A stretch of 64,000 nt of DNA from an uncultured delta proteobacterium (GCA_963827685.1 CAWHBU010000003.1:896001-960000), one strand, 5' to 3'; shown: positions 1-64,000, numbered from the stretch's first letter. Made by a program: numbers and translations. The notes: a model not told the origin generated them from the letters alone.

Positions 1-145
1 TTGCCAGGTCTCAATCTTATCAGGTATTGTTGCCATTTATTTCACCCCTTTCTTGTTTTGAAATATTAATTTCCTGCCTACCGCAATCAGGCATTTCGTG
101 TTTTATTCGCATTCCTCCTTTCTGATCAAATTTTCGCAATTGCGT

Positions 146-901
146 TTAGGTCATTCCGAGTCCGCCATCTACACAGAAGAGCTGGCCGGTGATATAGTTC
201 GACTCGTCCGATGCCAAGAAGACGAAGGTGAAAGCTACCTCTTCTGGTTCCGCAAATCGGCCCAGCAAGATCCTGCCCGTATAAATCCCCATCAGCTTTG
301 GGTCTGCTTTAACCTTCTCAAACATCTCGGTACTGACATATCCCGGCTGGACCACATTCACCGTAATCCCATAACCCGCCAATTCTCGTGCAGCCGACTT
401 GGTTAGAGCGACGATCCCTCCTTTTGCTGAACTATAGTTGATCTGTCCTTTTGTGCCCCACAACCCAGCTGAGGAAGTCATATTGATGATCTTACCACTT
501 TTTTGTTCCATCATGTACTTAGAAGCTGCCTGGATGCACAGGAAGGGTCCTTTGAGGTGGATGTCGATCACTTCGTTCCACTGTTCCTCTGTCATTTTGT
601 AGAGCATATTGGGTTTCGATACTCCTGCATTGTTCACCAGAATGTCAATCTTTCCGAAGTGGTCAATGGCTGTTTGGATAATTCTTTCTACGTCGGCCTT
701 CACTGCCACATTCCCCTTCACAGCTACTGCTCTTCTTCCCATCTTTTTAATCATTTCAACAACTTCTTGTGCTGGTTGATCTTTACTCGCATAATTGACG
801 ACAACGTCGGCTCCTTCCTTTGCATAGGCAAGGCAAACCGCCCTGCCGATACCTCTTCCTCCACCCGTAACGACTGCAACCTTACCTTCGAGTCTACCCA
901 T
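146..901 (-). CDS. fabG: Short-chain dehydrogenase/reductase, 3-oxoacyl-ACP/CoA reductase (FabG-like)
   Basis: TGGGRGIG Rossmann motif, NNAG, YxxxK (YSSAK), 251 aa. Confidence 0.85.
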   Translation of the reverse strand: MGRLEGKVAVVTGGGRGIGRAVCLAYAKEGADVVVNYASKDQPAQEVVEMIKKMGRRAVAVKGNVAVKADVERIIQTAIDHFGKIDILVNNAGVSKPNMLYKMTEEQWNEVIDIHLKGPFLCIQAASKYMMEQKSGKIINMTSSAGLWGTKGQINYSSAKGGIVALTKSAARELAGYGITVNVVQPGYVSTEMFEKVKADPKLMGIYTGRILLGRFAEPEEVAFTFVFLASDESNYITGQLFCVDGGLGMT

Positions 902-1034
902 CAGATCCTCCTTCTTTCACTTTTTTCTAAAAACCTCCGTGATATTTAACTCTTCCTGTCAAGGCCTGCTTCTCGTTTGATCAAACATCCTTCACCTTCA
1001 TTCATTGTCAACACTTCTCTTTCATAAACAGCCA

Positions 1035-1673
1035 TCACGGATTCTTCCCTTTCACGTTCGTTTTCCCCTTTACCTTATACCCTATCAATCCCCTGCATAA
1101 AATGTCAATGATAATCCCCGAAAGCTCTCTGGGAGTCATGGATCCTTTCGGATCGTACCAAAAATAGATTCCATTGCATGTCCCGAACAGAATGAAGGTG
1201 AGCACTTTCAATCGATCTTCCGAAACCTGGCCACCCAAAAAGTTTGAAAGAACGCTGCTGACAATTCGGTGATATTGCCTCTCTTGTTCACCAATGATTT
1301 TGAAATACTCTGAAGGGAGCAGGTGCCCTTCGTGGATCGTTGTTTTGGCTTCAGCAATATATTTCGTGTAAAATCCTATATGACGGGAGATGATAAATTG
1401 AATTTTCTCAAAATGATCCTCGATCTTCGTCAATTCCTGCTCCAAATCTTTCAAAAGGAGACCCATGAAATTGGTCGAAATAAAATAGAGGATTTCATTC
1501 TTGCTTGAAAAATAATGGTAAATGCCCCCTTTGCTCAATTTGGCTGCCGTCGAAATATCGTCCATACTCGTTTCCAAAAAGCCTCTCTCGTTGAATAGCT
1601 TGGCAGCTACTTTGGCGATGCCCGTCATTTTACCCAATTCCTTTTGGGTTAGCTGTTTCAGGTATTTTTCCAT
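1035..1673 (-). CDS. TetR/AcrR family transcriptional regulator
   Basis: N-terminal HTH (LFNERGFLETSMDDIS...SKGGIYHYFSSK); KstR2-like C-terminus (WYDPKG). Confidence 0.9.
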   Translation of the reverse strand: MEKYLKQLTQKELGKMTGIAKVAAKLFNERGFLETSMDDISTAAKLSKGGIYHYFSSKNEILYFISTNFMGLLLKDLEQELTKIEDHFEKIQFIISRHIGFYTKYIAEAKTTIHEGHLLPSEYFKIIGEQERQYHRIVSSVLSNFLGGQVSEDRLKVLTFILFGTCNGIYFWYDPKGSMTPRELSGIIIDILCRGLIGYKVKGKTNVKGKNP

Positions 1674-1721
1674 AGAGACGTGTCAAAAAGCGTTCTAGAA
1701 AAAACGACTATTTGGTTTAAT

Positions 1722-1766
1722 CCGACTGGTCGGTCGAAAAATAGCACAGGCGTTTTTCTTTGTCAA
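1722..1766 (-). promoter_or_regulatory. Sigma70 promoter of the TetR gene with a palindromic operator just downstream
   Basis: Minus strand TTGACA-17 nt-TATTTT with TG extension, followed by inverted repeat CCGAC-N2-GTCGG (1722-1733). Confidence 0.65.
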
Positions 1767-1936
1767 GAAAAAATTCCCGCACAGAAAGATTAATATTCCC
1801 GGGATGTCAATCTGGATGGAGGGGGCTTAAGAAAGGACGAGGGGGACAAGGTTGAATTTGAAACAGGATGGGTTACGGGAAGACTTAAATGGACACCTCT
1901 ATGCACAGAGTGGAGGAATGCCTGTCGATGGCTGAA

Positions 1937-2395
1937 TTATTCAAGTTTCAGTTGTAAGTTAATCAAATCACTTCCTCTTGTAAATCCCATCGCATGGTAG
2001 AATTTGAGGAGATCCCAATCGTTCCAATTTACTAAGGTGTAAACGACATTCGCGCCAATCGCTTTGAGATTTTTGATAAATTCTTGACTCAATTTTCTGG
2101 CAACACCTTTATGTTGGTAATCCGGGTCGACACCAATCGTGCTGATCCATCCCACTATTTCCGGAATGCCAAACTCCCAACCACTCACCTCACCCACGAT
2201 AAACCCTATCACTTTCCCTTCGAGTTCAGCGGCTAGACCCGATAGGGGGTATCGGGAGCTAGGAACCTCGATCTTCTCTCCCCAAAAATCTCGCCTGGCT
2301 TCACCCGAGACCTTCAGATCAATTTCAACAATCGCGTCCAGATCCCCAATGGTCAGAGGTCGTATATTCAATTTTGCCAAAAATTCCTCTTCCAT
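1937..2395 (-). CDS. GNAT family N-acetyltransferase
   Basis: IGVDPDYQHKGVA acetyl-CoA motif, FYHAMGF; start moved to MEEEF, which follows a GGAGG RBS. Confidence 0.85.
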   Translation of the reverse strand: MEEEFLAKLNIRPLTIGDLDAIVEIDLKVSGEARRDFWGEKIEVPSSRYPLSGLAAELEGKVIGFIVGEVSGWEFGIPEIVGWISTIGVDPDYQHKGVARKLSQEFIKNLKAIGANVVYTLVNWNDWDLLKFYHAMGFTRGSDLINLQLKLE

Positions 2396-2423
2396 CGGCT
2401 GCCCCTCCCCTTTTACTTTGTGA

Positions 2424-2639
2424 CTATTCAATCACAGCGATCACTGCCTCTGCCTCGACCTCCTGACCTGCGGCCACATGAATCTCCTTCACCGTTCCGG
2501 TGACCGGAGCCACAATAGGCATCTCCATTTTCATCGCCTCTAATACAGCGACCTGATCATCCTCCTTGATCTTATCTCCCACCTTTACTGAAACTGAGAC
2601 AATCTTGCCTACCATCGGTACAGTCACTGGTGTCCCCAT
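2424..2639 (-). CDS. Stand-alone biotin carboxyl carrier protein
   Basis: EAMKM biotinylation motif, 71 aa, GGAGG RBS. Confidence 0.9.
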   Translation of the reverse strand: MGTPVTVPMVGKIVSVSVKVGDKIKEDDQVAVLEAMKMEMPIVAPVTGTVKEIHVAAGQEVEAEAVIAVIE

Positions 2640-3140
2640 GATATTCTCCTCCCAAGAAACAAATTTTTATTTAAAACCTCCCATTTCTTGCAATGGCGAT
2701 TTCTCGTTTTGTTTCCTGTCCTTTTGCAAACTTAGAATCCATGGAATCGCATTTTTGCGATTAGATTGTGCAATGAATAACAAACTCTTCCTTTTTTGTC
2801 AAGATAATTGAAATGGCGTCTCCGAGTTTTTGGCAGCCATACGGAGGTTCCCCAAGATTTTGAGGAAAGAAAGTTTAGTTAGCATTTTAGTTATGTTAGT
2901 TTTTCTGAACGATTGAAGGGAGATTTGATATCCTTCTTCCTTCAACATATCGATATTTGTGCATAATAACATTTCTTAAAACCTAAGGAAACTCCAGAAA
3001 AAGTTTGAAAAAGAATTCATCTATTGAATTTATCCCAAAAAAGATGCATAATTCCCCCACTCATTTAAGCACTAATCGAATGAAGGTCACTTCATTCGGT
3101 CATATTTTTCACATAGATATAATCGAAAGGCAGGACGGAG

Positions 3141-4322
3141 ATGGACTTTGATCTAACCCCGGAACAGGCAGCTTTGGAGCAGGCAGTCATTGATTTTGCC
3201 AAGAAAGAGATTGTCCCGAATTTGGAAAATGAAGAATTTAACCGAGAACTTGTAAGGAAAATGGGAGCCTTAGGCTTTTTTGGCTGTGCATTTCCTTTGG
3301 GTATGGGAGGAACAGATTTTGGTTCCCTTACCCATTCCATTGTCTGTGAAATCGTCTCCACATACGATTCTGGGTTACGCAGCCTTTTCAACCTTCAGGC
3401 CATGACCGTGCCTTATACCATGATGGAATGGGGGAACGAAGTTGTCCGAAAGAAATACGTTAAACCCTTGGTCTTGGCCGAGAAACTGGGTTGCACATGT
3501 TTCTCCGAACCCAATGCGGGATCAGACATTGCCGCGATTGAAACCCAAGTGGTGGACAAGGGAGATCATTACGTTTTCAATGGGACGAAGACCTGGATCT
3601 CTAACGGAACATTAGCCGATTATGCCTTGGTCTATTGTACCCATGATCGATCCCTCAAACGTAATGGCCTCTGTGCCATCGTCGTGGAGACAAATCAGCC
3701 TGGCTGGCAGGCCAGTGAAATTAAGAAGTTGGGTGACAAATCCTCACCCATCGCCGAGATCTTTCTTGACGATGTCATCGCACCAAAAGAGAACCTCTTG
3801 GGTGAATGGGGAGGTGGTTTCAAAATCGCCATGGCTGCCCTGGACAGAGGTCGGATCAGTGTAGCCAGTGGTGCTTTGGGAATTTGTCAGGCCTGCCTCA
3901 ATGACTCTGTGAAGTACGCTAACGAGCGTAAACAATTTGGCAGGCACATCCGTGACTATCAGATGGTAAAGCAAATCATTGCCGATATGTCCACGTATAT
4001 GGAGGCTGCCCGTTTACTGGTTCGGTGGGCTGCCTGGCGGAATGATCAGGGAAAGCCATTTACCCGGGAGATCGCCATTGCCAAGTACTTTGCAGGTGAA
4101 GCGGCTGTGCGCGCCGCAGGATGGGCTATGGAGATTTACGGTGGGATGGGCTATTCTTTAGATCTTCCTGCAGAAAAATATTACCGCGACTGCAAAGCCT
4201 ACCAGATCGCTGAAGGAACGGCCAACATCATGCGCTTAATCATCGCTGACGACGCACTGGGAGTGAAGAAGGCCAATCGCCCCCGGTTGAAGATTCCCAG
4301 CGACTTTAAAGATCTGGAATGA
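3141..4322 (+). CDS. Acyl-CoA dehydrogenase (resembles the non-decarboxylating glutaryl-CoA dehydrogenase type)
   Basis: SEPNAGSD, NGTKTWISN, RKQFG, EGTANI motifs; C-terminal LGVKKANR; subtype is inference. Confidence 0.85.
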   Translation: MDFDLTPEQAALEQAVIDFAKKEIVPNLENEEFNRELVRKMGALGFFGCAFPLGMGGTDFGSLTHSIVCEIVSTYDSGLRSLFNLQAMTVPYTMMEWGNEVVRKKYVKPLVLAEKLGCTCFSEPNAGSDIAAIETQVVDKGDHYVFNGTKTWISNGTLADYALVYCTHDRSLKRNGLCAIVVETNQPGWQASEIKKLGDKSSPIAEIFLDDVIAPKENLLGEWGGGFKIAMAALDRGRISVASGALGICQACLNDSVKYANERKQFGRHIRDYQMVKQIIADMSTYMEAARLLVRWAAWRNDQGKPFTREIAIAKYFAGEAAVRAAGWAMEIYGGMGYSLDLPAEKYYRDCKAYQIAEGTANIMRLIIADDALGVKKANRPRLKIPSDFKDLE

Positions 4323-4664
4323 TAGTTAAACCAGAAATGGCTTAGAAAACCAAACCTCTATCGCTTTGATTACTCTCAGAACCTTCCGGAGTTGTGTTTC
4401 TTTCCACAGCCGTCTATCCCTTGCTGATGGAACGGTGGAAGATGGGTTAGAGGTCAATCTTCGTTTCATTTGGATGAAAAGATCCAAGGCCGCGTACTTG
4501 CCTCATCTCCATGGATAGCGAAGGATAGTGAAGGTGTCCCACGACATTTCATCATCACCGCGATGTGGGTGCTTTCGGAACCGATCTGTCTATTTCGATG
4601 CCACGTTATCAGAGACCTCGGCAATAGCCTTGACAAAGGCAGATGAATGGGCAATAAGTAAAAA

Positions 4665-5099
4665 ATGAGAACAATGGGTTTAGACGTTGGTTCACATACC
4701 ATCGGGATTGCGATCAGCGATGAGTTGGGGATAACAGCCCAAGGTCTCAAAACCCTCAAGAGGAAATCGACGGAAGACGATTTAAAAGAAATCGCCACGA
4801 TCATTGGTCAATTCGAAATTGAAAAAATTGTGGTCGGACTTCCTAAAAACATGGACGGAACTTTTGGGAAACAGGTAGAATTCGTCCTCAAGTGGATTAA
4901 CGTCTTAATGGATACGATTCAAGTTCCGGTGGTCACTTGGGATGAACGGCTCTCAACCGTTGGTGCCTCCAAGGTTTTATTGGAAGCAGATCTCTCGAGA
5001 AGAAAAAGGAAGAAGGTCATCGACAAACTGGCCGCCGTCCTCATCCTTCAAGGATACTTAGACCAAAGCAGGAGAACAAACCATGGCGCGCTCTCTTAG
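4665..5099 (+). CDS. ruvX: YqgF/RuvX RNase H-fold nuclease
   Basis: GLDVG, VVGLP, WDERLST, IDKLAAVLILQGYL; adjacent to mltG. Confidence 0.92.
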   Translation: MRTMGLDVGSHTIGIAISDELGITAQGLKTLKRKSTEDDLKEIATIIGQFEIEKIVVGLPKNMDGTFGKQVEFVLKWINVLMDTIQVPVVTWDERLSTVGASKVLLEADLSRRKRKKVIDKLAAVLILQGYLDQSRRTNHGALS

Positions 5100-6114
5100 G
5101 AGCAAATTCCTGCTCCTCACGTCGGGTCTTCTCCTTTTCTTTTTTATTTTCGTTCTCTGTTGGTTCCTCTTTGTCCCCCCTTCGAAAACGGCGTCCACCA
5201 AGATCATCTTCATCAAAAAAGGAACTCCTCTCAAAAAGATTTCAGAAATACTCGAACAAGAAGGGATCATCAAAAATAGACGTTTTTTCGTTTTTCTCAC
5301 CACGATTCTCGGGAAAAAAACCAAGGTCAAAGCAGGGGAATATGAATTCCATACTCAAATGCTTCCCCTCGAAGTATTTGATGCTCTGGTCAAGGGGCAG
5401 GTGAAGCGTCATCTGGTGACCATCCCTGAAGGGTATACCCTTTCTCAAATTGCTCAGTTGCTGGAGGATTTAAATCTTGTGAAAAAAGAAGAGTTCCTCC
5501 AAAAGGCCTCTTCTCCTGCTTTCATCAACGTGCTCGGCCTCTCTCAATTAGCAGGACCGACCTTGGAAGGCTACCTCTTCCCTGACAGCTATCACCTGGT
5601 CAGGGAGATGGACCCGGAGGAAGCGATCCAGATGATGGTCCATCAGTTTAAAAAAGTCTTCGGACCAAACCTTTCGCATCGGGCATCTGAATTGGGAATT
5701 TCTGAAAGGGAAACAGTCATTCTGGCCTCCATCATCGAAAAAGAAACTTCCCTGCCCGAGGAGAAACCTTTGATCTCTGCTGTCTTCCACAATCGTTTAA
5801 AAAAGAAAATCCCTCTCCAAAGCGATCCCACCGTCATCTATGGCATTAAGAACTTTAGCCGGAATTTAACCAAAGAACATCTGTTGAGACCCACTCCTTA
5901 TAACACCTATCGCATCGCAGGACTTCCTCCCACCCCCATCTGTAACCCTGGGAAAGACTCCCTGCTGGCTGCCGTCCACCCTGCTTCTGTTCCTTATCTT
6001 TATTTCGTCTCCAAAAACGACGGGTCCCACTATTTTTCCTGCGATATCGAAGAACATAATCGAGCCGTTTGGAAATATCAAAAAAAGAGGTCTCCAAGAG
6101 AGGCGTTGAAATGA
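5083..6114 (+). CDS. mltG: Endolytic transglycosylase MltG (YceG)
   Basis: N-terminal TM, LEGYLFPD, ASIIEKE, LQSDPT, YNTY..GLPPTPICNPG. Confidence 0.95.
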   Translation: MARSLRSKFLLLTSGLLLFFFIFVLCWFLFVPPSKTASTKIIFIKKGTPLKKISEILEQEGIIKNRRFFVFLTTILGKKTKVKAGEYEFHTQMLPLEVFDALVKGQVKRHLVTIPEGYTLSQIAQLLEDLNLVKKEEFLQKASSPAFINVLGLSQLAGPTLEGYLFPDSYHLVREMDPEEAIQMMVHQFKKVFGPNLSHRASELGISERETVILASIIEKETSLPEEKPLISAVFHNRLKKKIPLQSDPTVIYGIKNFSRNLTKEHLLRPTPYNTYRIAGLPPTPICNPGKDSLLAAVHPASVPYLYFVSKNDGSHYFSCDIEEHNRAVWKYQKKRSPREALK

Positions 6115-6260
6115 TATCGAAGACCTCTGATAACACGGATTTCAAAAAATGATTAAACAGATTTTCTCCGTTTTCAATGTGTTTTTTTATCTGTGTAATC
6201 GTTTCATAATTTATGTAATCAGAGATTTCCGGATTTTTCCGGGAATCTCCAAAAAATGAC

Positions 6261-6289
6261 TTGAAAAAAAATGAATTCTCATTTATCTT
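6261..6289 (+). promoter_or_regulatory. Sigma70 promoter of the thiolase operon with an overlapping palindromic operator
   Basis: TTGAAA-17 nt-TATCTT with AAATGA-ATTC-TCATTT palindrome in the spacer. Confidence 0.5.
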
Positions 6290-6380
6290 TAATCCTCGTT
6301 AATCAATAAAAACATTTTCTCACCCCTCCCCTCTCCCCTCGGTGGAAAGGGTGGTGGGGAGAGTAAAAGGGAGGTTTATA

Positions 6381-7565
6381 ATGAAGAAAGACGTAGCGGT
6401 CATTGGTGTGGGCCAGAGCAGCTTCGTTAGAGGTTACGAGGGGTCTATCCGGGAACTGGCCTTCGAGGCCTTCAGGGAAGCCATGCAAGATGCAGGCATC
6501 ACCCAGAAAGATGTTGACGCTTCTGTTTTCTGTTCGGCCCCTGAATATGACAAACAACGCTCCCCAGCAGGCGTCCTCGCCGAATACCTGGGTCTTATTC
6601 CTCAGCCGACGTTTTACGTGGAGACCGTATGCTCTTCGAGTAGCACCGGTGTAAAAGTGGGATACAGCATGATCAAGTCTGGCCTCCACGACGTCGTCGT
6701 CGTCCTCGGGTTCCAGAAGATGTCCGAGATCACGTCTGCGGAATCCCAGGAGAGGATGGGCCGGGGCGCTGACATCCAGTGGGAGGCACCCTTTGGAACC
6801 ATGATGCCCGCGTATTACGCCCTCTATGCACAGGCCTACATGGCGAAGCACGGCTTGACCCACGATGACCTGATGGGTGTCAGGCTCAAATCGTCAACCT
6901 ATGGTGTGGTCAACGAGAGGGCGGTCTACAGGAAAGCGATCAAGCCGGAGGACTTTAAACAAGGCGATCCGGAAGCAAAGATGGCAGGCCCCGTGGCATG
7001 GCCGCTCCGGGTAGGTGACTGTTGTGCAAACGCGGACGGAAGTTCCTGTATCATTCTTGCCAATGCCAAAAAGGCAAAGGCCTTTTCCAACAAACCAATC
7101 TGGATCTTAGGTATCGGTGCGGTGTCAGAGGCAGTCAACATGGCAGCGAGACCCGATTTCGCCAAGGGGCTGAGTGTTGGCTACGGAGCAGCCGCTCAGG
7201 CATACAAGATGGCTGGAATCACCTCGAAGGATGTCAAAGTGGCCGAAGTGCATGACTGCTTCACCATCGCAGAGATCATGGCGTATGAGGGTCTTGGATT
7301 CGCGCCGGTGGGTGAAGGCAAGCAGCTTATTCGCGAGAAAGCGACGTACAAAGAAGGAAAGATCCCCGTGAACGTCGATGGCGGCCTCCTTTCAAAAGGC
7401 CATCCCATTGGTGCAACGGGTGGATCCCAGATCCGTACCATCGTTCTGCAGCTTCGCGGTGAGGCAGGCCCCATGCAGGTGCCGGGGGAGCCGGATATTG
7501 GCCTGGTACACAACATTGGCGGCGTTGGACTTTACGGAAACGTTACGATATTTGGCAGAAACTAA
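6381..7565 (+). CDS. Thiolase (SCP2/acetyl-CoA acetyltransferase type)
   Basis: VETVCSSS, EVHDCF, NVDGGLLSKGHPIGATG; ATG after GGAGG at 6381. Confidence 0.9.
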   Translation: MKKDVAVIGVGQSSFVRGYEGSIRELAFEAFREAMQDAGITQKDVDASVFCSAPEYDKQRSPAGVLAEYLGLIPQPTFYVETVCSSSSTGVKVGYSMIKSGLHDVVVVLGFQKMSEITSAESQERMGRGADIQWEAPFGTMMPAYYALYAQAYMAKHGLTHDDLMGVRLKSSTYGVVNERAVYRKAIKPEDFKQGDPEAKMAGPVAWPLRVGDCCANADGSSCIILANAKKAKAFSNKPIWILGIGAVSEAVNMAARPDFAKGLSVGYGAAAQAYKMAGITSKDVKVAEVHDCFTIAEIMAYEGLGFAPVGEGKQLIREKATYKEGKIPVNVDGGLLSKGHPIGATGGSQIRTIVLQLRGEAGPMQVPGEPDIGLVHNIGGVGLYGNVTIFGRN

Positions 7566-7769
7566 GAAAAGATCAATGCAAAATTAGCAGTGATCAATTA
7601 GCAATTTTCAATGAAAAACATAAAGAGAAATTACTTTTCTCAGGTTGTGATGAAGGGATGAAAATAGAAGCCTCTCATTCCTACGGGAAAAGAGATCTGT
7701 TTTCTTTTACTGCAAATTGATAATTGCTAATTGCCCATTTTGCACTGATTATTTAAATGGAGGTGAGGT

Positions 7770-8183
7770 ATGGGGTTCGAGAAATTCGGAAGGAAAAGCT
7801 TTACGGCCGTCACCAAGACGGCAAAGTTTGTCGATCTTCTTGCAGAAGGGAAAATTGAAGGGACCGTTTGTAAAGATTGCGGTGCAAGATTCTTCCCTCC
7901 ACGGGCCGACTGCGCAAAATGTTTCTCAAAGAACATGGACTGGTTTGAGATGCCCAAGAAAGGCAAACTCGAAACCTTTACCACCGCCTATTATGCACCG
8001 TTTGGCTTTGAGGCGGACCCGCCCTATACCATGGGTGTTGTGGACTTTGGCAATGGTCTGAAGCTCTTCGCCCGGATGGCAAAAGACATAAAGCCTGAAG
8101 AGGTAAAGATGGGCATGGACGTGATCGTCAGACCTTTGAAATACGCAGATGATCAGCTTTCCTTTGAGATTGCGAAGGCCTGA
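7770..8183 (+). CDS. Zn-ribbon/OB-fold protein (DUF35), thiolase partner
   Basis: CKDCG...PPRADCAKC zinc ribbon plus OB fold; typical pairing with this thiolase type. Confidence 0.9.
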   Translation: MGFEKFGRKSFTAVTKTAKFVDLLAEGKIEGTVCKDCGARFFPPRADCAKCFSKNMDWFEMPKKGKLETFTTAYYAPFGFEADPPYTMGVVDFGNGLKLFARMAKDIKPEEVKMGMDVIVRPLKYADDQLSFEIAKA

Positions 8184-8218
8184 CCGTCAGAATCTGCTAT
8201 CGGAGGCCAGGGTGATCC

Positions 8219-8476
8219 ATGTCCCCTCCATTTAATCGTCTTGACGGATACAGCATTTTCGATGATAAAGGCGAGGTGAAGCGTCTCGTCGAAGGCTTAA
8301 TCCGGGACAGGGACCCCGATGTAACCATTGAAAGTATGAGAAAGATGGATTATTGCTACCTCTTTACACTTTCTAAAAGAGGCATGACCACAGAAGTTGA
8401 ACTGCTCCGAGCTGGAATCGAAGAGAGCGGGGAGTGGAGAAAAGGGAAAATCGACGAAGCCCTCATCGGGCTTTAA
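8219..8476 (+). CDS. Hypothetical protein, possibly truncated
   Basis: 85-aa ORF with plausible RBS; no recognised motif. Confidence 0.45.
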   Translation: MSPPFNRLDGYSIFDDKGEVKRLVEGLIRDRDPDVTIESMRKMDYCYLFTLSKRGMTTEVELLRAGIEESGEWRKGKIDEALIGL

Positions 8477-8501
8477 CCCCTTTGTCTTTCGAAAAACCTT
8501 G

Positions 8502-9302
8502 TTACCGATACATCTCCTTGGCAGCCAAATTTTCAGGATCAACTTCGGTCGTTGAAAGATCAACGATCCACGTCCTGATTAAGGACGGACCCGCCCCTTC
8601 TCCCGAAGACTGCGTGACCCGATACTTATTCTTTCCGATCTCCTTCGCTTCATACTTCCATTTTAGATTTGGAAAAGATCGTGTTCTCTCTTCGATCATC
8701 CTCATTTCGACAGATCTCTTCTTACCCGTTGCGGGATCAGTCAGAGTGGGATGACTCCTTACCAACTCCACGGCCTTAGAAGCACGAGCCTTCGATTGAC
8801 TCAAACTTGTCTTGCTCGCACTTGCTTTCATCGGAACGGAGATGAGACTCCCTTCCGTAATCTTTATCTCCAAATAGTTCCCATCCGCACTCAAGTAGCC
8901 TATTTGACCCGTGTCAAATTTTACCTGATAGAAATTCATTGTCCCCAAACGATTCTTAACCACCTCCATAATGACGAGCCCTTCCTTCTCTCTCTTCACT
9001 CTCAATTTTCTTCCCAGATCATCCGGGGATTCATAGAACTCTGCGGGATTAACTGTCGGAACGGTCATCAACCGTTTGCCAATGTTTCTTTTCAATTTGG
9101 CAAGCTTCTCTTTTTCATACTCCTCGATGGCCGGAATAGGACCGACTTTCGAATCCTCCTTAGGAGAAGACCCTTCCTCATTCTTCGCCAATAGGGATAA
9201 AGAATCTTTAAGAGAATGCTGACCGAGGCACGGGTAGGTTGGAATGAAGGAGAAATAGAGAAAAGCAATGAATACGATCAAAATAGGCAGGCGGGTATTC
9301 AT
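8502..9302 (-). CDS. Hypothetical exported/membrane-anchored protein
   Basis: Hydrophobic N-terminus, GGAGG RBS, 266 aa. Confidence 0.75.
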   Translation of the reverse strand: MNTRLPILIVFIAFLYFSFIPTYPCLGQHSLKDSLSLLAKNEEGSSPKEDSKVGPIPAIEEYEKEKLAKLKRNIGKRLMTVPTVNPAEFYESPDDLGRKLRVKREKEGLVIMEVVKNRLGTMNFYQVKFDTGQIGYLSADGNYLEIKITEGSLISVPMKASASKTSLSQSKARASKAVELVRSHPTLTDPATGKKRSVEMRMIEERTRSFPNLKWKYEAKEIGKNKYRVTQSSGEGAGPSLIRTWIVDLSTTEVDPENLAAKEMYR

Positions 9303-9330
9303 GGATCAATCCTCCCGTTAAATTATCGCA

Positions 9331-9346
9331 TGCAAATACGATGCCC
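9331..9346 (-). promoter_or_regulatory. Putative sigma54 promoter
   Basis: GGGCAT-CGTAT-TTGCA, correct -24/-12 spacing, about 30 nt upstream of 9302. Confidence 0.5.
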
Positions 9347-9440
9347 TCTTCCAAAATTCATAACTCATTGAAATTCCTAAATCCGTAAAGGAGTACTTTT
9401 AAGGAGCTTGATCCGAAACATATCTTTTGTCCAATTTTGT

Positions 9441-9548
9441 GAAGCTCCACGCCCTATAGGGCGGGGCTTCCCGGCGAGGTAGTTTCCGTTTGTATTGTGC
9501 CCCTCGACCCCACCCTAAAAGGGTAGGACCGGGGCAGTTGCCGGCCAA
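9441..9548. mobile_element. Non-autonomous palindrome-associated element (IS200/IS605-type ends, no ORF)
   Basis: Two GC-rich hairpins (GAAGCTCCACGCCC-TATA-GGGCGGGGCTTC; GCCCC...ACCC-TAAAA-GGGT...GGGGC) about 30 nt apart. Confidence 0.5.
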
Positions 9549-9735
9549 AATCATAATCTGTTGCAGGCAACACGCAAAACCCAGTGAGACGAAAGAAAGG
9601 AACAATTAGAAAACCAGAATGTTTCTTCCAACTGCAAAGCGTGCGGGTTAGCCTACGATAGAATTCGCTGATTTACGATTGAAAGAGAAAGTAATGGTAT
9701 TTAGTAAGTTGGAGCAGTTCTGAGATATTGGGTCA

Positions 9736-10866
9736 CTATCGCATACTTTTTAAAGTTGTCTCCTGTTGATAAAGTTGCCATTCAAATAGCTCCAAAAGCC
9801 AAATTGTGCTCTGGCTTAAGAATCCGTCGATTAATAGCCAATATCTCGATTCTTGTAACGCAGCAACGCTATGTGGGTCGTAACGGACCAAAGAACTAAG
9901 CCAGAAAATCAAAGAATAAAGGATGGAGATTTGAGGAAGTCGCAACGGAAATTGCGTTTGGACTGGTATTTTGTAGACAAGCTTACCATCTTCCATGTGA
10001 GGAAATAGATTCATTGCTTTTATCTCATTTTCGATAAATCTAAAAAGCCCCTCTCTCTTCTTCTTGGGTATTTTCTTCGGCTTTTGGAGTTCAAAAGTCA
10101 ATAAATTATCTTTATATGATTGAACCTGAATATACTTACTGTCCCTATATGTAATTATCTCAAGGAACTTTTGACGAGTTAATTTTAAGTCCTTTAAATC
10201 ATCTCGACTGACTGAGAAGCGCATCCAGTAATCATTACTGGCCGGGGCAACAAAAGTATCTATCTTTTTGAGGGAGACTAACCTGATTGGTTCGTTATAA
10301 GTTCTTTCATATTCCGTACCCGTATCAGCTGAATAAGCAAACAGGTCCTTTATTTTTAGCTTCGTAGGATTTCGGATAGTAACTGGGTTTCCAATGACTG
10401 CTTCATATAATTCGTGCCATACGCCTCTGGTCGTGAGGCTCACGAATTCTTTTTCCATATTTACTAAATAGTCCATATTTGGTGTCCAGCTTATTCCGTG
10501 TCGATAATTCTCATTTGTCTGGTGAAAATTTGGCTTCTTAATTTCACAGACAGCCTTTGCAAGGTTGAGAAAGGCGTAATAATAGAAAAGAGGTGCTGTA
10601 TTTGGTTTAGCGACACGGGCAGCTTGGTAGAATTCATTTGCTTGGGTCAAATATACTTTCAAATTGTTTGCAATGGCCAAACGCGCACTCCTTTTTTTTA
10701 TTCCATAATAATTAAATAAAACCATATCCGCTACTTCCTTAGCGCATAGATGACTAATAGATGACCATACTATCTTCTCAGGATCTCCGATGGTTTGTTC
10801 TTGGATTTGCCATGGCAAGAAGGAAAATCCAGAGGATTCTCCAATTCGGGGTTTGGGAAGCACCAT
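9736..10866 (-). CDS. YaaC-like family protein
   Basis: PLFYYYAFLNLAKA, HG, LSSLVRYDP motifs; AT-rich relative to flanks. Confidence 0.7.
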   Translation of the reverse strand: MVLPKPRIGESSGFSFLPWQIQEQTIGDPEKIVWSSISHLCAKEVADMVLFNYYGIKKRSARLAIANNLKVYLTQANEFYQAARVAKPNTAPLFYYYAFLNLAKAVCEIKKPNFHQTNENYRHGISWTPNMDYLVNMEKEFVSLTTRGVWHELYEAVIGNPVTIRNPTKLKIKDLFAYSADTGTEYERTYNEPIRLVSLKKIDTFVAPASNDYWMRFSVSRDDLKDLKLTRQKFLEIITYRDSKYIQVQSYKDNLLTFELQKPKKIPKKKREGLFRFIENEIKAMNLFPHMEDGKLVYKIPVQTQFPLRLPQISILYSLIFWLSSLVRYDPHSVAALQESRYWLLIDGFLSQSTIWLLELFEWQLYQQETTLKSMR

Positions 10867-10974
10867 TTTATTGACCTACTATATCTTTTAGTTTGGGTAA
10901 CAAAGCCTTACCATTTGAAATCTATAACTTTGGAGAGCTTCTGTCAACCAACGATTTCAGGAAGGAGTCTTCAT

Positions 10975-11023
10975 TTTCCCAAATCCCACCAATCAAAAAA
11001 ACCATGTTGAGGCTTTCACCTAC
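10975..11023. repeat. About 50-bp dispersed repeat; second copy at 19511-19558 is the IS110 insertion site
   Basis: ccaaatcccaccaatcaaaaaaaccatgttgaggctttcacct versus ccaaatcccgccgatcaaaaaagccatgttaaggctttcacct. Confidence 0.8.
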
Positions 11024-11148
11024 CTCGGTCCAAGGAAATTCAGGAGATTGGCGATTATTGACAGAAATATTCATAAATAAAAAAACAAGGCGAAGCAGAC
11101 TGTAAATGGCAGCCTACCTCGCCCTGCAAGATTAGAGTCTTGCCTTTC

Positions 11149-12213
11149 TTAAACTGTAAACAGGTATCTCGTTCCAACAGTGTTTAGGATAAACTGGCCT
11201 GGCATTTCCCTATCAAAGACGGTAATTGCTTCATATCCCGTACAGTGTGTAGGAACAATATAGTCTGGATTGACAGCCTTAATATCTGCTACTGTCCTCT
11301 GGATAAGCTCTGGTTTAGCTCCAGTCAAATGGAATCCACCCATGACTGCATGAACCTTATCAATACCTGTCATTTTTTGGGCATGCTTCACGATATTGAC
11401 AATCCCAACGTGTGCACAGCCTACGAGGACGATTAATCCTTTTCCTTTCAGATTCAGAACTACCGCATACTCCCCTATGAAATTGTCTGGCACTAATTTC
11501 CCTCCTCTTTCGATTAAAAGATAAGGAGAACCTTTTTCATACTCCGTCACTCTTTCTACGCTCCCTGTCAAATAAGCTCCAGGAACTATTGGGGTTGGGT
11601 CTTTGATTTCCACAATGTTAACAAAACCCAAGCGTTCAACATTTTCTCTTTTTAATTGTCCCAGGCTGACAACTCCAGCTGGAAATTGACCAAATCTTTC
11701 AACAAAACCCTCCTCTCCCATGTATAGAGGGATTCCCTTGCGGAATTCTTCTTTTTTCGATTTTAGGATTTCAAGGAATGTCCCCCAATGGTCAAAGTGC
11801 CCGTGACTCAATCCAAGAGCTTCTACTGTCCTGAAGTCAATATTTAATAGCTCCATATTCCTGCTGACCCCTTGAAAATCTACACCGTAATCAAACAGGA
11901 AGGAATGGGGATTGCCACTTAACACCGTTTCAATGTGATAGGACAAACCATGTTCGGCATGCAGATTTAATTTATAAATATCAGTCCCAGGCTTGATCCC
12001 GATTCCATATCTTCTGGCAATTTTATAATGCTGTTTGAGTGCATCATAGTAATTGTCCGTGATGACTGTAACCGTAGCTTTCTCCACCTCTGGAATCTTG
12101 ACTGCCCCATAAGCCAAATTCATTCCCCCTTTGACCATATCACCTGCTAAGACCAGAGCACCTGTGGCTAAAGAGGCCTTTACGAATTCTCTTCGATTCA
12201 TCTTCTTTTCCAT
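11149..12213 (-). CDS. Tat-exported MBL-fold metallo-hydrolase
   Basis: NRREFVK twin-arginine signal, AEHGLS, SHGHFDH, GCAH, GGFH, HCTG. Confidence 0.9.
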   Translation of the reverse strand: MEKKMNRREFVKASLATGALVLAGDMVKGGMNLAYGAVKIPEVEKATVTVITDNYYDALKQHYKIARRYGIGIKPGTDIYKLNLHAEHGLSYHIETVLSGNPHSFLFDYGVDFQGVSRNMELLNIDFRTVEALGLSHGHFDHWGTFLEILKSKKEEFRKGIPLYMGEEGFVERFGQFPAGVVSLGQLKRENVERLGFVNIVEIKDPTPIVPGAYLTGSVERVTEYEKGSPYLLIERGGKLVPDNFIGEYAVVLNLKGKGLIVLVGCAHVGIVNIVKHAQKMTGIDKVHAVMGGFHLTGAKPELIQRTVADIKAVNPDYIVPTHCTGYEAITVFDREMPGQFILNTVGTRYLFTV

Positions 12214-12504
12214 AATTATTACCTCCTTGTTGTGTATTTGCTGAGATTCTCCTAAGCAAAATTAGAATATCAAAAGTGACCTTCTTGTCAATACCTAAAA
12301 TGAGATTGTGAAAATTATCTTTTTGAGGATTACCCTTTGAAAGGTTGTATAGAGGGGTAATTTCGAGGATTCACGATAACAGGAAGGAATCGTCGGAGCT
12401 TCTACGTGGGGAAACCCTTCAATGGGTGAGCTCTTGGCTAAAGCGGGGTTCTAATGAAACGGAGAAGGTAATTGCACCAAGAAGAGGACACACACTTAAG
12501 CTGA

Positions 12505-12620
12505 GGAAAACGAGCAGGCATAAGGTTTAAGGTCTGCTCGTTTTCAACTTAAATTGTCCTGAACGAAAGTTAATCTAAGAGAGCTGTCAATTGAACCCTC
12601 GACCTACTGATTACGAAACC
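12505..12620 (-). repeat. Degenerate 3' half of tRNA-Thr(CGT) plus downstream terminator-like hairpin (att-like scar), copy 1
   Basis: Minus strand TTCGTAATCAGTAGGTCGAGGGTTCAA (anticodon loop to T-loop); hairpin AAAACGAGCAGGC...GTCTGCTCGTTTT. Confidence 0.65.
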
Positions 12621-12660
12621 TGAAAAATGATATTTATTGCATCTGGTGTATTTTACTTAC

Positions 12661-12822
12661 TTATGGCTTATTAGGGTCTTTCTCTGTCTTGATTACTCTT
12701 TGTTCATAAGGTTCAGACATAAGCCGCTTCCAATCATCAAGTGGTCTGTCACCTTTGCCACTCTCAGGATGCCATTCCTTAACCCGTCTTGGCTTAGATT
12801 TACTGTTTGTCTTAATTGCCAT
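12661..12822 (-). CDS. Small hypothetical protein
   Basis: MAIKT...PNKP, 53 aa, GAGG upstream. Confidence 0.35.
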   Translation of the reverse strand: MAIKTNSKSKPRRVKEWHPESGKGDRPLDDWKRLMSEPYEQRVIKTEKDPNKP

Positions 12823-12912
12823 TTGTCTTTGCCTCTTTTTGAATTTTAACATACTTCGTCAGTTTGTACCAGACCCTATTAGGCCTTTCCCCTTTATCTG
12901 AGACCTCAAACT

Positions 12913-13026
12913 CAGCGTCGTTCGATCATTCGCCTGGTATCGGATTCGATAAGAAATCCCTTTTTTCTCTTCCAGGATAGGGGGCTCTTGATAAATATCG
13001 AAGAGGGTAACTGCTCCAAAAAGAGG
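12913..13026 (-). pseudogene. pheT: Fragment of pheT C-terminal anticodon-binding (FDX-ACB) domain
   Basis: VTLFDIYQ...KKGISYRIRYQANDRT matches the PheT C-terminal signature; no upstream pheT. Confidence 0.7.
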
Positions 13027-13289
13027 ACACACACTTAAGATTGATGTTAGCGGTAGGCTTTTTTTCCCCTTGTGCAAAGGCTCTAAAAATGCACAATCTG
13101 TGATGCCTGCATAGAATTATGCCAATATGCCTAAGACTTGGAATAAGGCCATTTTTTAAATCTTAGGAGCACTTTTTCCATCAATTTACTAACCAACATC
13201 TTACAACTTCTTAACATTGCACGAGTTTTTAAACACTCTGATTCCAAGCCCGATAAGCCTACTTGTAGTTCACGTGATGGAACAGTAAT

Positions 13290-13305
13290 TGGCATAATGT
13301 TTGCT
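13290..13305 (+). promoter_or_regulatory. Sigma54 promoter
   Basis: TGGCAT-AATGT-TTGCT, near-consensus -24/-12. Confidence 0.7.
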
Positions 13306-13330
13306 CTTAACCACCTTAGAGGAAAGTAAA

Positions 13331-13462
13331 ATGACCGTAAAAAAAGGAGACAAGATGAAAAAGAGTAGAAAGAAGCAGGCAAAGAAGGCGAAAGATCCGA
13401 AGAAAGTAGCGGCGGCAAAGAAAGGGTGGAAGACCATTAGAACGAAAGCGAAGAAACGGTAA
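13331..13462 (+). CDS. Very basic mini-protein (43 aa, or 35 aa from ATG 13355), not in the ORF track
   Basis: MTVKKGDKMKKSRKKQAKKAKDPKKVAAAKKGWKTIRTKAKKR; AAGGAGA RBS before 13355; sigma54 promoter upstream. Confidence 0.6.
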   Translation: MTVKKGDKMKKSRKKQAKKAKDPKKVAAAKKGWKTIRTKAKKR

Positions 13463-13504
13463 GAACTTTTTGTTCTCCGAAACAATGCTTCCGAGGGTTG
13501 AGAA

Positions 13505-13612
13505 GGAAACGAGCAGGCACAAAGTTTAAGGTCTGCTCGTTTTACTCAAATTTTCCTAAACGAAACTTAATCCTAAAGAGATAGTGGATTGACTCCTCGA
13601 CCTAACGAGTAC
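13505..13612 (-). repeat. Second, more degenerate copy of the tRNA-Thr fragment plus hairpin
   Basis: AAACGAGCAGGC...GTCTGCTCGTTTT and ttgactcctcgacctaacgagtac align with 12505-12620. Confidence 0.65.
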
Positions 13613-13675
13613 ACTTACTTATCTTCAGTCCAAGATGAGTGATAGATTCAACGATTACGGGTAGAAATGCGCACA

Positions 13676-13708
13676 AAAAAGGCAGGACCATTTCTGACCC
13701 TGCCTTTA
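13676..13708. terminator. Intrinsic terminator downstream of the OYE gene
   Basis: AAAAAAGGCAGG...CCTGCCTTT stem; U-tract on the minus strand. Confidence 0.6.
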
Positions 13709-13873
13709 ATATCTATCTCGCTAATTCGATTTACCCCTGCTCATGGTGGTTCTGGGTCTCTATCTGCCCGCCAATTCTGAAGAACAAACTTGACATGATA
13801 CGATCTCTGCGAGAACTCCCCTTGCGGGTAAAACGACGGGCAGGAAGATCTCCAGGGATGCTCAGGGCGACTA

Positions 13874-15115
13874 CTATTGCATCTTGGCCCGACACGCCAA
13901 AGCAGTGCCTACCGGCAGGCAGGCGTTGCAGGATATACATTCCGCCTTGTCTGGTCCCTCTCCGGATCGCCAAAGGATGGGGAGATCCGGCTGGCGGATA
14001 AGGGGCCTGGACATTGAGACGAAATCCGCCGCCTTTGAAGTCAACACTTCTTCGATTTTACTAAATGACCTGAGCCCACCCACCAGGATGACCGTAGCGT
14101 TCGTCTTTTCTTTGAGCGCCTTGCCCCCCTGTAGGAAGTAGGCTTCTTGATCCTGAGCCTTGATGCCAGTCCGCGACTCGGGAACCATCACAGGAAGCCA
14201 GCCCAGCTCCTCCTTCTTCCGGGTCACTGCCTCCCACATGCCTCCGCTGGTCTCAATAGCGGCGAACCCAACCTCTGAGAGCATTTTCCCCACCCGGACC
14301 GCTTCATTGAGGTCTACACCTCCAGGAAGGAAGTCTGTGGTGTTTATTTTGATCAAGATGGGAAAACGATCACCGACCTTCCTTCTGGCGCGTTGATAGA
14401 TATCTTTAATAATCCTGGTCCGATTCTCAGTCGAACCTCCGTATTGATCCTCACGTTGATTGGTCCGTGGCGACAAAAAAGTGCTTAAAAGATAGCCGTG
14501 AGCAGCATGTAATTGAACCCCGTCAAAACCAGCCTCTTGTGCCCGCCGTACGCCCTCGGCAAAGGCCTCGATGATTTCGTTTATTTCGTCCAGGGTCAAC
14601 GCCCTTGGCGTCCGACCAAAGGTAGCATCGTAGACCGCGGATGGCGCGGTTGGCTCCACCACAGGGGGCGCTTCTCTCGGAGGTGCCATGACCTCAGGGT
14701 GCTTTTGAATATAAGCCAAAAAGGCTGGCGGGAGTACCGGCATTAATTTGGCAGCGTCTTCTCGATGAATGACCTGCCTTCCAGGATGGACCAATTGCAG
14801 CATCACCCTGCAGTCCGGAGCAGCTTCGTGCACTGCCTGTGGGATCTTTCGAAGACTCGCGATGAAATCGTCGTTATCCGCCCGTATGCTGAGATCGGGT
14901 GCCAGCGCCTTGGAGTATACGCCCGCGTAGCCGGTGATTATGAGACCCACACCCCCTTTGGCCAAAGTACCGTAAAGGTCAACCAAAAAGTCCGATACCT
15001 CACCTTTACTTGTGGCTGCGCTCTCGTAGGTGGCCGAACGAACTAAACGATTTTTGATTTCGAGCTGTCCAATGCGTGCCGGAGTGAAGACAATCGAGTC
15101 CTTTCTGATAACCAT
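13874..15115 (-). CDS. NADH:flavin oxidoreductase (Old Yellow Enzyme family)
   Basis: KNRLVRSAT, GFDGVQLHAAHGYL, NQREDQYGGS, RPLIRQP, C-terminal CISCNAC. Confidence 0.93.
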   Translation of the reverse strand: MVIRKDSIVFTPARIGQLEIKNRLVRSATYESAATSKGEVSDFLVDLYGTLAKGGVGLIITGYAGVYSKALAPDLSIRADNDDFIASLRKIPQAVHEAAPDCRVMLQLVHPGRQVIHREDAAKLMPVLPPAFLAYIQKHPEVMAPPREAPPVVEPTAPSAVYDATFGRTPRALTLDEINEIIEAFAEGVRRAQEAGFDGVQLHAAHGYLLSTFLSPRTNQREDQYGGSTENRTRIIKDIYQRARRKVGDRFPILIKINTTDFLPGGVDLNEAVRVGKMLSEVGFAAIETSGGMWEAVTRKKEELGWLPVMVPESRTGIKAQDQEAYFLQGGKALKEKTNATVILVGGLRSFSKIEEVLTSKAADFVSMSRPLIRQPDLPILWRSGEGPDKAECISCNACLPVGTALACRAKMQ

Positions 15116-15132
15116 ATCCCCTCCTTGGATTT

Positions 15133-15432
15133 TTAACCCATTCCAATTGCTTTAAGAGCTTCCTTAGCTTCAAGCCATATGTTTAAAGAATAGGTGAGGC
15201 CAGGCACCCCATAATATTTTGTGTAACGGGCAGTGAGAACCTCCATCGCCGCTGAAACTTTGGATTTGTCGAACTCATAAATAACAATGGATTTAATTCC
15301 CGCCCCTACTTCGCTGCTGACATAAGGTCCTTTCATGGTTATGTATGCAGGTAGAGGGGGTTGCTCAATAAAACGCTTAGCGTGTTCTTTTACACTTTCC
15401 GGGGGATACGACAAAATACCTATGATAACCAT
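15133..15432 (-). CDS. Small hypothetical protein
   Basis: 99 aa from ATG after AGGAGG; co-oriented with the OYE gene. Confidence 0.75.
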   Translation of the reverse strand: MVIIGILSYPPESVKEHAKRFIEQPPLPAYITMKGPYVSSEVGAGIKSIVIYEFDKSKVSAAMEVLTARYTKYYGVPGLTYSLNIWLEAKEALKAIGMG

Positions 15433-15777
15433 TTTTAACCTCCTTTTCTGTGGCAAAGAAATAGATGAGTTCATTTAATCGGACTAAAATCCCGAACATC
15501 AAAAAAGTATGCCCCCAAGAAGTCATAGCAACCCCTTAGAGGCTTCATATGGGCATCTTGTGATAACCCCATTTCATACGGCACCCAAGAAGGTTAGAGG
15601 TTAAGTTGTAAGGTTAATTAGGGACAGGTGGGAAATACTATAAATACACCATACTCTCATCTGCATGGAAAATCAAGGGAAAAATTCCATCCATAATTTA
15701 CCCCATATTGCTGATTTTCGTTTGAAATGTTGCATAGAAGGGCAGAAATCGAAAAACAAGATTACAGTCAACTATTT

Positions 15778-16969
15778 TTATATAGCCTCCTTTACATTGA
15801 AACATGTTCGCTGAGAAAGCATTGCAAAGATCACTCGAATGAGTTTATGAGCTACAGCAAATAAGGCTTTTTGAGGGGGGAGTCCTTCCTTCCTTCTTTC
15901 TCCTCAGGAAATAGGCTTTAAAGAAAACATTTTGAGACACCACAGAGGTCGTCATAAGATAAATCGCTCTTCTTAAATGCCGATTGCCTCGTTTCGACAG
16001 TTTGCTGGCACCCAGAAATTTCCCTGACTGATGAATCGAAGGATCCAATCCCGCAAAGGCAATCAGCTTCTTAGAAGAAGTAAAATTCTTCACCTCCCCC
16101 ACTTCCGCAAGAAAAGGGACAGCGGTATTTGGACCTACTCCCTTGATCGATTGGAGGATCTTCAAATCTTCTACTCTCGTCGCTTTGCATAAGTCGGTCA
16201 GAAGTTTAGTCAATCCCTCCATCCGCTCTTGAAGATGTAACAAGGTGGCAATCTTCCCTTGAACAATGACCTCTTTTGCTGGACTCGCCACGGCCACGGA
16301 ACTCTGGGCCGCCTTAACGATATCCTCCGCCGTAAACGTCAGTTTGTCCCCCACATAGGGCCCCCTCAACGCCTTTGCGATCGCCTTCCGTTTCGCCCCT
16401 CTCACCAAACGAGCCGATGGATACTGCTGCAAAAAACGAAGCATCACACCTGTATAGAGATTCCCGATGGATTCAAGCTCCGGAAAGATCGTTCTCAGTA
16501 CCCTCTTGATCTCTACCTTGGTCGCTGAAATGAGATGACAGAGTGACTCCCTTTCTCGGGACAGATCCCTCAGATCCTGATGATCTTGGGAAATAGAGAA
16601 TTGCGAAATCTCTTCATGGTGATCCAAAAGAAATCTCGCGATCGTCAGAGCGTCCTTTTTATCCGTCTTCGTTTTCCTCAGGGAAAGCTTCGCAAAATTG
16701 GAAATCAACAGAGGATTCACCACGACCGTACGGATTCCTTGGGAACTAAGAAACGAGAAAAGATTGATATGATAGCACCCGGTAGACTCCATGGCCACGA
16801 TCATCTGATCCAGTCTCTCACCATGAGAAGAAAGGGCCTTCAGGAACTCTGAAAACCCATGGGAGTTCATTTCATAAGTCCCCGAGAAATGCCCTTTGCC
16901 CTCCTCATCCAGGCCAGCTGCAGAGAAGAAATCCTTTGAAACATCCGCTCCAACCAAAAGCTTATACAT
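15778..16969 (-). pseudogene. IS110 DEDD recombinase with a C-terminal frameshift
   Basis: GADVSKD, MESTG, KTDKKDA, HQSG. Extra 4-nt unit in AAGGAAGGAAGG near 15885 shifts off the tail LPPQKALFAVAHKLIRVIFAML. Confidence 0.85.
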
Positions 16970-16984
16970 CTTTCTCCCTCCTTT

Positions 16985-17145
16985 CCTGAATCGGCAGGAC
17001 AATGCCTCCCAACCAAACCTCCACCGTGACCAGGGTTCACAGACCCAATCAACCTATTAGGGTTAAGGGAGGCAGGGAACACACTGTACTAAGGGTTCTC
17101 AGACCCAGGAAGTAGTTCGTTCTCCTGCCTTTCCAATCTCTGATT
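16985..17145 (-). ncRNA. Putative bridge RNA of IS110 element 1 (ends approximate)
   Basis: Two loops, each split by a GGGTC-Nx-GAACCC hairpin; target guides ACTTCCT and TACAG match the flanks. Confidence 0.75.
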
Positions 17146-17267
17146 CTTCTATAACACAATTGTTAGTAGGAGGAAGTTATCTTCAGAAAGAAGGATGAGG
17201 ATTTTATCTTCAATTCAGGCTGACCTGCGTTTATGGGTAGGCCGAAGACCAAAGATGGGAAGAAATC

Positions 17268-19307
17268 TTATCTCCTTCTAATCTTCATTGCAGAAAGGTA
17301 TACGGCTACTCCCACAATAAGAAATAAACCAACTACCATTCCAAAGGCTATCCCTGTCAAATAGGTGCCCCTGGATAGGAGCGCAATAGGATTCCAGCTC
17401 GGTTCTCTGATAATTCGACCAAGTTTCCCGCTATATTTTTCAGGAATGTCGGGAATCCCATCGCCTTTCTTGCCCGGAAAGCTCTTCACATACTCCATGA
17501 GGCAAACCCACTCCTTGAGTTCCTGAATTCCAGGTTTTTCCTTATCTCTATCCACCCTTAACGGGAGCAGAAGATCAAAGGGATTGCCCTTTAAAAATTT
17601 TGTGGCGATTGCGTTTCCATTTCGATCCTTCGGGACAATTTCAAGAATACCATAGGTAAAACGACCCACAAATTTGAGAAAGGTCGCGTTATAGAGGTTG
17701 GCTGCAACTCTATAAAGGGTCTTATTCGATTCCGAATAATCGAGAGGTTCATATCCTTCCTCCTCACTTCCCATCAAGATATCCGTTACCCTGTCAAAGA
17801 TCACCCGATTAGGGTTGTATTTGAATCTTAATCCTGAAACCTGGAGAAAGTAGTTGCTCCCTTTTTTGGGATAGATGCTCGTCGACACCTCGAGGATCTT
17901 CTTAATCTCGTGAGCGTAGAGGTAACAAGTGATAAGAGGATATCCCATGGTATCCTCCCCTCTGCTGATCCCGAGCGGGATGGTGCGAAAGAGATCGCAC
18001 ACGGCTATTCTCCCTGTCTTCCCCTTGAGAAGATCATCACGGATCACTCCGTTTGATTCAATGGCAGCCACCACCTTGGTTACAGGATCCTTCTGGTCAT
18101 AATCCAATCGATTAATCGCCCATCGCATAGCATCCGTGATGAGGTTTCCTAAATTGCATTCCTCCTCCAGAAGTCGCAAGTCAAATTGTGTTTTTCCGAT
18201 TACCTCGTAGAAGCTCACATGAAGATCCTTGAGAAACTTCTCATTCACGATCCCAATGTAGGATTCGATTCTCTTTTGAATCTTCTCATCCCCGAGAATG
18301 GTATCATCGATATCCACCAGCCTATATCCTTTCAACTTTACCTTACCCTTTTCATAGGCGATATCAAGGACACCCACATGTTCCCCAAAGGCACCCGCTT
18401 GAACAATCATCGTTTCATTCACGATCAGAGGGGTTTTCAGTTTTGTATGGGTATGGCCGCTTACAATAATATCAATGCCTGGCACCTCCCTCGCCAATCG
18501 ATCATCTTCGGAGAGAGACTTTTTTTGTTGAATACCGCTGTGCGACAGACAGATGACCATATCGACCTTTTCCTTCTCTCTCAGTGTCTTGACCATTTCA
18601 CGAGAAGTGTCGATGGGATCCCTGAATTTGACAGGGGCTGCAAAGGGCGAGACCTCCGCCGCCTCTTTTCCCAATATCCCGTAAATCCCGATCCTGATTC
18701 CCTGCATTTCCTTGATGATATAAGGTTTTACGAGACCCAGGTTGAATATCTCTTCAAGCGTATCATCTTCACGGTTCTGTTTATCGAAAATGACATTCGA
18801 AAAAACAATCTCTGGCATTCCCCCTTTCTGATGAGCCGAAGTGAGCATTTTCGCCAACCCCGAAGGCATGAGATCAAATTCATGGTTCCCCAGAGTCACC
18901 ACGTCATATCCCATCTCTTTCAACAATCGCAGCTCCAGCCCTTCCTCGCGAGCCACCATATGGAAGAGCGAACCCATAAGGAAGTCGCCGGCGTCTAAGA
19001 CAAGAGTTGGATTCGTTCTCTTGGCCTTCTCCGATCTTATCGTTGCCGCTATCCGGGCCCAGCCACCTACCGTTGCGTCATCATGGGTTTTTAAAGGAGT
19101 GTAGTCAATGTTCGGTGCAAAGCCGAGAAGATGGGAATGAAGATCATTGGTATGTAGGATGGTGAGGAGCCTTTCCTCCCCAAGAACCCGTATAGGATTG
19201 AGAATGGTACCAATCACCAATATCCAAAGAAATGCCCTCATTCCTTTCAACTCCATCGAGGTGAGGAGAGAACAAAATCCCTTTGGCCGCCATGACATGG
19301 TTGTCAA
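17268..19307 (-). CDS. 5'-nucleotidase / UDP-sugar hydrolase family metallophosphoesterase; true start probably near 19241
   Basis: HTNDLHS, DAGD, GNHEFD, LSHSG, SGHTH, signal peptide and C-terminal TM anchor. Confidence 0.9.
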   Translation of the reverse strand: MTTMSWRPKGFCSLLTSMELKGMRAFLWILVIGTILNPIRVLGEERLLTILHTNDLHSHLLGFAPNIDYTPLKTHDDATVGGWARIAATIRSEKAKRTNPTLVLDAGDFLMGSLFHMVAREEGLELRLLKEMGYDVVTLGNHEFDLMPSGLAKMLTSAHQKGGMPEIVFSNVIFDKQNREDDTLEEIFNLGLVKPYIIKEMQGIRIGIYGILGKEAAEVSPFAAPVKFRDPIDTSREMVKTLREKEKVDMVICLSHSGIQQKKSLSEDDRLAREVPGIDIIVSGHTHTKLKTPLIVNETMIVQAGAFGEHVGVLDIAYEKGKVKLKGYRLVDIDDTILGDEKIQKRIESYIGIVNEKFLKDLHVSFYEVIGKTQFDLRLLEEECNLGNLITDAMRWAINRLDYDQKDPVTKVVAAIESNGVIRDDLLKGKTGRIAVCDLFRTIPLGISRGEDTMGYPLITCYLYAHEIKKILEVSTSIYPKKGSNYFLQVSGLRFKYNPNRVIFDRVTDILMGSEEEGYEPLDYSESNKTLYRVAANLYNATFLKFVGRFTYGILEIVPKDRNGNAIATKFLKGNPFDLLLPLRVDRDKEKPGIQELKEWVCLMEYVKSFPGKKGDGIPDIPEKYSGKLGRIIREPSWNPIALLSRGTYLTGIAFGMVVGLFLIVGVAVYLSAMKIRRR

Positions 19308-19588
19308 TCCTCAATTATGGGTTTTGATATACACCCCATTTTGCATTTTTGCCCGATAAAATCATTGGGAACGGTGTTATATTGCGTCAATATAATCTAC
19401 AAAGGAATTATTCAGATGGGCCTGGAGTATATCCCCGCTATCCGTTTGAGGTTGTAATATACACCTTTTTTAGGGTTTTGGGAAATGAATAGTCCAGCAA
19501 GAAGTCCTCTTTTTTCCAAATCCCGCCGATCAAAAAAGCCATGTTAAGGCTTTCACCTCCTACTCATCAAGTATGTTATAAGGGCATG

Positions 19589-19775
19589 ACATAATGAATG
19601 GGTAAAGCCATTCAAGAGGAAGGGGCAGGAGGACTTGATTTTCACCTGGGTCATTGAATCCTTTTTGTAGTGTGTCCCCTGCCTCCCCAAACCCTGATAG
19701 GTTGGTTGGGTCTAAAGAACCCTTGTTATGATGGAGGTTTGGTGGGGAGGCTCATCCTGCCTATTCTCTAACAAT
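19589..19775 (+). ncRNA. Putative bridge RNA of IS110 element 2 (ends approximate)
   Basis: 5' hairpin TGAATGG-GTAAAG-CCATTCA and two guide loops; target guides TTTCACCT and GTAG match the flanks. Confidence 0.75.
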
Positions 19776-19794
19776 TTAAAAAGGAGGTGTAACA

Positions 19795-20988
19795 GTGTCG
19801 ACACTTTTCGTTGGGATTGACGTTTCTAAGGATTATGCTTCAGCTCAAGGGTTAGATCGTGAAGGGAAGAAACTCTTTTATCTTGAGTTTTCAATGGATG
19901 GAGAGGGATTTTCTCGGTTTCTGGACAGGGTGAAGGCCCATTGTGGGAATCTTTCAGAGGTTACCGTGGCGATGGAATCCACGGGTTGTTACCACATCAA
20001 TCTATTTTCCTTTCTTTCTTCGGAAGGGATTCCCTGTGTGGTGATCAACCCTCTGCTGATTAGCAATTTTGCCAGGTTATCTTTAAGGAAGACCAAGACG
20101 GATAAGAAGGATGCTCTTACCATTGCTCAGTTCCTTTTGGCTCACAAAGATTCCCTTTCCAAGGTCGCGTTTTCACAGAATAGTCAGGATCTCAAGGACC
20201 TGGCCAGAGAGCGAGAATCTCTGACGGTGATGATCTCGGGGTTAAAGAATGACATCCGGAGGCTCCTCAAGATGACTTTTCCGGAGCTGGAGCATCGGTG
20301 TAAGATCTTTACGGAGACGATGCTCCACGTTCTGATCAAGTTTCCTTCGGCCAGGACCCTAACAGCGGCAAAGCCCAAAGAGATTGCCAAGGCCCTGATC
20401 CATGTCGAAGGGAAAAGGAAACGAGTATTGATCAGTGCCGAAGAGATTATTCAAATGGCCAAGGCCTCTGTGGCCACTGACAGTGCAGCCAAGGAACTAA
20501 TCCTCTCAGAGAAGATTTCCACCCTTCTTTATCTCGAAGAGAAGAGGAAAAAGATCACAGGGGTATTGGTGAAGACCTGCCAGTCGATGAGAGTGGAGGA
20601 TCTCGAGATTATCACCTCCATCGATGGGATCAAGCAGATTAACGGTTCTACTTTTTTAGCGGAGTTGGGAGAGATGAACCATTTCAAATCCCACAAGCAT
20701 GTGATTGCTTTTGCAGGGCTTGATCCCTCCATTCACCAGTCAGGTCAATATGAGGGAATCAGCAGAATATCCAAGAGAGGAAATCGTCACCTAAGACGAG
20801 TGATTTTCCTTATGACCACTTGTGTGGTAAGGAGCAATAATATTTTCAGGCAATATTTTCTTAAAAGGAAGGCAGAAGGATTACCGCCTAAAAAAGCAAT
20901 TCTTGCCACGGCTCATAAATTGCTGAGGGTCCTTTTTGCCATGCTAACAACTAAATCTTACTTTCAGAAGGAGGTGGTCGAAGTATAG
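19795..20988 (+). CDS. IS110 DEDD recombinase/transposase, intact
   Basis: GIDVSKD, MESTG, KTDKKDA, HQSG, AHKLLRV; GTG start after AAGGAGG. Confidence 0.95.
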   Translation: MSTLFVGIDVSKDYASAQGLDREGKKLFYLEFSMDGEGFSRFLDRVKAHCGNLSEVTVAMESTGCYHINLFSFLSSEGIPCVVINPLLISNFARLSLRKTKTDKKDALTIAQFLLAHKDSLSKVAFSQNSQDLKDLARERESLTVMISGLKNDIRRLLKMTFPELEHRCKIFTETMLHVLIKFPSARTLTAAKPKEIAKALIHVEGKRKRVLISAEEIIQMAKASVATDSAAKELILSEKISTLLYLEEKRKKITGVLVKTCQSMRVEDLEIITSIDGIKQINGSTFLAELGEMNHFKSHKHVIAFAGLDPSIHQSGQYEGISRISKRGNRHLRRVIFLMTTCVVRSNNIFRQYFLKRKAEGLPPKKAILATAHKLLRVLFAMLTTKSYFQKEVVEV

Positions 20989-21207
20989 TTGACTACTACT
21001 TTTCAATCCAGGATAATCCCCAAAGCCGACGATTACGGGCTGAAATCAAGTACTTCAATACAAAAGATGAAAACCATATCGAAACATTTTTACCTGCTTA
21101 AAAACAGAAGATAGATAGCAGATATTCAAACTTCTGCGATATCATAATTCATGGTCTTCTCCCGTTTGAGCCCTTACGGTGTCTAATAGGATTGAGTTAC
21201 TCCGATA

Positions 21208-21238
21208 CGGGGACGGGTTTCAAAACCCGCCCCTGTAC
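21208..21238. repeat. REP-like palindrome / terminator downstream of the groEL fragment
   Basis: GGGACGGGTTT-CA-AAACCCGCCCC. Confidence 0.55.
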
Positions 21239-21244
21239 TGCCTT

Positions 21245-21526
21245 TTAGTACTCCGGAGGCATAGGTGGGGGCGGTGTCTCCTTTTTCGGTTTCTCAGCCA
21301 CAACCGCCTCTGAGGTGATCAAAAGAGAGGCCACGCTGGCCGCATTCTGTAAGGCTAACCTCACAACCTTCGTTGGGTCGATGATCCCTGTCTCCATCAT
21401 ATTTACATACTCTTATTTATCGGCATTTAATCCGAAGGCCCCTTTCTCCTGTTTCACCTTCTCCACCGCTACGGAGCCTTCCTTCCCGGCGTTCTCAGCT
21501 ATCTGACGAATGGGTTCAAGGGCCCT
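21245..21526 (-). pseudogene. groL: 3'-terminal fragment of groEL
   Basis: [19 protein letters not shown]...[27 protein letters not shown]...PMPPEY-stop; no 5' part. Confidence 0.88.
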
Positions 21527-21643
21527 CAAGCCGCCAGCCTAAGGGTAGTTAGTTAAACGTCTATCTAATTTCGATGAAAGGATTCTCTCATCAGGCGTTC
21601 CTTTGGGGTCGGTTGACCGGATAGAGGGTTGAGGTAATGTTTT

Positions 21644-22726
21644 TCATAAAGCACGATCCATTAATGGAAGTGAAATTCCAAATGACTCACCAAGGACCGC
21701 CAACTCTTTTATCGTGGCCGGAACCAGAGGTATCCCATCTTTCAGCCGTTCTGTCTCGGTTCTCAATTCCGGTTCCCCAGGCATCAGAATCTCTGCGGCA
21801 TTCTGCGCTTTCGCGCTTTCTTTAATGCTTTTGATGTAACGGTCCATCTCTTTCTTAAAGTTTTCCCTTCCGATGAAGCAGTCTGGGTCGATGGCCATGA
21901 AGGAATGACAAGTGCCCTGAATACCCGTTTTATCCTCTTCATAGAGGCTTTTGATCTCTTTGGTCAGTTTGCCACCCGTGAGCACGGCGGTGAGCATTTC
22001 ATGGACCAGCACCATTCCATAGCCTTTATGGCCCCCCACCGGCGTCAGGGATCCCCCTCCTTCATACCCTTGATAGGGGTCGTCAGTCGGCAAGCCGTCT
22101 TTGTTAACGGCCCACCCCAGGGGAATTTTCTCCCCTTTTTTGCGGGCTAGGATGAGTTTCCCAGACGACACAACACTCAATGAAAAATCCAGAACTACAG
22201 GAGGGTATTGATCGGCGGGAATGGCATAAGCCATAGGATTATTGCCTATAATTCTCTCTCGTCCGCCCCAGGGGGACATCATGGGAGCAGAGTTGGAGAC
22301 GACGTAGCCGATGAAATCCTTCTGCAGAGCCATTATGGGGAAGAGGCCGGCCACGCCGAAGTGACCGCTGTCTTTCACCGAGACCCAACCGATGCCATAC
22401 TCTTCCGCCTTCGCGATCGCCTTCTCCATGCCCCGGTAGGCGGCGATATGTCCCATCGACCCGTGAGCTTCCAGGAAAACCGTGGGGCCTTTTTCCCTGA
22501 CGGCCGTCAGTTTGCACTCTTTGCGTACATACCCTTTCTGCAGCCTCAGGATATAAATAGGCAGGCGGGTGACGCCATGGGTTTCGATGCCCCTTAGGTC
22601 CGACCTTACCAGTAGGTCGGCTACAATCTCTGCATCGGCAGCGGGCACCCCTGCTTTCATGTAGGCCTGACAGCAGAAATCCTTAAGGTCGGCGAACAAA
22701 ACCCGCCGGACAGTATTTTTCTCCAT
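21644..22726 (-). CDS. Ldh_2 family (type II malate/L-lactate/ureidoglycolate) dehydrogenase
   Basis: DLRGIETHG, SGHFG, GNNP, GGHKGYG, PGE. Confidence 0.9.
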   Translation of the reverse strand: MEKNTVRRVLFADLKDFCCQAYMKAGVPAADAEIVADLLVRSDLRGIETHGVTRLPIYILRLQKGYVRKECKLTAVREKGPTVFLEAHGSMGHIAAYRGMEKAIAKAEEYGIGWVSVKDSGHFGVAGLFPIMALQKDFIGYVVSNSAPMMSPWGGRERIIGNNPMAYAIPADQYPPVVLDFSLSVVSSGKLILARKKGEKIPLGWAVNKDGLPTDDPYQGYEGGGSLTPVGGHKGYGMVLVHEMLTAVLTGGKLTKEIKSLYEEDKTGIQGTCHSFMAIDPDCFIGRENFKKEMDRYIKSIKESAKAQNAAEILMPGEPELRTETERLKDGIPLVPATIKELAVLGESFGISLPLMDRAL

Positions 22727-22888
22727 AACATGCCTCCTTGGAAGAAAGTGTCATTTTCTGTGTTAGGTGTCAGTCTTGGTCTTTTGCACCCACTCTCAGG
22801 GGACCTTAACGATCCCCATTCCCACCAATCCAAAATTGATGATACCTTGATGAAGACTCTCAATTTGACAGACTTTCTCCCCTGTCTA

Positions 22889-24322
22889 TCATTCAATTCC
22901 AGCCAGACGTTTAGCACATCTCTTCTTATAATCGATATCTGACTCCCTGAAGATTGTGACCCTGTGGGCCGCCGGTGAACCTCCTCCATGAATATCTGAA
23001 ATCGTATCCGCACTCTCCATGGCCATCTTTTCGATCAAACGAAGCATCTTGATCCTTTTCTCCACCGGCACTCCGGTAGCACCCTTCAAATATTTTTTCA
23101 GCAATTCTCCAATTTCGGAGTTTTCGAAATCCCTATCCGAAGGCAGATCGGCCACAAACCCACCTGTCACATCGATGAGAAGGCGGGTGACTTCAGCCAT
23201 CTCTTTCCCTTCGTGGATCTTGGAGGCATTGGCCAAGATCGGATCGATGAAATAGGTCCCCGAAGACTCTTTCTTCCCTTCATAAGAGGCTGCCAGGCTA
23301 CAACCGTAAAGGGTCTCTGCCATATGAATCATGTTGATAACCTTTTCCCTGTGTTGGCTTACTTTTGTAGTTCCGTTATACTCCATCATCAGCAGGGCTG
23401 CGCCAGTCATGACATCGATTTTCCCCGATTTACAACCGCCGTGGGATTGACGATGAAAGGCAGAAAAGCGGCTCACCACCTCTCCCGTAAATTCAACTTC
23501 TCTGAACATGAAGACTCGATCCCATGGTACCAACACCTCGTCAAAAATGAGTGTAGGACAGTATTTGCTATATCGGATATTACCGCAATCCACTCCTTCG
23601 ATCTCACGAGTGTCCATGGAATTTCTTCCCACCACATGGATGAGCCCTTCCGTATCCGAGGAAATGGCAAAAGCTAAGGCATAATCCTCATCCCCTTTCT
23701 GCATCACCCTTGTGGGAAGTACAATAATTTCGTGAGCACTCAAGGACCCTGTCTGGTGAACCTTTGCTCCCCTCACGATGATCCCTTCTTTGGTTTGTTC
23801 GACCACGCGGAGGTACATATCTTTATCGGGCTGTTCGTGAGGGCTCAGATTACGATCTCCTTTTACATCGGTCACGCTGGCATTTCCTGTCAGATCATTT
23901 TTCTGCATGTATTTCAGGAATTCCATGAACCGATCATAGTAATGGGTCCCGTATTTTTTATCGATGTCATAGGTCACAATCGAAAGGGTACAGAGGCAGT
24001 CCAAGCCCGTGCATCTCTGGTGGCATGTTCCTACATAGCCTCCCAAGATACGGTTGATCTTCACACGCATCACAAGATCTTCAATGGACTGTGGGGGCAG
24101 GGTAAATCGATTGATATGCTCTCCTGTTAAAGGAGAGATGGTGGTAATGAGATCCTTATATTTTTCGTGATTCGCCAACTCATAAGTTGCACCTGTGGCA
24201 TTAATCCCTGCGCGAATACGGGGATTATCCACCACATTCTCTATCTTCTCGCCAAACATGTAGGCCGTAGGTTTCAATCTTCTCAAACTCACCAGGTATT
24301 GTTCAAATGTCTTTAGGGCCAT
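22889..24322 (-). CDS. abfD: 4-hydroxybutyryl-CoA dehydratase family
   Basis: CHQRCTGLD and HRQSHGGCK Fe-S ligand motifs, TDVKGDR, GAKVHQTG, HGGGSP. Confidence 0.85.
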   Translation of the reverse strand: MALKTFEQYLVSLRRLKPTAYMFGEKIENVVDNPRIRAGINATGATYELANHEKYKDLITTISPLTGEHINRFTLPPQSIEDLVMRVKINRILGGYVGTCHQRCTGLDCLCTLSIVTYDIDKKYGTHYYDRFMEFLKYMQKNDLTGNASVTDVKGDRNLSPHEQPDKDMYLRVVEQTKEGIIVRGAKVHQTGSLSAHEIIVLPTRVMQKGDEDYALAFAISSDTEGLIHVVGRNSMDTREIEGVDCGNIRYSKYCPTLIFDEVLVPWDRVFMFREVEFTGEVVSRFSAFHRQSHGGCKSGKIDVMTGAALLMMEYNGTTKVSQHREKVINMIHMAETLYGCSLAASYEGKKESSGTYFIDPILANASKIHEGKEMAEVTRLLIDVTGGFVADLPSDRDFENSEIGELLKKYLKGATGVPVEKRIKMLRLIEKMAMESADTISDIHGGGSPAAHRVTIFRESDIDYKKRCAKRLAGIE

Positions 24323-24343
24323 CTTTCTCCTCCTCCAATGAAT

Positions 24344-24877
24344 CTAAACCGGAAGTTCCAAACCTCTTCGAAAAGCATTGAGATTCAGGGCTGTCACCAT
24401 CTTCGGAACACTGACTTCAATCGCCTTCTCCATCGATTCCACAGAGAGAAGACCTGTCTTTTTAATCAGGGCCCCTAAGATGATCAAGTTAGCCACAATG
24501 ATATTCCCCATCTCCTTATCTGCAATGCTCGTTGCGGGAACGGAGAGAATTTCATAATCCCCTGGCCTCGCTCCCTTCACCAGATCGGAATCAATCACCA
24601 ACAACCCTTTGGGTTTAACCTTATCGATATATTTGGGGAGCGCTTCCTCAGCCAGGGCGATCAGGATATCCGGCCTTCTTACCTGGGGATCGGAGACAGG
24701 TTTTTCAGAGATAATCACCTCTGCCCTCGCGGAGCCACCCCTTAGCTCTGAGCTGTAGGATTGGGTCTGAACAGCCTTCTTGTCTTCAAACAGAGTTGCT
24801 GCCGTGCCCAGCAGAATCCCTGATAAGACAACTCCCTGGCCACCCACTCCTCCAATGAGTATCTCTGTTCGACTCAT
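24344..24877 (-). CDS. 2-oxoacid:ferredoxin oxidoreductase gamma subunit
   Basis: GVGGQG, SYSSELRGG. Confidence 0.92.
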   Translation of the reverse strand: MSRTEILIGGVGGQGVVLSGILLGTAATLFEDKKAVQTQSYSSELRGGSARAEVIISEKPVSDPQVRRPDILIALAEEALPKYIDKVKPKGLLVIDSDLVKGARPGDYEILSVPATSIADKEMGNIIVANLIILGALIKKTGLLSVESMEKAIEVSVPKMVTALNLNAFRRGLELPV

Positions 24878-25707
24878 TCGACTCCTCCTCGGGTTTTATT
24901 CTTCATCTTCTCAACCTCCTCCAACATTTCTGGTTTCTCCATGTCGACCAACTCTCCGACCACGATCCTGTCCTTCAACTCCTCGTCTGAGAGTTTGGCT
25001 GCTTCCTTAGGTGAGATAGACCTCTGTTTATAATCCTCAAGCATCTGAACAGCACTCCCCATCCCTGTCTTTCTTCCAAACTGGATTGGGCATTGTGAAA
25101 AAACCTCAATGAAGGCAAACCCCTTCTTCTGGATGGCCTTCTTGATCGAGTTGGTTAACTGCCTCGGATGGGCCGTTGTCCAACAGGCAACGAAGGAGGC
25201 CCCTGCAGCCATGACGAGCTTCGAAATGTTAAATGTGTTTTCCACAGTACCGTAGGGTGTGGTTGTCGTCTTTATACCCATGGGCGTGGTCGGAGCCGCC
25301 TGACCCCCAGTCATTCCGTAAATCCCGTTATTAATGCAGAGGACAACCATCTCAACATTTCTTCGGGCATTCTGTATCAAGTGATTCCCACCAATGGCCA
25401 CCAAATCCCCATCCCCACTAACCACCATCACCTTCTTCTCAGGAAGGCCCATTTTAATTCCAAAGGCAAAAGCGATCGGTCTTCCGTGGGTGGTGTGAAG
25501 CACGTCTGCATTAAAAAGCGGACTGGGGATCCATGCCGCACAACCAATTCCTGAGACAAAGACAAAATCGTCCAGTTCCATATCGAGTCCGTCGATGGCA
25601 CGAAGAATCGCCTGAACAACGATTCCGTCTCCACAGCCCGGACAGAAGGTTGTATAGGTGACCGAAGGTCTTATAAAGCGGTGTAGGGGATGTACAAGCT
25701 CACTCAT
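24874..25707 (-). CDS. 2-oxoacid:ferredoxin oxidoreductase beta subunit (TPP-binding)
   Basis: FCPGCG, SGIGC, HGR, GDGD, YGMTGGQ. Confidence 0.93.
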   Translation of the reverse strand: MSELVHPLHRFIRPSVTYTTFCPGCGDGIVVQAILRAIDGLDMELDDFVFVSGIGCAAWIPSPLFNADVLHTTHGRPIAFAFGIKMGLPEKKVMVVSGDGDLVAIGGNHLIQNARRNVEMVVLCINNGIYGMTGGQAAPTTPMGIKTTTTPYGTVENTFNISKLVMAAGASFVACWTTAHPRQLTNSIKKAIQKKGFAFIEVFSQCPIQFGRKTGMGSAVQMLEDYKQRSISPKEAAKLSDEELKDRIVVGELVDMEKPEMLEEVEKMKNKTRGGVE

Positions 25708-26858
25708 TTTGCAACCTCCCGTATCATTTTTAAAATATCCTCTGGATCTTGGATCTGCCCGATCAGTCTTGGAGGAAGAAAGGAGACTTCGGCAAAATGA
25801 GCCGCCTCTGCCCTGATGTATGGGTAGACTTGGCCGAGATTATTTTCCAGGACGATGACATGTTTTGCCTTTCTGGCCATGTTTCTGATCTCTTCCCCTG
25901 GAAAAGGCCACACAGTAATCAGTCGTAGCGTCCCGACAGGGATCCCATCGTCCCTTGCCTGAAAAGCTGCTGCCGCTGCTGCGCGGGCCACAGCCCCATA
26001 AGAGACCAAGACAATCTCCGCTCCCTCATAGTCGCGTTCAACCAGGGTGATCTCTCTCATGTGCTTGAGGATCTTATTACTGAGCTTCCGGATGAAATTG
26101 TCCAGCACAGAGATATCAATTAAGTTTCGCTTTCCAAATTCATCATGGCATGAACTGGTGACGTGGGCTTTAAATCCCTTTCCAAAGATCGGCATAGGAG
26201 CTACATCCTCATCGAGAAAACCTTTAATCTTCTGGATATCGGTCCCTGGTTCAGGAATCCTTCGATACTCTGTCTGGATTTTTTCAGATTCTGGGATGAT
26301 CACTTCCTCTCTCATATGTCCAACAAAAGCGTCGGAGAGGATAAAGACCGGAGTCCGGTACCTCTCGGCATAATTGAAAGCAATAACCGTGTAATCGAAC
26401 ATCTCCTGGGGAGAGGAAGGGCAAAGGGCGATAATCTCATAATCTCCATGGGAGCCCCTTTTTGCTTGAATCATATCTCCTTGAACTCCGACGGTAGGCA
26501 TCCCTGTCGATGGAGCCCCCCTCTGGACATTGACGATGACACACGGTGTCTCCACACTTATGCCAAACCCGATGTTTTCCAGCATCAGACTGATCCCTGG
26601 ACCAGATGTGACGGTCATCGACTTCTTGCCGGCCCAAGAGGCACCAATGACCGCTGCAATCGAACTGATCTCATCCTCCATCTGGAAAAAATCACCTCCA
26701 ACCTGTGGCAACCGTTCTGCTAATCTGTTGGCCACTTCAGTGGCCGGAGTAATCGGGTAGCCTGCTGTGAACTCACATCCAGCGGCTATGGCACCCTCAG
26801 CACAGGCTACATTGCCCATCATGAAATATCTTCCTGTAAGCACCCTCTTTCCATTCAT
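25704..26858 (-). CDS. 2-oxoacid:ferredoxin oxidoreductase alpha subunit (KorA-like)
   Basis: GYPITPATE, QMEDE, TSGPG, QRGAPSTG. Confidence 0.93.
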   Translation of the reverse strand: MNGKRVLTGRYFMMGNVACAEGAIAAGCEFTAGYPITPATEVANRLAERLPQVGGDFFQMEDEISSIAAVIGASWAGKKSMTVTSGPGISLMLENIGFGISVETPCVIVNVQRGAPSTGMPTVGVQGDMIQAKRGSHGDYEIIALCPSSPQEMFDYTVIAFNYAERYRTPVFILSDAFVGHMREEVIIPESEKIQTEYRRIPEPGTDIQKIKGFLDEDVAPMPIFGKGFKAHVTSSCHDEFGKRNLIDISVLDNFIRKLSNKILKHMREITLVERDYEGAEIVLVSYGAVARAAAAAAFQARDDGIPVGTLRLITVWPFPGEEIRNMARKAKHVIVLENNLGQVYPYIRAEAAHFAEVSFLPPRLIGQIQDPEDILKMIREVAK

Positions 26859-27094
26859 TTTTTTGATCTCCTTTGCGACTTTTCTCCTGATACAACAATG
26901 GCTAAATCAGGACAGAAGATCATGCAGTTCTCGCATGCGGTACATTGATCGCCCCTCGCGACCACAGGTGGTCTGTAACCCTTCTGGTTCAACGTTTCGG
27001 AGGGCTCAAAGACCTCTTTCTGACAGACATAGAAGCATATCTTGCAATCCTCCGCACCTTTGCATAGCTCGCGATAGATCCGCAATGCGGCCAT
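26855..27094 (-). CDS. Ferredoxin-like delta subunit of the 2-oxoacid oxidoreductase
   Basis: Two 4Fe-4S Cys motifs (CKGAEDCKIC...C; CTACENCMIFCP). Confidence 0.9.
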   Translation of the reverse strand: MAALRIYRELCKGAEDCKICFYVCQKEVFEPSETLNQKGYRPPVVARGDQCTACENCMIFCPDLAIVVSGEKSQRRSKK

Positions 27095-27673
27095 CTTTTT
27101 CTCCTTTCAGTCTCTTCGGAAGTGGAGGCGAAGGAAGTCTCCGCTTTTTCCCTGAGAAGGGTTTTCCAACCTTGTACAAAGGAAATCAATCATGTATTAG
27201 AGGTATTTATTTTGACAGGATTTAAAGATCATTCAGTGAACTTCAGAATCTTTCTCAATCATGTAGTGTATCTTTTCACGAAGATAGCCCGGAAGAATGG
27301 TCTCTCCGATCTTCTTGGTGATCCTTATTGAATTAACATTTGACATATTATTTGAATTCAGCTATATTGGAGCAAATTTAATACGATTATGTATGCAATT
27401 TTTAAGAAATCCTGTCAAGCTTTTATCTCTCACAAGTATTTGTCATCGACACACAACGGTAGACTTACTATCCTCCCTCTTACAAGGGAAAGTTCTTATC
27501 GGCTATTGCCAAAATGTGCTAGACCTCGCTCAGTGGTTTCTCTATGATGGACTTCCTTCGAATCTGTTCAGCCGTGGGCTCTCTGTTGAGAGATGCCTGA
27601 AGCTCCGATGATAGAAGGTAATGGTGATTCAGCAGGAGAAAGTTTTAGAAACTCACAATGAAAGGAGGGGACT

Positions 27674-28141
27674 ATGATTTCTCTTCATGTCAATGGCAAG
27701 GTCTATCCGGTGGATGTTTCCAGCGACACGCCCTTGCTTTGGGTTCTCAGGGATTATCTGAACCTCAAGGGCACCAAGTACAGTTGCGGTATTGGGGAAT
27801 GCGGGTCCTGTACGGTCCATATTGACGGCAAGGCGGTGAGGTCCTGCACGATTACCGTTGGCGAGGCCCAGCGGAAGAAGATCACAACAATCGAAGGGCT
27901 ACCGGAGAACCATCCTGTGAAAAAGGCCTGGATCAAAGAACAGGTTGTCCAGTGCGGCTATTGCCAGCCCGGGGTGATCATGCAGGTAGCAGCTCTCCTC
28001 TCCCAGAGGCCCACTCTTGATGCAGATCAAATCATAACCAAGATGGATGATGTGATCTGCCGGTGCGGAACCTATCCGCGAATCAAACGGGGTATCAAGA
28101 CTGCCATTCAGATGACGAAAAAGGAGGTGAAGAAATCATGA
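27674..28141 (+). CDS. (2Fe-2S) small subunit, isoquinoline 1-oxidoreductase alpha type
   Basis: GTKYSCGIGECGSCTV, QCGYCQPG, CRCGTY. Confidence 0.92.
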   Translation: MISLHVNGKVYPVDVSSDTPLLWVLRDYLNLKGTKYSCGIGECGSCTVHIDGKAVRSCTITVGEAQRKKITTIEGLPENHPVKKAWIKEQVVQCGYCQPGVIMQVAALLSQRPTLDADQIITKMDDVICRCGTYPRIKRGIKTAIQMTKKEVKKS

Positions 28142-30327
28142 GAACATCCATGACAAGACGTACTTTTCTAAAAGGCTCCTTGGCAGCCGCTGGCTTAACC
28201 ATCGGAGTGTCTGTCACTCCTTTTGGCCATCGGCTTCTCAATGCGTCTGAAATAGACAGTTTCAGCCCGAATGCATGGTTTAAAATCACACCCGACAACA
28301 AGGTCGCCATATTCATTGGCAATTCCGAGATGGGACAGGGAGTTCTGACTGCCCATTCCATGATCATCGCGGATGAGCTTGAAGCAGATTGGAAACAGGT
28401 CAGGGTGTTTCAGGGCGGGGCAAAGGACGAATTCAAGAGCCCTATCTTGAAAGTACAAATTACAGTAGGAAGCGCCAGTGTTAGAGGGTTTTACGAGCCA
28501 TTGCGAAAAGTGGGCGCAGCCGGACGTGCGATGCTGATCAAAGCAGCAGCCGAGACCTGGAAAGTCCCTGAAAATGAGTGCAAAGCTTCACTGGGAACTG
28601 TAAAACATGAAAAGAGCGGGCGCACCCTCACCTACGGTCAACTCTGCCTGAAAGCAGCGAAACTCGAAATTCCAAAGGATCCTCCCCTTAAGAAAGAAGA
28701 AGAGTTCAGATATATGGGCAAACCCATGCCCCGTGTGGATGTACCGGAAAAGGTGAGCGGTAAGGCGGTCTATGGTCTCGATGTTACGCTCAAGGATTTA
28801 CATTATGCCGTTATCGCACGGCCTCCTGCTTATGGTGCAAAGCCCCTATCATTTGACCAGAAAGCGGCAGAGCAGGTGAGCGGGGTATATAAGGTTGTTC
28901 AGATCCCTCAGGGGATTGCAGTATGCGCGAAATCTGTTGGTACGGCTTTAAAAGGACGGGATGCGCTGAAGGTGAACTGGGACAAAGGTGTCCTTCCGGA
29001 CATGAATAACGATTATGTCGAGAAGTCTATGAGCGAAGACCTGAACAAACCAATGGTCTCCGTGGTGAACACAGGCGACACCAAAAAAGCCATCAGTGGG
29101 GCAGCTAAAAAGGTTGAAGCAAATTACTATGTTCCTTGTGTGGCACATGCGCTCATGGAACCCATAAACTGCACTGCCTATGTGCAAAATGACCAGTGCG
29201 ATGTGTGGGCACCTACCCAGACTCAGACAGTCACCCAAATGGTCGCCTCAGGCGTATCGGGATTACCTCCGACGAAGGTCAATGTGTACACCACCTTTCT
29301 CGGATGCGGCCTAGGTAGAAGGGCGAGGCCGGATTTCGTGGCGGAGGCAGTTGCTATTTCAAAAGCCACGGGGAAGCCGGTCAAGGTCATGTGGACAAGG
29401 GAAGAAGATATCAAGTACGATGCCTTTCGCGCGCCCGCGTCTCACCGGATTGAGGCCGGCCTTGATGCTAAGGGCCAGTTGATCGGATGGTCTCACAAGG
29501 TCGTCAGCCCTTCCATCTTGAAAGACATCGCTCCTGCTGCAATCAAAAGCGGGATCGATTTCTATTGTCTGTGGGGTCTTGCAGATGCACCAGACTCTCC
29601 AATGTGGAACAACAGGATCCAGTATGAAATACCGAACCTCAACATCGAGTTCCTCATATCCAATCTACCCATGCCTGTGGCTCCATGGCGTTCGGTCCAG
29701 AACGGTCCCAATGCCTTTGTCATTGAATCTTTCGTCGACGAGCTGGCGCATGCGGCAGGGAAGGATCCCCTCGAGTTTCGCCTACAGAATTTAAAGAACA
29801 ATATGCGCGCTCGCCGCGTGCTAGAGACGGTGGCTGAAAAGGCTGGCTGGGGCAAATCCATACCAAAGGGCCAAGGCAGGGGCATTGCCCAGCATGCATG
29901 CTTTGGAACCTGGACGGCCCAGGTGGCCGACATATCGGTGGACAAGAGAGACGGCACGATCAAGGTTCATCGGATTGTGGCGGCTGTGGATTGCGGACCC
30001 GTGGTGAACCCCGATCCCTTGGTAGCCCAGATTGAGGGGGGCATTATTATTTCTCTGGGCACGGCACTCAAGGAGGAGGTCAAGTTCGCGAATGGTGGCG
30101 TCAAATCTGCCAATTTTGACGATTATAGTGTTATGCGGATGAATGAAGTGCCTGAGATCGAGGTCCACATTGTCAAAAGCAATGAGAAGATCGGCGGTAT
30201 CGGAGAGGTGGGCGTTCCTGCTGCAGCACCTGCTGTTGCAAATGCGTTCTTCAATGCAACCGGTGTTCGGATAAGGCGTCTCCCCTTGAATCCTAAGACT
30301 GTTATGGAGGCCATGAAGAAAGTGTGA
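28138..30327 (+). CDS. Molybdopterin large subunit, IorB/xanthine dehydrogenase family, Tat-exported
   Basis: TRRTFLK, SEMGQG, HALMEP, WRSV, AQIEGG, GGIGE; ATGA overlap with the alpha subunit. Confidence 0.92.
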   Translation: MRTSMTRRTFLKGSLAAAGLTIGVSVTPFGHRLLNASEIDSFSPNAWFKITPDNKVAIFIGNSEMGQGVLTAHSMIIADELEADWKQVRVFQGGAKDEFKSPILKVQITVGSASVRGFYEPLRKVGAAGRAMLIKAAAETWKVPENECKASLGTVKHEKSGRTLTYGQLCLKAAKLEIPKDPPLKKEEEFRYMGKPMPRVDVPEKVSGKAVYGLDVTLKDLHYAVIARPPAYGAKPLSFDQKAAEQVSGVYKVVQIPQGIAVCAKSVGTALKGRDALKVNWDKGVLPDMNNDYVEKSMSEDLNKPMVSVVNTGDTKKAISGAAKKVEANYYVPCVAHALMEPINCTAYVQNDQCDVWAPTQTQTVTQMVASGVSGLPPTKVNVYTTFLGCGLGRRARPDFVAEAVAISKATGKPVKVMWTREEDIKYDAFRAPASHRIEAGLDAKGQLIGWSHKVVSPSILKDIAPAAIKSGIDFYCLWGLADAPDSPMWNNRIQYEIPNLNIEFLISNLPMPVAPWRSVQNGPNAFVIESFVDELAHAAGKDPLEFRLQNLKNNMRARRVLETVAEKAGWGKSIPKGQGRGIAQHACFGTWTAQVADISVDKRDGTIKVHRIVAAVDCGPVVNPDPLVAQIEGGIIISLGTALKEEVKFANGGVKSANFDDYSVMRMNEVPEIEVHIVKSNEKIGGIGEVGVPAAAPAVANAFFNATGVRIRRLPLNPKTVMEAMKKV

Positions 30328-30620
30328 GATGATGAACGGAACTGAGTGTGACGGGATGCCACCGAGCTTTTGGCCGGCGACATCCCGTTTCTTTTCTGAC
30401 TATTGACATTGGCCAAAAACGAATCGCCGATAGCGCATGGCTCGTGGCCCTATTGAGATGCTGAAAAAGGTACGGTGAGGCAAGCGACTCAGTCTTTTAC
30501 TCTATTCAAGCGAGAAATAGAAAAAATTTTAACGATAGATCAGGAGGCATTAAACCTCTTCGCTTGCCTCCTGCCAACCCTCGACATGCGAACCTGTAAA
30601 TAGCGTAATCGAAAAACCTG

Positions 30621-31598
30621 CTACACATTCTTCAAAAACTTTCTACCATTCTCACTGAAAATCCCTTTAATCTGTTTCTGAGAGAGAGGCAGCCTTTTGA
30701 TCTCCCCGACAAATTTCTTAATCTCCTCCCCGCCTCGGATCTCCTGAGGATAATCGGTACCAAAAAGAAGTTTTTCGGGCCTGATCTCAACCAGGGCACA
30801 CTTCACAGGGTTGATGTTGCCAAAACATCCACCCATGTCAAAGTATAGCCTGTTCAGGTAATTCCTGAAGGGTTCCCGTGGCAATTTTCCATGCCTTGGA
30901 TGATCCGCTATTCCCCAAAAGACCTTATCCTGATAGGGCTCGATCCGACCCATGAGGGCCGAAATTCCGCCTCCCATGTGGGAGATAATAAAGTCTAATT
31001 CTGGAAACTCATCCAAAACACCGCCGTTGATCAGCCGTATGACCGCGAGCACCAGCTGAAATTCCCTGCCCACGCTCCGCCCCAGATCATAATCCAGATA
31101 GTTCCCTGACGAACTTAGGGCTGGATGAACAAAGATGAACAGGCCCAACTCTTGCACCCTACGGTAAAAAGGCCGCAATTCCGGTGCATCAAGTTCTGTC
31201 TCTCCAACGGCCGAAGCAATGACAACCCCTTTGAACCCCAGTTCAGACACCGTCCTCTCCAGTTCACGAAAAGATGCCTCTCCCCCCAGAGGAGGAACAT
31301 GAGCCATGCCTTGAAACCTACCTGGAAAACGTTCTTCAACCCATTTTAACTTATCATTCACCATATGACATTGATTCACATCATTGACCAAACCGGAAGG
31401 TGAGGATAGGATGGCTACATCGACACCAGCCTGATCCATACAGGCAATGTGCTCTTCCAAAGCGAATAATTGCCGGCGAGGCATGGAAGCAGGTACCCCA
31501 TTTACAAAAATGGTCCTGGGCGTACCGCCCGGCCCCAACTTATCACGCACCAATTCTTCCGGCGAATAATGAATGTGAAAATCAACAATCATACCCAT
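30621..31598 (-). CDS. Amidohydrolase_2 family protein (ACMSD-like)
   Basis: DFHIH, FVHP, HMGG, FGTDYP. Confidence 0.88.
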   Translation of the reverse strand: MGMIVDFHIHYSPEELVRDKLGPGGTPRTIFVNGVPASMPRRQLFALEEHIACMDQAGVDVAILSSPSGLVNDVNQCHMVNDKLKWVEERFPGRFQGMAHVPPLGGEASFRELERTVSELGFKGVVIASAVGETELDAPELRPFYRRVQELGLFIFVHPALSSSGNYLDYDLGRSVGREFQLVLAVIRLINGGVLDEFPELDFIISHMGGGISALMGRIEPYQDKVFWGIADHPRHGKLPREPFRNYLNRLYFDMGGCFGNINPVKCALVEIRPEKLLFGTDYPQEIRGGEEIKKFVGEIKRLPLSQKQIKGIFSENGRKFLKNV

Positions 31599-31665
31599 TC
31601 TCCTTCGTTCTGCTTATGATTGTAGCTTTCTTTGAATTTGACGATTAAACACGCACCCCTTCTGC

Positions 31666-32847
31666 TCAGGTTGCTTTTATTACCTCCTCATCCTCAATCT
31701 TTTGAAATCGAGGAACAACTATGATTGAACTTATGATATATTGAATTTTTCCATATACAATAGAGGTCAAAGCCGTAAGCGGACTAAAGTGCCTCAACGC
31801 GACGAGCATGGCCATTGCCGCATTTTCTACACCGACTTCAAAACATATGGCCTTGCGTTGTTTATAATTAAACCCGAAGTATTTTGGGAGATAATATCCT
31901 AATGAAAGCCCCGCCACCGCCTGTATAACACAAACGACCACAAGATATAGAAGGATGGAAAATTGTTTGATCAATGTACTGGTCCCTTTGGACATGGTGC
32001 CCATAATGATAAAAGTTAAGCATATGACCGCTATCGGGCCAAGTGCCGGCTTAATTTTACTTATATATTTCTGAAAAATAGAGCCTAAAATACTACCCAC
32101 GACTACAGGCACAAGCACTATCCATAAGAGATCTCGAAAAATCGCACCCGCATTCAGATTGGCCATGCTTCCGGCCAGCCACAAAATTAAGAGTGGCTGT
32201 ATAAAAGGCGCAATGATCGTATTGATCGACGTAACCGAAACTGACAGCACCAAATCGCCCCCGCTAACCATGGTCAGTGCGTTTGATCCTCCTCCCGTCG
32301 GTGTTGTACCTAAGATGATCAAACCAATAGCTAAGGCCTTCCCAGTAGCCCCAGGAAATAACTGAATTAATACTAAAGAAAGAAGAAAGGCAACTAAAGG
32401 CATGCATAACCATCTCAGCAAAACACCAATTCCAACCACTTTAGGGTGTTTCAGCATGCCTTTCCAATCCTTGAAACTAATAGCCAGACCCATGGAAAAC
32501 ATGATAACCATTAGAAGATAGGGGCCAAAAGTTGGTACTAAGCTTTTCTCAACGGAAGGATAGAATAAATAACCGAACATGACGCCAAGCATAAGATAAC
32601 GTGACGGGTCTGACGCTATATAATTACTTATCTTTACCCACCAAGGAAGTGATGGGGAAGGTTTTTTTATGTCAATATAGGCGAAATAACCCAATAGTAT
32701 CCCGACGATCCATAATATGATGTTGGCTGCACTCACTATTGGCATCGCTCCGAGTGGGATACCAACGAATTTTGAGGCTACAAAAGGAATGAGAAAACCT
32801 AAAGTAATGCAGATACTGGAAAGATATTTTAGTCTTTTTGCTCCCAT
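31666..32847 (-). CDS. Bile acid:Na+ symporter (BASS) family transporter
   Basis: IMFSMGL, PTGGGSN, FEVGVEN, multiple TM segments. Confidence 0.9.
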   Translation of the reverse strand: MGAKRLKYLSSICITLGFLIPFVASKFVGIPLGAMPIVSAANIILWIVGILLGYFAYIDIKKPSPSLPWWVKISNYIASDPSRYLMLGVMFGYLFYPSVEKSLVPTFGPYLLMVIMFSMGLAISFKDWKGMLKHPKVVGIGVLLRWLCMPLVAFLLSLVLIQLFPGATGKALAIGLIILGTTPTGGGSNALTMVSGGDLVLSVSVTSINTIIAPFIQPLLILWLAGSMANLNAGAIFRDLLWIVLVPVVVGSILGSIFQKYISKIKPALGPIAVICLTFIIMGTMSKGTSTLIKQFSILLYLVVVCVIQAVAGLSLGYYLPKYFGFNYKQRKAICFEVGVENAAMAMLVALRHFSPLTALTSIVYGKIQYIISSIIVVPRFQKIEDEEVIKAT

Positions 32848-33357
32848 GGCAATCCCTCCCCTAAATTAGTTTAGAACGCACAATCTCGCAGTTTGTCCAC
32901 TTTTTGCTCAAGATCAAGACACTGTTTCTTCAAATGACATACATCATTGGATGAAAATTTGGCCCGATATATCTAAACTCAAATAAATGGATTGATTTTG
33001 GAATCAGGTAGGGAAAAAGGAAGTGTATCAAAAGAACCATTAAGATCCTCATTCACCCAGCCGTCGAGGAAGCTCACCGCCATCTTCACGGCAACCATAG
33101 GAGAAATTTCCTTTCTCCCTGCCAGCCTCAATATGACCTCGTGCCTGGTATGGTCAGGATATTTGTTGTGCTCGAAAACTTCTAAGGATCCTCCAGAAAT
33201 GAGGTCTGTAAAGAAGAAATCATCAGTATCCCCGTCCCGTATCTCCATGAAGAGTTACGAGTGAGGGATATTTTTGTGTAAACATCCCCGTTGACTTAAC
33301 CCTATCCAATTGGGCAAGCCCGTAGAACTTTTCCCTTCGGGTCGATTAGAGATCTAC

Positions 33358-34257
33358 TCACTTTAAATCTACAAATACCCTATCGCTACCGCCCGCTTGT
33401 GGCGGAGTGAAGACAGCAAAAATCTTGAACTCGCCATCACCCGCCGGATGAATGCCGTGGATGTATCCTCGCGAACAGAAATGAATCTCGCCAGGATGTA
33501 CTTTTACCCATTCTCCATTGATATACAGTTCGCCTACACCTTTATAGATGTAAATAGTTTCATCTGCCGAGCCATGATAGTGAACTGCGAGGCTGGGTCT
33601 CTGCGCGATCATTAGTTGGTTGCGCAGCGTCCCCATAGCCGCGTCGATCCGCATGGTTTTGCCGGGCTCGAATGGATGAGCGGCGTACCATTCGTCTAAG
33701 TTGATGTTATAGCCTTTCTTATACTGAGTATCCAGTAATGACCAGTCGCCCACAACAGCACCCACCTTGGCGGTGGTTATTTCGCTGTTTAGGAACACCC
33801 GGTCATTGGGAGGTGGAGATGGAGTGAAGATAGTAAGTTCCAGTAATGGCTCGTTGCCCACAACACGGGTAGCGTGGATGACTCCCCGGGGATTGTAGTG
33901 CAGGGTGCCCGGCTTCACCAAAACCCATTTGCCGTCAACATACTTTTCGCACTGGCCTTTAATCACAAACCCAATTTCATCGGCAAACCTATGGTAATGC
34001 AGATCGACAGTCTGACCCTTGTTGGCCGTCGCCATTACCGTGACCCGGGGTGTCTGAAATATCGGTTCCATCCTCATCATTTTCCCCGGTTCCACGGGAT
34101 GAGCCGCAAACCACTTCTCAAGATTCACGTTAAAAGGGCCTGCGTAGTTGGTATCGATCGAGCGGGCATCGCCGATCAGTTTGCTGTCGGGAGCGGCCAG
34201 TGCCCCCGTGCTCAGCAAGAACAAACCTGCAAGAACTACGATTAAAATGCGTTTCAT
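33358..34257 (-). CDS. Exported tandem-cupin protein
   Basis: Signal peptide after GAGGAGG; two HYH..DE....H cupin motifs; internal duplication. Confidence 0.85.
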   Translation of the reverse strand: MKRILIVVLAGLFLLSTGALAAPDSKLIGDARSIDTNYAGPFNVNLEKWFAAHPVEPGKMMRMEPIFQTPRVTVMATANKGQTVDLHYHRFADEIGFVIKGQCEKYVDGKWVLVKPGTLHYNPRGVIHATRVVGNEPLLELTIFTPSPPPNDRVFLNSEITTAKVGAVVGDWSLLDTQYKKGYNINLDEWYAAHPFEPGKTMRIDAAMGTLRNQLMIAQRPSLAVHYHGSADETIYIYKGVGELYINGEWVKVHPGEIHFCSRGYIHGIHPAGDGEFKIFAVFTPPQAGGSDRVFVDLK

Positions 34258-34751
34258 GTTTGTCCTCCTCTCATTTTGATTTGGTATATTATTTCGTATA
34301 CCACTATGGAAAATTTTGTCAAGCATTTTTTGCACCATTTCTTGCTCCAGCGGTAGGCGAAGAGAAAAGAACACCGATGATTATCAACGAATCCTCATTT
34401 TCCCAAGATCGTGCCGGTCAAGAGGTCGATTTGAAACTTTCGCCTACTAATCCTCAGTAGTAATAAAGACACATATTTGAAGATTACGAAATAAAAGTTG
34501 GGTAAAGATAAAATTTATGTCCCTTTCTATGCAACAAGGTGGAACTAATCTGTCCGTAGGCTGCGGGATGCCCGTAGCCTATGCTGGCACCAATTCGATG
34601 CCGAGAAGAAGCCTCGAAGGCTTACCGACCCAGTGGCTTAGGAGGTTCTTTCCCTTCTTATTGATTTTTGATCCAAATTTGGTAAACTCATAATGAAGTA
34701 AGGCACTCCAACAAGAGATTCTTATAATCTTTCCTTTTTAAAAAGACAATA

Positions 34752-36137
34752 ATGCCTAAAAGAACCACCATCACGGAAAAAGGGCTTGGAGAATCACTGT
34801 CAAGAGAGAGGGCAAACTTTATTATCGAGCAAAGCAAGATAAAACAGGTAACACCCTATGTTCTGGAAATAATCTTCTATGTTTTTGTGCTCATTCTTTT
34901 AATCACTGGGACTTATTCGAGGAATAGAATTTGGAATAGCGATATTGAACTCTGGACCGATTGTGTAAAGAAATCTCCCGACAAAGACCGACCGCATAAC
35001 AACCTTGGAAATGCTTATACCCATCAGGGGAAGTATCAAGAAGCTATTGCTCAATTAACTGAAGCGCTGCGGATTAACCCCCATTACGCTGATGCACATA
35101 ACAACCTTGGAATTGTGTATACCTATCAGGGGAAGTATCAGGAGGCTATTGCTCGATTGACCGAAGCCCTGCGGATCAACTCTAATTTTGCGGAGGCCCA
35201 TAACAACCTTGGAAGTGTCTATACGTATCAGGGGAAATATCAGGAGGCCATTGCTCAATTTACCGAAGCCCTGCGGATTAACCCCCATTACCCGGAGGTA
35301 CATAACAACCTTGGAAGTGTTTATGCGTATCAGAGGAAGTATCAGGAGGCTATTGCTCAATTTACCGAAGCCCTGAAAATCAACCCCAACTACGCTGAGG
35401 CGCATAACAACCTTGGAAGTGCTTTCAGTCATCAGGGAAACTATTCAGAGGCCATTGCTCGATTGACCGAAGCCCTGCGGATTAACCCTAACAATGCGGA
35501 GGCACATTACAATTTTGGAATTGCTTTCAGCCGCGAGGGTAAGTACCAGGAAGCTATTGCTCAATTTAGCGAAGCGCTGCGGATCAGCCCCAATTATGCT
35601 GAGGCCCATAACAACCTTGGAAATGCTTATACCCGTCAGGGGAGGTATCAGGAGGCCATTGCTCAATTTACCGAAGCCCTGCGGATCAGCCCCAATTACG
35701 CTGAGGCCCATAACAACCTTGGAAATGCCTATGCCCATCAGAGGAGGTATCAGGAGGCCATTGCTCAATTTAGCGAAGCCCTACGGATCAACTCTAATTT
35801 TGCGGAGGTGCATAATAACCTTGGAAATGCTTATACTGATCAGGGGAGGTATCAGGAGGCCATTGCTCAATTTAGCGAAGCGCTGCGGATCAACTCTAAT
35901 TTTGCGGAGGTGCATAATAACCTTGGAAATGCTTATACTGATCAGGGGAGGTATCAGGAGGCTATTGCTCAATTTACCGAAGCCCTGCGGATCAACCCCA
36001 ATTACGCTGAGGCCCATTACAATCTTGGAATTACATATCTTACGATGGGCGATAGCAGCTCAGCCTTCAAAGAATATCAAATCCTAAAGAAGATGAATCC
36101 AGGTTTGGCCAACCGTTTCTATGGAAAGACTAAATAG
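34752..36137 (+). CDS. TPR protein with about 11 tandem 34-aa repeats, resembling the C-terminus of TMTC-type proteins
   Basis: TM, then TYSRNRIW..DIELW, then near-identical 102-bp DNA repeats. Confidence 0.9.
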   Translation: MPKRTTITEKGLGESLSRERANFIIEQSKIKQVTPYVLEIIFYVFVLILLITGTYSRNRIWNSDIELWTDCVKKSPDKDRPHNNLGNAYTHQGKYQEAIAQLTEALRINPHYADAHNNLGIVYTYQGKYQEAIARLTEALRINSNFAEAHNNLGSVYTYQGKYQEAIAQFTEALRINPHYPEVHNNLGSVYAYQRKYQEAIAQFTEALKINPNYAEAHNNLGSAFSHQGNYSEAIARLTEALRINPNNAEAHYNFGIAFSREGKYQEAIAQFSEALRISPNYAEAHNNLGNAYTRQGRYQEAIAQFTEALRISPNYAEAHNNLGNAYAHQRRYQEAIAQFSEALRINSNFAEVHNNLGNAYTDQGRYQEAIAQFSEALRINSNFAEVHNNLGNAYTDQGRYQEAIAQFTEALRINPNYAEAHYNLGITYLTMGDSSSAFKEYQILKKMNPGLANRFYGKTK

Positions 36138-36340
36138 ACCCCTGCCCTTCTGGTTTTTATAGGGTGAAAAACGATTAAAGGCAGTGTCCGAAGTGCCCCT
36201 TTCTTTCAGGCCTCGCTTCTCATCTCCGTATCGAGGATTACTAATTGAAACGTTGCACTATTAAATAAAATTGCAAAATAACAGTTTCAGGAAGGAAGCG
36301 TTCAAAAGGGGATTACTTGATACGCCTATTACTCTGCACT

Positions 36341-36661
36341 TTAAGACCAGCGCGTTAGTTGACGATTACCGTTTCTAGGCTGCGGAGTGTTGTCGAGTTG
36401 CCGCTCCTGCAGAAGCAGTCGGCGCAAGGTTCTCAAGTGGTTCAAAATTCGGCGACTGGTGGTCATGGCCTGACTCAGTTTCGCCAGGTTGGCGGAGACA
36501 AGCTGGAGGGCTTTCTTGCTACGTTCCGAGCGATTGCTTTCCGACAGTGCGATGTCCGCATCCACGTCACGCCTGGATTCATTGATCGCTTCGATCAGCA
36601 GTTTCACAAACTGCTCCGCGCTTTCGATGTTGTCAAATGGAGTCTCTGGCCTGTAGCTCAT
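36341..36661 (-). CDS. Hypothetical coiled-coil protein
   Basis: 106-aa ORF, helical pattern. Confidence 0.6.
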   Translation of the reverse strand: MSYRPETPFDNIESAEQFVKLLIEAINESRRDVDADIALSESNRSERSKKALQLVSANLAKLSQAMTTSRRILNHLRTLRRLLLQERQLDNTPQPRNGNRQLTRWS

Positions 36662-36693
36662 GCCGTTTGTGACCCTTCCACTACTGCCTTCGC

Positions 36694-36936
36694 CTATAAG
36701 ACTGGCCCAAACGCTATATAATTGTTGCTTTCATTGATTTCTGGATTAAAATTTACCCGAATAAAATAGATCTCATTCGACTCTGTATTTGAATGATCAG
36801 ATAAAACCTTCGTTATCCAATTCATGATTGACTGCCGAGTTACTCTTTCTGAATCCCTTCTTCTCTCGGGTAGTATCCCGATTAATTGTTCAGCCCCTGT
36901 TTTGAGACGAAAATAAAATTCGTAGGCCACCATCAC
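36694..36936 (-). CDS. Small hypothetical protein
   Basis: VAYEFY...LIGILPERR; RBS-like GAGGAAGG. Confidence 0.6.
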   Translation of the reverse strand: MMVAYEFYFRLKTGAEQLIGILPERRRDSERVTRQSIMNWITKVLSDHSNTESNEIYFIRVNFNPEINESNNYIAFGPVL

Positions 36937-37227
36937 GAATCCCTTCCTCTGACATTCTACTCCATGATATAATATTCACAATCATCATTAAAACAAGATT
37001 AAAATAGAATTAGAATTTTCTAATTTTTCTTGACCTGCCGAGTGATTAGTGCCAAAGGTCCCAGAGAGAATAGAGTACTCTATTTGCAGTCGAAATGTTG
37101 AATAGATCGGAAATCCGATCCTCCGAGGATCACAGGAAGAAGTTCTCGGTCAGTACTTCTGACAGTGATCGTGCCTTGGGGGGTGGGGTTGCTGAAACTG
37201 CCAGGGATAAATTTAGAGTGAAAAGTA

Positions 37228-37750
37228 AAGAACCCCGCAGCAGAGCTGCGGGGCATTAAAATTCAAAACTTAATTGCTCCTGTTGCTGATACTTTATATA
37301 GCGACGTATGACTTCAGAGGTAACTTTGTCTCCAACAGACCGAACAAAATACCCATCACTCCAAAACTCTCCACCCCAAAGCTCTTTCTTCACCTCTGGA
37401 AACTGCTTGAACACCATTTTCGCCGAGATACTCTTTATGATCTGCACAATCTCTGCCGGACAATACCGAGGAGGGGCAGACAAAAATAAATGAACATGAT
37501 CATCCTTTACCTCCATCGTATCTATCTCAAACTCGTACCTCTCCGATATTTGCTCAAAACTCATCTTAAGCCTTTTTGCCAACTCACCTCCCAATATCAT
37601 CTTCCGATATTTGGGAACCCATACCATATGATATTTCAAATCGTAGACCGCATGGCTTGTTCTTTTTATCGAGCTCATGCAGTACTTATACCATGTCTTA
37701 TCGCTTCGCGAACCTGTTTTCATCCGCCCAGCAGAGCTGGGCGGTATTCA
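37228..37750 (-). mobile_element. IS200/IS605-family element, tnpA only
   Basis: Subterminal hairpins CCCCGCAGC-AGA-GCTGCGGGG and CCGCCCAGC-AGA-GCTGGGCGG flank tnpA. Confidence 0.85.
37256..37678 (-). CDS. tnpA: IS200-type Y1 HUH transposase
   Basis: YHMVWVPKYR, DHVH, LWGGEFWSDGY, YIKYQ. Confidence 0.95.
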   Translation of the reverse strand: MSSIKRTSHAVYDLKYHMVWVPKYRKMILGGELAKRLKMSFEQISERYEFEIDTMEVKDDHVHLFLSAPPRYCPAEIVQIIKSISAKMVFKQFPEVKKELWGGEFWSDGYFVRSVGDKVTSEVIRRYIKYQQQEQLSFEF

Positions 37751-37792
37751 ACAGGTATTTTTTATAAACATTGAAAAAAACAAACCAAGAAA

Positions 37793-37922
37793 CTCCTCTC
37801 CCCTGGCGGGAGGGGATTAAGGGGAGGGGGACAAAAAAGGTGATAATGCACCCTCACCCCAGCCCTCTCCCCTGCCTTCGCCGAAGCGGCTTCGCGCAGG
37901 CAGGCATCAAGGGAGAGGGGGA
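37793..37922. repeat. Pair of CCCTCTCCC/GGGAGAGGG REP-like palindromes with a nested CCTGCC...GGCAGG palindrome
   Basis: Direct reading; related palindromes near 6322, 45330 and 55941. Confidence 0.6.
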
Positions 37923-38002
37923 ACTAGATCGAGTTAATGTCTATTCTTGGGTTGGAATTATAAGACGGGAATCGGTCGAAAACCGAGGATAGCAAGTTGT
38001 TC

Positions 38003-38890
38003 TTATGCGGCGCAAGGAACCGAGCGTCCGGGCAAAATTTCCATACGGTATTTTCTCACGGGCAGCTTTTCAGACATTAGGAACTCCCTGATTTTCGAGA
38101 GGGGCAGAATCTCCAAATCCATGCCGCGAAGGGTTTCACAGATCTCGACGAAATATCTGCTCCAGACTCCACCTTCCACCTCGGCATGGACAGGGAGGAC
38201 GTGCATTCCCCCGTCCTTCAGAATTTGAAGAATGGTTGAAACACCCTGAGGTACACCGATTTCTTCAAGACAAGGAAGATCCGAAGGAATTTCCATCAGA
38301 CCCGGAATTTGATGAATAAAAGGTTCCTTCGCCCGCGTGCAGCTCAGATATCGAAAGGAGTATCTTTGCACAATCTCCAGCACCCTGTCGTCAATGATCC
38401 AAGAAGGCGCTCCAAAAGAAGAAGGCTCCTGTCGAACCAATTTCCTATAAGCGCTGATGCCCTTCTCAAACCAATCCTCAATCCATTCAGAAGATCGTTT
38501 ATGAAGTTCATCCTGCCATCGCCTGTGATCCCAAGCATGAAACTCCACTTCATGCCCTGCTTCAATAATTTGCTCAACGAGGTCCGGGAAAGAAAGCGCA
38601 ATCATGGGTGAGGGAAGCAGCGTGCCGTACAGGGCGGTCCTCATTCCGTAAAGGCGGCCCGCATTCGTTCTTAACATTTTTCTAAGAAAGCGCGGGTTTT
38701 TTACCAGTTGAAGGATGGCCCTCCCCGAGGCATCCGGCCCCATGCTCAGATAAAACGTCGCTTGAATACCAAAACGGTTTAAAATGGAGAGAAGGCGCGG
38801 GACACCTCGCTTCATACCGATATAAGTGTCGACATCAATCTTAAGGCCCAGAATGTTTTTTCTATTTGTTGCCCCCGACAAGGTCTTCAT
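38003..38890 (-). CDS. arnD: ArnD-like deformylase (polysaccharide deacetylase fold)
   Basis: LKIDVDT, MGPD, HAWDH, HAEVEG; arn context. Confidence 0.85.
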
Positions 38891-39902
38891 TCTCTTCTAA
38901 GAAAGCATCGAGACTATTTTTGAGGGATTCTTCAAGCCCGATCCTGGGTGTCCATCCAAGAAGCTTTTCGGCTTTTTCGATGCTGGGTTTTCGGGTGTAG
39001 ATGTCCTGGTAGCCTTTCCCATAATACGCGTCTGAAGAGGTTTCAACGATTTCGGAAAAAACCTTGTCGTCTCTATGCTTAGGATGGGCCATAAAAATTC
39101 GTTTCAAGAGATGGGCAAGTTCCCTTATGGAACATTCGTTGTCGGGGTTGCCGATGTTGATGATCTGGTTCTTGCAACAACCGTCTTTGTTTTCCAGAAT
39201 TTTCATCAGGGCGCCGATTCCGTCGTCCACATGCGTAAAACATCGCTTTTGATGGCCGCCGTCCACCAGGGATAGGGGCCTCTTCATCAGCAGCTCCGCG
39301 ATGAACTGTGTCACAACCCTGGAACTTCCCTCCTTGGCGGCATCCAAAGAATCTAATCTTGGGCCGATCCAGTTGAAGGGCCTAAACAACGTAAACTCCA
39401 AGCACCCCCGGGTCCCGTAGGCATAGATCACTCGGTCGAGAAGTTGCTTGCAACATGCATAGATCCACCGTTCTTTATGGATGGGTCCGAGGACGAGAAA
39501 GGTTTCATCTTCTTTGAATTCGGGATCGGGGGAGGTACCATAAACTTCTGAGGTGGAAGGAAAGACAACTCTTTTCTCATACCTCACACACTGTTTTACA
39601 ATATTGAGATTCATTTCGAAATCCAGCTGGAAGACTTCCAGCGGATGGGTCAGATAGAGCTTCGGAGTGGCGATAGCCACCAAAGGGATGATGACGTCAC
39701 ATTTTTTGACGTGATACTCGATCCATTCCCAATTGATCGAGATGTCCCCCTCTATGAAATGGAACCGAGAATTGTTGAGGACTCTGTCCAGCCTGTCGGA
39801 GGCGAGGTCCATACCATAGACACTCCAATCCGTTGTATCAAGTATCCGATGGGTTAAATGATGTCCGATGAAACCATTGACGCCCAGTATTAAGATCTTC
39901 AT
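38862..39902 (-). CDS. arnA: UDP-glucuronate decarboxylase/dehydrogenase (ArnA C-terminal domain, stand-alone)
   Basis: [24 protein letters not shown]. Confidence 0.9.
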
Positions 39903-40822
39903 TTTAAGACTGCGCCTTTCTGTTTTTTGAAAAATTCAAGGATCTTGTGGCCATTCATCCTCTGCTTACCCACTTCGATATCCAACAGTCTCAATCTTCC
40001 ATCAGACACCCTGACGTACACATTGTCTTCTTCAAACTCCAAGGTACCCACAGGGCGATTCGAGACGCTGTCCTCTTCAGGCAAGGCCCACCAGATGAAC
40101 AACTTTTCACCTTCGGGAAGATGGGTGAAGGCTCCCGGATAGGGCTCTGTGACAGCCCTCACCAAATTGTAAATTTGCATGACCGGCCAACTCCAGTCTA
40201 TCTTTCCGTCCTCAGGCCTCCGCCCTCCATAATAGCTCCCTTGTCTCAAGTTCTGCGCCACACGGGGGGCACTCCCTTTTTGGATAAGCGGAAGCACCTC
40301 TTCAAGGAGCTCCTTTGCCTTCACACAAAGCTTTTGGTAAAGCGTATAGGCGGTATCTTCAAATTCGATGAGCACTTCTTTCTGCCCAACAATATCCCCA
40401 GCATCAGGCGCTTCGACAATGTGATGTAAGGTGACACCCGTTCGTCGTTCCCCGTTCAGAAGAACCCAATTTACCGGACACCGCCCCCGATAGGCTGGGA
40501 GCATCGATCCGTGGAGATTAAAGGAGCCCGCGGATGGAATCATTAAGATGTCTCTGCCCAAGAGGTTCCGATAATAAAATGAAAAAATAACTTCGGGCGA
40601 GATGTTACGGATCGTCTCGATCCATTCGGGCGTGTTGACATTTTCAGGACAGAATACCGGGATCCGGTTTTTCTTTCCCCATTCGGCAACGGAGCCAAAC
40701 CAGATGTTCTCCTCCGGATCATCAAGATGAGAAAAAATCGCCTGAATATCGAATTCTCCCCGCACTAAGGCCTCAAGGCCAGCCATTCCTATATTATGAT
40801 ACGCGAATACGACGGCCTTCAT
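39899..40822 (-). CDS. arnA: UDP-L-Ara4N formyltransferase (ArnA N-terminal domain, stand-alone)
   Basis: [26 protein letters not shown]. Confidence 0.9.
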
Positions 40823-41759
40823 CCGTGGGATAAATCCTCTCAATCGTGTACTCCGGTCTTCTCCTGACTTCCCTGTATATTCGACCGATATATTCGCCCA
40901 TCACCCCCAGAGCGAAAAACTGGAAACCCACAAAAGCAAAGAGGATGGAGAAGAGCGTAAAAACACCTTCAGCAGCCCAGCGTGCACCGTAGATAATCCG
41001 GGCAATACCCAAAACGACGCCAAGGGAGATCCCCAAGAACGCCATGCCGATACCGGCATACATGATAAACTTCAATGGAAAATCGGAGAATGAGGAGACC
41101 AAGTCAAACTGAAGATTGATGAGCTTTCGCAAGGAGTAATGGGATTCTCCGCCATGCCTCGCTTCATGAACCACCTCAATCTCTGTCACTTTTTTGGCAA
41201 AGTAGGTCGCCAGTGCCGGAATGAAGGTGGAGTGTTCATGACAGGTCACCATCCGCTCCACAATATTTCTCCGGTAGGCCCGCAGCATGCACCCCCAGTC
41301 TGACATATTCACCTTTGTGATCTTCCGTGTGATCACGTTGATAATGCGGGAGGGGAAAGTTCTGAAGAAGGAATCCTTTCGTTCCTTTCTGATCGTGCCC
41401 ACCACATCGTAGTTCCCTTCCTCCATCACCCTTATAAGATTTGGAATTTCCTCGGGGGGATTTTGGAGGTCAGCATCTAAAGTGATCACGATGTCCCCTC
41501 GGACGACAGAAAACCCTGAAAAAATAGCTGCATGCTGCCCATAGTTCCTCGTTAGTTCTACAACCTTTACTTCAGGGTAAATCAAGAAACTTTTCAAGAT
41601 CGAAAGGGTGTTATCCCGACTTCCGTCATCCACGAAAATAATTTCGTAACTCTTTCCCATCTTTTGCATGACAGGCTTGAGTCGTTCAAGCAGGTGGGGC
41701 AGGTTTGCCTCCTCGTTATATACTGGAATGACCAGAGAGATCATCGCTTCGCTATCCAT
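40794..41759 (-). CDS. arnC: Undecaprenyl-phosphate L-Ara4FN transferase (GT2)
   Basis: IPVYNEE, DDGS, RNYGQH, DADLQNPPEEIP, two C-terminal TM. Confidence 0.9.
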   Translation of the reverse strand: MDSEAMISLVIPVYNEEANLPHLLERLKPVMQKMGKSYEIIFVDDGSRDNTLSILKSFLIYPEVKVVELTRNYGQHAAIFSGFSVVRGDIVITLDADLQNPPEEIPNLIRVMEEGNYDVVGTIRKERKDSFFRTFPSRIINVITRKITKVNMSDWGCMLRAYRRNIVERMVTCHEHSTFIPALATYFAKKVTEIEVVHEARHGGESHYSLRKLINLQFDLVSSFSDFPLKFIMYAGIGMAFLGISLGVVLGIARIIYGARWAAEGVFTLFSILFAFVGFQFFALGVMGEYIGRIYREVRRRPEYTIERIYPTDEGRRIRVS

Positions 41760-41906
41760 CTTCTAACCTCAAAGTTGCATAGAAAACACTGTCAAAGGCA
41801 GGTGGGTGTGCTGGGCCACCTTAGGTAAAATTGCGTGTTCCCCATAAAATATAAACCGCATTATAAAGTTTTGGAAGCACACTCACCTGCCGATTTTGTG
41901 CAATGT

Positions 41907-43052
41907 TTAGGTTAAGATCTCCCGAACGGCTTCGCATACATAAGAAACATCCTCTTCCTTCATATCAGGAAATAAAGGCAGGGATACCAGTTTGTCGTTG
42001 GCCCGTTCCGTTTCTTTCAACTCTCCCTTCTTTATCTTATATCGTTTCTGGATATAGCTCAAGCGATGTCCAGCGGGGAAATGAATTCCATATCCGATCT
42101 GGTATTCGGACAATCTCTGCATAAAACGCTCTCGATCCATAGAGATAACTTTGATGACAAAGAGGTGCCATGCGTGCGTATGGCTGTAGGTCGGTACACC
42201 CGGTAATTCCAACCCCTCCACCCCCTCTAACCATTTCCTGTATAGATCAGCCAGTTGCCTTCTACGGTCATTCAGTTCCTCCAGCCTGGAAAGTTGAGCA
42301 AGACCCAGTGCGGCTTGGATATCGGTTAGATTATATTTAAATCCCGGTGTCTGAATGTCATATTCAGGGTTCCCTCCCTTACCGTATCGTTTCCATGCGT
42401 CCCGTTCAATACCATGAAATCTGAGAAGTTTCAATCGGCTTTCAAGGCGATCATCACTATGCGTGATCATGCCCCCTTCGCCGGTCGTGATGTTTTTAAT
42501 TGGATGAAAGGAGAAGATAGCCATCTGCCCCCACCCTCCTACATGGACGCCCTTATAATAAGTGCCAAGACCGTGCGCTGCATCTTCGATGACAAATAGG
42601 TCATACTTCTTGGCAACACCCAGGATCTTATCCATGTCGACCGGGGCCCCTGCAAAATGGACCGGGACGATGGCCTTCGTTTTCTCTGTAATCTTTCCCT
42701 CAATAAGATCGACATTTATATTCAACGTATCGTAATGAATGTCGACAAAAACCGGCTTCGCCCCCAAAAGCGTTATCATATTCAACGTGGAAGCAAACGT
42801 CATGGACGGAGTAATAATCTCATCCCCTCGTTTTATGTCCAAGCCCAGCAACATGAGGTGCATGCCAGCCGTGCCAGACGAAAGAGAAAGAGCATGCGAG
42901 GCACCTGTGAGTTCACAGAATTTCTCCTCAAAGGCCTTGCAGAGTGGGCCCGTGGTGATCCAACCCGACTTTAGACAAGAAACAACTTTCTCTATCTCCT
43001 TTTCACCGATCGATGGCCGGCTCAAAGGCAGAAAATCTTTCCTGATCTCCAT
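41907..43052 (-). CDS. arnB: UDP-4-amino-4-deoxy-L-arabinose aminotransferase (DegT family)
   Basis: FLPLSRP, SGWITTGP, EDAAH, FSFHPIKN. Confidence 0.9.
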   Translation of the reverse strand: MEIRKDFLPLSRPSIGEKEIEKVVSCLKSGWITTGPLCKAFEEKFCELTGASHALSLSSGTAGMHLMLLGLDIKRGDEIITPSMTFASTLNMITLLGAKPVFVDIHYDTLNINVDLIEGKITEKTKAIVPVHFAGAPVDMDKILGVAKKYDLFVIEDAAHGLGTYYKGVHVGGWGQMAIFSFHPIKNITTGEGGMITHSDDRLESRLKLLRFHGIERDAWKRYGKGGNPEYDIQTPGFKYNLTDIQAALGLAQLSRLEELNDRRRQLADLYRKWLEGVEGLELPGVPTYSHTHAWHLFVIKVISMDRERFMQRLSEYQIGYGIHFPAGHRLSYIQKRYKIKKGELKETERANDKLVSLPLFPDMKEEDVSYVCEAVREILT

Positions 43053-43414
43053 TAGACACAATCCAAATCTTCGCCCCTTCGGCGGCGCGAAGCTTCGTCT
43101 TTGAAGGCGGTGTGAAAAGCGCCGCTCAGGGTGAACCCTGAGCGAAGCCGCGGCCTTTAGGCCCAGGAGTCGAAGGGTTCATTCGGGTTTGACATCGGAA
43201 TCGCGGAAGACAAAATGGTCTGTCATCCCAGAGGACTTCTGTGGTGCGAACCCTCTTTTTTGATTCCGCCACATTTTTTATAGCCCATTACACAGTAAAT
43301 GTCACCATTTTCTTCACAATGCCGATCTACCCCAGATGTGACATACTTGACGATCCAGTGGAACGTGGGTTACTAATCAGGTTGTCACAAGTGATCATAA
43401 AAAAGGAGAAATAA

Positions 43415-43777
43415 ATGAAACCAGCATGGTTACTCTTGATAGCCGTATGTTCGGCCACTTTAGGTCAGATATTCTTCAAAAAAGGCGTTTTTATGACAGG
43501 AGAGATAACTCTGAAGGGATCTGTGATAGGAGAATTATTTATGCTCGTACTGAATCCCTTCATTTTTTCCGGATTGGTCCTCTACATACTCAGCACGATC
43601 ATTTGGCTCATTGCGCTGTCTAAAACGAGCTTAAGTTTTGTCTACCCTTTTGCCTCTCTCATATTTGTTTTGGTGATGCTCTCGGCCCGTTTTGTCTTCC
43701 TTGAACCTGTCCCACCCTTACGCTACGTTGGGATCGCAGTGATTTGTGTTGGATTCTTACTATCATCACTGGCCTAA
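43415..43777 (+). CDS. EamA/SMR-type small transporter (ArnE/F-like flippase subunit)
   Basis: Four TM, LSFVYP; arn context. Confidence 0.75.
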   Translation: MKPAWLLLIAVCSATLGQIFFKKGVFMTGEITLKGSVIGELFMLVLNPFIFSGLVLYILSTIIWLIALSKTSLSFVYPFASLIFVLVMLSARFVFLEPVPPLRYVGIAVICVGFLLSSLA

Positions 43778-43803
43778 AGAAAACCCTCTTCGTGAGGATC
43801 AGA

Positions 43804-45312
43804 ATGGACGCAACCCCAACTCCCAAAACAAGCGATCCAGATTTCAATATCCCAGAGTCGCCTCCCGAAAAAAGGAAGAAGCGCAGGTTACCTGCGTGGC
43901 TGTTTCTCCTCATTTTCACGTTTTCCCTCGGAATCATCTCCATTTTGAATTGTGAGCTTTCGATTCATGACACGGCGAGAGTGGCTGGGATTGCCCGGGA
44001 GATGGCTTTCACCGGCAACTATTTCATCCCAAGACTCAACGGCCAGAATTTTCTCGAATACCCTTCGCTCGGATATTTGCCCATCGCCTTCTTCCTGTCA
44101 GCGAGCAAAAATCCACCTGACTTCCTTGCTATCCTTCCTATAGCGCTCTTAGGAACCGCAACGGTTCTTCTCACTTTTTTGATCGGAAAAGTATTAGCGA
44201 ATGAACGCGTAGGTCTCATCGCCGGGTTTATCCTCGCCACGATGTCGGGGTTTTTCATACTTCACCGGCGGTGTCTGGTCGACCCAACGCTTCTCTTCTT
44301 CACAGTGCTCAGCCTCTATGGCTTCGTTACCGGTTATCAAACTCCTGGAAGGCGTTTCCGTTTTTTTGCAATCTTCTACCTGGCCATGGCCGGAGGCTTC
44401 CTTTCCAAGGGGTTGATCGGGATGGCCGTTCCCGCGGGCACAGCACTTATCTTTTTGATCGTAAGAAAGGATTTTGCTGCTATCCGAAAACTCTATCTTG
44501 GCCGGGGAATTCTTCTCTTTCTTCTCCCAATCGCTCTGTGGATGGGCGGAGTATGGTGGCTCGAAGGGCCTGATTTAATCAAAGAAGTGGTCCGACAAAG
44601 CTTGTGGCGGTTTCTCTCATCCTCGGCTGACCATTCAGAGTTAGTCCATTTCTATTTTATTCCTGTCCTCCTGAACACCCTCCCCTGGACGCTCCTGCCG
44701 CTGGTTTGGCTTTGGTATCGATGGAGGCGTCCCCGATCGGAGAAATCTTCGTCGCTGAATCTTCTTTCCCTTTTTGCGCTGGTCTGGTTTCTGACCATTT
44801 TCGTCGGACTTTCAATGGCTTCAGCCAAACGGACCCTCTACATCGCACCCCTTTATCCTCCCTCTGCTTTGCTGGCGGCCTTTGCATGGGCTCGCCTTTG
44901 TGAAAAGTTCCCAGGCGTGAAGCGCCTTGAAACCTATGGAATGATCATCCTTTTCTTCGCCTACATCAGCGTCCATTTCATTATCCTTCTTCCGTCTGAA
45001 AAGAAGGATAGTTTCCGACCGGTCTTTGAGGTCGTCAGAAGTCAACGAGGCCATGGTCCTGTTTATCTCTACGGGGGTTCAGAGGCTCTTCAGGGTGCAG
45101 CGGTTTTCTACATGGGAGAGACCGTACCCCTGCGTAATAAAACGGACCTATTGCAGGAAGGATTCGAGGCACCCTCAGGAACGATTCTTATCATCCCTTT
45201 CCTCTCAGGTGATGAACAGCTCCTTGCTAGTCTTCGGGCAAAGGGATTCCGCCTTCTCACGGAGAAGACCATCAGAAAAATATCGCTCCAGATTTATTCG
45301 AATAGCCCCTAA
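43804..45312 (+). CDS. arnT: ArnT-like membrane glycosyltransferase
   Basis: R.AGIAREM, PRLNG..FLEYP, LSKG, SAKRTLY; many TM. Confidence 0.8.
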   Translation: MDATPTPKTSDPDFNIPESPPEKRKKRRLPAWLFLLIFTFSLGIISILNCELSIHDTARVAGIAREMAFTGNYFIPRLNGQNFLEYPSLGYLPIAFFLSASKNPPDFLAILPIALLGTATVLLTFLIGKVLANERVGLIAGFILATMSGFFILHRRCLVDPTLLFFTVLSLYGFVTGYQTPGRRFRFFAIFYLAMAGGFLSKGLIGMAVPAGTALIFLIVRKDFAAIRKLYLGRGILLFLLPIALWMGGVWWLEGPDLIKEVVRQSLWRFLSSSADHSELVHFYFIPVLLNTLPWTLLPLVWLWYRWRRPRSEKSSSLNLLSLFALVWFLTIFVGLSMASAKRTLYIAPLYPPSALLAAFAWARLCEKFPGVKRLETYGMIILFFAYISVHFIILLPSEKKDSFRPVFEVVRSQRGHGPVYLYGGSEALQGAAVFYMGETVPLRNKTDLLQEGFEAPSGTILIIPFLSGDEQLLASLRAKGFRLLTEKTIRKISLQIYSNSP

Positions 45313-45385
45313 GGAATCCGTGAAGCATCCTAACCCCCCTTCATCCCCCCTTAACTTAAGGGGGGAATAGAGGGGGGTTAAGGGT

Positions 45386-46318
45386 TCACTTTATTTCGTA
45401 ATAGATTGAATCTCCAAATAGACGAGATCGGATCTTCCCTTCTTCAACCAAAGGTCTGATGTGTCTGTCCAATTCACTCTGTGGAATTCCCATCCCTTTG
45501 GAGAGGTCAGATAGCGAAAGGGGCCTTCTTTTCAGAATCTTCAGTATCTCCTCTTTGATATCCATCTCCGAAACCATGGATGGATGGCGGTCAAATTCAG
45601 AGATGATCGAAGCCTTTTCCCCGAAGAATGCCCTAATCTCTTCCATCTCCTTTTGATTCAAAGGGACTGCCCATTTTTCAGAAGGAGGTCGAACCACCGT
45701 GTTAAGGTGGATGAGATCAGGTTGGATTCGATCAACCACCTTCTTCATTCTCAAAAGTTCTTCTTTGCCATCATTGACGCCTTTACAGAACAAGATCTCT
45801 AACCAAATCTGACCTTTGTAAACCTTTCTGAATTCAACCAACCCTTCGATCACCTTTTCAATAGAAAACCCTGGGCGGGGACGATTGATCTTCATGAAAA
45901 CTTCTGACGATACAGCATCTAACGAAGGAAGCACAATATCCGCACGGAGGAGATCTCGCCTGACCTCTTCATCATAGAGTAGAGAGCCGTTCGTGATGAC
46001 AGCAATTGGGATGGAGGTGATGACTTTGATCCCTTCTATGATTGAACGGATTTGGGAATGGAGGGTTGGTTCTCCGGACCCGGAAAGGGAGAGATGGTCG
46101 ATGGAGGGAGTCCCTTCTTTAAGAAACCGTTCCACCTCTTCTATAATTTCTCTAACCGGAACATATTCTTTTCTTGCCAGGGTTTTTTCTGTTGTGCTTC
46201 CAATCTGGCAGTAGATGCAGTCGTAGGTACAGATTTTGTGGGGCACGAGGTCAATCCCGAGCGACTTCCCCAATCTTCTGGAAGGAACGGGACCATAAAG
46301 ATAGCGATAAGCTTTCAT
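45386..46318 (-). CDS. Radical SAM protein
   Basis: YGPVPSRRLG, CTYDCIYC, GSGEP. Confidence 0.92.
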   Translation of the reverse strand: MKAYRYLYGPVPSRRLGKSLGIDLVPHKICTYDCIYCQIGSTTEKTLARKEYVPVREIIEEVERFLKEGTPSIDHLSLSGSGEPTLHSQIRSIIEGIKVITSIPIAVITNGSLLYDEEVRRDLLRADIVLPSLDAVSSEVFMKINRPRPGFSIEKVIEGLVEFRKVYKGQIWLEILFCKGVNDGKEELLRMKKVVDRIQPDLIHLNTVVRPPSEKWAVPLNQKEMEEIRAFFGEKASIISEFDRHPSMVSEMDIKEEILKILKRRPLSLSDLSKGMGIPQSELDRHIRPLVEEGKIRSRLFGDSIYYEIK

Positions 46319-46354
46319 TCTTTCTTCGCTATGCCCTATGCGCTTTGCGATTGT

Positions 46355-47560
46355 TTATGCTCCGAATTTTTTTAACTTCAGTCCGTTGGCTAACATCAAT
46401 GGAATGATATCCTTGGCTGGAAACCTGCTCAGTTGTCCCCTCTGACAATGTCGCTCGGTGAAGCGCCGGAGGCCGTCAGGTCGGACATAATTTGAAAAAA
46501 GAAGGATGGGACTGGGATGCCAACTGTGAGATTTTAAGAGAGCGGGAGTAGAATGATCTCCCGTGATGACTAAGACATCGGGTTTCAGTTTGAAAATGGA
46601 GGGCAGGACCCGGTCTATCTCCTCAATCGCTTTCACCTTCATCTTGAAATTTCCATCTTCGCCGGCCATATCCGGTTTCTTGAAATGGATATAAAAGAAG
46701 TCATAGCTGTCAAAATAATTCTTCAGGGTCTCCACTTCTTCCCGAGGAGTTTCTCCTGTCTTCAAAATCTCCATTCCGACCAGCCTCGCGAGCCCACGGT
46801 ACATCGGGTAGGTCGCGATGGCAGCAGGTCGAAGTTTAAACTTTTCTGACATCGTCGGGATATGCGGAATCTTCGAAAATCCTCTGAGTAGGATCGTATT
46901 GGCAGGATGAAATGATTTGAGGGCTTCAGTGGCCCGCTTCAAATAAAGGTTGACGATTTCAGCCGTCTTTCGGGCCTCCTGAGAAAGCCCTTCTGCCCCT
47001 TTTGCTTTGAGACCATCTTTCTGGGGATCGGCATCGGTCAGATCATCCCTCAAGCCCTCTCCTCGAAAAACAAGGACGAACCGATGCTCCTTGCCAGGAT
47101 AAATAGAAATGCGAACTCCTTCGATCTCTTTGATTTCATTTCCGAGGAACTCACAAACTTCTCTGTTCTTGTCGGTCGGAATTCTTCCGGCTCTTCGATC
47201 GACAACGATTCCTTGATCATCGATGGTTGCAAAATTGCCTCTAGCTGCCAGATCGTCCCTGCTCAGTGGAATATCGATCCCCAAAGCCTCCATCACCCCT
47301 CTTCCGATCTCGTAGCGAAATGGGTCGTAACCAAAGAGGGCTAGATGGGAAGGACCGCTCCCCGGCGTGATCCCGTAGGAGACAGGATCGATCAATCCAC
47401 AGACCGATTTTGGAGTGAACCGATCGAGGTTCGGGGTCTTCGCTGCCTCCAGTTCTGTCTTCCCTCGGACGGGCAATCCACCAATCCCATCGATCACCAC
47501 CATTACCAACTTTGATTCCGTTTGAATCACCAGGGACTGAAGAACCTCTTCCTTGGTCAT
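46355..47560 (-). CDS. apgM: 2,3-BPG-independent phosphoglycerate mutase (ApgM type)
   Basis: DGIG, TPNLD, PGSGPSHL, DRRAGRI, GDHSTP. Confidence 0.92.
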   Translation of the reverse strand: MTKEEVLQSLVIQTESKLVMVVIDGIGGLPVRGKTELEAAKTPNLDRFTPKSVCGLIDPVSYGITPGSGPSHLALFGYDPFRYEIGRGVMEALGIDIPLSRDDLAARGNFATIDDQGIVVDRRAGRIPTDKNREVCEFLGNEIKEIEGVRISIYPGKEHRFVLVFRGEGLRDDLTDADPQKDGLKAKGAEGLSQEARKTAEIVNLYLKRATEALKSFHPANTILLRGFSKIPHIPTMSEKFKLRPAAIATYPMYRGLARLVGMEILKTGETPREEVETLKNYFDSYDFFYIHFKKPDMAGEDGNFKMKVKAIEEIDRVLPSIFKLKPDVLVITGDHSTPALLKSHSWHPSPILLFSNYVRPDGLRRFTERHCQRGQLSRFPAKDIIPLMLANGLKLKKFGA

Positions 47561-47921
47561 AGCCTCCCTCCCTCTTTTGATCCAGATATCCCCTCTCCAC
47601 CAGAGTATGTAGCGTCGGCATTCCTGCCTGCCGGCCGGCGGGTATTGCCGACAAAAACTTTCGCCCCCAGTTAATGGGGACGCTACGTCTGGTAAAAAAT
47701 TCCACTAAAAAATGTCAAATGCCAGGGGTCGCACGAAGTGATGAACCAAAGGTAAATCAATGTCAAATCAAATCCAAATCCCAAGCGAGATGCCGAAATC
47801 CTTAGATCCTGAATTAAATTCAGGACCTGGTTCGGCATGACGAGGATGTCATTCTGAACTCGTTTCAGAATCTGATTTTGAACTTTGACATTCATTTGAC
47901 ATTTGGATTTGAGATTTGGAT

Positions 47922-48473
47922 TTATTCTTTCCCAGCATATTTTTCATAAAAAATAAATTCAGACGGTTCTTTCCTCTTCGAAGTGCTCCCTTCTGTGGCT
48001 GGGTATCCCAGAGGGGTCATGGCCACCACTTCTACGCTTTCAGGAACTCCCAAAATTTCCTCCGCTTTTTTATGATCGAACCTCCCCACAATCACTGTGC
48101 CCAAACCCACGGAATGGGCAGCCAAACAGAGATTCTGCATGGCAATCCCCGTATCGAACATCACCCAATCCCCCTTCACTGTAACTGCCTCGCCTTTCTT
48201 AAAACCAGAGACTCCTTTCTTCCCACACAGGACAATTATAATCGGCGCATCAGTCATTGAGGAGAGCGATGGGTTCGTCTTGTTAAGTGTCGTTGCCAAC
48301 TCGGATTTAATCTTCGGATCTTTTACAACAATCACCTCCCAACATTGGGTATTGGCCCAAGAGGGAGCCCACCTCACCGCCTCTACTAACACACGCATTG
48401 TTTCTTCAGGGACAGGATCGGGCTTGTATCTTCGAATGCTCCGTCTTCCCTTGATCGCTTCTATGAGATCCAT
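47922..48473 (-). CDS. Nitroreductase family protein
   Basis: RRSIRRY, APSWANTQ, GLGT, LGYP. Confidence 0.92.
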   Translation of the reverse strand: MDLIEAIKGRRSIRRYKPDPVPEETMRVLVEAVRWAPSWANTQCWEVIVVKDPKIKSELATTLNKTNPSLSSMTDAPIIIVLCGKKGVSGFKKGEAVTVKGDWVMFDTGIAMQNLCLAAHSVGLGTVIVGRFDHKKAEEILGVPESVEVVAMTPLGYPATEGSTSKRKEPSEFIFYEKYAGKE

Positions 48474-48623
48474 ATCATTCTCCTTCGTTTTCTTTTATGA
48501 TTATCCCATAATCAGCCCTTTGTAAAGTGGATGTTGATTTTTTAAATGAGCCCGGAAGAATAAACAGGGGGGATTAAAAGAAGTCAATCATCGAAGGCAA
48601 AAAATATCGTTCTGACGGCCCTT

Positions 48624-48998
48624 CTATCCTTTGCTGTACGTGTGATGAAGGCCGTGATCTTTTTCAGAAACCACAGCATGCTCCATCTCGTCTGTCATTG
48701 CCGCACCGTGACGGTACTGGAAGGGCCACATACTCTTAGGGTCGAAAAAAGCGACACGGTCGCCCTCGTGCAGGATGTGACTTAGATCGGGTTGCAGCCC
48801 GGGCATGGCACTCAACCGCCCATTGATGAAAGTGATTCCCCGCTGCCCGGTGGGCATCTTCAGACGGGAGAGCAGGTCGGCCATAGTGCTCCTTTCAGGA
48901 AGGCGTATCCGTAAATTGGCAAAACTCCCGTTCCCTTTCCCACCTCCGTAGCGCGACAGCGTGCCGTACAGCCAAACGTCCAAAACAATGCCTACCAC
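48624..48998 (-). CDS. MoaD/ThiS-like protein with a C-terminal extension and no terminal GG
   Basis: Ubiquitin-like pattern ITFING...LHEGDRVAFF. Confidence 0.7.
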   Translation of the reverse strand: MVGIVLDVWLYGTLSRYGGGKGNGSFANLRIRLPERSTMADLLSRLKMPTGQRGITFINGRLSAMPGLQPDLSHILHEGDRVAFFDPKSMWPFQYRHGAAMTDEMEHAVVSEKDHGLHHTYSKG

Positions 48999-48999
48999 C

Positions 49000-49239
49000 T
49001 TATCCTCCTCCGATTAACGGAAAAATGCCTACCTCATCACCAGGCTCCAGAGGCCAATCGATAGGACAGGCGCGCCCCTTGACAAAAAACAACTTCACTT
49101 CTTCACGAGGCAATTTCAGACGATTTACCAGGTCAACCATCGTAGCGCTTTCGGGTACCTCGATTTCGAAGGGGATCCCTGGTGCCGCATTGCCGTAATA
49201 ACGACTCAAAGACGCATAGAGTTTTACTCGGACTCGCAT
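49000..49239 (-). CDS. MoaD/ThiS sulfur carrier
   Basis: C-terminal FPLIGGG; GAGG RBS; next to AOR. Confidence 0.85.
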   Translation of the reverse strand: MRVRVKLYASLSRYYGNAAPGIPFEIEVPESATMVDLVNRLKLPREEVKLFFVKGRACPIDWPLEPGDEVGIFPLIGGG

Positions 49240-49672
49240 CGCTACCTCATGGACACCGCACGATGTCCTGCCCCCAGAGACAATCAGCGCAGGATGGGTT
49301 CCATCCTCGGCATCCCCCATGGCTATCGCACTTCGGCTGGCGTAGGAAGGCCAGTGCGCAAGCGATGCCTCATTTATCCGTAGCGACGATGCGGCAGGGG
49401 TGCTGAGAAAGCTCTATAGCGGACACTTCTTAACGCGATCTGCTTGGGATGAAAAATCCTGCAAGTTCCCCTTTCTCCGAATGGCGATATTGGCCCATAA
49501 AATACTAATGATCCGCTTGTTAAAACTTTCGAAGCATCCCTGCCGCATCACTGCTGTCGGGAACGAACCTCTCGAACCCATCACTGAGCCATTTCGTGCG
49601 CAGGCGTGAATTCCCTCGAAAGTGAACGAAAAGCGGGCAGGGCGGAAACCGCCCTGCCCGGCAGAAGCGCCT

Positions 49673-51436
49673 CTACAGCTCACCATAGACAGAATCCAGC
49701 GCGCTATCAGGCACATCAAAGACCTGGTTGTGCGGCGGAAGCGGCTCATACTTCATGAACTCGGGCACACGATCGTGTTCCTTGCTAAGCCCCGCCGCCT
49801 CGTTGAAGGCCCGTTCCTTACGCAAGATTTCTGAACCGATCTTGACCACGTCGTCTGGTTTCCAGTTGGTACCCAGGACGCCGTTACATTCCTCGACCAT
49901 CCCCTCGTACCCGCTGGGGATGTCGAGAATGGCAAAGGCGATGAACAGGCAGTGGCCGGAAGAATCGATAAATGCAGTCGTTGCCTGGAACGCCCGGCTC
50001 AAGGCAGCCTTACCTTCAGGGCTAAGGGGATCTGCCTTTCCACCGACGCTCATGATTTCGGGAGCAATAGTATAGCCCGCAGTATGATCGGCACCCATGG
50101 TGGTCGTCGCGTAGGTAATACCAATCCCTTTGACCGCCCGTGGCTCATAAGCAGGCATGCTCTGACCTTTCGTGGTGGGAACACGGCACAGGCCGTAGGC
50201 TTTGCCTGTGAACTCTGTACCGCCACCGAGGATTCGACCCAGAGGGCTCCCCTTCCCCATTTCTTTAACCAGTCTGATCGCTTTCTTGCTGTCGCCGAAC
50301 GGAATCACGCCAGCCTCCATGGCCACGGCCAGGGTAGTACCCGTCTCAATGGTATCCAGGCCATAGGCATTGCACAAGCGGACCATTTCGGCTATATCGT
50401 CCAGGTTATCAATGCAACAGTCAGCACCCAGGGCCCAGTCGGACTCGTACTCCACGCAGGAAGTATGCTCAGTGCCATCGGGCTTGTACCAGGTGTTGGA
50501 GCACTGGATGATGCAGCCGGGGCTACAGGCATGGTTGTATAGTTCCTTGCCGAGACGCTTCTTGTTCCCCTCAAAAATGGCCTCACCGGCAATCTTGGCA
50601 GCCCCTTCAAATCGGCCACTAGAGAAGTTGCGCGTAGGCAGTCCGCCAGCCTCGTTCAGAATATTGACCAGGACGGCTGTGCCATAGGTGTTCAGGCCAC
50701 CTTTGGGTTTAGTAACATCATGGGTACGCAGGGCATCGGCCAGCTTCTTGGCACCCTGGTCAAACAAGGCCTTATCAATGATACTTACATTACGAGCACC
50801 TTGGCTGTCCAGCACAATAAACTTCAGCCCCTTGCTTGCCATGACTGCACCTAAGCCACCCCTTCCGGAATACCGACTCGGACGCTTAGCGAGGTCATTA
50901 AATACTATACCTGAGTTGGCGTAGCCGTATTCCGCGGCTACGCCGAAGCCGGCAATGGCAGCACTCTTCCCGAAGCGCTTAAACACTTTTGGGTAGACCT
51001 CATACAGGTCTTGACCCTTGTACCTGTCGGCAGGGGAGAATTCTACTTTAGGCTTGCCTGCTTTGTCATCCCAGGTCAGGTAGGCCGTCCAGTACTTGCC
51101 TTTTTCCTTCGGTTGACCCTCCACTACCAGAGCTTTGATTTGCATCCAGGCAAGATATTGTGGCCATGGTGAGCCGGCGTTGGATTCCTTGATGCCGCCT
51201 GTGAGCGGGGACTTGGCGCCCACGGAGACCCGGGCCGACGTGGGAGCCGCTGTACCCGTCACGATTCCAGGCGCAAAGACGAGCTTGTTATTAGGACCGA
51301 GGGCATGACACAGAGGGGGAACCTCATCATGGACAATGGTAGACGTCATTCCGCGGCCGCCAAGGTTCTTGTAAGCTTCAGGGACTTCCTCCAAACGATA
51401 AGTGCGGTCACTCATGTTCAGTCTCAAGATCCACAT
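49673..51436 (-). CDS. Tungsten aldehyde:ferredoxin oxidoreductase family
   Basis: AKSPLTGGIKESN, GRGGLGAVM, CSPGCIIQC, EYE, GLDTI. Confidence 0.93.
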   Translation of the reverse strand: MWILRLNMSDRTYRLEEVPEAYKNLGGRGMTSTIVHDEVPPLCHALGPNNKLVFAPGIVTGTAAPTSARVSVGAKSPLTGGIKESNAGSPWPQYLAWMQIKALVVEGQPKEKGKYWTAYLTWDDKAGKPKVEFSPADRYKGQDLYEVYPKVFKRFGKSAAIAGFGVAAEYGYANSGIVFNDLAKRPSRYSGRGGLGAVMASKGLKFIVLDSQGARNVSIIDKALFDQGAKKLADALRTHDVTKPKGGLNTYGTAVLVNILNEAGGLPTRNFSSGRFEGAAKIAGEAIFEGNKKRLGKELYNHACSPGCIIQCSNTWYKPDGTEHTSCVEYESDWALGADCCIDNLDDIAEMVRLCNAYGLDTIETGTTLAVAMEAGVIPFGDSKKAIRLVKEMGKGSPLGRILGGGTEFTGKAYGLCRVPTTKGQSMPAYEPRAVKGIGITYATTTMGADHTAGYTIAPEIMSVGGKADPLSPEGKAALSRAFQATTAFIDSSGHCLFIAFAILDIPSGYEGMVEECNGVLGTNWKPDDVVKIGSEILRKERAFNEAAGLSKEHDRVPEFMKYEPLPPHNQVFDVPDSALDSVYGEL

Positions 51437-51645
51437 AATTTTTTTCCTCCTTTCTTTAGAAATGGATCTGGATCACTCGATCCGATCCGTAAAAATGGAA
51501 GTTGAAGAAGATGGGGCCCGAATTTTTCTCCATTATAGCTGAAAGAATTTTTTTTATCAAAGAAAAATTAATCTGCTGTCTTCTTGACATGTTTTATAAA
51601 ATTGTTGAAAATAGATGCAATGTTAATAGGTTGAGAGAAATCCGA

Positions 51646-52824
51646 ATGAAAGATCTTCTTAATCTCTTCCGCTGGCAAGATGCTTTAGACATTTTCATTC
51701 TCACCTATATTTTCTATCGCCTCTACCTCTGGCTTAGAAAGAAAAAAGCTCTGCGAATGATCCTCGGCATTTTGGCTTTGCCTCTTTTTTATCTTTTTGC
51801 TCAGTGGATCGACTTACCTCTTTCGGTATGGGGGCTCCAGAATCTCTGGCCGGTGATCGTTATTATTCTGGTCGTGATCTTCCAGCAAGAGATCAGAGAA
51901 GTGCTGGGAAATATCAGCCTTCCCTCTTTTTTCTTTGGAAGGCTTGAAGGACTCACTTCGAAAACGATTGATCACATTACAGAGGCCGCCTTTCAAATGG
52001 CGAATAGGAAAATTGGCGGTTTAATCGTTCTTCAGAGAGGAGACGATCTCGAAGAGATCATTCGTGAAAAAACTCTTTTGGATGCGGAGATCAATGAAGA
52101 TATCCTGGTCAGTATTTTTAATTCTCAATCTCCGTTACATGATGGTGCCGTCATTATCCAGAGAGGCCGAATTCAGTACGCCGCCGCGCTTCTTCCCCTA
52201 TCCAAATCCACTTCCCTGCCCAAAGAGTGGGGAACCCGGCATCGTGCCGGGGTAGGCATCACGGAAGTTTCAGACGGAGACTGCATTATCATCTCAGAAG
52301 AGAGGGGGGAGGTTTTGTTAGCTTCCAAGGGGGCGGTCGAAAAGAAACAAGGAAAGGAAGACTTAAAGAAAAGCCTTGCCGATTTGACTCCAATGGGAGA
52401 CACAAAAGACAAGGAGTGGACATGGCCTAAAAAACTCTTTAAGGATATTCCAATAAAAGTTCTCTTTCTCCTCTTAGTATGTCTGCTCTGGGTCTTTGTG
52501 ATTGGTGTCCGCCAAGGAGAGGTTAGTTTTAATATCCCCATTGAATATTATTCCATGCCTCAGAATTTAGAAATTGTCGGTGAGCCTCCCAAAGAGGTGA
52601 ATGTACGGGTCAGAGGATCACAAAGGCTCCTCTCTTCTATTAAGCCCGATTATGTCAGAGTTCAAGTAAATCTTTCCAATGCTCATGTGGGAACCAATCA
52701 GATTGCCCTTTCTGAAGCGAGCATCGCGACCCGTCCTGGAATAACGATCACCAGCTTCTACCCTCGGAATATCAAGCTTGTCCTCTCGCCTGTTTCCAAT
52801 TCCAATAGAAATAGAAAACCCTGA
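51646..52824 (+). CDS. dacA: Diadenylate cyclase DacA/CdaA fused to a YbbR domain
   Basis: Three TM, FQQEIR, LHDGA, GTRHRA, SEERG, then TM plus VNVRVRG. Confidence 0.88.
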   Translation: MKDLLNLFRWQDALDIFILTYIFYRLYLWLRKKKALRMILGILALPLFYLFAQWIDLPLSVWGLQNLWPVIVIILVVIFQQEIREVLGNISLPSFFFGRLEGLTSKTIDHITEAAFQMANRKIGGLIVLQRGDDLEEIIREKTLLDAEINEDILVSIFNSQSPLHDGAVIIQRGRIQYAAALLPLSKSTSLPKEWGTRHRAGVGITEVSDGDCIIISEERGEVLLASKGAVEKKQGKEDLKKSLADLTPMGDTKDKEWTWPKKLFKDIPIKVLFLLLVCLLWVFVIGVRQGEVSFNIPIEYYSMPQNLEIVGEPPKEVNVRVRGSQRLLSSIKPDYVRVQVNLSNAHVGTNQIALSEASIATRPGITITSFYPRNIKLVLSPVSNSNRNRKP

Positions 52825-52860
52825 GCTGTCCCTGTTCTTTCATGACTCCAACAGAAAGGA

Positions 52861-53105
52861 ACCCAAATCCGAATTTAGAAAATTGTCATTGCGAGCGGAC
52901 TGAAGCAATCTCGCTTTTTTCGATTGGATTGCCACGCTTGCGCGCCGGAGCGCTTCAGCGCGCAGGCACGCCTGCGTGCCGGAACGTTTGGCTGCACATA
53001 TCTGCTTCAACAAAGGCAAGCACTTCGGCGTGCAGGCACGCACCTTTCAGGTGCTCGCAATGCCGGAATGGGAAATGGGTTTCGTTCTCTAAATCGGAAT
53101 TTGGT
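52861..53105. repeat. Nested palindromic element: outer IR, GTCATTGCGAG/CTCGCAATG REP, inner GCCTGC/GCAGGC units
   Basis: acccaaatccgaatttagaaaa ... ttctctaaatcggaatttggt outer IR. Confidence 0.55.
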
Positions 53106-53164
53106 GGGAATCAAACTTGCCCTACCCCAGTTTTTTAGAAGTGCTGAGCTTTTTTAGGAGCAAG

Positions 53165-53331
53165 CCACCAGGCCAAGCCCCTCAGAGAGGCTTCACAGGC
53201 CGCGCCGCTTCGCGCTTGGGCACATGGATCTCAACGTTATAAGGAAGTCTCCTATCTTCCTCGGTCAGGTTACAAATACCTCTCTAAGAAATCGGCCTTA
53301 TGAAGCCTCGAGGAGGGGGTTGGCCTGGTGG
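53165..53331. mobile_element. Putative MITE with about 37-bp imperfect IRs and a 4-bp CAAG direct repeat
   Basis: CAAG|ccaccaggccaagcccctc...gagggggttggcctggtgg|CAAG. Confidence 0.55.
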
Positions 53332-53441
53332 CAAGTACCATCCATTTCAGTCGGTCTGGAAAGGATAAGGAAAAACTGGGAGTGGGCAAGAGGAATCAAA
53401 TCATTGACACCCTTTTCCCCTTTCTGATAATATCCTCACGA

Positions 53442-54464
53442 ATGAAAAGACTGAATGCCATCACAGACGTTCCAGGGATCAAGGTTGGCCATGCCAGTGA
53501 CTTCAAGGCCTTGACCGGCTGCACTGTCATCCTCTGTGAAGAAGGGGCAATCGGAGCCGTCGACATCCGCGGGACAGCAGCCGGGACGAGACAGATCGAC
53601 GCCCTCACCCCCCTCCATCTGGTTGATAAAATTCATGCCATTCTCCTGGCTGGCGGAAGTGCTTTTGGCTTGGATGCCGCGGGAGGAGTGATGGCCTATC
53701 TGGAGGAGAGAAGAAAGGGGTTTGGTGAGGCCATAAAAATCCCTATCGTGCCTACTGCTGTGATTTTTGATTTTGGAATCGGTGATTTCCGTATAAGGCC
53801 GGATCGCGAGATGGGATATCAGGCCTGTCTCAATGTTTCAAAAAATGTGGAAGAAGGAAGTGTTGGGGTTGGAGCCGGAGCCACGGTGGGAAAGCTTTTT
53901 GGGATGGAGCGGGCGATGAAGGGGGGTTTGGGCACCTCAAGTATTCAAGGGCCCAAAGGGCTTATAGTGGGGGGCCTCGTCGTCGTCAACGCCTTCGGTG
54001 ATGTGTTTGATCCTGGATCTAACCAAATTCTAGCAGGGGCAAGGAAATCCAAAGAAGGTTTCCAATTAGCCAATTCATCGAAGTGGATGAAAAAAGGGGT
54101 GACCCGGAAACAGTTTGCGGCCGTCACCCCGTCTGATTCCGATGCTTTTAATACAACCCTCGGGGTGATAGCCACCAACGCCAATCTAACCAAGAAAGAG
54201 GCACATCAGGTCGCGCAGATCGCCCACTCGGGTTTGGCTAAGGTCATCTCACCCCTTCATACAACTTTCGATGGAGATTTAATCTTTGCCATCTCCTATG
54301 GAAAGAAAAAGGCCGACGTGAATACCGTCGGACTTCTTGGAGAAGCGGTGTTAATCGGGTCAGTCAAAAGGGCTGTGACCCTGGCAAAAGGATTTGGGGT
54401 GATCCCTGCATATCAAGATATTGCGGCTCGAAAGCGACGCTTCACCGGAAATAGAGGACCCTGA
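53442..54464 (+). CDS. P1/S58 family peptidase (DmpA-like)
   Basis: ITDVPGIKVGH, GGSAFGL, NTT, DGD. Confidence 0.9.
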   Translation: MKRLNAITDVPGIKVGHASDFKALTGCTVILCEEGAIGAVDIRGTAAGTRQIDALTPLHLVDKIHAILLAGGSAFGLDAAGGVMAYLEERRKGFGEAIKIPIVPTAVIFDFGIGDFRIRPDREMGYQACLNVSKNVEEGSVGVGAGATVGKLFGMERAMKGGLGTSSIQGPKGLIVGGLVVVNAFGDVFDPGSNQILAGARKSKEGFQLANSSKWMKKGVTRKQFAAVTPSDSDAFNTTLGVIATNANLTKKEAHQVAQIAHSGLAKVISPLHTTFDGDLIFAISYGKKKADVNTVGLLGEAVLIGSVKRAVTLAKGFGVIPAYQDIAARKRRFTGNRGP

Positions 54465-54476
54465 GCGAAATCTCGC

Positions 54477-55076
54477 ATGGAAATATTAAATCTATTAAAA
54501 TCCCGGAGGTCCATTCGGGTTTACCAAGACAAACCCATTCCACAAGATCTTCTCCTCCAGATCCTCGAGGCAGGAAGGTGGGCCCCGACTGGAGCAAATC
54601 TCCAGCCCTGGCACTTCATCGTCGTGACGGATCAAGAGACGAGAAGACAGATCGGAGAGGTCGCCCGATTTCTTTTCATCAAATCATCCCATGTGGGAAG
54701 GGCCCCCGTGGTCATCGTCCTGGGCTTCGACAGCCGAAAGGGAAAATACGGAAGGTACGATGTGACGCTGGCAGGAGCAAATATGATGACCATGGCCGCA
54801 CACCTTGGCCTTGGAACTTGTTGGATTGGTGCCTTTGATGAGTCGAAGGTAAGAGAGATTCTTGAGATTCCGGAAAACATCGGAGTCATCGGTCTCATCA
54901 CACTGGGTTATGCTGGAGAGGAGGCGGAAGTTCCTCCGCGGGTGGAGCTGGAGAAGATCGTTCATTGGGAGTCCTGGTCCAATGTAAGGAGACAAACCTT
55001 GAGGAATGGAATGCTTCAATCAGGACCTCTCTCACTGACCAAGAAGTTCTTCAGAAAACGAAAATCAAGTGAATGA
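54477..55076 (+). CDS. Nitroreductase family protein
   Basis: RRSIRVY, APTGANLQPW, GLGTCWIG. Confidence 0.92.
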   Translation: MEILNLLKSRRSIRVYQDKPIPQDLLLQILEAGRWAPTGANLQPWHFIVVTDQETRRQIGEVARFLFIKSSHVGRAPVVIVLGFDSRKGKYGRYDVTLAGANMMTMAAHLGLGTCWIGAFDESKVREILEIPENIGVIGLITLGYAGEEAEVPPRVELEKIVHWESWSNVRRQTLRNGMLQSGPLSLTKKFFRKRKSSE

Positions 55077-55182
55077 ATCGAGAGGATTCAAGGATTCAAG
55101 GGGTCGGGCAAAGACTCGACTAATTAGATACTCGAACCCTGGAACCCTCGAATCCTAGAACCCCTTTTCAAGGAGAGAAATT

Positions 55183-55940
55183 ATGGATGAACTATTGATT
55201 CGAAGGGCGGCGAAGGATATTCTCAATTCAAAAAAAACGATCGCTTTTACTGGAGCGGGTATTTCTGTAGAGAGCGGTATTCCTGATTTTCGGGGGCTCA
55301 GGGTCTCTGGCAAAAATATGATCCCGAGGAATATGCCCACATCAATACCTTTTATTCGGACCCCGATCGGGTCTGGTTGATGCTGAAAGATATGTTCTCC
55401 CTCATCATGTCGGCAAAACCCAACCCTGCCCATATTGGATTGGCTGAATTGGAAAAAATGGGTTACCTCTCCTCGGTCATCACTCAGAATGTGGATGGTC
55501 TTCACCAGGCAGCAGGAAGCCGCCGTGTGATTGAATTTCATGGGAGTCACAGGACGCTCTCTTGTTTGAAGTGCTCGACCACGATCGATGGAACGTCACT
55601 CAAATTTGAGGATCTGCCTCCCCGGTGTCCCCGGTGTTCATCGCTTTTGAAACCCGATGTCGTCTTTTTTGGAGAACCTATCCCCTGGGAGGCTCAGGTC
55701 TCGTCATTGAAAGAATCCCAATCATGCAGTGCCGTGCTCGTCATCGGAACCTCTGCCGTCGTCTATCCAGCAGCCTCCATTCCCATTACAGCCAAAGAGA
55801 GAGGCGCCACGGTCATTGAAATCAATACGGAGCCCACTCCCTTGACCTATCAGATATCAGATTATCTGATCTCGGGCTGCGCCGGTGAAATCATCCCCGC
55901 CATTGTCGAAGAAGTAAAGCGCACAAACCCCCTTCATTAA
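55183..55940 (+). pseudogene. cobB: NAD-dependent deacylase (sirtuin), frameshifted in a G-run
   Basis: TGAGISVESGIPDFRG; one more G at 55292-55296 gives AQGLWQKYDP..., joining TQNVDGLH, HGS, CxxC..CxxC, GTS. Confidence 0.88.
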
Positions 55941-55954
55941 CCCCTCTCCCCCTG

Positions 55955-56209
55955 GAGACTGTGTCGTAATGTTGACTACGCAGAAAGATGAATTCTTCCA
56001 TGTTAGAGAATGCCAAGTTGATAGGGGACAGGCGGCTGGCTGAGGAAGCTTTAGGGCGGAACCTTTTATCAGGTAAATTCATACGCATACACTTCATGAA
56101 AACAACACTTTCGATGACAAGAATGATTGACCATACCTTTCAATAATCCGCAATTCTAAAGCTTCCGAAGCTTGTCACCTGTCCCTCACTGCGATTACAA
56201 CACAGTCTC
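55955..56209. mobile_element. 255-bp MITE inserted in a REP-like palindrome
   Basis: IRs GAGACTGTGTCGTAAT / ATTACAACACAGTCTC (15 of 16 complementary), CTG direct repeat. Confidence 0.75.
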
Positions 56210-56393
56210 CTGGGAGAAGAGGGCAAGGGTGAGGGAGAAAAGTCAGGATTATTGCAATCTGGGGTTCAAGGTGATATGATTCATTGATATTAGACAACCC
56301 TTTTTGCCTGCTTTTTTCGCCTGACATGGCCAAAAAAAGTAGGCGTTAGGCCTGCCTGCGGTAGGCAGGCGATTTTGGGGTGAAGGTTCATTT

Positions 56394-57389
56394 TTGAAAG
56401 AACAACCAGACGCAACCGTCGAAAAGGTGATCTTTGATGATCTCCAAATGGCCAATGCCCTTTTCGGCGCTCACAGTGAAAATTTAAGGCGCATTGCCAG
56501 GACCACTGGAGTGAAGATCAATGCCAAAGGCAATGGTCTCACCATCCAAGGGGAAGACTTAGATGTCGATCTTTCAATCCGTGTTTTGAACAGCCTTTAC
56601 GCCCTCCTGAAAAAAGGGTACCCCCTTTATCCAACCGATATCGATTATGCCATTCGAATGATCTCCGACGATCAGAATGTTAACCTCGAAGACGTCTTTC
56701 TCGATACCGTTTATATCTCATCCAGGAAGCGGGTGATCACACCCAAAAGTCTGGCCCAGAAACGTTATATTGAGGCGATTCGAAAATACGATCTGGTGAT
56801 CGGGATTGGCCCTGCCGGAACAGGGAAAACCTATCTGGCCATGGCCATGGCGGTGACCAGTCTCATGAAGCAGGAAGTTGAGAGGATCGTCCTGACTCGC
56901 CCTGCGGTAGAAGCCGGTGAGAAGTTGGGATTTCTTCCCGGAGATATTTCGGAGAAGGTCAATCCTTATCTTCGTCCCCTCTACGATGCCCTGCATGATA
57001 TGATGGATTTCGACCGAGCCTCCAAACTCGTGGAGAGGGGGGTAATTGAAGTGGCTCCCTTAGCCTTTATGAGGGGAAGAACTCTCAACGATTCCTTCGT
57101 CATCCTCGACGAGGCACAAAATACAGGGCCAGAGCAGATGAAGATGTTTTTGACGCGATTGGGCTACAGTTCCAAGGCTGTCATCACAGGAGATATCACC
57201 CAGGTGGACCTTCCAGAAAATAAAGTCTCGGGGTTGGTCGAAGTCCAGGGCATTCTCAAAGGAATCGAAGGGATTGAATTTGTTTATTTCTCGGACAGGG
57301 ATGTCGTCAGACATCCCCTTGTTCAGGAGATTATCAAGGCCTATGAAAGAGCGGAGGAACGGCGACACCGCCCCAAGAACTCTCTTTAA
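56394..57389 (+). CDS. phoH: PhoH family ATPase
   Basis: [28 protein letters not shown]. Confidence 0.95.
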
Positions 57390-57395
57390 CGACCT

Positions 57396-59747
57396 ATGAT
57401 GAAAACATCTATAAAAAAATTCATTCTTGGCCTTCCCTTTCTCAAAACGACCAATGACCTGAGAGATCGCACATGGCTGGAGAAGATCAAAACCCCTTCT
57501 TATCAGAAGTGGTTTATCGGCATTGGAATGGCTATTCTTCTCAGCCTCCTTCTCTCACCGAGCCTGACCCTCCGCGTGAAAGAATACAAGGTGGGAGACA
57601 TCGCGACCAAGGAAATCAAATCCAATCAGGTTCTTCTAGTCGAGGATGAAAGGTCAACTCAGGAAAAACGCACCGAGGCGGAAAGAGCTGTGCCCTCCAT
57701 CTACGACTATGATCCGTCTGTCTTCAGCGATGCGGAGAATCGAATCCAACCTGCTTTTGCATCCTTGTCCACCTCTTTCCAGAAAGGGGAGAAAGGAATA
57801 GATCAAAATGCTCTGAGGAAAAAAGTATGGGATTCCTCCCTGAACCTTCCTCTCACGCAAAGGGAATGGCATATTTTGGAAAAAGAACACTTCAATCCCG
57901 CTGTCGGAGAAACCGCCTTGAAATGGATCGCTCCCATCCTCAAAAAGGGGATTGTCAATGATAAAGAATTTCTTGACTCAGACGCTGAGAAAGGAATCGT
58001 CATCCGGAATATCCAGACCCGTGAGGACAGGAGACCCTTTCCTCCTTTCACCTTTTTAGATTTTAAGGAGGCAAAGGCAAAGCTCCGGGCTCAGGCGGAT
58101 CACGCTTCCCCTGTTCTCGGGAAAGAATTATCCCCCATCGCTTTAAAAATCGCCGAACATGTCCTGAGGCCCAACCTCACCTTCAATAAAGATGAGACCC
58201 AAGAACGAAAGACGAAAGCAAGGGAGAAGGTCAACCCCGTCTATTTTCAAATTAAGAGAGGAGAGGTCATTCTGAGGGCCGGGGATCGGGTTCAGGAAGA
58301 GCATCTTTTAATCATCCGGGCCCTGAGGAAGGCACAGGAGAGAACTCACCTCCTGGCCATCCTGATCGGAATGGGCCTTCTGACGTTCCTCATCTTAGCG
58401 AGTCTCTATCAATTCTCTACGCAAAATATCCGAAAGATCGCCCTTTCCCAGAAAGATCTCCTTTTCTTCTCCACGGCTTTGCTTGGGATCATTGCCTTCC
58501 TGAAACTCTTTCAGCTGAGTGCGGATGTTCTGGGAGGAGAATTTTTCTCCATCCCTGCCTCTTCTTACCTTTATCTCTTTCCAATCGCCACGGGTGCGAT
58601 GCTCGTTCGGATCGTCCTCAATTCAGAGGTAGCCATTGTCTTCTCCCTCCTGGCCAGTTATTTCTCTGCCGCGCTCATGGGGAATCAACTTTTCTACTTC
58701 ATCTTCGCCTTTGTGGGAAGCGTGATCGGTGCTCATAAGGTGGCACGATGCGAACAGAGGAACATCCTGATCAAGGCCGGAATCACCGTGGGCGGCATCA
58801 ACACCTTAATGATCCTCGCTTACAATCTGCTTTCCGAAAATCCTTTCAAAATGACCATTCTCTCTGATCTGTCGATGGGTTTTCTGGGGGGTCTCCTGGC
58901 TTCGGTCCTTGTCCTGGGAATCGTTCCCATTGTGGAAATTGTTTTCGGTTACACCACGGACATCAAACTGCTCGAATTGGCCAATATGGACCATCCCGTC
59001 CTCAAAGACTTGATTCTTCAGGCCCCCGGTACCTATCACCACAGCATCATTGTCGGGAGTTTGGTGGAGGCCGCCGCCAAATCCATCGGTGCCAATCCTT
59101 TGTTGACAAGGGTCAGCGCTTATTACCATGATATTGGAAAGTTGAAAAAACCCCTCTACTTCATTGAAAACGTGGGCGGGGAAGATAATAAACACGAGCA
59201 TCTCACTCCCACGATGTCGGCCCTCATCCTCATTTCGCATGTGAAGGACGGGGTGGAGATGGCTCGTGAAAATCGTCTGGGCGAACGCATCGGCCACATC
59301 ATTCAACAACATCACGGGACCAGTCTGATCTCCTACTTCTATCAAAAGGCCAAGGAAAAAGAGAATCCGGAGATGGAGTCGGTCAATGAGGAGGATTTTC
59401 GTTATCCCGGTCCCAAACCCCAGACCAAAGAGGCGGGGATCGTCATGCTGGCCGATTCGGTAGAGGCCGCCTCTCGCGCCCTCACCGATCCCACCCCTTC
59501 TCGAATCACAAGCCTCGTCCAACGGGTGACGAACAACATCTTCTTAGATGGACAGATGGAAGAGTGTGAATTGACTCTGAAGGATTTACAAAAGATCCAG
59601 GAGAGTTTTAATCGGATCCTGACTGCTATTTTTCACCAGAGAGTGGATTATCTTCCAGAAGTCTCCGAAGCCACTAAGAAATGGACCAATGAGAATATCG
59701 ATCCAAAATCGGCAAAAACGCATCCTCCTAAACTTAAAAAAAGTTAG
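57396..59747 (+). CDS. 7TM-HD phosphohydrolase (PgpH/YqfF type)
   Basis: Extracellular domain, 7 TM, APGTYHHS, YHDIGK, QHHGT, FRYPGPKP. Confidence 0.9.
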   Translation: MMKTSIKKFILGLPFLKTTNDLRDRTWLEKIKTPSYQKWFIGIGMAILLSLLLSPSLTLRVKEYKVGDIATKEIKSNQVLLVEDERSTQEKRTEAERAVPSIYDYDPSVFSDAENRIQPAFASLSTSFQKGEKGIDQNALRKKVWDSSLNLPLTQREWHILEKEHFNPAVGETALKWIAPILKKGIVNDKEFLDSDAEKGIVIRNIQTREDRRPFPPFTFLDFKEAKAKLRAQADHASPVLGKELSPIALKIAEHVLRPNLTFNKDETQERKTKAREKVNPVYFQIKRGEVILRAGDRVQEEHLLIIRALRKAQERTHLLAILIGMGLLTFLILASLYQFSTQNIRKIALSQKDLLFFSTALLGIIAFLKLFQLSADVLGGEFFSIPASSYLYLFPIATGAMLVRIVLNSEVAIVFSLLASYFSAALMGNQLFYFIFAFVGSVIGAHKVARCEQRNILIKAGITVGGINTLMILAYNLLSENPFKMTILSDLSMGFLGGLLASVLVLGIVPIVEIVFGYTTDIKLLELANMDHPVLKDLILQAPGTYHHSIIVGSLVEAAAKSIGANPLLTRVSAYYHDIGKLKKPLYFIENVGGEDNKHEHLTPTMSALILISHVKDGVEMARENRLGERIGHIIQQHHGTSLISYFYQKAKEKENPEMESVNEEDFRYPGPKPQTKEAGIVMLADSVEAASRALTDPTPSRITSLVQRVTNNIFLDGQMEECELTLKDLQKIQESFNRILTAIFHQRVDYLPEVSEATKKWTNENIDPKSAKTHPPKLKKS

Positions 59748-60132
59748 AAGGGCGACCCAAAGAATATTGACCGAATTGGGGCTTCTTGATGCCGAGCTGA
59801 GCCTCCTTTTGGTCGATGATGCCCGGATCCAAGATCTGAATCGACGCTATCTCAATCGTGACAAACCCACCAATGTCCTGGCCTTCCCCATGAGAGAGGG
59901 AGAATTTTCAACCCTCCATCCCCAGCTCCTCGGTGACCTGGTGATTTCCGTTGAGACGGCCAAGCGCCAATCGAACCGTTTCGGCCTCGATGAAATGGAA
60001 ATGGTGATCCTTCTGATGATCCATGGAGTCCTGCACTTGATCGGCTACGAGCATGAAGGGACGAAAAAAGGGGCCCGGGAGATGGCCCTCAAGCAGAAAG
60101 AACTCTTCCGCCACGCCATCCAGAAGGTCTGA
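59689..60132 (+). CDS. ybeY: rRNA maturation endoribonuclease YbeY
   Basis: LNRRYL, PTNVLAF, LGDLVIS, HGVLHLIGYEH. Confidence 0.95.
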   Translation: MRISIQNRQKRILLNLKKVRRATQRILTELGLLDAELSLLLVDDARIQDLNRRYLNRDKPTNVLAFPMREGEFSTLHPQLLGDLVISVETAKRQSNRFGLDEMEMVILLMIHGVLHLIGYEHEGTKKGAREMALKQKELFRHAIQKV

Positions 60133-60473
60133 TCCAGGTATTTTAAGTTGCCTCTTTATCCCAAAAGTTGTGTGGGGGCTATCCAAAATCTTCATGCAAG
60201 TAAAGAGTATCCTCTATTTCTTCCTGAAATTTTCCATTCCGTAATTTCAAAAAATGGTATATATTGGCATCGAAAATTAACAATAGAAATAACCCAGGTT
60301 CAACAGAATAATTTGTTAGTAAATTATATGGATTCGGAATAATGTTGTTCAAAACGTTCTTTTGTGGAAAATAAGCCATAAAGGAGTGCTATTTTAAACA
60401 AACAATGAGGCTTTTGAGCCTTAATTTAAACAAAATACCGAATCAGCTTAAAAAATAAGTTATCCCTGATAAA

Positions 60474-61364
60474 ATGAATAATAGAATGAAGCCAAGGAGC
60501 ACATATTTTGAAACAGCATTATTGTCGCTGCTTCTAATATTTCTCTGTGCGTGTACCAAATCACCAGAACCCGCGGATCGCGTTCATGGCAACCTTGGCA
60601 CGAAGTATTGGGAGCAGGGTAAACTTGAACTGGCGGAAATCGAAATGAAAAAAGCCATTGAGCTAAACCCTAATTCTTCGGCCTGGCACCAAAATCTCGG
60701 CGTGATTTATAAATCAATGGGTCGCGAAGACGAAGCCATCAATGAATTTGAAACTGCGCTAAGAATCAATCGTAATTGGGGCACCGCACCGAAGGTGCCC
60801 GTATTAATTGAAATAGGGTATTACCACTATTCCAAGAGAAACTATGGGCGCTCCATCAAAGCCTATGAGGCTGCCTTGAACGAAACAAAGGAAGCCACTA
60901 ACCCCGAGACGCTCAACAGAATATATTCATATCTCTCTTACATCTACACCGATGGGTCACCCGAAACGAACCAATTCTATGATTTAGAAAAGGCATCCTA
61001 CTATAAAACAAAAGCTTATGAGTTGGCCCCCGATGACCTATTTGTTAAGGCGTCATTAACGAAACTCTTAATCCTGCAGGAGAAGCACGAAGAGGCTGAG
61101 ACTAGTCTTAAAGAGATTGAAAAGAAGTTGAGAGTTTCACCTGATCCAAATGGAGCCGTATTTGCATACTTGGGTCACATTTATTCCCTCCTCAACAGGG
61201 CAGACGACTGCGCAAGGGTTATGCGGCAGGCAATCAAGTTACAGCCGAGCCAAGCAAAGTATTTACTGAATGAATTGGATCGTGACTTCAAAAACGTTGC
61301 AGCCTCTCCCGCGATGAAGCAGGTTATTGAAGAAGCGCGCTCCACAATAAAGAAAGGTGGCTAA
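60474..61364 (+). CDS. TPR-containing lipoprotein carried as an integron-type gene cassette
   Basis: Lipobox-like LCAC, TPRs (HGNLG, HQNLG); stop codon lies inside the attC R'' box. Confidence 0.8.
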   Translation: MNNRMKPRSTYFETALLSLLLIFLCACTKSPEPADRVHGNLGTKYWEQGKLELAEIEMKKAIELNPNSSAWHQNLGVIYKSMGREDEAINEFETALRINRNWGTAPKVPVLIEIGYYHYSKRNYGRSIKAYEAALNETKEATNPETLNRIYSYLSYIYTDGSPETNQFYDLEKASYYKTKAYELAPDDLFVKASLTKLLILQEKHEEAETSLKEIEKKLRVSPDPNGAVFAYLGHIYSLLNRADDCARVMRQAIKLQPSQAKYLLNELDRDFKNVAASPAMKQVIEEARSTIKKGG

Positions 61365-61445
61365 CCACCGCATCAACCTGACGCGGATTAGCCGTCAGGT
61401 TTTAGCATTGGTGGTCGCCCGCGCAGGTTATGCAAATCGTTGAAT
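61359..61445 (+). other. Integron attC recombination site
   Basis: GGCTAAC (R''), GCAT[C]AACCTG[A]CGCGG / CCGCGCAGGTTATGC arms with two extrahelical bases, GTTGAAT (R'). Confidence 0.8.
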
Positions 61446-61476
61446 TGGAGATAGACAGGTGAAATGTCTGACAGCA

Positions 61477-62088
61477 CTAATTGAAGATCCAGAGTTTTCG
61501 GAGGCGCTCAAAGCGTTTAAGGAAAGCAAGCTCTTCAGAGGTCAACAAGGCAGGAGCGATTCTCTTTTTCAATTTCAGCAATCCCCCAAAATCCACCCGC
61601 CTGATCAGAGGAAAAAGATAACGCCGGAAGAATCCTCTTTCCTTAAAAGCGAAACTGCTGTTGAAGTCAATGAGATAAGGGTCCCCTTTTTCTGAAACAA
61701 GGATGTTCCCCTTATGCCTTAAATCCATGTGGACTACTCCTCTTTCATGAACATCTCCAAGGATTCTTTCTAATTCATGGAAAAAAGAAGGCGGTAGTGA
61801 GTCTCCTCTCAGGATGGGCTTCCCCGGGACGTACTCCATGGTAAAGGCAAAACGGTCAATCCGCTCGATGGACTGCGGAACGCCCTTGATCCCGACAAGA
61901 CGGGAATAGATCTTCCATTCTTTATGGATCAACCAAAGTCCTAGTGTCCATCGCAGAAAAAAAGTTTTTCTCCGGACATCCTTTACCATCAGCGATCGAC
62001 CCGCCACCTCTACCTGATTCAAGTCAGGCTTCCCACACCTCCCCTTGACACAGAAGACGATTCCGCGTTCAAAATCTTCTCGCTTCAC
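61477..62088 (-). CDS. Kinase-like protein (Kdo/WaaP/RIO-like fold)
   Basis: VKD, HMDLRHKGNIL, IDF. Confidence 0.75.
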   Translation of the reverse strand: MKREDFERGIVFCVKGRCGKPDLNQVEVAGRSLMVKDVRRKTFFLRWTLGLWLIHKEWKIYSRLVGIKGVPQSIERIDRFAFTMEYVPGKPILRGDSLPPSFFHELERILGDVHERGVVHMDLRHKGNILVSEKGDPYLIDFNSSFAFKERGFFRRYLFPLIRRVDFGGLLKLKKRIAPALLTSEELAFLKRFERLRKLWIFN

Positions 62089-62098
62089 TTCTTATCCT

Positions 62099-62656
62099 TT
62101 AGAAGAAGAGACTCCAATAGGGACGGCTTAGGATCAGCAGGATTCCGGCAAGGACGATCAGGAGAATCCCCTCCTCGCTGTTTTCGATAAAGCATTTGAA
62201 TTGCCAGGAGATCTTTTCATTCGAATAGGGAGTCCATCGGGGAAGATATTCTGGAACCTTCTCATCATAATCCTCAAATCGACTTCCAAAAATCCTCCTC
62301 AACCGATCTCCTTCTACCTTTTTCTTATAGGGAATGTAATGAAAGCAAAACATAAAGAAGGCCGCTGCCAGAAAATAAATATTGTCCGCCAGGATACAAA
62401 AGCCAGCGGTAATCAAAATCGAACCGATGTAAAGGGGATTCTTGACATAAGCATAAGGGCCTGTCACCGTCAGAACCTCGTTCTTTTGAAGATGCCCTGC
62501 TGCCCAGATACGAATGCCTTCCCCTAAAAAGATCAAAATTATCCCAATCAAGATCCCGGGGAACTCGGGTTTCGCAACGATCACCAATAAGAAAGCTCCG
62601 ATAAAAAGTGGAATCCTTCGGACCTTCCTCTGCCGAGACGTCCTCTTGTTGTCCAT
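62099..62656 (-). CDS. Isoprenylcysteine carboxylmethyltransferase family membrane methyltransferase
   Basis: LTVTGPYAYVKNPLY, FG..FEDY...VP. Confidence 0.85.
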   Translation of the reverse strand: MDNKRTSRQRKVRRIPLFIGAFLLVIVAKPEFPGILIGIILIFLGEGIRIWAAGHLQKNEVLTVTGPYAYVKNPLYIGSILITAGFCILADNIYFLAAAFFMFCFHYIPYKKKVEGDRLRRIFGSRFEDYDEKVPEYLPRWTPYSNEKISWQFKCFIENSEEGILLIVLAGILLILSRPYWSLFF

Positions 62657-62696
62657 AACATCCTCTCTTCTTTATTAGGCCCGATGGGGAGAAACC

Positions 62697-64000
62697 TCAT
62701 CGGTTGGAAATCACGACAAAATCATCTCCTCCCACTCCGCGTCGAACAATCAACTGGACCTCTGGCCTACCTTCCATAAGCTGAAATTTTGAAAAATCTC
62801 TGGATTTAAGCAGACAGAAAACTCTTTCCGGAGATCTTAAAAAATTCAAAAAGTCCTCTTCCTCGTTAAACACCGGGATGGGAACGATTCCTGTATAAAA
62901 ATTAAAAGGACCCGGTTCAAAATCTCCATAGATGGCTAATTTCTCCCCAGGTTGAATCCGTGAAGTAATCTCCTGACAAATAAACCGGGCTGACTTGTAA
63001 GGGTTCACAAGGGGAAACACCACCCTCAATGTATAGAAGAACCCTCCGGCCATCATCCCAACGATGACGAGAAAAATGATTCCGTGATGTTTGAAGCGAT
63101 ACAAAACAAACAGGGAAAGGCTTCCCCCAACCAAAAGAAAGGTTACGGGAAGGCTATAGGGAAAATAGGCTGGAAACCTTGCCGAAACCACCCCTGGAGC
63201 CGCAACACCCCCCACGAAGGTCAATGCTATTAACCCATAGAGTGGAATAGAAATCCACTCACGCCTGAAACCCTCCATCGATGTAAAAATCACATCCTGC
63301 CAAAACTTCCCCACCATCAGGGAGGCGGCTGGATAGAGAGGCAAAAGGTAAAGGCCCCTTTTCCCTTTCGAAATCGAAAAAAACAAAAAGATGACAGCAA
63401 ACCACATCAAGAGAAAAAGAAACTCCCTCCTTTTTCCAATCACCTCCCTCGAAAAGCCATAAACAAACGCGCCGGGCAGAAAGATGAACCAAGGTAGAAA
63501 TTCAAGGGGAAAGTGGTAGAGATAGTAATAAAAGGGGCGGACATGGGTCCACCCTTTCGCATAAGCATCCACGGTGTGCTTGAAGAGGGTTTCTCGAAGA
63601 TAGACATTCCCTCCCCTGGTTACAGCAGGAAGATACCAAGCGAGAACAACAATCATAAAGAGAAGCATTCCCAGGAGAAGTTTCATCCTCCAGATTCCTC
63701 TCCAGTCCTTTTGGATAATCAAATAGATTAAACTGACTAAAAGAGGGAGGATGAAACCGACCGGTCCCTTGGTTAGAGTACCTAATGCCATACTTATGTA
63801 AAAGCCATAAATGGATAGACCTTTTAGGCTCCTCGGACGAACCCCTTCCTCCCGACCATACCGATACCATTGGAGAAAACAGAATAACGATGCCGTGGTA
63901 AAGAAAGTGAGCGTCACATCGATATTGCCCCGCGTAGAAAGATAGGCAAATTCAAAAACCGTCGCCAGAACGAGTCCCGAGAGAAACCCCGTGCGCGAGG
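62697..64000 (-). CDS. ArnT-like membrane glycosyltransferase, 5' end beyond the window
   Basis: LTKGPVG, HVRPFYYY, KGKRGLYLLP; frame open to the window edge. Confidence 0.85.
   Translation of the reverse strand, partial: SRTGFLSGLVLATVFEFAYLSTRGNIDVTLTFFTTASLFCFLQWYRYGREEGVRPRSLKGLSIYGFYISMALGTLTKGPVGFILPLLVSLIYLIIQKDWRGIWRMKLLLGMLLFMIVVLAWYLPAVTRGGNVYLRETLFKHTVDAYAKGWTHVRPFYYYLYHFPLEFLPWFIFLPGAFVYGFSREVIGKRREFLFLLMWFAVIFLFFSISKGKRGLYLLPLYPAASLMVGKFWQDVIFTSMEGFRREWISIPLYGLIALTFVGGVAAPGVVSARFPAYFPYSLPVTFLLVGGSLSLFVLYRFKHHGIIFLVIVGMMAGGFFYTLRVVFPLVNPYKSARFICQEITSRIQPGEKLAIYGDFEPGPFNFYTGIVPIPVFNEEEDFLNFLRSPERVFCLLKSRDFSKFQLMEGRPEVQLIVRRGVGGDDFVVISNR

Follow-up and report, generated by a model that had tools for sequence, protein, structure and literature searches.

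Two IS110-group insertion sequences and their recombinases

The window, which is the whole stretch of 64,000 nucleotides analysed here, comes from an uncultured delta proteobacterium (GCA_963827685.1, CAWHBU010000003.1:896001-960000), and all positions are counted from its first letter. Two insertion sequences lie in inverted orientation on either side of a 5'-nucleotidase/metallophosphoesterase gene (17268-19307), and the following features were distinguished within them:

15766-17172, minus strand: element 1, an IS110-group insertion sequence (junctions read; second copy found)
15845-16969, minus strand: element 1 recombinase frame, 374 aa to a premature stop, 55% identical to that of element 2
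15883-15897, minus strand: (GGAA)3 run, (GGAA)2 in intact relatives (frame comparison; alignment with loci L033, L037, L028, L034 and L039)
16991-17133, minus strand: bridge-RNA-like non-coding RNA of element 1 (covariance model R1, 154.4 bits, E 1.6e-35; alignment A3)
19557-20994, plus strand: element 2, a complete IS110-group insertion sequence (junctions read; copies in the host genome)
19574-19582, plus strand: extended -10-like box TGtTATAAG in the element 2 left end (read from sequence)
19620-19763, plus strand: bridge-RNA-like non-coding RNA of element 2, a putative target-binding stem-loop followed by a donor-binding one (R1, 147.7 bits, E 7.5e-34)
19795-20988, plus strand: element 2 recombinase, 397 aa, GTG start after a AAAGGAGGTG ribosome-binding site (Pfam, NCBIfam and PDB matches)
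20989-20994, plus strand: element 2 right terminus TTGA with the core CT, giving a -35-like TTGACT (picked as first hexamer by a promoter scan)

The preliminary description of this locus had recognised two IS110 elements, and their membership of the IS110 family, IS110 group, is confirmed. Indeed, both recombinases match PF01548 and PF02371 (E 7.3e-39 and 6.2e-25, respectively, for element 2) and exceed the cut-off of 140 bits of the NCBIfam model NF033542, 'IS110 family RNA-guided transposase', with 242 bits for element 2 and 203 bits for element 1. Among solved structures, the best sequence match of the element 2 recombinase is the ISCro4 transposase (PDB 9t56), in which both domains align, with an E value of only 1.1e-15. 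The IS621 protein (8wt6, E 1.4e-15) is distant, with residues 231-386 matched and a chain of 328 aa, about 70 aa shorter than the element 2 protein. The enzymes are serine recombinases of the DEDD-RuvC/Tnp type. The motifs GIDVSKD, AMESTG, KTDKKDA and HQSG are visible in the recombinases and probably correspond to D11, E60, D102, D105 and S241 of IS621.

Every string quoted in the preliminary description was found in its place, and the element boundaries could be read at the junctions. The body of element 2 (19559-20992) is enclosed by two copies of the core CT, at 19557-19558 and 20993-20994. With a slash placed after the core, its left junction reads ctttcac-CT/CCTAC and its right junction ATAGTTGA-CT/actac. 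The left end is long (19559-19794, 236 nt), the right end has only 4 nt (20989-20992) and long terminal inverted repeats are absent. Both termini, CT/CCTAC and ATAGTTGA/CT, are kept in relatives; the right one is conserved in 34 of 43 related loci, while one further locus, L051, shows just the variant TAGCTGA and 8 loci lack a match. Element 2 occurs three times in the host genome; over 1437 nt, two copies are 100% and one is 99.93% identical, and CAC-CT-AC is common to the three insertion sites. Contigs of another run match the element 2 left flank up to 19558 and continue with ACAAATC, which looks like an unoccupied target. A joint from 19558 to 21070 was discarded as too weak, its shorter side being only 21 letters long.

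The body of element 1 (15768-17170) lies between core copies, AG on the plus strand, at 15766-15767 and 17171-17172; its junctions read aacttc-CT/CCTAC on the left and ATAGTTGA-CT/gtaatc on the right. The host genome holds two copies at different sites, the second on contig C1, which are 100% identical over 1410 nt and share TTC-CT-GTA at the insertion point. In run X4, one contig passes from 15759 to 17171 through 6 other letters and looks like an empty element 1 site. Unoccupied paralogous sites and such empty-site-like contigs end exactly at the inferred boundaries of the elements. Near the C-terminus of the element 1 recombinase, a 4-nt tandem duplication of GGAA causes a frameshift, by which the last ~30 residues are replaced; with the frame restored, the stop would be at 15778-15780. 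At the GGAA run, contigs of runs X2 and X8 are shorter by 4 nt or 1 nt. The frameshift is present in both host-genome copies and, since these are identical and occupy different sites, element 1 moved, or was copied, with the lesion.

The two elements flank the 5'-nucleotidase gene with their left ends facing inwards, an arrangement expected of a composite transposon moving this gene. We rejected this reading, which has almost no probability: both elements possess complete junctions and a target word of their own, their remaining copies stand alone elsewhere and both flanks are part of a dispersed repeat supplying the targets. At 98% identity (43 other letters in 2262), the stretch 17209-19470 is covered by a contig of run X2 that stops before reaching either element and so is no evidence that they are linked.

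A structured RNA in the left end

Each recombinase gene is located downstream of a structured RNA of ~143 nt in its left end, and the same RNA precedes the recombinase in 43 of 50 related loci. Aligned with each other, the left ends of elements 1 and 2 have a mean column identity of 75%, the first loop being the most variable part; this bears out the shared scaffold proposed earlier. Folding and aligning the homologues, a check suggested in the preliminary description, gave a consensus structure with compensatory pairs. In the RNAalifold consensus of 42 aligned RNAs, two stem-loops with internal loops are formed, the first loop being variable and the second conserved, and 12 of the 27 pairs show compensatory changes. 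Pairing is possible in 99.0% of cells, compared with 95.9% in shuffles, and none of 500 shuffles reached any of five measures; slid control alignments paired at only 34-65%. Folding energies of the single sequences were no better than those of shuffles (z -0.20 and -0.57), so the structural support for the RNA comes from covariation and not from folding energy. A search of positions 15000-22000 against Rfam 15 returned no match at E <= 1.

The near-invariant 5' GGCAGGA could pair with the conserved 3' UCCUGCC, altering the fold of the RNA. The resulting alternative, a three-way junction, fits almost as well, with 98.1% paired. Matches to a model of the target loop alone in genomes G004 and G005 (ten) were considered as orphan modules and dismissed, the four examined being cut by contig ends.

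Relatives come from metagenome-assembled genomes. Titles of the related loci fall into two sets: those nearest element 2 name Nitrospirota/Thermodesulfovibrionales and those nearest element 1 Thermodesulfobacteriota/Syntrophaceae/'delta proteobacterium'. The proposed deltaproteobacterial clade thus stands as far as Thermodesulfobacteriota ("delta") relatives are concerned but is not exclusively delta, since Nitrospirota are also represented. Among the literature matches listed for Nitrospirota, Nitrospirae or Thermodesulfovibrio, none contained 'IS110' or 'bridge RNA', which is not proof that the clade is undescribed.

Guide segments, insertion sites and donor ends

Both RNAs contain candidate guide segments in each loop, located as follows:

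17107-17113, minus strand: element 1 left target guide ACUUC-CU (left flanks AACTTC-CT and TTCTTC-CT)
17084-17090, minus strand: element 1 right target guide AGUAC-AG (reverse complement CT-GTACT; right flanks CT-GTAAT and CT-GTACT)
17047-17054, minus strand: element 1 left donor guide GGUUGA-UU
17019-17022, minus strand: element 1 right donor guide GGAG
19640-19647, plus strand: element 2 left target guide UUUCAC-CU (TTTCACCT), equal to left flank plus core
19664-19671, plus strand: element 2 right target guide UUUGU-AG (reverse complement CT-ACAAA), then the handshake U at 19671
19700-19707, plus strand: element 2 left donor guide GGUUGG-UU, opposite the right end AGTTGA-CT, with G.T and U.G wobbles
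19733-19737, plus strand: element 2 right donor guide GGAG (reverse complement CT-CC, core plus first left-end bases), then the handshake G at 19737

On the 5' side of the target loop the guide repeats the left target and the core, and on the 3' side it is complementary to the core and the right target. All five host-genome insertion sites of elements 1 and 2 fit their guides, in agreement with the claim that each variable loop matches its own insertion site. The right flanks of element 2 read CT-ACAAG at site b, CT-ACAAA at site c and CT-ACTAC in the window, where the flank matches only CT-AC of the 7-nt right guide.

For the guide-flank test, 48 element copies were used, of which 4 (left) and 11 (right) were dropped for want of a flank; after removal of identical guide and flank pairs, 43 left and 34 right pairs remained. 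As a control, flanks were shuffled among loci 2000 times. Identity of left guides with their flanks at positions -3 to -7 was 0.98, 0.91, 0.88, 0.67 and 0.53, compared with 0.57, 0.41, 0.44, 0.40 and 0.37 after shuffling. For right guides at +2 to +7, it reached 0.94, 0.82, 0.76, 0.82, 0.76 and 0.53 (shuffled 0.74, 0.33, 0.33, 0.56, 0.36 and 0.28). No shuffle attained the observed value at any of these positions, except at -7 (15/2000) and +7 (3/2000). On average, 4.72 of 7 non-core positions were identical in left guides (shuffled 3.03, maximum 3.72) and 3.71 of 5 in right guides (shuffled 1.87, maximum 2.62). Guide-flank covariation among homologues, on which the earlier proposal depended, therefore holds on both sides of the 2-nt core, at -3 to -7 and at +2 to +7. 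The guide positions given previously also hold, but the right target guides of 4-5 nt (GTAG at 19667-19670 in element 2, TACAG at 17088-17084 in element 1) were too short: since covariation extends out to +7, this guide has a length of about 7 nt.

Left guides do not covary with the second core base, identity at -1 being 0.72 observed and 0.76 shuffled. In one subgroup the left target guide ends in CA on a CT core, and in the CA-core subgroup it ends in CT. One-sided misfits were seen on the right in L008, L033 and L044 and on the left in L025 and L032.

Perfect 12-nt predicted targets were not enriched in the genome (3 and 2, compared with 0.7 and 1.3 for shuffled motifs, maxima 5 and 4), and with one mismatch 37 and 19 were counted against 27.8 and 39.1; for this reason, we do not assert that a high-copy word is targeted by the guides. 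The dispersed repeat had no match in Rfam, and its interpretation as sigma-54 or CRISPR-like failed on inspection.

The guides of the donor loop match the element's own joined ends (..AGTTGA-CT-CCTAC..). The commonest left donor guides of the clade are AGGTTGATT (12/42) and AAGTTGATT (11/42); the form (A/G)GTTGA-TT lies opposite AGTTGA-CT, its pair with the first core base being U.G, in agreement with the wobble pairing of the conserved second loop to the shared donor junction that had been put forward. On the right, GGAG faces CT-CC in 38 of 42 RNAs, and only these 4 contiguous bases match. In all 4 CA-core loci the right donor guide is GGTG, facing CA-CC, and the right target guide ends in TG instead of AG. 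The nucleotide that follows a right guide on its 3' side would pair with position 7 in the other DNA, rather than in its own. In 41 of 42 RNAs, this handshake base of the target loop is a U facing a donor A that does not vary; that of the donor loop can form a Watson-Crick pair with the base preceding the core in the target in 30 of 38 loci, the exceptions being 7 A-A cases in one subgroup (same base in target and donor) and one G-G locus.

The left-end structure might instead be a mere 5' leader controlling recombinase expression, the protein alone picking the target and the guide-flank identity being a by-product. The RNA does lie directly upstream of the start codon with no terminator-like site in between, except a weak one at 19741-19761, and the change of fold permitted by the pairing of its 5' and 3' ends would suit such a role. 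However, a leader would have no need to spell out the flank, and guide identity tracks the flank base by base, in many guide classes, on both sides and with the strand logic of IS621; the core change from CT to CA is moreover mirrored in both right guides. We consider the leader reading very improbable.

The donor loops also bear on the status of element 1. The donor window TAGTTGA-CT-CCTACT is identical in both elements, their left donor guides differ by one base and both right donor guides are the same. Since donor ends and loops are nearly the same, it is conceivable that the recombinase of element 2 moves element 1 in trans with the element 1 RNA. In this reading, only element 2 would be autonomous, and element 1 a frameshifted derivative, either inert or moved in trans, as the truncation shared by both its copies and their identity at different sites also suggest. 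On the other hand, both domains and all motifs of the element 1 protein precede the shift and it still scores above the cut-off, so the truncated protein might work. Furthermore, the two recombinases are only 55% identical, and none of the three element 2 copies sits in an element 1-type target, nor either of the two element 1 copies in an element 2-type target. Autonomy of element 2 alone is thus a serious possibility, which we place somewhat below an even chance.

Proposed mechanism and relation to known systems

Taken with the RNA architecture, these guide matches indicate that elements 1 and 2, as IS110-group insertion sequences, very probably move by RNA-guided ('bridge') recombination. 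They have common donor ends and a common donor loop, and their target loops differ, with the words TTC-CT-GTA and CAC-CT-AC. By analogy with IS621, the element would excise as a circle, whose junction of right and left ends would place TTGACT (-35) ahead of TGtTATAAG (-10), 18 nt downstream, and so drive the RNA. A homologous TG(G/T)TATAA box is conserved among the listed left ends of relatives, and the pair could form a junction promoter of the kind reported by Durrant et al.; the circle junction was not seen in the contigs of four DNA runs. A recombinase tetramer would hold the RNA, which would pair with target and donor; the serine of the SG motif (316-317 of element 2) and the DEDD residues would cut beside the core, and the handshake bases would aid strand exchange. 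Expression and activity of the elements are predicted.

The IS621-type architecture has been shown across thousands of IS110s (Durrant et al. 2024, PMC11208160), and elements 1 and 2 are therefore new members of a type already described. The same source describes the junction promoter and covariation, natural guide-target covariation in IS110s being thus already published at large scale; catalysis and handshake pairing in IS621 are described by Hiraizumi et al. 2024 (PMC11208158). As reported for IS621 of Escherichia coli, the elements have a DEDD and Tnp recombinase, a CT core, the RNA in a long left end and a very short right end. Its RNA likewise has a variable first and a conserved second internal loop with handshake positions, the 5' side of a loop corresponding to the left DNA arm plus core and the 3' side complementing the core plus right arm. 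Insertion into dispersed intergenic repeats is a further common trait, and promoter boxes split across the junction, -35 in the right end and -10 in the left, would be another. Right donor guide pairing is discontiguous in IS621 (PMC11208160). The right target guide has about 7 nt here and 4 nt in IS621, some orthologues having longer ones (PMC11208160). Unlike in IS621 as described, the left donor guide pairs with the first core base only through U.G, and left guides miss the second core base in subgroups. In the present RNAs, the conserved 3' UCCUGCC may also allow a closing helix.

Jointly, a variant bridge-RNA design and a shared-donor arrangement in this clade seem rather unlikely. In such a design, both guide loops may branch from the GGCAGGA/UCCUGCC closing helix as a three-way junction rather than as tandem stem-loops, and left guides may ignore the second core base in some sublineages; in the shared arrangement, one recombinase could serve two differently aimed RNAs per cell, keeping element 1 mobile. 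The known mechanism is unchanged by our data. The locus offers a compact, internally consistent natural example in which a single donor scaffold carries two target programmes within the same genome, a ready-made loop-swap experiment, and its clade of about 40 loci, distant from IS621 and with a clean guide-flank signal, is raw material for new bridge recombinases.

Elements of the IS1111 group, with seekRNAs, share the recombinase family and RNA-guided logic (PMC11208160, PMC13604230). Their RNA is described in a long right end and their subterminal inverted repeats as longer (PMC11208160), whereas the present elements carry theirs in the left end and have a right end of 4 nt. ISPpu9 and ISPpu10 of Pseudomonas putida are, as here, multi-copy IS110s in repeated intergenic sequences of one genome, in other hosts and other target repeats, and the small RNA of ISPpu9 is described downstream of the transposase. 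Extra stand-alone copies reported for this small RNA gene are comparable to an orphan copy of the present RNA found on contig C2.

Organization and boundaries of the two elements

Both features are IS110-group elements and display all the tested defining features of a bridge-RNA-bearing element. They are inverted relative to each other within the window, with a gene unrelated to them in between:

15768-17170, minus strand: body of element 1, flanked at 15766-15767 and at 17171-17172 by AG, which is CT on the element's own strand
17268-19307, minus strand: 5'-nucleotidase/metallophosphoesterase gene, 679 aa
19559-20992, plus strand: body of element 2, with CT flanks at 19557-19558 and 20993-20994
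19795-20988: element 2 recombinase, 397 aa (PF01548, E 7.3e-39; PF02371, E 6.2e-25)

The wider surroundings are ordinary metabolism genes (Oxidored_FMN protein, Ldh_2, HpaB). The termini of the two elements are alike, starting with CCTACT and finishing with ATAGTTGA. At paralogous unoccupied sites of the same genome, the sequence is continuous across the inferred element boundaries. Contigs from other metagenomes match the flank as far as 15767 or 19558, from where the intact target continues, and one of them joins 15759 to 17171. In the host assembly (14 contigs, 5.2 Mb, completeness 94.5%, contamination 8%), element 2 is present three times (two copies 100% identical, one 99.93%) and element 1 twice (100% identical, with a frameshift in both copies).

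Flanks of the element copies in the host assembly (slashes mark the element ends)
Element 2: ..CTTTCAC-CT/../CT-ACTAC
Element 2: ..ACTTCAC-CT/../CT-ACAAG
Element 2: ..AATACAC-CT/../CT-ACAAA
Element 1: ..AACTTC-CT/../CT-GTAATC
Element 1: ..TTCTTC-CT/../CT-GTACTC

The flanks of both elements belong to a dispersed intergenic host repeat (window 15547-15767 and 19495-19558), for which 17 BLAST alignments, including the query's own place, were obtained in the genome, mostly 73-92% identical. An unoccupied unit of this repeat (contig C2, 699560-699960) carries one target word of the element 1 type and one of the element 2 type on opposite strands, separated by about 60 nt; the two sites in the window have the same relative geometry. 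The host genome shows no enrichment of perfect 12-nt predicted targets.

The element 2 protein matches NCBIfam NF033542 ('IS110 family RNA-guided transposase') with 242 bits, the cut-off being 140. Among proteins of known structure it is related only to the ISCro4 and IS621 transposases, each at about E 1e-15, which makes this clade distant from the studied enzymes. The element 1 protein has the same domains and shares 55% identity with that of element 2. Its reading frame is disrupted near the C-terminus by a 4-nt tandem duplication (about 15883-15897, minus strand), giving (GGAA)3 versus (GGAA)2 in relatives; the copy on host contig C1 carries this duplication too. Contigs of two other sequencing runs are 4 nt or 1 nt shorter at this site, and a contig of run X1 spans it gap-free. 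Slippage at this short GGAA tandem repeat could be reversible.

Structured RNA upstream of the recombinase

An HMM built from three host copies was searched against 50 related loci; in 43 it detected a segment of about 145 nt that immediately precedes the recombinase, the remaining seven being contig-edge, fragmentary or very distant matches. For 42 non-redundant RNAs, aligned after exclusion of two duplicate and two truncated copies (A3), RNAalifold gave a consensus of two stem-loops; in each, a large internal loop surrounds a short GGGU/ACCC hairpin, and overall compensatory changes occur in 12 of 27 pairs. On this structure, 99.0% of cells are paired, versus 95.9% in shuffles; all five pairing measures are higher than in each of 500 shuffles, and pairing falls to 34-65% in slid-partner controls. 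The homologue alignment that the preliminary description had proposed as a check revealed a conserved two-stem-loop RNA with compensatory pairs; the covariance model that it also proposed was built (R1). The single-sequence folding energies of the element RNAs are unremarkable, and an Rfam search of the element region gave no matching family.

A different pairing is also available, as the near-invariant 3' UCCUGCC is able to pair with the 5' GGCAGGA (A3 columns 5-11 / 143-149; window 19624-19630 / 19753-19759); 96% of cells are paired in this helix, with a single compensatory A-U pair, in locus L039. A three-way junction alternative (98.1% paired, one compensatory pair) nearly equals the fit of the tandem stem-loops and is the minimum-free-energy fold for both single RNAs. 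Across the aligned RNAs, the first loop is variable and the second almost invariant, as in the IS110 RNAs described in PMC11208160.

Target and donor guides

In the first loop, the left target guide (LTG) lies immediately 5' of the hairpin and repeats the left flank plus the core, the 2-nt word standing at both junctions; the right target guide (RTG) lies immediately 5' of the closing stem and corresponds to the reverse complement of core plus right flank. Guides and flanks were compared in 48 copies (43 loci and five host copies), the flank being missing in four copies on the left and eleven on the right; collapsing identical guide and flank pairs left 43 left and 34 right pairs.

Identity of target guides to their own flank and to flanks shuffled among loci
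Left, -3 to -7, own: 0.98, 0.91, 0.88, 0.67, 0.53
Left, -3 to -7, shuffled: 0.57, 0.41, 0.44, 0.40, 0.37
Right, +2 to +7, own: 0.94, 0.82, 0.76, 0.82, 0.76, 0.53
Right, +2 to +7, shuffled: 0.74, 0.33, 0.33, 0.56, 0.36, 0.28

The covariation of guide and flank anticipated among homologues is observed, identity being above the shuffled values on both sides in tests that are inflated by kinship among loci. The argument for the predicted match is carried by base-by-base identity over many distinct guide words (CACCT/CTACAA, TTCCT/CTGTAC, CACCT/CTCCTT, CTAC(T)/CTGAAA, CTCAC(A)/CAGAAA and others). Since the same pairs give no signal past -8 and +8, the left guide comprises the core and about 5-6 nt more, the right one the core and about 5 nt more. 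The junctions, together with this comparison, bear out the initial claim of two IS110 elements with differently aimed guides, each fitting its own site.

In two subgroups, the left guides disregard the second core base. Loci L026, L030, L035 and L036 have a CA core, mirrored in the RTG and the right donor guide, yet their LTG ends in CT, while L012, L015-L019, L021, L047 and L053 have a CT core, an LTG ending in CA and a left donor guide ending in TC or TA. The available text of published accounts of IS110/IS621 bridge RNAs contained no discussion of a skipped second core base. The right guides of L008 and L033 do not match the adjoining right flanks, perhaps owing to rearrangement between copies. 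At the right end of L044, on a 3.6-kb contig, CT+CCTAC follows at once, which suggests a tandem or junction-like arrangement; in L032 the core is absent from both junctions.

In the second loop, the 5' side (A/G)GTTGA-UU faces the right end AGTTGA-CT, with only a U.G pair at the first core base, and the 3' side GGAG faces CT-CC; the four CA-core loci have GGTG in this loop and an RTG ending in TG. In 30 of 38 loci, the base 3' of GGAG forms a Watson-Crick match with the target base preceding the core; of the others, seven constitute one subgroup, with A in both target and donor, and one has G-G. The base 3' of the RTG is U in 41 of the 42 RNAs, facing an invariant donor A. This handshake arrangement is that described for IS621 in PMC11208158.

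Durrant et al. (PMC11208160) report the same architecture for IS110s, covariation of the ncRNA with target and donor over 5,511 and 2,201 pairs, respectively, and bridge RNAs predicted in 85.7% of IS110s. Since architecture and covariation were already reported there, the two elements are real further examples of a known system and not a new kind, with putative RNA expression and RNA dependence.

Distribution, partial copies and putative promoters

R1 matches are present in 18 of the 61 genomes searched, host counted, and, host not counted, in 11 of 14 same-genus and 16 of 36 same-family genomes. The proposed deltaproteobacterial clade holds in part: relatives closest to the element 1 RNA come from loci titled Thermodesulfobacteriota/Syntrophaceae/'delta proteobacterium' MAGs, but those closest to element 2 (at most 69% identity) come from loci titled Nitrospirota/Thermodesulfovibrionales MAGs. 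Ten R1 matches in two searched genomes (G004 and G005) are limited to model positions 4-64, and contig ends are about 10 nt away from the four that were fetched (L058-L061). In these two genomes, the assembly seems to stop within the element just past the first stem-loop, a hint that they contain many element copies.

In the host genome, R1 detected seven RNA copies, five being those of the element copies, and two weak antisense echoes. An orphan left end (CT/CCTAC...; C2:72640-72835) has neither a recombinase nor a right end within 1.4 kb. Its RNA part (L006:1497-1637; R1, 151 bits) amounts to a complete bridge-RNA-like gene, with compensatory GGAUC/GAAUCC changes in the hairpins. A relic RNA (C2:1198733-1198796) retains the first (target-binding) stem-loop only, divergence beginning after CCCTGCCTC. 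The same contig carries a 56-aa recombinase fragment (758703-758870) and a very distant second IS110-family gene (566966-567994; 22% identity to the element 2 protein).

Right end and core together give TTGACT, and a -10-like box can be read from the sequence of each left end:

19574-19582, plus strand: TGtTATAAG, element 2
17148-17156, minus strand: TGtTATAGA, element 1

In a circle, TTGACT and the left-end box would be 18 nt apart, forming a predicted junction promoter; this arrangement fits the junction promoter described for IS110s in PMC11208160. The promoter scan also joins the right-end TTGACT to a GATAAT of the flank (20989-21017, plus strand; 10/12 matches, 17-nt spacer). This best sigma-70-like match of the region is possibly an outward-reading hybrid promoter, or a product of chance.
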